The notes under the pieces were generated by a model. The model did no database searches. It saw nothing but the letters and a program-made list of their open reading frames with translations, and had not been told where the DNA came from. DNA of 61,826 nt, the filler included, from Basidioascus undulatus (taxonomy: Eukaryota): NCBI GenBank assembly GCA_000826855.1. It is 7 parts of 7 records of this genome, joined end to end, with 100 filler letters (N's around TTAATTAATTAA, not from the genome) between each part and the next. Parts side by side here need not be neighbours in the genome. Positions count along the whole stretch, not along the records: positions 1 to 5,805 come from JTLS01001869.1; 6 more parts are not named here. The stretch is one strand, 5' to 3'. Below, one piece after another: positions 1 to 61,826 of the stretch (positions within the stretch are counted from its first letter, which is position 1; the number at the start of each line of letters is the position of its first letter). Both the position numbers and the translations under genes were made by a program.

Positions 1-6
1 TTGCAG

Positions 7-760
7 AATGCCTCGCTCCGTTTGTTGCTGTGCTTCTATCGCGTAAGCAGCCTCAAGCAGCTCTGAGTTTTGTAACTGATTGGACATTGAACACCGAACA
101 CCCCTCAAATGTCCCTTCAGCGCCTAGCAAGATCCAACGCAAAGACGGCACGGCGGTCAACATGGAGAACAACCTGGCTTGGAAGGTCGAAGCTCGCATT
201 CTGGAGGTGCTTGATCTGCAAAGAGGTGTTCCTCCTGTACGTTTATTTTCCATGAAGCGCATCATAAAGCGAACGATTTCCCTGACTGACGCGTCCTCGC
301 TTTAGCATGCCGGTCGCCCTCTACAGCGCCTGGTTCAACTCTTAGTCCCTATTCAAAACCCCTTTCATAACTTCAAGCAGATACTAACGGTCATATACAG
401 CTGCAGAACGTTTGTTTCACTCTACTTCAGCGTGCGATCGCGTGCTCTGGCCTCGCTCCTGGTCGCCATCCTCGATGTGCTCGGAAACCTCGCCCTCGGA
501 GTTCTCCTCGACTGGACGCGCCTCTCGAAGCGCATTCGCGCGCGAACGAGCTACCTCCTTTGCCTGGTCATGCACGGCGCCATGTGCATTTGGGGCACGG
601 TTCTCCAGGTGAGCGTCGACGCTGTGGCGAACAGGAGGCGCTCCGGGCTCATTAAGCTTGAGTTGCACAGAACGAGTACCTCCGCCCCAGACTGACGGCC
701 ACGCATTTGCTAGGGGACGGGTGCTCTATCTGTTTTACATGTTGGCCTAGGCGTTTGCGT
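7..760 (+). pseudogene. UNC-93-like/DUF895 MFS membrane protein fragment, frameshifted
   Basis: Spliced reading gives CLAPFVAVLLS|PPSKIQRKDGTAV...WKVEAR, then a frame change near 195-200 to FWRCLICKEVFLL|MPVALYSAWFNSY|...YFSVRSRALASLLVAILDVLGNLALGVLLDWTRLSKRIRAR. These match fungal DUF895 motifs. Similarity decays after about 712, with an in-frame TAG. Confidence 0.65.
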
Positions 761-1789
761 CCACCTACCCAGAAATTGGGACCGTTGGCTGACTGCGACG
801 TTCCGTTGCGTTGATCCAGGTACTACACCCTTCAAAACCAGGTACATCAGACCACTTCCTCTTTTCCTTGTTCTCACTGAAGCTGATCTCTCTTCACAGT
901 TGTAGTGAATCATAGCCAATCTCACGATAGACCTCAAAAATACTGTCCGGCTCGCCGGGCTTCTCCGTGGCATCGAGAGTTTGGGTGAGCTGCTCTCTCA
1001 GGTCTCGAACACAGACCACGCCAGAAACTGAGCGACTACCTGTCTATAAAGGTGCCGGTGGTGTATATGCCCTCAGCACTAACGACAGCATCTCCCCTTT
1101 GGGTGTTCTGGGCACGAACTTCGTGCTGTGGTTCGTGGTAAGTCGTTGGCATTTTGTGATCTCCATTTGCAAATTCAGTGCACTCACACCCTGTACACAG
1201 ACTGTGATCCCTGGATATGTCTCTGTAACACTCAGTCGGCAAGTCAAGTTCCTTGCTGGTGGCACCGGTATGAAACTGACAACAGCGATGCGCGGTGACA
1301 GGTTCGCTGCCGGAGCAGCATCAGATGGAAGCTTAGGTAAATAGAGGCTGATACGGGGTTCCCACAGAGCGATGTACATTATAAGGTTTCTATACGGGTA
1401 GTTTGTGTTGTCGGTGTTGCTCGCATGTAAATGGTAGACCGCATTGCGAAAAAGATTGCGGAAATACGAAGACATCATTAATCATAATCGGTTTGTGCTG
1501 AGCCACAGAGTAAAGAAGTGGCTTAAGACTGAAGTCGAATAGGTTACTTGCTGTTCTACTTTCTGCTCCGAGTTAGTAGAGAAGACAGCACACATCTACG
1601 CTGTCCACCATCCATCGGTGTTAGTAGTACTCGGGGCCAAGACAACCGCATCATAAATTGATCGAGCCGATGGATCTAAACAATAAGTCGGACCTGGTTG
1701 CACGCAGAGTAATGGCTGTTCTAGCCATTCGCCAGACTAATGAGGTATCGAGAACACGAACAAACACTTAAAGGGCAAAGGTATGCATA

Positions 1790-2600
1790 TGCAACGTCCC
1801 GACGGATGCCCAGTAGGCCGTTCAGGAGCACGACGCACTCCTCCGCTGAGAATACGCAGAAGTCAGCGACGTAATCTCGACAGTGTGAAATACAAGAGCA
1901 AACACACCAACTCCCCATCCTAGGCTGTTCCGGACAATCCACTTGCTCGATGCCTGTAAAAGGCTCCGCAGCTGGCGGCTCACGCAAGCACTTCCGACAG
2001 ATGCTCCGGCGTGCTCTCGCCAATGGCGCGCAAAAAAGGAAGTGGCGACTGATATAACGAGTCGTCGTGAGTTACGACGCCAATTGAAGGTGGGAAAACA
2101 CGTACATCAAAATCGCGGGTGTCGGAAAATGCGGGAAGAGGGGCAGCGCTGGTATCAGCCGAGGTGAGACAGTAGTATGTCCAGACCATGAGCTAGACAG
2201 CAACGAGGGGGGAAGATGGTCAGCGCATGGAGGACGCTTGTACTTGACAAGAGACGCATACCGTTGAGAGACAGACGGGCCAAGGTATTATGAATGCAAC
2301 TGCGTCCGGAGCGTCGAAGACCTCCGCAAGATAACGCGCCGCGTGCCAGGTTGCCAAAGGCCCGTCGTCCTCCTTGACCCAGCTTTTCAGCTTTCGATGC
2401 GAGATGTCGTACTGGCGCGGGCCGACACGGCAGCTGGATACGGCACCTTTACCGGCGAAGCTCTGCAGTGCTGCGCAGGTCGTGAGCGACATGGAACAGG
2501 AGGCGGATGAGAACCGAACAGGATGCAACTTACAAGTCCGACAGAAGAGCAAGAATGAGAGGAGAAGATGGTCTCGAAAGAATGGGGAGTCGTCGAATTG
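1790..2600 (-). pseudogene. C-terminal remnant of a fungal-specific (C2H2-associated) transcription factor
   Basis: Minus-strand ORF contains LQSFAG...V...YDISHRKLKSWVKE...ATWHAARYL...FIIPWPVCLSTVCV, and later EECVVLLNGLL, resembling the tail of fungal TF middle-homology domains. No DNA-binding domain or 5' part is present. Confidence 0.45.
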
Positions 2601-2715
2601 GTCGTTCGGCCGCTGACCGGGTCGCCCGTTGCACGGGCCGCTCGCCCACGGCAAGTCAAGTAAGTGAGCGCAACGACTCGTACGCGCGCAGTAGAGTGGG
2701 TTTCCAATCCTTCCC

Positions 2716-3047
2716 ATGTCCATGGTCGCGGGCGCAACCGCGGTCGAGCACATTTTCACTCCCTCCGCCATGACTTCGCTCAATGCTCGGCGACACTCCG
2801 CGCCTCCCTCACCGACCTCTTCGCGCCGCGGTCCGCACCGTCCAAGATCACCGGTCTCGGGAGCATCAACCAGCTGCACTCCACCCTATCCGGAAAGTCT
2901 GGAACGGCTGCCCTCGACCTGATGTTCTTCGACCTGCTCGAGTGCGGTTACTGGATCGCGCAGCGGGGGCTCATTTCGCTCAGCTTCGCTGTGCAGGAGT
3001 CAGACGTTGTGATCGAGGCGCGCAGGGAGGTGTTCGGCAGTATGTAG
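2716..3047 (+). pseudogene. C-terminal fragment of a class-III PLP aminotransferase (glutamate-1-semialdehyde aminomutase-like), frameshifted
   Basis: SMVAGATAVEHIFTPSAMTSLNA (ORF 2716) continues after frameshifts at about 2785-2800 as LRASLTDLF...KITGLGSINQLH...DLMFFDLLECGYWIAQRGLISLSFAVQESDV (ORF 2664). The PLP-lysine region and N-terminus are absent. Confidence 0.7.
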
Positions 3048-3800
3048 AGAGGGGGTGGTTATGCCATTTATTCTCAAGGGTACTTTGCCCGTTCAGGGAC
3101 TGACAGGGCGGCGCTTGCTTGAATGCGTGACCGGTCATAGACTGCAGAACACTTAGAAAGCTGCTTCGGTTCGACTTCATCTAGGTGGGTTTATGATACC
3201 AGCCAGACAAGTTGGAATCCACCATGGAAATCAGCAAAATGACCATCGAGAGTACGGCCGGAGTTCTTTGAGAGAGCTTCGTCGACACGCTCGGGTACAT
3301 GCAAGTTAGACGTCAGATACATGAAAGCATGAATGTGCTTGATGAGTTTTATTGCCCTTCTACTAAAAATGCCGCGAGATAAAAGAAACTGCAGAGTTGC
3401 ATAAGAGATGGGAAACGAAGTAAAAGCATGCGACAAGTGTGCGATGTGCCGAACGGCAGTGCAAGCGGGAAACGAAGGAAACGGTTGAAAAGAGGGGATC
3501 GTGCTCGGGGGAGGAGGGCAGGGTGTTCGGATGGTGCAAGGGATAAATGGCAAAGCAAGAACCAAAGTGAAAGTGACATGGAAAGATGCACGGGAATAAG
3601 CTGGGCTGTGTGGGGGAGGATACTGTGAATCTGTGTTCGACAGGGTCAAGATATGAGAAAACGCCTACTCAGTAAGAATGACCAGCTTAGTCCTTCTTGA
3701 ATTTGAGGAGGATCTTCTTGGGTCTGGACATGGGATAGTCCGGTTAGCGGTCTGTATAGCTCGCTGACGTATAGGTCGCTGAACTTCGCAATTGATCGAC

Positions 3801-4532
3801 TCACTTCTTCTCCTTCCTCTCCTTCTTCTTCTCCTCCTCCTCGAAGTCCTCGAGATGCGTGCGGTCGAACTTCTCCTGCTGGAACTCGAAGTCGACGACG
3901 ACGTCGTTTTCGATGTTGATGCCCTCCTTGGGCGCGAGGGGGCTGGCACGGCGGCTGTGCTTCCGGTTCTTTTTGTTGTTGTGGTGCTGGCGGTGGGGGA
4001 AGTAAGGCACGTCGTCTCCGCCGCCCTTTCCGAGCTTCTTGTGCTTGAACTCCTCGAGCTGGAAATCGAGGTTCGTGTCGACGCTGTTGTCGATGTTGAT
4101 CGGGCTCTCCTCGGCCCCACGACGGCCGTGCTTCTTCTTGCCCGCCTTGTTGTGGTGCTGGTGGTGAGGGAAGTAGGGGACATCGTCGTCGCCGTCCTTG
4201 CCGCCGATGTGGTGTTTCTCGAACTTCTCCTGCTGGAACTCGAAGTCGACGACGACGTCGTTCTCGATGTTGATGCCCTCCTTGGGCGCGAGGGGGCTGG
4301 CACGGCGGCTGTGCTTCCGGTTCTTGTTGTTGTTGTGGTGCTGGCGGTGAGGGAAGTACGGGATGTCGTCGTCGCCGCCCTTGCCGCCGAGCTTCTTGTG
4401 CTTGTACTCCTGGAGCTGGAAATCGAGGTTCGTGTCGACGCTGTTGTCGATGTTGATCGGGCTCTCCTGCTGCGCAGCCAGGGCGACGGTGGCTGCGACG
4501 GCGAGTACGAGGGGGAAGACGACAGTGCGCAT
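3801..4532 (-). CDS. Secreted His-rich tandem-repeat protein with dibasic processing sites (Kex2-processed repeat protein candidate), 243 aa, intronless
   Basis: ATG at 4532 in ACAATG context; signal peptide MRTVVFPLVLAVAATVALA; four homologous units A-B-A'-B', the first three ending in RKHSRR, KKHGRR and RKHSRR; strong C/G3 codon bias. Confidence 0.85.
   Translation of the reverse strand: MRTVVFPLVLAVAATVALAAQQESPINIDNSVDTNLDFQLQEYKHKKLGGKGGDDDIPYFPHRQHHNNNKNRKHSRRASPLAPKEGINIENDVVVDFEFQQEKFEKHHIGGKDGDDDVPYFPHHQHHNKAGKKKHGRRGAEESPINIDNSVDTNLDFQLEEFKHKKLGKGGGDDVPYFPHRQHHNNKKNRKHSRRASPLAPKEGINIENDVVVDFEFQQEKFDRTHLEDFEEEEKKKERKEKK
3870..4470. repeat. Coding tandem duplication, period about 354-357 nt
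   Basis: gccctccttgggcgcgagggggctggcacggcggctgtgcttccggttct occurs at 3921 and 4275. The A and B units each appear twice. Confidence 0.95.
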
Positions 4533-5379
4533 TGTTAAAAGAGAGTGTGTGGGAAATAGTGTGTGTGGTGAAGAGTGTGGGGAGTAAGGAGTAGAAGTAG
4601 CTAGGTAGAGAGAAGGAGGAGCTGATGATGGACTTCGGAGCAGGAGTGCAGCCTGCTCTTTATGCGACAGTGGCCACTGCTGAAATGCATCGAAAGCGGC
4701 TGTTGTGGACGTTCTGGGCAGCTTGGCAACCGAGTCCAATGCCACCCTGAACAACATTAGCAAGCCCCTTGCGGTTCTGGGTCTGAATCACCCTGCCATC
4801 TGCTAGCAAGGGGGCACACAACACAGACACACAGCCAGCAGGGCGGCGAGAAGGGGCAGTCGATGCAGCGAGCCAGCAGAAGCGCCAGGGGCGTCCCGCC
4901 TCGGGTGGCCTGTCGATTTTTTTGGATACGGATCGAGTGATCGGATAGCTGTTTTGACGTTCTGCCCAGCAAGAAGACGGCTCGACGCTCGTTGCTGTCG
5001 TCGTCGAGTGACACGCCCTTGCAATTTTTCCACGCAGCTCTTTGCCATCATTCCTCGACACACACACTACAGGCTAAATAAACAATATCTTTCTGGTTAT
5101 TATATCCCACGACGTACGAAAGATGTCGATTATATCCTTTCGATCGTAACAGGAAGGTGCCTGAGCCAACCCACACAAAGCAATCGGCATGCACACCTAA
5201 ATGCAACTAATAGAGATCCTTGCGTATTTGCGTAACGGTACATCAGAATGAAAGCACGGCAAAGCACATTCGGTCGAAAAGAAAGAAAAAGTCTGAACAA
5301 GGAGGACTATACAGCAGCAGCTAAGGGAGAGGATCATGCGGGAGAAAGAAAGTGTCTTGCGGGCATCGAGATCAGCAAG

Positions 5380-5773
5380 TCAGCGCTGCGCCGACGCCGA
5401 CGAGCCCGCTCCCGTCTTGACGGCCGCGAGGCGCACGACGAGCGCGAGTAGGGCGGTGTTCTCGCTCGAAGCGTAGAAGGTTGTCACGTCGAGACACATC
5501 TTCTCGCCCATCCAACCGCTCATCAGCCCCACCGATCAAAGAAAACCTACCGCGTGGGATTTGTTATTGGGAGCGTCCACACACCTTGGACTGCCGATTG
5601 AAAGCATGCTCAAACTTCTGGAGCTCGGACCAGATCTTGTCGAGGCGCTCGCTGGGCTCCTCGCCGCGCGCGCGCGCCGCGTCGATCGTCGCGCCCAGCT
5701 CGGTCACCGTCTTTGTGAACTGCGACGAGTATAGCGTGAAGGTCGTTATGGTCTTCATGATCTTTTCGAAGTT
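5380..5773 (-). CDS. SPC97: Gamma-tubulin complex component GCP2/Spc97, last two exons (5' lost at contig end)
   Basis: Spliced: NFEKIMKTITTFTLYSSQFTK...LQKFEHAFNRQSK|MCLDVTTFYASSENTALLALVVRLAAVK...*. FYASSENxxLLxLVVRL resembles the basidiomycete GCP2 C-terminus. Confidence 0.7.
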
Positions 5774-5805
5774 CTGTGCGCGTGCGCCGGGGGTCAGCGG
5801 TGGCG

Positions 5806-5905
5806 NNNNNNNNNNNNNNNNNNNNNNNNNNNNNNNNNNNNNNNNNNNNTTAATTAATTAANNNNNNNNNNNNNNNNNNNNNNNNNNNNNNNNNNNNNNN
5901 NNNNN
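5806..5905. other. Artificial contig spacer (N44-TTAATTAATTAA-N44)
   Basis: Exactly 100 nt with a six-frame stop linker. Identical spacers at 32393, 38297, 44198, 50076 and 55952. Confidence 0.99.
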
Positions 5906-5956
5906 CATGAATACCCCACCCAGTCCAACCCCTGACAACTGTCACCCTTGTCACTT

Positions 5957-6024
5957 CCCCTGTCACATTCCCGGCCTCCCCTGTTGCACTCTCGCCCTCC
6001 CCAGTCACACTCCCGCCCTCCCCC
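5957..6024. repeat. Imperfect 21-nt tandem repeat (3 units)
   Basis: cccctgtcacattcccggcct / cccctgttgcactctcgccct / ccccagtcacactcccgccct. Confidence 0.8.
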
Positions 6025-8304
6025 GCCTCTTGGCAACACAGCCCTTCTGGTAGCTATAAGAGCGCCCACTTACCCTCTACTTGCTCCCCATCTGGTCTTG
6101 CTCTCCCACTCCCGCCCTAGCCCTAGTCTTCGCCCTAGCCCTACCTCGCCGCATAATCTATCCCTGACACCATAGAGCCCCGTCAGCTGGTAGCCCCCGC
6201 TGTGGTCTGCCCCGCCCAGTCGAATTCTTGACAACAGCCCCGAAACACACGCTTCCAGAGGGAACTGCCTCGCAATTTCGGCTCCCTGTGGTGCAGCAGT
6301 CGCTTGCGTTAGGTGTGTGTGGTTTACTTCGGTTTATATAACTCATATGGTATCAGGCTCACCAAATGATTACTGCGCCTGATATTGTGCTGTGCAAGTC
6401 AATTTCAGATGGCAAAGTGCGGCCTTCAGAAATATTACTCACTCGAGTATTGGATCTCAGTTTCCTCAAGGATCTCAAATCATCTGCTGCTTCAGTGATC
6501 TGGCCCTTCAGTTGTCCGGGACTTGGTAATACTTTCACCTATGTAAGCTGTACATGTTTGAGCTGAACAGACTGCCTTCCAAGTCTGTGCACTCTTCCTG
6601 GACCAACTTTTGCAGAAAGGACATGAACAGGCACCTTTTCATGCATATATTCAGAATCATTGGAGTTACAGATACTTCTAGTCAACTGGTAAATACTCTT
6701 ACAATGTACATTTGCTTCAATGTCTTGCCTGGATATCAAGGGTGTCAAAGATCCCAGCAAGAAGGCAGTTCCAGGCGTCCCTTGGTCATCAGTGAAATTT
6801 TACTTTTCATGTTTTCAGGACATGAAATTTTGGCCTTGTTCAGACAGTGGAGAGTCTGAAATTGAGGCTGACAATGGATTGGGATTGAGCCTGTAGCTTA
6901 TCACGGTGCAGTCTGCTAGGTGTGGCAATGAGCAAGTGACATGACTCTGCGGTTAAAGACACAGGAAGAGCACAGTAGGGCTCTGCTCTGACCAGCATTG
7001 TACAATTTGGGATCATGAGACTCTATGGGTGTGGCTATGCTGTGTGCTGACCTGGGTGGGCCTGACCAGCTTGGACCATGCTAATTGGAAGTGTAATAAC
7101 AAGGGATGTATGTCCAAACTATCAGTGTATGGCTAAAATATGTTTGGATGTGACACACTGGCTGGGTGTTGGTTGCTGCATCGGGATAGCAAACATGGCA
7201 GCGACAGGTGAGCCTGTATAAAAGTAAAGATTTTCTCCAAGACATAGATGTCACAGGGAAAAAACAAAACTCATCAAGTCATGAAGTCATAATGCCTTGA
7301 CTGCATGATATTTTAGCTGACAAAGACATGCTTCATGGATGGGTTCAATGTGAGCTTGTTGCAATAGTCCTCTGGGCCAGTCAACCGTGAGGCAGCCACA
7401 AGTGAAAATGTACTTCAATTGTACCATACTAACTTACTCATCAGACACTGGAAAGGTGTGATTTCAGTTGGACAGCAGGACTCTGGGCATGGATTAGCAC
7501 CAGGTAGTGTGAGATGTGAGACAATGGAGCAGTACAGCCAGTGAGTATGACTGGCCTGGATTATTTGATTCTCTGCCATGAAACGAAGGGGGGTTTTTTT
7601 TTCCCTTTAACATGGCAAACGAACAGGATGAGGCAGAGTCAAACTGGTTAGGCAAGTGCTGATCACCAAGACAAACTGAACCAGTAGCTATATATTAAAG
7701 GCACACTGACTAGACTGAGACAAATTCCTGGTCCTGAATGCCCGACTGGATTGTGAGACCATGGCATTGCATCCTGTGGAACGACCGGTGTCGGCCAGTG
7801 CATCCGTCCACACAGGACTTCGCAAGGTGTTGACATCAGAGAGGCACTTGATGGTAATCTCTCATAAAGTTCATGTTTCTGAAATATTAACTAGTAAAGG
7901 GCTTACTAGTATGCCAACATATCACTGGATGTCAAGAGTGGCGTTGAAGCTTGATGTGTACGGGTGAATATCTTCACTTTGGCAAGGCATTCATGGGACA
8001 AGCTCTGACGGGTGCCCTCTATTACAAAGAATAGGTACTGTCAGTGGATGCAAGATGTTTGCAACAGTTTTTCAGCGTCCGCACTGGATGTCAAGAGCAG
8101 TGTAACAGCCTGATGTGGAGGATGAAAAACTTCATTATTGTAAGATGTCACGAGACAAGACCTAATAATACCTCTCTTACACTGCATATGTTAGACTTGG
8201 CTCTTAGGAGTTGGTTCAACGGGTATCGAGCCGCATTTAGGCCTTCGCACCGGATATCAAGCGTCGTGTTGAATATTCAATAAGGGACAACAAAGTTTTG
8301 TATT

Positions 8305-8401
8305 GGCGCTTTGGCGGAGTGGTTAACGCGCTGCCCTGCTAATTCTACCAATTGTTAGGCAGTTCCCTCTGGGAGCGTGTGTTCGAATCACACAGGCGTC
8401 G
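8305..8401 (+). tRNA. tRNA-Ser(GCT) with 15-nt intron (8342-8356)
   Basis: Acceptor stem GGCGCTT/AGGCGTC; D arm TGGCGGAGTGGTTAACGCG; anticodon stem CTGCC/GGCAG with GCT at 8338-8340; long variable arm TTCCCTCTGGGAG; T arm GTGTGTTCGAATCACAC; discriminator G; T5 Pol III terminator 2 nt downstream. Confidence 0.95.
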
Positions 8402-9389
8402 TCTTTTTGTTCTGCGAAGCCCACGATCACTTTGTGAAGCGGACTAAAGGTGTGATGACCTAAAAGGATACACAGGGGTTTGCTTCTCGTGTTGCTTTTC
8501 GGTAACTAGGGTGTTAGCAGGTATTCCCTTGAATACTCACGGACTGACTGTGCTTCGTCGAAGCGGCCGCTACTGACATATGTGCACACAAAGCCAAGCA
8601 TGAGTTTAAACAAAGGGGTTTTATTTATGCTCAAGACAAAGAACATAAAGCAGGCAAAGCCGTGTTACCCTGCCCACACCGCAGCCTCATCCTCGTCGAG
8701 CCTCGCCCTCTCGCCCTCTCGCGACCTTCGATCTACCGCCAAAATGAGGTAAATCCTTTAGAACTCAGAAGATAAATATACCCTCATGTATAAATGGTCA
8801 CCTCTTTGACTTTCCACAAATGCTTAGACTGGCGACAAGGCACTCGGCCATACTGCCGGCACTGCAGGCTATCGCAGCTGCCGGGGCTCCTGCACCCAGT
8901 GTCACAGTGCCTGTAGTTCTCTATGATCAGTATAAAATACTGAATATGGCAAAAGCTCCTCTCAGTCTCACCGGCTATCAGGCCAGCCGAGCCCATACAG
9001 GCAACCCAACCGGCGTTGCAAAGGATTTGGCACACAGGGTACCCCAATAATCCGAGTAGTCCCGCTTCAGCAAACGCATTGTTGGCTGAGGGTTTGGAGG
9101 AAAGGACAAGGGAGAGTTCAGCGGAGTTTTCATGTTGCCGGAAGTAGAGGCAACGCATCGGAAGACGTTTCATGAGCCACCGGCACACTGCGGCGGAAGA
9201 ACAGACCATCGAAGAACAAATCTAAGAAGACATATAGTATATGGGAGGAGTCTCGTGCGCGTTGGAATGGGAAACAGTCTTCGACGTCTGAGCCTCGCAG
9301 TCGCAGCCCGACCGAGACAGTTGCCGATAGACGCTCTGCGCAAGTCGGCGTGTTTATAACAGAGCACTTTCTGAAAAAGTGCGTGAGAA

Positions 9390-10354
9390 TCACATGCCGT
9401 ACTTCTTGCGACCGCCCCTCTCTATCGGTCCCGGGAACAAGTAATACAGCAAATGGGCGAAGCGATACGGCCACTCCGGGAGCCAAACCATCCTCTCGCC
9501 ATGCTCGATAGCCTTCACCGTCCGCGCTGCGACCTCCTGAGTAGTGAGGACGCTCCCAATATTCTCTCCGCTCCTGGCGGACTCTCCGTCCAGCGCGCGC
9601 GAGCGCAAGCCTGTGTCGACCGTCCCCGGAAGAATCGCGCCGAACGCGATGCCCATGCCGGCGGCGTCGCACTCGATGCGCAGAGATTGCAGGAAGGAGA
9701 GGGAGGCGGCCTTGGTCGCCCCGTACAGAGAGCGGGTGGGTGCGGGGATGAGTGCGGCCGGCGACGAAACGAGGAAGAGCGCGGGAGCAGGGGAGGAGCT
9801 GGCAAGAAGAGGTGCCTGCAGGTTGAAACAGCGTGAATGGTGAGGGGATACGTTACGACGAAAGATATAGAATGCACCAATGCAGTGCACGCCAGTAGCG
9901 GTGCTTGAATGTTGACCGCGATGGCCCGAGCTGCGGCGTCTTCAAACGCCTTCAGACCCTTGGCGTTCTCCTCGGTGTCCCACTCCGCCAGCTCGGCCAC
10001 CGGCTTGACCGTCAGGCCGCCGACGCAGACGATGACAGTGTCTACGCCGCCCCAGCGCTTCTGCACCTCGGCGCGCAGTCGCAGGACGTCCGCCGCATTG
10101 GTGAGGTCGGCGCAGATGAAGTCGGCAGCGCCGGGGTCTGGCGAGCGCGCGACTCGGAGGACTTTTGGCGGAGACGGGAGAAGCGATGCGTAGTAGTCAA
10201 CGAGACCCTTGCCAATCCCCGAGGAAGCGCCGAGGAGGAGCACGCGTTCGGAAGAGCGTGGAAGACGCGCGGAACGACGTGGAGAGGCAGCGAAGTGGCG
10301 GAGGATAAGAGGAATGAAGAAAGCAGCCCCGGCGGCGAGAGCATAGCGGATCAT
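9390..10354 (-). CDS. Short-chain dehydrogenase/reductase with N-terminal membrane anchor (2 exons; intron 9816-9877)
   Basis: VLLLGASSGIGKG cofactor motif, ADLT, GGVDTVIV, catalytic SS...YGATK, and PGTVDT. Confidence 0.9.
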
Positions 10355-10779
10355 ACTGCCAAATGAATGTGATTCAAAGACTGGCCGATGTAGGACAGAA
10401 TGTGAGTGGACAAACGGGTGAGAGTGTCCAAGGTGCAGAGTACGCGACTGGCGCAAGTGCGATGAGATGACGGTGAGCGAAGGTGAGCGTCTAAAGCGGT
10501 CGCGAAGAGAATTTAAGGTGTGGCAGGCTGCGATGAGAAATTGAGAAGGCAGTAATTAGTGGGTGAATGAAGAAGGGGAACCAAGGGGAACTGGGAAGTG
10601 GGAGCGGGACATCGACCGTTGTTAAAGCCTGCCCTGAAGCGGCTGTCGTTTTCCGTTGCACACGTGCGTCGTTGTAAATCATGCAGATGCGAATGCGTGA
10701 TCGTTACAGCATGGAGAATGAGAGATGGAAAGAATATAAAGCGAGAGTTCTAACAGAGCAAAGTAAGAGAAGAAGCGCT

Positions 10780-28082
<17,303 letters not shown>

Positions 28083-29067
28083 GGTGCGGGTGCGAGAAGA
28101 TGCGTTGCGAGCTGCGGATGAATCGAGAGGGGAAAGAGGGTATCTTGCAATACGGTGTTGGATAGGCGAGGTCTGTGCGGTATCGTCGAACGTGGATAAC
28201 GGGGGTGTCAGTGCCCATGTCTTGCAGGCGATCTGCTCATTGCGAGAGTGTGCAGGTGCCGCTCCTGCAGGCCTCCGCTCCGGCCCCGAACGCCAACCAA
28301 GTAGAGTATCCGCCCCGCCGTCCACTAAAGAGCAGCAGAGCTCTATAGTCTTCCTCAATCTCACCTTGACAGACCCTCAAAGGTCTCGACGGAGTACTCG
28401 CTTCCGCAGCGCCGCGATATCGAAGTGATTGCGGCGGCGAAGAGTCGATCGAAATTGATAGCTACGCTGGATCGATAAGCTCCTATACGAGGGTAGGCCG
28501 AGGATTCAGCGAGCTGTTCTAAAACTGAATAACTAATTCGATATGCGCGCGCGTACAGCGTCAGCGTAACGAGCAAGAAGACGGTCAGGACGAGCGGTTG
28601 AGGGCTAGCTGAGAGCTGAGTCCGTGCTCGGCCCGCAGACGCGACACGCGTTTCAAGCGCGACCGGGCTCTCGCAGATATCATTTCGCGAAAATCGCTAT
28701 GCCTATCCTCCATTTTCTGTGGCCATTATTGCGCGTAGAGAAATATCACAGAAACAGTTAAAGTAGGAGTGCGTAAACCTGGCAATTTCATTGAAAACTA
28801 AGGGCGTCGGCACTCAAGGGAACTACCTCCGCGATACGCAACGTCAGCGGGGGCACATGCGCCGCCAAATTGCTGCTTCAGGTTGTCTTCTCTCTTTCAG
28901 GTTGTCTGCTCGATACCCGCCACATCACTCTATCCGTTCTCTCTCACAACGGCTCAGCTAACTTCCAAGTCCATCAAAATTGACTCTCGAATCGTTGTCA
29001 GCTCACGGCCTTCCTTTTCAGAATCCCCTCCATTTGTCGCTCGTTCATCTCTCACCGCTTCGCATCA
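28083..29067. promoter_or_regulatory. Divergent intergenic region shared by dynein and LMW-PTP genes
   Basis: Head-to-head ATGs 985 nt apart, with pyrimidine-rich leaders on both sides. No specific sites identified. Confidence 0.5.
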
Positions 29068-29956
29068 ATGTCGAACGAGCCTACTCGCGTCTTGGCCGTG
29101 TGTCTGGGTACTTCATCTCATAATGCAATCCAAAATTACATCTCGTTTACTGACCAACATTACCTCGCTGTTGCCCAGGCAACATCTGTCGCTCGCGTCT
29201 GTGTCTCCTCTCTTAGACCGACATCTACAGCTCAACAGCGACTGACCTGCGCCACCGTATTCTTCAACAGCCATGGCCGGTACATCCTCTCCATCATCCA
29301 CCCTCTTCGCGCTTCCCCCAACTCAAGCTGATGATCTCTTCGCTCTCCAGAGGCCGTCCTCGCCCACGTAGCGACCAAGAACAACCTGCCCGTGGAGGTC
29401 GACTCGGCCGGCACGGCGGGGTACCACGAGGGGGACGACCCGGACGAGCGCACGGTGGCGACCTGCCGCCTGCACAAGGTCCCCATTTCCTCCACGGCGC
29501 GCCGCGTGCGGCAGTCGGACTTTGACAGCTTCGTGCGTCCCACCCGTCTGGCGTACGGCTATCCGCGTGCTGACTGGCGAATTTGATGGGGATCTGAACG
29601 TCAAATTAGGACTACATCCTTGCTATGGATGCATCAAACCTCTCAAACCTCCAGCGGATCCAGCCCAATAACTCGCGCGCGCAGGGTACGTCGTCGTCCT
29701 GCTCCCCAGTTTTCTCCTCTACCGGCGGCGGCTGACAATACCCCGTAAACAGTCAAGCTCTTCGGCGACTACGGCGATGGGAAGGTGATCGCCGACCCGT
29801 ATTGTATGTCACAGTTGTTTACTAACGTTTCTTCTACACTTCGGCGCTGATGCGGCCAGGACAGACGGCGGGCAGGACGGGTTCGAGAAGTGCTACCAGC
29901 AGTGTTTGCGGTATGCGCAGGGGTTCTACAAGTCTTTGGGGTTCGAGGTAAAATAG
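29068..29956 (+). CDS. LTP1: Low-molecular-weight phosphotyrosine protein phosphatase (7 exons)
   Basis: Spliced: MSNEPTRVLAVCLG|NICRSP|MAE|AVL...VDSAGTAGYHEGDDPDERT...DFDSF|DYILAMD...|VKLFGDYG...IADPY|YGGQDGFEKCYQQCLRY...*. Has the CLGNICRS P-loop and DPYY motif. Confidence 0.95.
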
Positions 29957-30768
29957 AGTACGAGAATTCATGATAGACCGCTCCGGCTCCTCGAATCTCT
30001 CGGCGCACTGTTGAAACGCTTCAGCAAGAGCTCTCACTAAGCGTCTGCAGAGTGGGCTGCTCGACACCCATTCTACTCTCACAATCATCATGCATACGCG
30101 CCAGACACTGGTCGCGGCAAAGGATCTGTTGCGAATGACGAGGATGGAAGGCAACCCGCGCTGCGCACATGGCAGCTATGCTTTAAATATGGAAACGCAA
30201 AGCGGCTACTCATCGTTACGAATACCCATCCCTTTGTAGTTCATATGCAATAGACGAGCACGGCTACTCCCTGTGAAACTCAACGAAGTCTGAAACAAGG
30301 ATTGAACGCATCGACATAGCTGTGCTTACACCGTACAGGCGCAGCAATGGTCACCAAACCGGAAAAGTAGGACGGTATTTTGAAAAGATTCTACTCACAT
30401 ACCTTTCTTGAGGGAAGACGTAACAGATCATGAAGTGAAGGCCCCACTGCATGCGCTGCCTTCACAGTCGACTTACAGATTGAATCGCGACTGCACAAGA
30501 GCTGAACTCGATATGGTTAGGCCAGAATGGAAATGCTTCAACAAGTGTACGATGCTGTATTAAATATGATTCTCAGAGCAAGTATCGGAGCGGTGGCGCT
30601 TCATAGATGAGGCGACCGGCCCTAGAGTGCCTGCCAGCAGTGGTAGATCGCTGGCTGTCCGTCCCCCCTCTCACCTTTCACATCACCACCATAATATTAC
30701 ACTTTCCCCACAGCTGACCCATTTCGATCAACCAGTCTTCTTCAAACGGGGTCCCACTCGCCAACCAT

Positions 30769-31700
30769 CATGGCATCCACTGAGACCTCTCCCGGCGCCT
30801 CTCCGCTAACCCCTCCGCTAGCCGAGTCCGGTGCTCCAATGTTGGAAGAGACTCGCCATATTCTCCGGGGAGAAGCATCGAGCTCGATTTCGCACCCAGC
30901 ACTTCAGGCCAGACCTCCCACTACTCATCTACCATCCAGCACGCCTTCGTACCCTTCACTTTAAGTCAAGTGCTGCTCATCTCCTTCTAACTCCCACCGC
31001 CCGGTGTCCCACGCACCGTCATCCTGAAGCTCTTCGATCCGCGCTTCTGGCCCTAGCGCGAGCAGGACCGCGCACCGGCTTGGACGCCCGCTGCCGAGGC
31101 GGCGGCAGCGGAGCGGCGCCGGGCGATCGCTCGGGACGAGGAGGATGATCGTTTACTCGAGATGCTCGGGCGCTCGTCGAAGTACAGTCCGGTGGATTGG
31201 GAGGACTCCTATTATCGCACTTGTGAGGGAATGTGGACGGATGAGCGCGAGGCGTATGCGCGCCTTGCGTACTTGCAAGGCGAGAGCATCCCAACTTACT
31301 ACGGCACCGCGTGTCTGCACCTTCCCCACCCGGACCGCTCCATCCGTTCGGGCTCCTCATGCAGCACATCTCCGACAGCATCCCGCTCTCTCGGTGTGAT
31401 CCCAGCGCCGTCTCCCCGCGCTCATCCGGTCCCTCCGAACCACCATCGACGCGCTCGCCCCGCGCGGGGTATGCCACTGCGAAATCCGCGCAGACAACAT
31501 CCTGCTCTGCCCCGTGGATGCGCCGGTGCAGCGCGCCATGCTGATTGATTTTGGGATGGCGCTCGTGCGCGGCCCGAGGTGATGGAGGATGAGTGGGAGG
31601 AGCAGGTCTTCTTCTGGCGCGATCGGTTTGGGGTGAAGGTAATGCGTGAACACGCCGGGGTGAGGATGGATGGTCGCGGCGGAGGCGGAGGCTTGAGTCG
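30769..31700 (+). pseudogene. Fungal protein-kinase-like gene, disrupted
   Basis: VILKLFDPRFWP-TAG (31054-31056), EREAYARLAYLQGESIPTYYG, GLLMQHI, HCEIRADNILL and LIDFGMA are spread over different frames without introns. Confidence 0.75.
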
Positions 31701-31961
31701 TTTGTACCGGTAGAGCTGTACATGTCGAGTATTCATGCGCTTTAGATCCTCGGCTTATTGCTTCTGAGCGTGCAAGCGCTTTCGAACATGAACGGAGTGA
31801 CATCCCGCATCCGCCGCGAGACGGTGCCTCCATCGCAGGATCCGCCTGAGCGCGCCTGCACGACCAATACGCGACACACTCAGCGTCAGACCCACCCAAC
31901 ACTCAGCAGTGCTGTCTCAAAATAAAATGTATCTCGCCCCCCCCATCCCCTCTCCCACTCA

Positions 31962-32273
31962 CTACTCATCCTCCTCCTCACTAAGCACCTTCTTCCTCCT
32001 CCCCGCCTTGCCCGTGTTCCCCACCGGTCCTTCCTCATCCAAATCCTCACTCTCCACATCCTCCTCCCCGCTCTCCTCCGCCTCTTCCTCTTCGTCGCTC
32101 CCGCTGCCGCGCTTCTTGGACGAAGACGAGGAGCGCTTCGACTTCTGCGACGCCTCGATCTTCCGGTCGAGCGCTTCGAGCGAGTCGAGGGAGGCGGAGC
32201 GCTTGCGCCGAAGGATGGGCGCGGATTTCGGGGTGGACTTTTTGCGCGTGGCGGTGAAGGAAGCGTCGGAGTC
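31962..32273 (-). CDS. Last exon of an unidentified protein with a basic/acidic low-complexity C-terminus (5' lost at contig end)
   Basis: CAG acceptor at about 32274, then an open frame DSDASFTATRKK...RRKRSASLDSLEALDRKIE...DEEEEAEESGEED...KKVLSEEEDE-TAG with coding-like codon usage. Confidence 0.5.
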   Translation of the reverse strand, partial: DSDASFTATRKKSTPKSAPILRRKRSASLDSLEALDRKIEASQKSKRSSSSSKKRGSGSDEEEEAEESGEEDVESEDLDEEGPVGNTGKAGRRKKVLSEEEDE

Positions 32274-32392
32274 CTGGAGGCGCAGTCGAGGGTCAGAAAC
32301 CCCAGTCGGGTGAAAAGAGAAAAAGAGAGAGGGGGGAAGTATTGATGTGCTCGGGGGAAACCGCAGATCGGCCGCGAATCAGCCCGCCTCGC

Positions 32393-32492
32393 NNNNNNNN
32401 NNNNNNNNNNNNNNNNNNNNNNNNNNNNNNNNNNNNTTAATTAATTAANNNNNNNNNNNNNNNNNNNNNNNNNNNNNNNNNNNNNNNNNNNN
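32393..32492. other. Artificial contig spacer
   Basis: N44-TTAATTAATTAA-N44. Confidence 0.99.
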
Positions 32493-32546
32493 CCCCACCC
32501 CCCTCCTCTTCCCCTCACCTCCCCCCCCCCCCCCCCCCCCGCGCAG

Positions 32547-33338
32547 ACGCACAGCCAACGCCCCCATCCAGCGCTCCATCATCCGCCACCTCCTCCTCCT
32601 CCTCGACCTCTCCGCGTCCATGCTCGACCGCGACCTCCGCCCGACGCGGCACGAGCTCGCGCTCGAGTACGCCCGCGAGTTCACGAGCGAGTACTTTGAC
32701 CAGAACCCGATTGGGCAGATGGGCGTTGTGGGACTTCGCGCGGGCGTCGCGGAGTGGGTGAGCAAGATGGGCGGTGCGTCGCGGGGCGGTGGGAGGGGTG
32801 GGGGTGGGTTGCGTTGGTAAACGGAGCGGCCGGCTGATCGAGAAGGGCGTTGTGGGGGGATAGGCAACCCACATGATATCATCAAGGCCCTCCAGAACAA
32901 GTCAAAGCTCGAGCCAGCCGGCGAGCCGAGTCTGCAGAACGCGCTCGAAATGGCGCGGTCGTCCATGGCGTGCGTCCTCCCCCCTCCTGCTCCTCGTCCT
33001 GCCACCCCGCCACGAATCCCTTACTGAACCCGGAGCCTTCGGTCCCCAGACATCTACCCACCCACGCCTCGCGCGAGGTCCTCCTTATCTTCGGCTCGCT
33101 CACGACCTGCGACCCGGGCAACATTCACGACACGATGCGGGCGCTGATCAACGACCGAGTGCGCGTAAATGTTGTCGCGCTCGCTGCCGAAGTCCGGATC
33201 CTGCGGGAGATCGCAGAAAAGACCGGCGGTACCTCCCCTCCCCCTCCCTCTTCCCCTTTCACTTTCCCAGCCGGACCGCAGTTGACTTTCCCGTCCGCGT
33301 CTGCGTCAGGCACCTTCCACGCTCGGTACCGATTCTAG
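32547..33338 (+). CDS. SSL1: TFIIH p44/Ssl1 vWA domain; 5' cut by contig end, 3' apparently truncated
   Basis: IQRSIIRHLLLLLDLSASMLDRDLRPTR...EYFDQNPIGQMG...|GNP...GEPSLQNALEMA|HLPTHASREVLLIFGSLTTCDPGNIH...LAAEVRI...TG|GTFHARYRF*. No downstream Cys-rich zinc domains. Confidence 0.9.
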
Positions 33339-33537
33339 GATGATCAGAAAGCTATCAGGAGAGACGGGAAAAGAAAGCGGGAACACAGTAACGACGGAAC
33401 AGAGAGCGAGGGGAAGGGGAAGGGAAAGGGAAAGCCAGGCCACGACAGTGGACCGGACGTCGCAGCGCAAGGGGTGAAAGAAGACACAATCCTCAAAGAG
33501 TCCAAACAGAAAGTGAAAGTCAGACGCGAGTGAAAGT

Positions 33538-36500
33538 TTAACGGTTCGCGTAGCGAAGGAACCTGGACGCAATGAGGGTACAGATGATGTTGAAAGCAGT
33601 GAAAGCGATGAGGATGCCTATGGGACGGGTTTCGCGGTCAGTTTATGCATCAGATAGCTTGCAACCATGGGAGGAAAAGAATGGACACAAACTTACCGAG
33701 ATCGCGCCACCGGTCGTCGAACGAAATGCCGAGCGGGGTGTAGAACTGGTCGCCGAGGTTGTATTGGCAGAACCCGCAGTCGGACGTGGCGTTCGGGTCG
33801 CGGAGGTACTGGAAGATGACGACAGCAGTCAGCATCGGTGTTGGGGTAGCCAAGCGTTATATCTACACTTACTCCGCCCATCGAGTCGACATACGGCTGC
33901 GCCCAGTCGCCGCACGTCTGCCCGGACGGCGGCTGGAACACGGCGAACTCCTCCGGCTTGCAGCGGACCTCGAGGCCGTGCAGCTCGGTCGACACCATGC
34001 CAGAGATGAGACGCGTGAAGGGGTCGAGTTGGTCTGGAAAAAAGTAGAGGGAAGGAACTTCAGTACAGCGAATGTTGTCCAGAGATTCTTGCTTGAACAT
34101 ACACATCCAAACACGCCAGCTGCACGATGCGATTCCCCGTCAGCTCTGGTCTCAGCCATCGAGTGGTGGGTTGCGGACTCACAAGTAGATCATGTTAGGC
34201 TTGGGGATCGTGACACCGCAGAAAAGAGAGAAGATGACGAGCAGGAACGGGTTGAAGAGCGCGGCGATGAAGATCGACGGAGAGAGCGCAGCAACGAGCT
34301 GGCCGAGCGTGACCGAGTACACCTCAGTGATGAGGATGATAAAGAACTAGCGCAGCACGTCTGTCAGCATCGAGCGGCCACGTCTGCTCGTGATTGTGGT
34401 GGACCAACCTGGTATCCAGCGCGGTCGGACGAAGTGTTGAAGCCGGCAGGGTAGGTGAGGAGCAGGAAGAAGGCCGTCGCGCAGAGCAAGCTGTTCGGCA
34501 TCTCGGAGACGAGCTGCGCGAGCGAGAAGACAAACGGCGAGTACATCTGGATGCGGGCTGCTGTCAGTGACAGAACGACTAAAGTATTCAAATGCACGCA
34601 CCCTCGAAGAGTCCTCGCGCACAAAGGTGGACCTGGCCATGATGTACGTCGGCTCGACCTGGGCAAGAATAAGGGCAGGCATGACCGTCGCAACTGCGAG
34701 ACGGAACACAGCGTCAGCGAAAGCCTCGGAGAACTACAATTTGCAAGCCTGACGAACTGAAGATGACGAAGACGCGGTATTGCAGTTCGGCGACGGCTAT
34801 GGAGCGAAAGGGTCAGCATGAGGAATCCTGGTCTTAGACAGCAGACAGCAGGTGATTGCGCACAATCGCCGAGCATGAGGAACGTGAGCGAGGTGAAGAG
34901 GGCGATGATCATGTGAGAGAAACTGCGGAGGCGATCAGGTTAACAAAGAACGGACGATTAAAACGCAGTGAGCGACGACGCACAGACGAGTGAAGCCATA
35001 GTCTGGCATGCGCCAGAACGACAGGAACGTGCGCTTGCCGACAACCTTAAGCTGGAAGAGGAAGGAGGTGTTGTCTGGCCGTGAAGTGGACAGTCAGGTC
35101 GGTGCGTTTCTGGAAGGATCAGACGGCGTTGGACGTACAACGGCTGGTGGCGGCCTTCTCTTCGGGGAAATCCTTCAGTGCCTGGGCGTTAAGCTCCTCG
35201 ATGACGCGCTTGTTCTCGGCGAACTCCTCCGACTTGAGGTAGACCTCCGACCACGGCTTAGGCCCAACGCGCTTCTTGGTCCCGGCACCGATAGCGTCGA
35301 GCTGCGTTCGGACCGTCAGTTTTTCTGGTCTACAATGAGGCAGCAGAAACTGTACACACCATGTACTCCGCGGGGTTGGCGTCAGGCGGGCAGTGCGCGC
35401 CGTGCTTCGCGAGGTAGTTGACGAGGACGTGCGAGTCCTTGCCGACGTCGCCGAAGTAGACGGTCTTGCCGCCACGCTCGAGAAGAAGGAGGCGGTCGAA
35501 CTGCTCGAAGAGAAGGGCGCTGTGCGATATTGACGTACGTCAGTGGACGGACGGGAGCTTGGAAAGAAGGGAAGACTGACTTGGGCTGGTGGATCGTGCA
35601 GAGAATGGCCTGACCGGCGGCAGCAAGCTTCTTCAGGAAGCGGACGATGCTGCGAATGGACGTGTGTCAGTCAAGGCTACGCACACAGAGTTCGAGCATA
35701 CGCACTTGTAAGCAGACTGGCCGTCGAGACCGGAAGTAGGCTACAAGGTGATGATGCGTTAGTCGTGCTTTGAGAAGCAAATTGGGGAGGGAGTTGCGCA
35801 CCTCGTCAAGGAAAAGAAGGAGCTGCGGCTTCGCAGCGAGCTCAACACCGATAGTCAGACGCTTGCGAGCCTCGACGCCGAGACCTGGAAGAAGCAATCG
35901 GGTGTAAGAGAATGAAGTGAGAAAGGTTGAGTGGAAAGACACGGACCGTAGCCGGGGAAACCGATCATTGCATCCGCGATGTCCTCCATCTCGAGAAGCT
36001 GGATAATCTCCCTGAATGTGCGAGACGCTTAAGAATGCGCAATCCCTGCAAATTCATCCTCTGGAAGACGTACTCGACGTAGTCGTCCTTCTCCTCCTTC
36101 GAGACCTCCTTCGGCTGGCGCAGGTAGGCCGAGAAGCGAAGGGCCTCGCGGACGGTGGTGGTCCACTCGTGAACTGAAGACACGACACGGCGCGTAAGCT
36201 TCGCGCCAGAGGAAATTTGGATGTGATATTCAACGCACCATCCTGTTGCTCGCAGTACGCCGCGCCGGCCTGGAAGTCCATGCCGATGGGACGGCCGGCG
36301 ATACGGATCTCGCCGGTGATGACACCCATGGTCTTGCGGTCAGCGAGGACGTCCTGTTAAACCGGGAGGAAGGGGGTCAGTGATGAGCTTGATGTGCGGA
36401 GTAAGTGTCCAAACGTACGAGGAGCGTGGTCTTGCCGGCGCCGGATGCCTGCGATGAACGAGAGCGTGAGATCAAGTGCAGCAGCATCAAACCCACACGA

Positions 36501-38200
36501 GAAGAAGACTTGCACCCATAAGCGCAGTGAGCGTGCCGGGCTTGACGTAACCGAAGCTGGAACGATCAACGTGAGCTGCGGAAACTGAATTGAAGAGGAT
36601 CATAAGGTGGAACGTACACGTTGTCGAGCAGCTGCTTCTGACCGCCAGGAACCGGGACGGTGTAGCACTACACGCCGGCGCAAGGGCATCAGAAACGCGC
36701 CATGCACGATTCAAAAAGAAAAAGCAACACACGAGGTTGGACCACGTAAAGGGCTTGCGCGTCTTAATGAGGCCGTCGAGGTTCTGCTGCGCGGTGCCCT
36801 TCCGGAACGCCTCCTTGCGCTCCTGGAGGCGCTGGTTGCGGACCTGGGTGTCCTTGTCTTCGGGTTTGTAGACAGTGATGGACGAGGCGTGGGCGCCGTG
36901 CGCGACGATCTCAACGAGGATCATCTGCAGGGTCTGGAAGCCGACAAAGAAGGCGATGATGATCCCAAAGTTGCGCCAGCGGTCGCCCGGGCTGCAGAAG
37001 ACGGAGAGGAACAGGCTCAGTCCATCTAGCTGTACGCGGGTGACCGAGGCAGAAGGAAAAGACCCACCTGTACTGGAACGCAGTCTCCACATAGTCGGTG
37101 CCGCTCACGTACGGGTTGCCCGGCTGGGCGCCACGCAGCGTGCAGACCTGGTTCGGGCCGAGGGTGGTCGGGTACTGCGGGAGGAGCGAGGGGACCTGGT
37201 ACATCGGGTCGCAGAGCAGGTTGAGGCGCATGAACTCGTTCGTCATGAGCGCGCTGAAGCCGTAGTTGAGCGGGTTGAGGTAGCTGGGCGAAAAATCGAG
37301 CATAAAGCGTTAGCTGACCGCGCGTACATAAGTTGGTGTGGGACGCACGAGATCCAGAAGAGCCAGCGCTTCATGGCGAAGACGGGGATCATGTAACCGG
37401 CGTCTGGAAGAGACAGCGTCAGCCGCATCGAACTTGCGATGAAAAAGAAACACAAGCAACTCACAAAGAACCATGCCCGTGACGAGGAACGACGCAAGAC
37501 GCGCCGCGACATCGTAGCTGACACACACGGTACCGATCATACGGAAGAACGCGGTCATGGCGAGGAACGTCAGGTAGATGATCTGTGTATCGCCTCATTA
37601 TGTCAGCCACGCGTCCGGAAAAGCAAGACCCACACCAAGGCCGGCAGGCAACGCACGATGTAGAACGTGAAGAACGCGCCTGCCGACCGCGACAGACCAG
37701 CCATGAAGTAGATGATGATTGAGAAGAGCATGATCTGTCCCCGCCGCACCGCGTGAGCTGGACTGAACTGCAGGAAGGGAGAGGGTAAGCGGAGAAGACG
37801 GACCTGGAGCGCCGAGAACGGAATGTCTGCGACGATGGCTGCGAGCGAGAGGGCCGAGGGGCGGTAGAATTGGAAGCCTGGCGGTAGGGGATGTGAGATT
37901 TGTGCGGGGAAAGGCACTGGGGGAATGAGTACGGACCGATTTGCTTGTACAGGATGGGGCGACCCATCATCTGGGACGGCAATTCCGAGAATGCGTTCAG
38001 GCCGTTGCTGGAGAGAGGACCATGAATGAGTTTTGAAAACGTCTAGACTTGGATCAGTACGCACAAGAGCAGAGCTGCGGCGATCCAACGCGTGTCAGAG
38101 GCGTTCTGAGGGCGGCCATGATGAGGGAGAAACGCACCAATGAAGATGACACCGCCGCGAGTGAACGCGCCAGAGGCAGACTCGGGGAGGTTGAGGTAGA
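33538..38200 (-). CDS. PDR/ABCG full-size multidrug ABC transporter (Snq2-like), TMD1-NBD2-TMD2; 5' lost at contig end
   Basis: [99 protein letters not shown]-terminus [11 protein letters not shown]. Confidence 0.95.
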
Positions 38201-38296
38201 CTGCCGCATCACCCACCGCATAAGCACCCCGCCCAACACACGCAGAAGGAAGGGAGGGAGGGAGGGGGGTGAGGAGGCTAATTGGAGGTGGTATGG

Positions 38297-38396
38297 NNNN
38301 NNNNNNNNNNNNNNNNNNNNNNNNNNNNNNNNNNNNNNNNTTAATTAATTAANNNNNNNNNNNNNNNNNNNNNNNNNNNNNNNNNNNNNNNNNNNN
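38297..38396. other. Artificial contig spacer
   Basis: N44-TTAATTAATTAA-N44. Confidence 0.99.
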
Positions 38397-38775
38397 GGGG
38401 GGGGGGGGAGGATATATTGGCTTGGAGGTCGCTTTTGAGAGGGTGTATTTGCTTAGAAGGAGCGACTTGCTGAGTTCCGGACCAATGTTCGGAGCAGGCG
38501 AGACTCGCACTGTTTCATACCCAGTGCAGTCTGCTTTGATTCTTCCGAAATCGCTTTCGTCGTGCCTAGCAGTTGTCGTCTCCCAATTAATGGCGCTGGT
38601 GTGCAGAGATTGGAGCCACAGGCGTACTTTCAGTCAGCGTCAAGGACAGTACTTCAGCTAGCGTACGAGTTGGTCTAAACGCAAGCGAACATTTGTATCA
38701 CTCAAACGAGCCTTCAAGAATACGACACGAACAAGCTCATTCCGTCCCATGTCCTCTATGCAACATTCACCATTC

Positions 38776-39900
38776 CTAGGTCCAGCTCAAGCGACGCTGC
38801 ATGTTCCAAGCGTAAGTCCCAAAGCTCCCATGGACCTCGACTTGAAGGTTCGAAACGGCGATTATTGCGGAACCCATCCCGTGCCCAATTGCCTCGTCCC
38901 GCTCTCTAGCTAAGGGGTCCGAGGAGTCGGCGCGAGGCAGGACGCTATAACCAAAGGTTTCAAGCGCCGGGAACCCAGCAAGCAGGGTTGCAAGTTTGAC
39001 GTACTGAAGAAGGGGGGAGAGAAAACTGTCAGAATGCTTCTTCAACGGGCGGAGGATGTTATGAAGGGCCGGGTAGGAGGGGGCTCGTGGGCAGGGAACG
39101 ATGACGAGACTACCCGCTGCTTCGTCTTCAATGCCACGATACAGAAAGTGAATCCCCAAAGCTCGCAGGTAACGTAAGGACCTTGAAAGCGGTTGCAACG
39201 TCTCGAGGCGCGTGTCGTCAAGATAGTAAACCCACAGATGCAGAGATTGAAATAGAGGGAGCGTCTGTAGCGACATGCAGCTCGGTGGCGTCGCGCAAAC
39301 TCTTTTCGAGTCCGTATGTCGACTCTGCGTCGGGTGGAAATTGGCTCTCGAGCTCACTGAACGACTCGCCTGCTTTTGCTGAAAGTCGATCCCGAAGGTA
39401 AAGTGATGAGGAGCTTGTTGTCTCGCCACGAAAGAGGCTAAGCTCGCGAGAAGGAGTCTAGCGTCGTCCCCGTGGCGGAGATCTCCCAGCCGGAAGCGGA
39501 TGTCAAGAACACGCAGGATCGGGAAAGCCGGAGCGGAGGCGAGGGCATCCAGGAATCGTCAATCAGTTGGAGTTCGAGCAGTGTGTTGCCACTGAAGATG
39601 TGGTCGGCGACTGCGCGCGAGAATTATTCCGCATGAAAGAAAACGAAATGTGCTTCGATCTTAGACAGCGGATGTGCGAGAGGTCGACATTTCGGAGCAG
39701 TCCCGGTCGTATGTCGTACCCGGGATCCCCAGCGCCCGGTGAGGCTTGTAGCGACCCGAGGGCTGTGGTCGACGGGCCTCAGAAGGCGGCGAGATTTCAT
39801 CGTGCACGTGAGGAGCGTCAGTGTGGCCCAGGGCCTTTGCGGAGCGTAGATCGAGGGGCCCGTCGGAAGTGGCAGTGCCTGCGCAAAGCGTGGACATACA
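38776..39900 (-). pseudogene. Degraded LRR/F-box-associated-like protein
   Basis: Leu-periodic segments (FPILRVLDIRF; LPLFQSLHLWV; LRYLRALGIHF; FPALETFGY) broken by stops and frame changes. Family call is weak. Confidence 0.3.
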
Positions 39901-42597
39901 CGGAATCAGCTACGGCAGCGGCGGAACTCACCAAAATGTAATGCGTTGAAGGGACGCCAAGCAGGTTTGCAGCGCAACCCAAAGGGCCGGAGGCACACTG
40001 TAGTCGATGGAGTGCCCGTTGCGCCACGTAAAGTCACGAAGCCCAGTTGCTGAGTTGAGCAGGTCGCGCAATACTGTTAGTGGGGCCACCAAATCAGCAT
40101 TCTGTGGGGCGCCCCAAATATACCAAAAGGTATTGATACGTACGATCCAGTAGTGCCCGTTGCGAGTCGCTCACCCACCTCGGCAGATATACAGCTCTGC
40201 GCAGTCGACCACAACTCACCGAAGACCCCGGTTCAGCACCGGCTCACTTATGGAGCGCGACAAAACGCGCGAAAGTCTTCGCAATGCCTGCAGGGCTCTC
40301 GATACGGAGCGCGAGCGTGCCGGAAACGCGAGCGAAGGCAACGTCGTGCATGTTCCGCGCAACGGTAAGCGGAGCCACGGCAAGCCCTGCTTTGAGGTCG
40401 GCCTCACCGTCGCAGTGGTCGGCGATGCGGTTCAGATGTCGAGCGACAGAGAGTCCGAAATGGGCATCTCGAAAGCGATCGATGGGGCGAAGAATCGGGG
40501 TTGTGAACGATTTCGATGCAAGAGTCAGGGTCGGGACGGTCCAGCACGAAGAGGGGGGGCCGGGTTCTCGAGATTTTGTGAGTGCGTGTGGTGCTGGTGG
40601 TGATGGTGGGAGCGAGAGAGGGGAGTCGTGGGTCGGCGACGGACTCAGCTGTGCAGGCCGCGGGGCGTGCCCAGCGGATTCCGTCTGAGTCCCAAGTGTC
40701 AGTCGCGCAGAGCCACTGCCCACTCTAAGTCTTGCTTCATCTCATTCTGGGTTTCTCTTTCACCCAATAGTTGGTCAGGGCGACACAGGGCTTTCAATCA
40801 GAACTGGACAGCGAATTGCGAAGAGTAGCCCTTTGGGGGATCGTCTCTGTCGATCGAAGGTAATCCCTTCGATACCGTCCCATGGCAGTCGTGTATAGTC
40901 CATGAATTATTTAAACCAGTTCATGAACTCCTCAGTACAATTTCCTGGATTATTTGGTTCCCCAAAACGTCCCGAGGCTGTGACCGCTGATCGGGCCAAG
41001 TCTTCACGACTGTCCGTAGGATTGTTCTCCGACCGTCCAGAAGCACAAGGATAGAACATGAATTATTAAGGCGATTTAAGATCCTCAATGATCTCTGGCT
41101 GTCTTCAAAGAGGGACTTTCCTTCGCTGCGGCAGGTTCCTACCCTAGCCCTGCGCGCCCCAATTGGCCTGCAAGTACCAGTCCATTGCTCTTTTAGCTAC
41201 ACAAACACATCTCACACAATCTGTAAGATAAATTTCTGGAACTACTAACAGCAGGTACCACCATGTATGGCCGAGGTTACATAAAAAGGCAACAGCGAGG
41301 CGTGTCGAGGTATCCTCGCTGACCCTTTCGTTGCCAACCTCTTCCGCTCCTTCTCTTCCTTTGCCTTATCCCCTGATTTAGTTGTTCCTGAGATTTCATC
41401 AGGTCCCCGCTTATTACTACGGTTTTTCTCCGAGCTCCAGGGTCGACTGTTGCACGCTTGGTCATGGTGGAATTCAGTAAGGCCTGCAGAACGACAGTTC
41501 AAGCCCATTCGAACTTCCATACGCACTCGATTGCAACGGAAAAACCTACTCAAGAGCGGAAAATTCCGGTCCAGGGTCGGTCTAAGCCCTACGTCGCCCA
41601 AGGGACTTGAGAAATTCAATGGTCTGCATGGACTTCCGTCCGCGCAACGTATACAAAGCAGCTGGAGCCCTGCTTGGCGCTGCAAGACCGATGCTGCATG
41701 CCAGTGGCTTAGGTACGTCTTCATGCTGTGCTTAAATCCCTTCGACTTGTGAAGTGACTATGAAGAATAGTAGGGGACCATGACTTGAGGTAAGTTGGAA
41801 TCATACTCAGGGCCGGATGCAGACTGTTAAGTGAGCGCGATGTACATGATGGAAGTCTGATCTAGTTCTCATACACAAGAGGGAAGGTAATAGAAATAGA
41901 TCACTACGTATGTACCTGCATTGTCGATTCCAATCAGTCTTAGGCGTTCCAACCCCTCCAGCTGGTGAGCATTAAGCTGCTCAGCGAGGTCGCTTCCGCC
42001 ATTCACTCAAGCCTTTCACCTACCCTCTAATGTACCTTTCCAACCATTTTTGTACACATATACATTCATGCCAGCACTATCTGCAGATTGGCTAGCTCCA
42101 AAGGGCGTCAAGATCAGGATCGTCAACGCGGATAACCGGGGAAGGACTAGCCGCTGAGGCTCAGAGTAACTGTGACCCCGGGAGATGGTTTCTTTGCTAG
42201 GGTTATGGGTATGAATGGGTGGAATAGGTTTATTGCGGATGAAGTACTGAGGGATATGTAGCTTTCCAACTGCGCTGCCTATGCCTGCGACCGCCTGGGC
42301 CCGCAGTCGTGCCTCAGGCCGTGCCTTCAGAGCGGGCCTTCAGAGCGGAGAAACTGGCTACCTCTATGCAAACTCCCCTCATGTTTGCAGAAGAGCTATC
42401 CCGCAAATTTTGGAAACAATCTACTCAGCTCGTTGTCAAGTCTGTCCAACATTGAGGGCATCGGCACGGATGCAGGCACCGACGGAGCGGCTCGCTGAGC
42501 CGCTCGCTCGCCGGTCTTCTCGCCCGCCGTCCTGCGATTGCCCCTTGCCTTCGCACCTTCACCGCCTTTCACTTACCCTGCCCCTCCCTGCCCGCTG

Positions 42598-44155
42598 ATG
42601 GACGAGGGGCCGAGCACACTGACAAAGGGTGCGCCAGCTCAATTTTCGTGGTAGAGTAGGCACAGGGGTATGCTAAGCGCTTGAAGGGAACACGCAGCGC
42701 TGGCCGCCGGCGCGCTCCTTTGGTCCGGCGTGCTCTGGTCCATCTGCCTTCTCGGCTGGCGCATTGCGTTCGTCGCCTGCCTCCTCTCCATCTCTCTCTC
42801 TCCCACGCACAAAGACAAACTCATCTTCTGCTTTATGCAGGCGAGCCCGCTACCGCCATGCCCCCCGCTCGCCGCTGTCCTCCGCGCCCGCGTCGGCCGT
42901 GCCCGGCGTGTCGATCCTCCGCCCGCTTAAGGGGCTCGACGCGAACCTGTACGAGAACCTGGAGAGCTCGTTCGTCCAGGAGTATGCCAACTTCGAGGTC
43001 ATCTTCTCTGTTGCGAGCGAGCATGACCAGGCGCTGGATGTCGTGCGGAGGTTGATCGAGAAGTACCCCGGGGTGAGGGCGAGGGTGATTGTGGGTACGT
43101 CCTAGGAAGGGTGGGGCGTGGGGTGGGAGGAAGGCTAGGGAGGGAAGGAAGGCAATGCTGAGGTGTAGGGAGGTGGACAGGCGCTGAAAACGTCGGAGTC
43201 AACCCGAAGATCAACAACCTCGTCCGCCCCTTCCGGGAAGCCGCAAACGACATCGTCTGGGTGCTGGACTCGAACGTGGACGTGCACCCTGGCACACTGG
43301 CCCGCTCCGTCGACGCGCTCCTCTCCACCTCCACCAGCTCCAGGCCCATCGGGCTAGTGCACCACCTGCCCCTCGCCGTGCACCCGTCCGCTTTGCTTGG
43401 CTCGCGCGTCGAAGAGGCCTTCCTCAACACGACGCACGCGAAGATGTACCTGGCGATCAACGCGCTCGCGGTGGACTCCTGCGTCATGGGCAAGTCCAAT
43501 ATGTACCGGCGGTCGGACGTCGTGCGCCTCGGCGGGCTCGAGGCGTTCGCACGCTTCCTCGCGGAGGACAACATGATTGCCAAACGAATCTGGGCCGACC
43601 TGGGGATGCGGCACGCGATGACGGGCGACGTCGCGAGGAACGCGGTCGGGAACATAAACCTGCGGAGCTACCTCCTCCGCCGCGTGCGGTGGATCCGCGT
43701 CAGGAAATACATGGTCCTCGCCGCGACGCTCGTGGAGCCCTTCACGGAGTCGCTCGTCGCGGGCGCGCTCGCAGCATGGGCGCTGCGTACCCTCGTGGGG
43801 CCCCCCGCGCTGCCGCTCTTCGCCCTCAACCTCGCGCTCTGGTTCGCAGTCGACGTCAGCACGTTCGGTGCTCTCACCGGCGTGCCGCTTGGGGGAGAGC
43901 GGCTCGTCCAGTTCGCTGGCGCGTGGGCGGTGCGCGAGGCGCTTGCCCTGCCTGTCTGGGTGTTTGCAATGGCTGGGAGCGAGATCGGATGGAGGGAGAT
44001 GCGGTTTAGAGTGTTGGTGAGTCGCGGTAGTCTCATTGGCATCGGCTCTGGAAACATTGCTCATGCGCTTGGCGTTGCGACAGAGAAATGGCGAGGCGGC
44101 ACCGGTCGCGCGGAAGGGGGCGGGGTACGAGAGTGTCGCGCAGACGGCGGTGTGA
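42598..44155 (+). CDS. GCS1: Ceramide glucosyltransferase (GT21; HSX11/GCS1), 5 exons
   Basis: Spliced N-terminal TM (ALAAGALLWSGVLWSICLLGW), VSILRPLKGLD, GVNPKINNL, WVLDSNV, GKS, FLAEDNMI, RRVRWIRVRK, EPFTES; TGA at 44153-44155. Confidence 0.95.
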
Positions 44156-44197
44156 GGTGGGGGTGAGGCGGCACCGGTCGCGCGGTTGTGGGCGAGG

Positions 44198-44297
44198 NNN
44201 NNNNNNNNNNNNNNNNNNNNNNNNNNNNNNNNNNNNNNNNNTTAATTAATTAANNNNNNNNNNNNNNNNNNNNNNNNNNNNNNNNNNNNNNNNNNNN
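44198..44297. other. Artificial contig spacer
   Basis: N44-TTAATTAATTAA-N44. Confidence 0.99.
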
Positions 44298-44374
44298 CAT
44301 CCAGTTTGTTTCTTTGCATCAGCTGGCCTTGCTTTTCTGATCCTGCAACTTACTTAAATCAATCAATCCCCCAG

Positions 44375-44974
44375 ATTCACGCCTCCGAGCGTCCCGACTC
44401 TCCTCAAAATTCTCGCCAACAATGCGACGGTGCAGGAGGACTTTACCCGCGCTGAGAATGCAATCATTTTAAAACGTGGCGAAATCGTGGAGCTCCGTAT
44501 CAAGGGTTCCAACCATGGCATAGAGTGCGTCAACGAGCTCTTTTTTTTCATATCTCCAGTTGCTATTAAGCTGACTAAACGTGTTCCTTCTGCTCCAGCC
44601 ACCCATTCCACCTCCACGGCCATGTGTTCGATGTCATCAAGAGCAAAGATGGACCGCCGAACTACGTGAACCCCCCGAGGAGGGACGTCGTTGCCGTTAG
44701 TGGGGGCGGTGTGATTATTCGCTTTGTAGCCGATAACCCTGGCCCGTGGTTCCTTCACTGGTGCGCCCACCAGCGTGTTCCTTTTCTCTGTAAACCATTC
44801 GAATACCCCCATGACACCTTCCTTTCTTGTAGCCACATCGACTGGCATCTCGACGCCGGCTTGGCCGTCGTTTTCGCCGAGGACCCTGCCGGCACACGAG
44901 GCAGAGTCAACCCGAACGACAACTGGTTCAACCTCTGCCCGATTTACGACGCCTTGGACCCCGCTTTGCAGTAG
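44375..44974 (+). CDS. Laccase/multicopper oxidase, domain 3 (last three exons; 5' lost at contig end)
   Basis: PPSVPTLLKILAN, L3 HPFHLHGH, NYVNPPRRDVV, L4 DNPGPWFLHC|HIDWHLDAGL (axial Leu), C-terminus WFNLCPIYDAL. Confidence 0.95.
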
Positions 44975-46094
44975 TTGACATCCTTTTCTTTGCGCGCCGT
45001 CAAATCCGCCCTCTGCCTGATCCCCACTTATACCCGCCTCGAGCAAATCTTTGTCCCGTTCGCGCTTCGGTACCGGCCCAGGCTTATTTGTTCCTGTGCT
45101 CCCCTTCAGCCTCCTACTTGTACATGTCCTCTTAGCATCCCACTGCGGCGTCACATTCAGAGCTTTTACAGCAAAGTTCAGGATAACCGTGCAGGTCAAA
45201 GGTCGACTCCTCCGCAAAGTCACCACAAATAGAAGCTCATCCGCCAGCTGCAGAGTGTAGTGACGTTAATACAGAGTCCTCGATACTTCCTTTACGTATT
45301 GGTTGGACAGTACTTGACGCCGGACCGGACTGAGCTGTCACCGCAACAGAAGCTTCTATCTTTGGTGACCTTCGCATACAGTCGAGTCTTCAACTTGTAC
45401 GGTTATCCTGAATATTGCTGTAACGCCTAGCCCAACAGCTGTGCCCATTGACGCGGCGCTTCCCTGGATCGCTTACGGCCCCCATGAGGTTGTGGCGCAC
45501 TTTCAGGACGAGCACCGCACGGGAGATAATCTCCGCGCCCACCTGAGGACGATGACGGCGAGGAGAGACACCAGAGGTTGGAGAAGGATCGCGGGCGTTG
45601 AGGAGGCTTAATGACGTAGAGACGACTGGATCGGAGCACAGCTGCTTGGACGTGATGGACTGCGCGCACTGGACATCGTGCGGGCTCTTCTGGGAGGGCT
45701 GTCTGTGCGCGGCGCTCAACGAGATCTGTTTTTCCTTCAGTGCACATCACGTCAGTTCGCTCACACTCTAATTACGAACAGGACATAATGTTATATATTT
45801 TCTGCCATTTGACCTGGTTTTTCCTCATCCGGATGGAGACCGGCTCTTTCTCAGAACACCATGCCACACAGGACCTCTGGTGCTGGCCCAGCCCTTTGTC
45901 GCTCTTGCACTCTATCCCTCCTGTAGCCCACTAGCGGCGTCGCAAGCAGAGAGCTCTTAACCCCTAAACATTACCTACTAACCTTTTACCGCGCTGCACG
46001 CGAAGCATTACAAAAGTCCGTGTTGACTAGCGAATGCCGTCGGTCGCGTCCCATCTCAAGGCGCGAAACGTCTGTACAGATCCGGATTCAGGTC

Positions 46095-46124
<30 letters not shown>
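46095..46124. repeat. (CA)n microsatellite
   Basis: cacacacacacacaaacacacacacac. Confidence 0.9.
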
Positions 46125-46125
<1 letters not shown>

Positions 46126-46223
46126 TAAAACCCTCGCAATCTGTCTTTGTCCTTAATTGTTCCTTTTCTCCTGTCGTTCTGCTAGAGTTCAAGCTCCCGG
46201 GTATGTTCCCTTTCCCGTTATGA

Positions 46224-47812
46224 CTAAACGTCAGTACCCCGCGCACATTGAAGATGCATGCTAGATCTGCTAGAGCACTCTATTATTATGAGTATAATGC
46301 TGTCTTCCAACAACACATGCGCTTCTAGGTATACACGATGTTCTGGCTCGAAGCTCTTATACAGAAGTACTCCATCCTTGACTCTGCACGGAAGAAGTGT
46401 CTTCCGTCCACCACGAGCAGGTGAGTGGTTCTTCGCAAGAGTTGAGATGGCAGGCAGAGAGGACAGGACTTGGCTCTGTTTGGAGCGTAGGACCTTGATA
46501 TCTGTGCAGCCATGGAGTCTAAAAGATACATATATGCGTAGATCCAATCCCACAGTGAAAAAGAAAGAGGGGACCAGGAACAAAGAAATAGCGACGGCCG
46601 GTGCAATCTTGCCTATCGGAGTACTGCTGGATATTTCTCTCGAAAACGCATTTGCCGGAAGCTACCTACAACTCTGCAGACCTTTTTGTGCTTCATTTGT
46701 GGTGCATTTCGCGCATTGGCCCGGGTGTGAGTGACGAAGATGCGAAATTATGGCAGCAGCCCCAACTAACTGAACGTTGGTTGTTGTCGCGTGTCACCCA
46801 TTGTGAGATTCATCCTTCCTTCTAAAAGTACTTGGATCCTAACCCTCCACCGAAAGGTGCAACCTGCCCAGGACAAGTTCTTGAAGCAGCGGGAAGATAG
46901 AAGAGCTTGAGCCTTCTGCAAACCAAAGTCCTGGGACAGATGCCAGTGGCGCAACCAGTCCATAGCATTCCTAGTGCAAAGCGTATGCTCCTTTCCATCT
47001 TTGTATCAAAATGCAAATCCCTTTCTGGCTTGACGCCTAGAGCCTTTATCCTCTCAAGCAACGCGTCCGCCGCGTCGTTCCCGCAGTAATACTCGTAAAA
47101 CTCCCACAGTTTTCCTTTCTGAAAATCGCTAGGTTCCGAATAGGCAATCTCTACCGACTGGACATGTAGGTTGCGCAGCAAGATAACCATGAGGTTCCGC
47201 CTAGCTCGTCGGGTAAGACGCAGGGTGGGGACAGTGATGACTTCAAAGCCCGTGGTGTTCCCGCCCAGCGACAGGGCGAAGAGCGCCATGGGACGTCCAG
47301 GCACTGGGCAGGTCTAGGACCGCGTCATCCCCGATCTTCTGACGGAAGAAATCGCGGAAGGCCATCAACAACGACATTGATTCGGGCCGGAGACCCTTCA
47401 AGGCATCGATGAGAGTTAGAGCCTGTGTGAGCGAATCCAGCTTCGGGGCGTGAATCAATCGAATGCACCTCCTTCGCGCTGAGCTTGACCTTGGGTCTTC
47501 ACCGATCGTAAGATAGCCAGGATGGTGGCCTCGTCGCACGGAGCGGTGATGATGAGCGTAGATACCCGCGCCGCTGCGCCTTCGCTCTTTCGAAGATAAG
47601 CGAGGAACGAGTCGGCGAAGAGCTTGTGAGGCGGGCGCTGCGCTCGAGATGATCGAGAGCGAGGGGACCGAGACGCTTGCAGATAAAGAGCGACGAGAAG
47701 GGTGAAGTGTCGGGAGCGGGCGCCGACGGCGCTGAATTGGAATCACCGCCAAGTACGCTTCGAAGAGGATTTGAGAGAGGATATCGTTGGGGAAGTCGAG
47801 GATGTGAGGCAT
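46224..47812 (-). pseudogene. F-box-like protein, frameshifted (copy 1)
   Basis: MPHILDFPNDILSQILFEA is an F-box-like start; SLFICKRLGPLARDHL lies in another frame; further frame changes near 47290. The 3' boundary is uncertain. Confidence 0.55.
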
Positions 47813-49149
47813 AGTGCTGTTATTGAGTTCGTAAGTGGTTGTTTGTGGGTGAATGAGGGAGATGGTGGTAAGTGGCGAAGGGCTGTGAGGCCCCGCGATC
47901 GCCGCCTGCCTCACAATCAAATTCCGCTACTGCATTCCGCCGAGACTGCCTCACCCGTATAGTTCGCGCAATATAGATTTGCTCCTGTAGCACAACTCAG
48001 TTGTCCCAGATTATCCTCTGGTTTATGAGACTGGAGCTTCAGCACCATAGCACCGATGTGCGGCTGCGTAAAGTCGATACTCACTGTTCTTTCAGACCTC
48101 GCCTCCGAGAAAGCTGACAATGTACTGGAATAGACGTTATTGTGTGTGTTAAACTGCAGGCCTGAAAGTTGCATGTGTATGATTTGTGCTCCATTTCCGA
48201 CAATGACATGCTCCTTCTTAGTTGATTAAAACGTTGAGCAACCTGGCGCCATGTCGGATGGCAGAATCCATATTTTATCTGTTAATGCAACGGGTAAAAG
48301 TCGACATGCAGGCAGGATAAGAAGTTGTGCCTTAGGAGGAGTTGAAGATCCAGTTGGGTATAGGAACCGGGTGGCTTGCCACCGCATTGCCAAATGCCTG
48401 TCCGATCTTGCGGCTAACGGACCAAAAGTGAAGGTTAATGTTGCAAAAGCAACAGCCCGGGTTCGAACCGGGGGCCTCCAGATTTGCAATCTGACACTCT
48501 ACCACTGAGTTACTGCTGCTGCGCTAAATGCAGCTCCCTTCTCTTCTGCTACCCGCCGGCCGTTGCTTCGATGGTTCGGGATTTTGTGACACTTTCCCGA
48601 ACACAGCTCAGTCCCGACAGAAAATGTATGGGCCATAAAGCCAGACATTTTGTCAGATCTATCAGAGTAGCTGTGCTTCATTGGTCCTTCCAAGTCGAGA
48701 TGTCGAGCACAGCCACGTCAGGCATCGCTTATTTGAGACTGTGGATTCTGGAAGTCTCTTCTGTTCCATCATAACAATTTGAGCACACAAGAACATAGGC
48801 AAGATTCGAAACCTCGTCATCAGCTTTTGCAAGTCCCACCAGAAAACACAACATAGAGTTAAGTGTTCCGCGTGCAGCCAGCAACGACTATCACTTGCAC
48901 TTCAGCACCCGGACATACTCTTAAATGCTCTGAAAAATACCCTGTCCTTCCAGACCCCCATGTTGATCATACTTGCAAGCGTTACATCTTCCAGCACATG
49001 TGTAGGGAAGCCACGCAGAGTTTTTTCCGACTGCGCACGCTGGTAACGCGATGCAGGGAGGCATGAACTCTTCAAGTTGTCGTTTGAAAACTCTCAAGTT
49101 GGCGCAAGGTGTAAGTGTCCTTATATAAGTGCAGATGGCTGGTATCTGC

Positions 49150-50060
49150 AGTGATGGTACACGAGGAGAGCCGACAAGGCTTTCCGGCCTTCCCGGTTGT
49201 GCAGGCGAGCTCTACCCTTCCCGTTGTGACGATCCCGGGAACCTCTCTCTTCTACTCAATATTGTGGGAACTAAGTACACGAAAATTGGCAATCCTTCCG
49301 CCATACTCGAGCAGATCTGGAATACAGACGGAATCGCAAGCTGGCTGCTAATGTTACACGCTCGGGCACAGGTTTGATTGTGCATAGTGCGAGGCTCGTC
49401 CCACTCCCGCCCCCTCCGTGCATCAGAACCCATCTCTATCCGGTATCACCTCCGAGACTTCCACCCGTTTGAGAAGCTCGTCTCTCGATGTTTCCCCGTG
49501 ATGATAGGCATATAGTTTCAGCCATTCGGCCTTGAACGAGTGTCCGTCCGACCGCCGTACCCTCTCCAACGTACTAACGTTGGGATTGCTAATAAGGGAT
49601 GCCCCACATTTCGAACCAAAGCTCCCAGAGAGGCGCAGTGTAAGGATTGGGATGGAAGTCCACTTCGGCCTGTCAGTCTTGATGTCTCCGTCGAGCGACA
49701 GATAGCGAAGAGGGCCCCGAGACGTCCAGGTTTTAATCAGCTCCAGTACCGCTCCAGTTGGCCCTATTGGACCGAGGAAACTAGAGTAAAACAGGCACAA
49801 TGACACTGATTCCGGCCGAAGGACCTTCAAGATTCGCAGAGAGTCCGATCTCCGAGCTCGAGAGTCTTGACCGCCGCACAGAGCGCGGGGTGGCCATGAT
49901 GGTTGCTTCGTGGTGCGCACCGGTGGATGACGAGCGTCGAAACCCGTGCTCCCGCATTCTCGTTCTTTGGCAGATAAGCGAGGAACGAGACGCACTGCGC
50001 CGAGCTCGTGAGACGGACGCTACGCCATGTTGTGGTAAGCGTGAATACTTCTTCAACCCC
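49150..50060 (-). pseudogene. Paralogue of the 47.8-kb F-box-like gene (copy 2), degraded and cut by the contig end
   Basis: Shared blocks: RLVPRLSSKER/RLVPRLSAKER, LKGLRPESMSL/LKVLRPESVSL, AVLDLPSAWTSHGALR/AVLELIKTWTSRGPLR, LLERIKALGVKPERD/LLKRVEVSEVIPDRD. Confidence 0.55.
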
Positions 50061-50075
50061 ATTCGGCAGTAGCCC

Positions 50076-50175
50076 NNNNNNNNNNNNNNNNNNNNNNNNN
50101 NNNNNNNNNNNNNNNNNNNTTAATTAATTAANNNNNNNNNNNNNNNNNNNNNNNNNNNNNNNNNNNNNNNNNNNN
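50076..50175. other. Artificial contig spacer
   Basis: N44-TTAATTAATTAA-N44. Confidence 0.99.
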
Positions 50176-51329
50176 CTACTGGCACGCGAGTAGGAGCGCA
50201 GACGGCACAGCAATCCACTCTGCCTCCCTGTCTCCGCAACACGGGGATCATGGGTAGGCGATCGCTCCCTTACACAGCCGCCGTGGTCGATCCGGAACCA
50301 CGGCCAGCTGGAGCGCGCGCCGTTCTGCATGCCTAGGGAGCCTCTGCCGATCCGCGCTGCCACAGTGACTGCTTGAACACAACCTCTGTTCTGGGTGCGC
50401 TCGCTCGCCGATTATCCCGACCTTGGGTAGGCGGTACTCCCAACCGAGAAGCCAGGTGCCACAAGGGTATCGATTATCTTGAACATTCTATTTTTTTTCT
50501 GAAGCCTCGGATAGCCGCCATGCTGAAGCAGCTGAACGCAACTGGCGGTTGCATGTCGATGATTTGGTTATGCGTTGTTCTACCCGCCTGTGGAATATTT
50601 AAGCAGCTTCCATAATACTTTAGTTTTTGAGAAAGGGGCCTTATGCTTTCTCATTCGCAGTACAAAAGCTGCGGGGACAGCTTGCTTATTATGCAAGTCA
50701 GCCACTTCGCCTAGCAAAAGGAGCCACCTGCGGCGTTCTACTTCTCAGCACATGTTCTGTTACAAGCAAACACTACAGTCTCCCGCAATATGAGTTTCAT
50801 TCGACCCTCTCCTTCCCCGATCTGACGCTTGCTTTCATCCATCGCCCCTCCGGCTCCATACCTCCCGCTCCGCAGCGTCCCACCGCCCCTCGGACTCCCT
50901 GGCCAGCTGAACGGCTTTGTCAAGCTCCGGCTCCCATTGCGAGTGCAAGCTCCCTCGTCTGTGCCACAAAAATACAAAGGCCGCAACGACTCGCTGTATG
51001 TAATGGCAAGTGCTGAATACCTATGGGCCCGAACTGATGCACTTTCCCTGGAGGCGGTGCAGTGCTGCCGGTGTCACTGCTGACTGCGAAGGCGCCTGGG
51101 TATCGCGCCACTTGACCGACAAACTGTCCTTCTCTTCCCACTCTCGCCAACTCTCACTCTCAAATCAGTCTTACGTGGAAACTCATTCGCAGCTCGCATT
51201 CGAGACTCGTCATCTCGAAGTACCTGACCCCCCAGACAGGAATGTCCGTCATTCCAGTCTCTGTTAACGTTCGACAAGTTCCTACTCTGGCTCAATTCTT
51301 CTTTCGGCTGGAGAAGAATCCTCGCATAT

Positions 51330-52672
51330 GCCGTTTCCCTCGGGGGAGCCGCATACGCAGCTTACGCCGCACTCACCCGCGCCCGCCTCTTCGCTGGCCC
51401 TCCTCCCAAGCACAGCCCCGCTATCCACCGCGGGCCTCGGTTCACTTACGGACCCAGAGCTTGGAAAAGCTCGGGACGTATTGTACCCGATAGATTGTTC
51501 GAATGGAGGCGCGGAGGTGAAGCTCCCCTTGGTCGGGTCCAATACTGGCTCTTCGGGCCGAATGAGGGGAAGAATGGAATGTGCGTCCTTCGTGGCGTGC
51601 ATCGCTTATTTTACGATGAGCGCTGAGACAGCTAGTGAAAGGCCGTCCTTCTTCACGGATTCTCCATGCCGTCCGTGTTTTGGAAGGATGTTGGCCCAGC
51701 GCTGGCGGCGGCGGGGCATCGGGTGCTCATCTTCGGTGCGTGCACGCTGACTGGCTGCAGCGTCTGCGTCGGCCAGCTGACATCTGAGATTCTGACCGTC
51801 CCCATACGTTCAACAGACTTTTATGGTTGAGGCTACTCGGAATCTCCGCACACCGACTACAACGCCGCATTGTACACTTCCACCTTTGCGCTGCTGCTCC
51901 AGCACGTTGAGTGGTCGAAGGCGTCACTGGTCGGACTCTCGATGGTATTGCTCTCAGTTCAAAAGCCGTATGCAAGCAGATACTGAAATTGTTGTTTTCA
52001 GGGCGGTGGAATAGCGGCATGTTTCATAGAACCCTTCCCAAGCATGGTCGACGATGTCGTTCTGATCGCTGCGGTGGGCATGGCGGAGGAGCCGAATGGC
52101 CAGCTGCATGAGCTGCGATGCCTGTCCAAAGCGGGGATGAAGGCCTTCGTACGTTTTATTCTTTTGATATCCATGTATGTACTATAGTGTTGGACGCTTA
52201 TGTGTTCCCATTGAACCGGCAGAGAACCTGCGCACCGAAAGAGCCTTACCTTTTCCCCGCCGAAGGAAGGGTAGGCTCCGCTGTATCCGAACTTGGAGCG
52301 GCTTTTACGCTCCTCCAAAAAGTTGAGCAATTACCTTCATTTTTGGCTGACTTCCCGAGCCCATTCAATAGGTCGTCGAATTTCAATCCCACCTTCCAGG
52401 CTTCAGCTACGCCCTCCTAAGCACCCTCCGCCACGGCGTCTTCTACAGCCACGAGGCAGCATTCGCTTCTCTTCAACACCATAAGACACTGGCTTAATGA
52501 TGCTTACAGCTTGTGTATAGGGCACGGAGGACAGCACCGTCCCCTACGAGACCGTACACCTGATTAAGAAGCTGGTGCCAGACATGCAGCTCGTCACGCT
52601 GGACGGCGCAGAGCACGATTTGTGGCGGATCGGACGGACGAGGTTGTGCAGGCGCTTGTAGACTTCCTGTAA
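51330..52672 (+). pseudogene. Alpha/beta-hydrolase, disrupted
   Basis: LYPID...GGAEVKLP, frameshift, GRVQYWLFGP; VLLHGFSMPSVFWKDV; DFYG-TGA(51828-51830)-GYS; nucleophile elbow GLSM|GGG; GTEDSTVP; GAEHDL, frameshift, DEVVQALVDFL*. Confidence 0.85.
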
Positions 52673-53186
52673 AGCTCGGTGGAAATGGAGTACCGTCGTA
52701 CATGTCAAAATGAAACAGTGATTCCCCAGCGAGATGACAGGCAACTTCTCAATCTTTAAAATTTATGATAGTTTGGTGGTCTTAACCAACTACAGCCACA
52801 TTCGATGTTCCGACACCTATCGCAAACATGAGGAACTACAGCAGGCGCAACACATGCTGGTCGAAAGTTTTGGATACATGATGACACGAGACAGACGTGA
52901 ACTGCGCAAGAAAAGCCCCTCCTTAGAGTCTCTGTCTCCTCTACACGCAACTCCGTCCCCATCAAATCAACTAAGGGTACGTCCAACTTGGCGAGCGTGG
53001 CAGTAAGCCAGAACCAAGCAAGGCTCCAAGCAAGGCTCCAAGCCTCGAGGACCTGTTAGTATTCGAAAGAGGATAGGCGCCTCCACACGGAAATGTGAGG
53101 GCAAGTTCTCCCTGGATTATGCTTCGAAGAACGGGTAAATTAACTCGACTCCATATCCACTCAGCCCTTCGGGCAGCAGGAGAGTC

Positions 53187-54080
53187 TCAAGCCCAGGGTG
53201 AATGAGTACGTCGCCGCACGCGGCGCTCAGGGTAGGTGGCGTGTACTGCTTGGGTGAGGGGCGTGCGTGGGCGATGTAATCGATGGGGTCCGAGGATCTC
53301 GCGACGGTGCTGAGATGAAGTGGATACGTGGGACCCGATCTGGTTGAGGACGCCTCGTAAAGGCTCGCTTGGCATCTTAGAAGCCGGAGGTCTCAGATGA
53401 TGAAGCATCGGCAGAGATGAACGGCGAAGATGTTTCGGGGATAAGTCGGTTTATTCGGCGAGTTCGGACTTCTCCGTATTGATGCTGAGGGATTGTAAAG
53501 GCGGCAGATCGAGACTGGAGCGCGGAGCGTGTGCGCTTTGAGTAGACTCCGAGCAAAGGAAGTAGAACTCTAGCTTCGTCAATTTAGTGAAGTGAGGCAG
53601 AAACGAGGGGAGCGTCGCCATGGAGATGTCGGTTTAGAGGGATAGCTCCCGAAGGTCGCACACTGCAGGGCTGATCGCAAGGCCGCCCAGGAAGGTCAAT
53701 CCGAGCGTGTATTCTGATGACGTAAGGGCGGCATCGACGCTTTTGACCCGCTCCAGGAAATTGAACGGGGTAAGAAGCTGCGGGACGATTTCGGAGGGCT
53801 CTCCCAACTTGACTTCGACATCAAAGACGATCTGCTCCAAGCGCACCGGCCGCCCAAGACGGAAACCCGGTGAACTCTGCAACTTGGGATAAGTGTACCC
53901 TTATGTGAGAACAGGGCAAGATCTCTCCACAACAGCCTTGAATCGACGATTGACGAGCGAGAGGTCGAGTTCGTGCGCGATGAGAGTTTGCACCTCTCCA
54001 TGCCATCTGTCCCCAGGTTCGCTTTTATCGATCACGAAGCGGAGGATGCGAGCGAGAATCTCAATAGGAACGCGGTCCAT
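53187..54080 (-). pseudogene. F-box/LRR-like protein with three in-frame TAA stops
   Basis: MDRVPIEILARILRFV...LSLVNRRFKAVV is F-box-like. ORFs 53901-54137, 53634-53882 and 53187-53408 share one frame, with TAA at 53901, 53634 and 53451. LRR-like LRELSL, LTKLEF, LQSLSI. Confidence 0.7.
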
Positions 54081-54725
54081 GATCGAAGACATTGAGCGAC
54101 GATCTAAGAGGTGCGGGGCGTGTCGTGACCTCGGCAAGGAGAAAGGATGGACGGAGTGCCGGAATATGGGGAGAGGGCAATCGGCCCCTGGAGTTCGTCG
54201 AGCGGGTCGTGGCGACAGGTTGTTGCAACGTCCTTGATTGACTCTCGAACACCGAAAATGGTAGTAATACTGTAGGGTGTAATCTGTGACTAGAGGTAAA
54301 ATTTTGGCACTATCAACCAGTATACACTAGCTCTGGCTGAAGAAAAAAAGTAATTCCTCCTAGCTGATTCGAACGATCGGCCATGTTTCGGCCTGGGTCG
54401 GCTGCCATGGCGCAGGAGACACTGCGGGTCGGAGCTGGCTGGTCAAGCGGAGGAGATAACGACGCTTGGGGGAGCGGGGGGGATTCGCCGAGGTTGGAGC
54501 ACCAGGTGCCCCGTGGTTTGTGATCGAAAGGAAGAACGATTACTCAGGATTATTACGAGGCGAGCGAACGAAAGAAAGGCTGCGAGTGATGAGGGTTATC
54601 TTCGTCCTGCGAACGGCTAGTTGCCAGCACCTTCAACCCTTTCCACGGCCAGCAAACTCCTTCTTAGTGCAAGTGAACCATCTACCATCATCATCAACCC
54701 GCAAGCAAGTGTCCCCCCTCCCACC

Positions 54726-55949
54726 TCAGACCTTCGCCCCCGCAAACTTCCTCGTCAGCTCGTCCAGCTCTCCCTTAAGCCTCTTGAGCTCCGCCAGCTC
54801 GCCCTCGACGCCCTTCCCGTCCTCCAGCTCTTGCCCAGCCTTCGCCGCGCGCACGCGCTCCCCCTGCGCCTTGACCTTCTCCGCGAGCGCGCGCGCCTCG
54901 GGCGTCTCCGGCACGGCGGTCTCCGCCTTCTTCTTCGCCTCCTTCGCGAGCTTGGCCTGCTGCTTCTTGCTCAGCTGGGGCTCGGCCGCAGCGGCGCCGA
55001 CGCCGGCGGCAGATGCGCCGCCGTACTTGGCGCGCCAGACGTCCTCCATCTTCGCGTCGATGTTGGTGAACAGGTAGTCCGGCTTGCCGATCACGTGGCC
55101 GGGGAGGAGGTCGACGGAGAACGCGGTCGGGAGCCCGCGCGGGGGCGCGTCGAGCTGCGCGAGCATCGCAGTGGACGTGGAGGGCATGAAGGGGTGCACG
55201 AGCGCGGTGAGCGTGTAGATGAGGTTCACGGCGAGGAGGACGACGCGGTGGGCGCGGGCGGGCTGCTCGGCTGCAAACATCCACAACGAACCTCAGCACC
55301 CATGCCTTGGTGTTTGAAAGGGAGAAGAAGGGGGTGGGGACCCACCAAGCAGCGTGTTGTCCAGCTTGTTGTCCTGGATCCACTGGTTCCCGCGCGCGGA
55401 GAGCGCCATGAGGCTGTCGATCGCGGAGCGGATGTGCGCGCGCTCCATCTCGCCCGCGTAGCGCGCGAGGATCTCGTTCACGTCCGCGACGAAGCGCGCC
55501 TCGAGCACCTCGAACGAGGCCGCGTCCGCCGCCGAGGCCGCGTCAGACGCGACGGGCCCGCCGGCCTCGTCCGACGGACCGGGCACAGTCGAGGAGAGGC
55601 GGGCGACGACGAACTTGAGAACCTGTTGGAAGCAAACAGGTTGGTCAGACGCCAACCGACGTGTGAGTGGGAGGGTTGAGAAATGAAGAGAGGAAGAAGG
55701 TGGTGCAGGAGAGCAAGCGGAGGGACGAACGCGGTTGACGAAGTTGCCGAGGTTCTTGAGGAGCTGGTTGTTGTTGACGCCGATAAAGTCGTTCCACGAG
55801 AACTCGGAGTCGCTGTTCTCGGGCCGGCGGCTGAGGAGGTAGAAGCGCCAGACCGACGGCGGGATGCCTGTCTCCTGCGCGTTGTTGCCGAACACGCCGA
55901 TGTTGCGCGACTTGGAGAACTTGCCGCCCTCGTATTGGAGGTACTCTGC
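54726..55949 (-). CDS. MES1: Cytoplasmic methionyl-tRNA synthetase, C-terminal part (5' lost at contig end), with WHEP-like tail
   Basis: [20 protein letters not shown] (KMSKS-type loop), [57 protein letters not shown]. Confidence 0.95.
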
Positions 55950-55951
55950 GG

Positions 55952-56051
55952 NNNNNNNNNNNNNNNNNNNNNNNNNNNNNNNNNNNNNNNNNNNNTTAAT
56001 TAATTAANNNNNNNNNNNNNNNNNNNNNNNNNNNNNNNNNNNNNNNNNNNN
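55952..56051. other. Artificial contig spacer
   Basis: N44-TTAATTAATTAA-N44. Confidence 0.99.
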
Positions 56052-58046
56052 GGGGCGGAGGGGGAAGGGGGTCGGTAGGTGCGGGTGAGGAGGAGCGGAA
56101 GGCGGACGACGAGGAGGTTGAGGGTGAGGGCGAGGGCGTCGAGCGAGGAGAGCAGCGCAAAGCGAGGCGAGCGAGGCCGCGACTCTCGAGAGAAGGCGCG
56201 CTACTGCCCACACATACAGTACAACTTCATTATTAGATTTACTATGAATTCAAGAACAACAAATGAGGTTTGACGGTCGACAGCACCAATAGGCCAACTC
56301 CTCCGACAGCAACTCTATTGGTAGCACACGACCAAGCACGACTGGTGGATCTAGAAGAGGAAAGAGAAGTTCATGCATGAGATGGAGAATCAATTGAATG
56401 CTGAACAGCTAGGATCTCGATGTAAGTCACGCCGCACGACAGGCTCCAGTAACTTGCCAGTAACGCGCCCGAGAGGCCTGCAGACTGCGACCCACCCGAG
56501 AAACTTTTGAAGCACCGGAGGACTTCACACGACCTGGACATGCCCGAAATAGGCAGTTCAATGATTCCTCGCATCAGACATGAGAGTGTGGGAAGCCCAA
56601 CGAAAACCGCACTAGTCTTCAGGCACCATTCGGCTTCTGAGCCTTCGTCCATTAATTGCACTGAAACACTGAGTAGGGGGCATGGTGCCTTACTGTGTCT
56701 ACTTGGCCAAGACAAGAGGACTTCGGTTGAAGGGCTTGTGTCCAGTGCTGCTGCTCAAAGTGAGCGGGAACGTTGTCCGGGTGGACCTCGTGAAGACGCC
56801 AGACGCTCAATTCTGGTTGACAGAAACGTAAATCCCGACAAAAACTTCACTAAACTGCTAATTTCAAGGACATTTCGGGCTGTATGGAAAATTTGACCCC
56901 CTTTCCCGGGTTGCGGGCAAGACTGCCTTGAGTCCGCGCTGTTGAACCTGACCCGGTGGTCTCCATCCAAAGAGAAAGCGTAAACACCATCGCCATCATT
57001 CGAAGGACATTTTTATCTAGAAAAGAAACGAGAATGAAGTAGGGATTAGCGTCTAAAGCATTGGACGGCTGCTCGTGCTTGCTCGTACACTGCGGTGCTT
57101 TCGGGGGCATATCCATCTGCGACCACGGCAGAGCTGGGAGGAATGTCGAGAATGTCAGACCCGCCCGGTAACAGCACAAAGGTCCTTTTTGCCACTTACA
57201 AAAGTAGTAAAGGGGTAAAATATCTTCGCAGAAAGTCTCGCGAAACCTGTTATCCCTTGCGCGGGTGGGGGACGCACGTTGACCTTGGTTCCTGCGGAGT
57301 TGCCGATGTGGAGTGGGAGGCATCCAAAAGGAACGGAAAGAGAACCTCTGGGCTGTTCTGCAGTGCATTTTTGTTACCTAAGAAGGTAGTGCAGGAGTTT
57401 CATGTCCAGCATAAAGCTTGAGCAGGAAGACCCCTCCCTCCTATGACTGAGGAGCGGCCACTGGCATTTCGCCCACTACAATCGCATAGCTTGTGAGGAT
57501 AATAAGAAGTCACTGCTGCAATAAAGCTCCAAAAATCCTTGAGAAGTAAGGCAGGATGCTCTGCAGGCCGTGTGGGGCTGAAGAAAAAGGACTGTGAAGG
57601 CTGCGAGATTGAGGGAAAGGACTGCTTGCCCTTATCCTTTCAGTGGGTACACAGTGGCTTCCCTGAAGGTTCTCAAGAGACTAAGAAAGCTCAGCAATTG
57701 TTTTCAGGGGAAATGAGCATTCTCTCCGCCCTTCCCTGGCATCATAGACAGTCCACAGTCACTCGATCTCAGCTTGCTTCACGCTCCGGCCGATGTCCGA
57801 TTTTCGCAGGGTCATTGGACGCTTGTATGTACAATGAGCCAATTTGATCAATGATGCTCTTGCGTCAAAGCACGTTATTTTGCTGCATGGCTACAAGCTG
57901 TCACGAATCCAGTAAGTAACCAGAAACGCAGCCAATTCGCGAAATGCGAGGGCTCGGAAGACGGCTCAAGGCGAAAGCGCAGCAGCAGCCCACGCTTGTA
58001 TGTCCACATCATATTCAAGCTCTTCGCAAAATCGCGATTATTCATC

Positions 58047-61000
58047 ATGCACTTACTGACGTTTCTGAGACCACATACATCAATGGCGCTTGCGCTGTTG
58101 CTCACTATACCATTTGACTCGATCGTAATATCGTCGACTGTCGGCCACGGCCAGCAGCCGCTCGAAGTCGGACTCGATCGCCTCTCATCCTCTGCTCACG
58201 GCGCTGCTCGGGACCTGAGAGTTGAGATTGGAACATCATGGGAGGTGCGCGGACGATAGCACGGCCGTGCGAGGGTGGCAAGTATGGCTAACTGAAGCTC
58301 GGTGACACTTGCACGCAGGCTCTGGGGCCCTTCCCGACGTACGCCCACCTTTCTGATCTCGGCCTCGCCAGTATCAAGGGAAATCGCTGAAATTATTGAG
58401 CAGAGGCACCCGTGAACAGACTCTGATCCTCTCACCTCTCTCCGCATTCAGTAAGCTCACAACTTTGCTCCTTCCGTCCTCTCGGGCCCCCTCACAATGT
58501 CCCTTCAACGCACAGCCGATGACCTCGCCTCCATACCGTACAACACCTCCACGCGCTTCCCATCCTCCCTTGCCGACGGAGGCTCCGTGGGATGGACGAT
58601 GTTTGAGTCGGAAGAGGACGGGTGGGTTGAAACATCGTACCCTGCGGTCCGGTACGTTTGGCCCACCTCCCGAAGAAATCACGAGTTCGCCTCTGCATAC
58701 TACTCAACAAACCAATACGAAACAGCTGGGCCGAGCTCCGTGCGACCGAAGGCTGGTCAGTTCTCCAGCATACTGTCCTCCTCCGGACGTCCCTGCGCGT
58801 TCCTCCGTCGTCCACCTCGCGCGCCGTGCCCGTCCCTGTTCGAGTATCCATTACCGGCTCCGCACATTCCTTCGCGGTCGTCCCCACCACCTCCTCAACA
58901 CATCTGCCCCCACCTATCGAATGGCACACAGCCAACATCTACTCCTACACCCCCACCCTGCCCCTCGCGCACACACTCCTCCTCGCCCCCAAACAGACCT
59001 ATACCCTGCTTGTCCAAGCCGTATACGAAATTCGCGTAACCGGCGACCCAGCGCCTCGGCCGCCGGCGTGTCGGTTCAGGGTCGAAGTGGGTGAGGAGCA
59101 CGGGTGGACGAGGGACGAGGTGAAGGTTGTGGGTGGACTGGAGGTACTGCCGGAGGTTGTTGAGGGGTGGGTGGCGGGGGAGGTAGTTGGGCTGGCGGTG
59201 AGGAGGGGAATGGGATGGGAGATTGGGGAAGAAGCTTGGGAGGAGAAGGTGGACATCTGGGTGGAGAGAGTGGAAGGTGGTATCGAGGGGGTGGGTCTTC
59301 GCGTTTTGCTACCACTTCTCAGTCTCGAACAGCAGCTCACCAAATCGTTTCATTCCCCCAGATTCTTCGGGTGGAGCTTCCACGGATCGTCCGCTTGCGC
59401 CCATCCCAAATGCGTCAACTCGTGCTCCGCATCTCGCAAACCCTGCCTCTCCCCCTCTCCGACCGCGCTGTCACCATCCCGCTCACCCTCCACCTCACCC
59501 ATCCACACCCGCCAATCCACCAAAACCTCACCCTCCACTTCCACACGCACTCCGACACTCCATTTCTCTTTACCTACTCCAGCGGATCGACGCTGCACAC
59601 CGCCTTCGCGATCCCGCCCGTCTCCGCGTCTCCCCCTTCACCGCGCTCCCCCGTCCTCCTCGCCCTCCACGGCGCCGGCGTTTCGCTCTCCTATCCCGCC
59701 GCGCGCGAGCTCGTCAACCGGCAGCAGCACAGCTGGGCCGTCGTCCCCGACGGGGGTACCTCTTGGGGATACGACTGGCACGGACCGACACAGCGCGCTG
59801 CGTTCGACGCTGTGAGCGCGCTGGGCCGGCTGCAGGGGTCGGTCCCGCAGGGACGGGAACCGGGGAGGGAGACATTTGTGGTGGGACATTCGAACGGCGG
59901 TCAGGGAGCATGGCATATGGTTGCGCACTTTCCGGATCTCGTCCTCGGCGGTCAGTCCTTTCGCCCCTGCTTCTCCCCGCTCACTCCCCGCGCCCATGCT
60001 CATGTCACTCTCACTTGTCGCGCTCCAGCGTTGCCGGCCTCGGCCTACTCCAAGATCCAGTCTTACGTCCCCTACCACATGTCGCGCAGTTTTCGCACGG
60101 CAGACCCGGCGCTCACGGGGATCCTGCACACGGCGCTCGCGGCGCACGACATAGACTTGCATGTCGGGAACGTTGCGGGAGTGCCAATCCTTGCTGTGCA
60201 CGGGGGCGAAGACGAGAACGTTCCCGTTTGGCGTACGTTCGTGATCAGGATCGCACTGAGCTTACAGCTATCCAAGCTCTGACACTGAATTGTGCTTCTT
60301 CATAACCGCAGATTCACGAGAGTTGGTAGGGCTCGCCAACGCGTGGTCTGGCTCAACGGATGCCTATAAGTACGTTGTGCTCCTGACGAATTCTCTTCTT
60401 CGCTCCCTTTGACATGCCCACTTTTCCCTGCTGCCTCTTCCCGCCCCGCAAGGCTCCACGAAGTCCCCCACGCGCCACACTACTTCCCCACCGTCCTGCG
60501 CTCCGCTCGCGCGCAATCCTTCATCGACTCCGTCATACTCTCACGCACCTTAAGCGCGCAGGTACCGGAGTCGTACACGCTCACCGTCGCGTCCCCGGAC
60601 GAGAGCGGGTCGAAGGGCGGCATGCGCGTCCTCGAGGTGCAGGTGCCGGGTCGGTGAGGCCTCCTGCTCTGGTCGGGGAACCCGTGCGGTCGGGCTGACC
60701 GTGCGGATGGGGTGCAGCATCGCGAGGGTCAGGTTTGAGGGCGCTGGGGATGCTGCTGCCGATGAGGGTGCGGCGCTGAGATTGAGGACGAGCAATGTTA
60801 GGCGGATTGAGTTGAATGGGCGCGCGAAGGAGGCGGCGGTGAGGCATGGAAAGATCATGATAGACAGGTCTATCATTGCTCTTCCCCACCCCCAACCACA
60901 GGGCGCACTTGTGTTCTACCGCAATGGCACGACCGAGTGGTCGGTGCGTCTTGATTCTTCCTCTTTCGCCGCCTGTCGTCTGCCTCTGACTTCCCTCTGA

Positions 61001-61814
61001 CGCTTTCTCATTTCGCATCACTTCACACAGTTCGCAGCTGATGACCTCCCCCCTCCCCGCCCCCTCGGCCCGCTCCTCCGCATCCTCTCTTCCCCAGGCC
61101 CGCTGCTCATCGTCGCCCCGCCCCTCGAGCGGTACACCTCCGCCGCGCGGCGCGTCGCGCACGACGCGTTCCTTTTCGGGCGCATCGACGCTGACATTGT
61201 CAGCGACGACGAGGTGCTGGGGCGTCTCCTCCTCGCTGCAGAGAGGGGGGAGGAGGCGCTGGAGGGGTTGCAGGAGCGCGCGGTGGTGTTGCTGGGTGGG
61301 GCGGCGGAGAATGTCGTGGTCGATTGGGTGCAGAAGAGTGGGGGAGGGCCACCTGGTGCGCTGAGATGCTGAGGGGACGATAGATGTTGAAAGTAATACT
61401 GATTCTGCGGCTCTTGGGTTCTCTATGCAGTCCACTTCCACGAGAGCGGCGCGTTCTCGGTTCATGACAGCCTCTTCGACCTCCCCGGGACCGGTCCGTC
61501 CCCCCTCTCCCTCTCCCATCCATCCATCCCCTTCCATCCCTCCTCTCACGCCCCCCCTTCCCTACCCAGGGCTCATCTACCTCCACCCCTCTCCCCTCTC
61601 GCCCCTCTCAAGCCTGGGGCTCACGATCGCCGGCACAGACTTCGCGGGGTTCGAGCGCGCGCTGCGACTCTTCCCCGTACGGACGGGCGTGCCTCTCCCC
61701 GAGTGGGCGGTCGTGCGCCCCGAGACGGACTGGATGGGCGCTGGAGGCCTAGGCGGGGCGGGATGGTGGGATGCGGAGGGGGTGGAGCGGGGATGGGGAC
61801 TTTGGGGGCGATGA
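58047..61814 (+). CDS. Large, probably secreted alpha/beta-hydrolase (peptidase S9/esterase-like), multi-exon, uncharacterised family
   Basis: Hydrophobic N-terminus (start 58047 or 58083); WE|ALGPFPT|GTREQ; WAELRATEGW; LALHGAGV; WGYDWHG; GHSNGGQGAW nucleophile elbow; HGGEDENVPVW; SGSKGG; FPVRTGVPLPEW; TGA at 61812-61814. Confidence 0.8.
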
Positions 61815-61826
61815 TGGGGAGATCGG

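What the first reader, a model, noticed from the sequence alone, without database searches (positions are those of the whole stretch)
3801..4532. Secreted A-B-A-B precursor of His-rich, beta-patterned peptides with Kex2-type cleavage sites
Seen: a signal peptide followed by four related units of about 48-61 aa. Unit A is ESPINIDNSVDTNLDFQL(Q/E)E(Y/F)KHKKLG..GDD(I/V)PYFPHRQHHN..RKHSRR. Unit B is ASPLAPKEGINIENDVVVDFEFQQEKF..HHIGGKDGDDDVPYFPHHQHHN..KKHGRR. The first three units each have an alternating polar/hydrophobic acidic segment, a Gly/Asp linker, a conserved PYFPHxQHH motif and a basic tail ending in RR. The last unit swaps the His tail for an acidic-then-basic end. A and B are diverged homologues, so an old duplication was followed by a recent AB duplication. 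Established: fungal Kex2-processed repeat proteins yield pheromones, RiPPs, toxins and the amyloid-like repellents of Ustilago Rep1. Inference: this locus releases two co-produced peptide types that may co-assemble as beta-fibrils displaying metal-binding His clusters, or act as effector or antimicrobial peptides. I do not recognise the family, and no DUF3328 or other tailoring gene is on this contig.
Basis: partly seen in the sequence, partly recalled or inferred. Interest (0 to 1): 0.78.

Follow-up and report, generated by a model that had tools for sequence, protein, structure and literature searches.

The report
Orphan fungal secreted repeat-peptide precursor
A real gene of a basidiomycete fungus, with no relatives in any database searched, encodes a secreted protein of four related histidine-rich units of about 55 residues separated by Arg-Arg sites; this is the common layout of fungal Kex2-processed peptide precursors, so it is a new example of a known kind with an untested function.

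Summary
On the minus strand, 4532..3801 is an intron-free 243-codon ORF. It has a signal-peptide-like N-terminus and then four units in A-B-A-B order. Arg-Arg occurs three times, only at unit ends, and three units carry a PYFPHxQHH motif.

Codon statistics single out this frame. GC3 is 0.92, against 0.45 just upstream of the ATG. Differences among copies are biased to third codon positions.

Contigs of the source organism show at least three further loci with 80-90% similar copies. Arg-Arg is kept at every unit boundary I could read in them.

No relative appeared in Pfam, PDB, the two large protein collections, metagenome contigs, two published KEP catalogues or the full-text search. The databases also lack close relatives of this fungus: its best housekeeping match is 58% identical.

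[quoted passage not shown] KEPs average about five per fungal genome and about a third have no homologues, so this is a new member of a known kind.

The proposed beta-fibril and metal-binding functions gained no support. The beta pattern is no stronger than in shuffles, and AlphaFold predicted no strands. Expression and cleavage are untested.

The parts
4533..4632 (-). Pyrimidine-rich leader or core-promoter region directly upstream of the ATG
   Evidence: C+T is 0.76 on the coding strand in -100..-1, against 0.53 in -400..-101. The 75 in-frame codons upstream of the ATG have GC3 0.45, so the longer ORF from 4757 is not coding.
4476..4532 (-). Signal-peptide-like N-terminus (residues 1-19, A-x-A before the predicted cut)
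   Evidence: Basic residue 2, hydropathy peak 3.04, A at -3 and -1 for a cut after residue 19. This is rule-of-thumb only; SignalP was not run.
4302..4466 (-). Unit A1 (residues 23-77), His motif at 4335-4361, RR at 4302-4307
4119..4301 (-). Unit B1 (residues 78-138), His motif at 4152-4178, RR at 4119-4124
3948..4118 (-). Unit A2 (residues 139-195), His motif at 3981-4007, RR at 3948-3953
   Evidence: 49 of 54 residues are identical to A1.
3804..3947 (-). Unit B2 (residues 196-243): B-type N-terminal half, then an acidic-then-basic tail in place of the His tail
   Evidence: The only predicted helix is residues 225-242. Similar tails are seen in other copies of the genome (hand translation).
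3801..3803 (-). Stop codon TGA of the unspliced reading
3724..3804 (-). Candidate 81-nt intron (GTGAGT ... CTAAC ... CAG) whose donor overlaps the stop codon
   Evidence: A strict donor-branch-acceptor pattern matches here. It matches only 11 times on both strands of the whole 61.8-kb window. There is no RNA evidence.
3687..3723 (-). Candidate second exon: 11 further residues (PKKILLKFKKD) and stop TAA 3689-3687
   Evidence: In frame after the candidate splice. GC3 is 0.91 over 11 codons.

Best explanation
The locus is a real gene for a secreted pre-pro-protein with the layout of fungal Kex2-processed repeat proteins (KEPs). It is one member of a lineage-specific multigene family. Proposed mechanism (inferred, not shown): the signal peptide is removed in the ER. 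A Golgi kexin then cuts after each of the three Arg-Arg pairs, and a Kex1-type carboxypeptidase trims the basic ends. This releases four linear, unmodified, Cys-free peptides of 48-59 residues (5.8-6.7 kDa) of two types. Each A or full B peptide has two parts, an acidic N-terminal half and a Lys/His-rich C-terminal half with the PYFPHxQHH motif. With 5-7 His each, their computed net charge moves from about 0 to -3 at pH 7.4 to about +3 to +4 at pH 5.5. I therefore expect them to act outside the cell, at the hyphal wall or in the medium, as pH- or metal-responsive peptides. I do not expect them to be cyclised RiPPs or mating signals.
For: Coding frame: GC3 is 0.91-0.92, against 0.84 in the dynein exons of the same window. 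The codon-usage score is 196 bits, against 41 for the next best of the six frames. GC3 drops to 0.45 directly upstream of the ATG.

Selection: between the recent duplicates there are 5 synonymous and 6 non-synonymous changes, omega about 0.3, one-sided binomial p 0.039. Of the 40 variant letters listed among genomic copies (72 more not shown), 23 lie at third codon positions (p 0.0014) and 23 are synonymous when taken singly.

Secretion signal and site placement.

Operational KEP criteria of PMC6339444 (methods section read): exactly 4 fragments after cutting at KR/RR; three similar non-terminal fragments; repeats far above 15% of the length.

Family: contigs of 9.2, 6.1 and 11.8 kb in run X1 match only 160-250 nt of the repeat, with 18-31 other letters, and then continue unlike the window. 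This indicates at least three other loci.

RR conservation: 18 loose ends were displayed and 31 more were not. Four of the displayed ones carry a unit boundary, and all 4 read RR just before the next unit (HSRR/ATPFQQ, DKMYRR/AAAE, KKHGRR/AAAE, KKHSRR/ASP). This is my hand translation. One boundary keeps RR in an otherwise different tail. The RR codons of residues 76 and 194 show synonymous CGC-to-CGT variants among the copies.

Charge switch.

Precedent: KEPs with two repeat types (77 of 1193) and with peptides over 51 residues are on record (PMC6339444, passages). Ustilago Rep1 yields peptides of 34-53 residues (PMC3133707, passage).
Against: Neither cleavage nor expression is shown, and no RNA run was available.

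Four fragments and three non-terminal repeats are the bare minimum of the published pipeline.

Peptides over 51 residues are a minority class in Dikarya (PMC6339444, passage).

RR could be kept simply as part of a basic tail.

A versus B gives omega near 1, so only motif islands are constrained.

X1 and X2 may be one strain or one data set, and the paralogue read-outs are short hand translations of a partial listing.

No genome is held, so the presence of a kexin gene was not checked.

The orphan status is weakened by poor database sampling of this lineage: the best hit to its GT21 enzyme is 58% identical.
Confidence: 0.55

Rival explanations
1. The gene is real and the product is secreted, but it is not cut. 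It would act as one intrinsically disordered, charged repeat protein, for example a wall-associated, adhesive, water-holding or metal-binding protein. It would be comparable in behaviour to unprocessed repetitive secreted proteins such as Ustilago Rsp3 or the His-rich DELD proteins of Piriformospora indica.
For: AlphaFold2 gives mean pLDDT 47.6 and no secondary structure apart from a C-terminal helix. The mature protein is 13% Lys, 19% Asp+Glu and 8% His. There are only three dibasic RR sites. Unprocessed repetitive or His-rich secreted families exist in basidiomycetes (PMC5923269, search listing and abstract only; PMC3192844, passages).
Against: RR sits only at unit ends in this protein and at all 4 boundaries readable in other copies, including one with a different preceding tail. 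RR codons vary synonymously. This placement is what the KEP pipelines select for.
Confidence: 0.27
2. The ORF is not a functional gene. It would be a silent or decaying copy of a repeated sequence, and the family signal comes from other copies.
For: There is no homologue in any database and no evidence of expression. The sequence is multi-copy in the genome.
Against: The 243-codon frame is intact, with GC3 0.92 and a sharp drop to 0.45 at the ATG. The signal peptide is intact. Differences among copies are biased to third positions. The two recent duplicates differ with omega about 0.3. The leader is pyrimidine-rich.
Confidence: 0.08
3. It is a precursor of cyclised RiPPs of the ustiloxin or dikaritin type.
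For: The general layout is the same: signal peptide and repeats ending in dibasic sites. One Tyr lies in each His motif.
Against: No DUF3328 match appeared in 79 ORF pieces of the window. Units are 48-61 residues, against typical repeat lengths of 8-14 residues in the ustiloxin, phomopsin and asperipin-2a precursors (PMC7329392, passage). Only 6.1% of basidiomycete KEP genes have a DUF3328 neighbour (same paper).
Confidence: 0.03

Closest known systems
Kex2-processed repeat proteins (KEPs) as defined by Le Marquer et al. 2019 (PMC6339444) and Umemura 2020 (PMC7329392)
   Same: Signal peptide, tandem related units, dibasic pair at the end of each unit, no membrane segment, repeats filling most of the protein. 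Two repeat types in one precursor also occur there (77 of 1193 KEPs). Orphan status is usual (2560 of 7878 KEPs have no homologue), and lineage-specific expansions occur in basidiomycetes.
   Different: KEP is an architectural class, not a homologous family. This sequence matches none of its members that the databases hold. It has only four units, and the units are long (48-61 residues, against a modal class of 9-24). Its motifs were not found in the held text of either catalogue's supplements, and those files may be cut.
Ustilago maydis Rep1 repellent precursor
   Same: A basidiomycete pre-pro-protein cut at Kex2 sites into peptides of similar size (34-53 residues; PMC3133707, passage) that act at the hyphal surface.
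   Different: No sequence similarity: no database hit at all. This gene has 4 units against 12. The peptides are very hydrophilic and His-rich. The beta-amphipathic signal is not above chance, and amyloid formation is untested.
DELD family (His/Ala-rich small secreted proteins) of Piriformospora indica
   Same: A lineage-specific, expanded family of Cys-free, His-rich secreted proteins without a known domain in an early-branching agaricomycete (PMC3192844, passages).
   Different: DELD proteins are single-domain, Ala-rich, predicted helical and end in RSIDELD. This protein has 2.7% Ala, no such motif, and repeat units ending in RR.
Alpha-factor-type pheromone precursors
   Same: Signal peptide and repeats released at dibasic sites.
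   Different: No run of X-Ala or X-Pro dipeptides follows the sites. B units start Ala-Ser, and only A2 starts with one Gly-Ala. Peptides are four to five times longer. Basidiomycetes do not use this pheromone type (PMC6339444, passage).
Histatin-like His-rich cationic peptides (recalled, not checked in any call)
   Same: Clusters of His with Lys/Arg in short secreted peptides, with charge and metal binding dependent on pH.
   Different: Here the His tail is fused to an acidic half, so the net charge is near zero or negative at neutral pH. There is no homology.

Membership tests
KEP (operational definition, PMC6339444 methods) | N-terminal signal peptide, no membrane segment | tested here: met
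   Basic N-terminus, hydropathy peak 3.04, A-x-A site. The maximum after residue 25 is 0.84. This is by rule of thumb; SignalP and TMHMM were not on hand.
KEP (operational definition, PMC6339444 methods) | At least four fragments after cutting the mature protein at every KR or RR | tested here: met
   Exactly four fragments: residues 21-77, 78-138, 139-195 and 196-243.
KEP (operational definition, PMC6339444 methods) | At least three similar fragments, the C-terminal one excluded | tested here: met
   A1/A2 are identical at 49 of 54 positions, A1/B1 at 27 of 55 and B1/A2 at 29 of 57. The paper's FIMO step was not run.
KEP (operational definition, PMC6339444 methods) | Repeats make up at least 15% of the protein | tested here: met
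   Three units of at least 55 residues in 243 residues, about two thirds.
KEP (biological definition) | Actual cleavage by a kexin in the secretory pathway | not testable with these tools
   No proteomic data are available. No genome is held, so a kexin gene could not be sought.
Dikaritin / ustiloxin-type RiPP precursors | DUF3328 (UstYa-type) gene among the nearest genes | tested here: not met
   79 ORF pieces of the window were scanned against Pfam and none matched DUF3328. Short exons could be missed, and only 3.8 kb is held on one side.
Dikaritin / ustiloxin-type RiPP precursors | Short repeats carrying the core peptide (typical repeat lengths 8-14 residues; PMC7329392, passage) | tested here: not met
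   Units are 48-61 residues.
Rep1 repellents | Sequence relationship to Rep1 | tested here: not met
   No protein at E 0.001 or better among 1.84 billion representatives. None in the indexed searches.
Rep1 repellents | Peptides form amphipathic amyloid fibrils | tested here: inconclusive
   The beta hydrophobic moment is not above shuffles (542 of 1000 reach it). There are no strands in the AlphaFold2 model. Neither result excludes fibrils, so a wet test is needed.
Alpha-factor-type precursors | Repeated X-Ala / X-Pro (STE13) dipeptides after each dibasic site | tested here: not met
   After the RR sites the sequence reads Ala-Ser-Pro (twice) and Gly-Ala-Glu (once).
DELD family | C-terminal RSIDELD motif with regular His/Ala spacing | tested here: not met
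   The motif is absent and Ala is 2.7%.

The most novel reading that the evidence does not exclude
The A and B peptides would be a two-component, pH- or metal-switchable self-assembling system at the hyphal surface. Below about pH 6, or on binding Zn, Cu or Ni, the His tails change charge and the acidic amphipathic halves pair into fibrils. This would be a new, Cys-free functional analogue of hydrophobins and repellents in a poorly sampled basidiomycete lineage, encoded by an expanded gene family.
Probability: 0.06. Interest if true: 0.7.

Novelty: new member of a known kind. Interest (0 to 1): 0.3.

Why it matters
If the peptides are made, this adds a new sequence family to the poorly understood KEP class. 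The family has long units, two peptide types, many His residues and several gene copies. Almost no KEP function is known in basidiomycetes: knock-outs of Coprinopsis KEP genes gave no phenotype (PMC9769878, abstract). An expanded family with a conserved His motif and a computed pH-dependent charge switch is a tractable case for peptidomics and for binding or assembly assays. It does not open a long-standing question. Orphan KEP-type genes are found at about five per fungal genome, so the value is incremental.

Tried and rejected
Homology searches all came back empty.
- Pfam: only two sub-threshold matches (N_peptide at 15.5 bits against a cut-off of 27.9; Ribosomal_L28e at 13.5 against 33.2).
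- Indexed search of 5.8 billion proteins: near lengths gave 4368 candidates and none at E 0.01 or better. The unit profile against longer proteins gave 1782 candidates and none.
- phmmer against 1.84 billion representatives: 0 hits at E 0.001 or better.
- ESM Atlas: best feature score 0.76, below the level that shuffled proteins often reach.
- Metagenome contigs: 324 pattern matches and 0 confirmed. A back-translated His-motif pattern gave 9 loci; all match the motif only and have stop codons beside it, about the number I expected by chance from my own estimate.
- Earlier findings of this scan: nothing for this place or sequence. A word search gave only unrelated prokaryote or amoeba cases.

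PDB gave one hit, a COX7c chain (7jro_j), at E 0.0035 and 20 bits. It rests on about 17 residues around the Gly-rich linker and the P-Y-aromatic-x-H motif. I rejected it as chance or composition. That protein is a mitochondrial membrane subunit, this one has a signal peptide and no membrane segment, and the same score would be far from significant in the larger libraries, where nothing was reported.

Literature: the motifs were not found in the held supplements of PMC6339444 (4 files, 89,120 characters) or PMC7329392 (3 files, 732,332 characters). Those files may be cut or incomplete. They were also not found in the full text of the paper library.

Expression: no RNA holder was listed.

Run X3 held only copies below 90% likeness and none of the flanks. 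I draw nothing from that.

Whole genome: none is held. No paralogue lies in the window itself.

Structure: single-sequence AlphaFold2 gave no confident fold, so no fold search was run.

Complex prediction of A with B was not available.

Other reading frames: the plus-strand ORF 3855-4538 was rejected (codon score 41 against 196, GC3 0.63). The longer minus-strand ORF from 4757 was rejected (GC3 0.45 upstream of 4532).

The strong form of the beta-pattern claim was rejected.

Full report
**What is there.** The minus strand from 4532 to 3801 is one open frame of 243 codons plus the stop TGA.
- A hydrophobic N-terminus is followed by four units in the order A1, B1, A2, B2.
- Identical residues over aligned columns: A1/A2 49 of 54, B1/B2 30 of 48, A1/B1 27 of 55, B1/A2 29 of 57.
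- Tandem Repeats Finder reports a 183-nt period, 3.4 copies, score 616, at 3854-4457.
- Self-blastn gives 94.4% identity over 250 nt (E 1e-109) for the A-B against A-B duplication, and 68.75% over 448 nt for the A-against-B offset.
- In the mature protein KR or RR occurs three times, always RR and always as the last two residues of a unit.
- There is no Cys, no Trp and no N-glycosylation sequon. His is 8.1%, Lys 13.0% and Asp+Glu 19.3%.
- A PYFPHxQHH motif stands in A1, B1 and A2. B2 ends in an acidic-then-basic tail instead.

**Is it a gene?**
- The proposed frame has GC3 0.91-0.92, like the dynein exons of the same window (0.84).
- Its codon-usage score is 196 bits, against 41 for the next best of the six frames.
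- GC3 falls to 0.45 in the 75 in-frame codons upstream of the ATG at 4532. The longer ORF from 4757 is therefore not coding.
- The 100 nt before the ATG are 76% pyrimidine on the coding strand, against 53% further up. From recall, such tracts are common before well-expressed fungal genes.
- Between the recent duplicates there are 5 synonymous and 6 non-synonymous changes (omega about 0.3, one-sided binomial p 0.039).
- A against B gives omega near 1, so constraint lies in motif islands and not along the whole unit.

**Signal peptide.** The N-terminus has a basic residue 2, a hydropathy peak of 3.04 and an A-x-A site before residue 20. No later 9-residue window exceeds 0.84. This fits a cleaved signal peptide and no membrane anchor. 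SignalP was not available.

**A family in the same genome.** No whole genome is held and the window contains no second copy.
- Two DNA runs hold the locus.
- When their contigs were laid on 3301-5100, the flanks had a depth of 18-19 (X1) and 48-53 (X2). The summed depth over the repeat reached 326 and 952. The tool warns that this is not a copy number.
- More telling, contigs of 9.2, 6.1 and 11.8 kb in X1 (13.1 and 11.8 kb in X2) match only 160-250 nt of the repeat, with 18-31 other letters, and then run on unlike the window (tables 1, 2, 8). That indicates at least three other loci with copies 80-90% alike.
- X1 and X2 may be the same strain or even the same data.
- I translated by hand the loose-end strings (18 displayed, 31 more not shown). 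Four carry a unit boundary, and all four read RR just before the next unit: HSRR/ATPFQQ, DKMYRR/AAAE, KKHGRR/AAAE and KKHSRR/ASP. One of them has an otherwise different tail.
- One joint shows a B-type tail followed directly by a B-type unit, so unit order varies among copies.
- Two loose ends read tails like this gene's C-terminal tail (THLEDFEEE, AHLREFEE).
- Of the 40 variant letters listed (72 more not shown), 23 are at third codon positions (p 0.0014). 23 are synonymous when taken singly, including CGC-to-CGT changes in the RR codons of residues 76 and 194.
- Some of these variants are cross-matches between this gene's own units.

**No relatives elsewhere.**
- Pfam: nothing above threshold.
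- Indexed search of 5.8 billion proteins: none.
- phmmer against 1.84 billion representatives: 0 hits at E 0.001 or better.
- ESM Atlas: best score 0.76.
- Metagenome contigs: 0 of 324 pattern matches confirmed, and 9 loci that match the motif only.
- PDB: one 20-bit match to a COX7c chain over a short Gly-rich and aromatic/His stretch, which I take as chance.
- The motifs are absent from the held supplements of the two KEP catalogues and from the paper library.
- Caveat: the fungus itself is poorly sampled. Its GT21 ceramide glucosyltransferase piece finds agaricomycete proteins at no more than 58% identity. "Orphan" therefore means "no relative among what is held".

**Surroundings.** The window carries these genes:
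- a short-chain dehydrogenase (about 9.4-10.5 kb);
- a multi-exon dynein heavy chain (about 10.8-27.4 kb, minus strand);
- Ssl1/TFIIH (32.4-33.3 kb);
- a PDR-type ABC transporter piece (36.5-37.3 kb);
- GT21 (42.7-44.2 kb);
- a multicopper oxidase piece (44.6-45.0 kb);
- methionyl-tRNA synthetase (54.7-56.0 kb).

None of the 79 ORF pieces scanned matches DUF3328 or another peptide-tailoring family. Only 3.8 kb is held on the 3' side of the gene.

**Shape and chemistry.**
- Single-sequence AlphaFold2 gives mean pLDDT 47.6, pTM 0.13 and no secondary structure except a helix at residues 225-242.
- The best beta hydrophobic moment (0.70, in the A units) was reached by 542 of 1000 shuffles. The "beta-patterned" reading is therefore not more than composition gives.
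- After cutting at RR and trimming, the peptides would be 48-59 residues and 5.8-6.7 kDa.
- Computed net charge goes from -0.2 (A1), -3.2 (B1) and -0.3 (A2) at pH 7.4 to +4.1, +2.9 and +4.3 at pH 5.5. B2 stays acidic until below pH 5.5.

**Comparison with what is known.**
- Le Marquer et al. (PMC6339444; passages and the methods section read) select KEPs by four criteria: a signal peptide, at least four fragments after KR/RR cuts, at least three similar non-terminal fragments, and repeats covering at least 15% of the length. This protein meets each, the first two only just.
- They report 1193 KEPs, 77 with two motif types, and a class of peptides over 51 residues.
- Umemura (PMC7329392; abstract and passages) reports 7878 KEPs in 1461 strains, about 5.3 per basidiomycete, 2560 of them without any homologue, and basidiomycete types expanded to 5-18 copies per strain. 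Only 6.1% of basidiomycete KEP genes have a DUF3328 neighbour.
- Vogt et al. [quoted passage not shown]
- Rep1 of Ustilago gives peptides of 34-53 residues that form surface amyloid (PMC3133707, passages).
- The DELD proteins of Piriformospora are another lineage-specific, Cys-free, His-rich secreted family (PMC3192844, passages).
- This locus has the layout of the first class and is a member of none of the named sequence families.

**A detail of the gene model.** The stop codon overlaps a GTGAGT. A CTAAC follows 51 nt after it, and a CAG lies 81 nt from the donor. This strict pattern occurs only 11 times on both strands of the window. Splicing 3805 to 3723 stays in frame, adds 11 residues (GC3 0.91) and ends at TAA 3689-3687. 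Without RNA data both C-termini stay open. The units are not affected.

**Verdict.** Cleavage, expression and every proposed function remain untested, and the amyloid and beta claims found no support. It is a new sequence family of a common, known kind of fungal gene, of modest interest.

Noticed in passing
window 3687-3804 (minus strand): The stop codon overlaps a canonical splice donor. An 81-nt candidate intron with a CTAAC branch site and a CAG acceptor would add 11 residues and move the stop to 3689-3687.
   Followed up: partly
window 3850-4460, runs X1-X3: Summed contig depth over the repeat is up to about 17 times the flank depth. Several long contigs carry copies 80-90% alike at other loci of the same genome. 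The copies themselves could not be fetched.
   Followed up: partly
run X3 on window 3301-5100: X3 comes from the same sample as X2. It holds only four short contigs, all under 90% alike to the repeat, and nothing over the single-copy flanks. Whether it is low coverage, another library type or another organism is open.
   Followed up: no
window 4538-4579: A 16-nt tandem repeat (2.6 copies, TG/CA-rich) lies inside the pyrimidine-rich leader just upstream of the ATG.
   Followed up: no
window about 10800-27450 (minus strand): A cytoplasmic dynein heavy chain gene is split into many ORF pieces, so it has many introns. Only one of them fits the strict GTRAGT...CTRAY...YAG pattern.
   Followed up: no
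window 36490-37309 and 44579-44971: Pieces of a PDR/CDR-type ABC transporter and of a multicopper oxidase lie near the GT21 ceramide glucosyltransferase.
   Followed up: no
window 6001-8000: G+C is 0.47 here, against 0.52-0.64 elsewhere in the window. No ORF piece with high GC3 lies in this stretch.
   Followed up: no
residues 163-192 of the protein (window about 3957-4046): There is a short resemblance (20 bits, E 0.0035 in PDB) between the Gly-rich linker plus His motif and the N-terminal part of a COX7c chain, 7jro_j. I take it as chance.
   Followed up: partly
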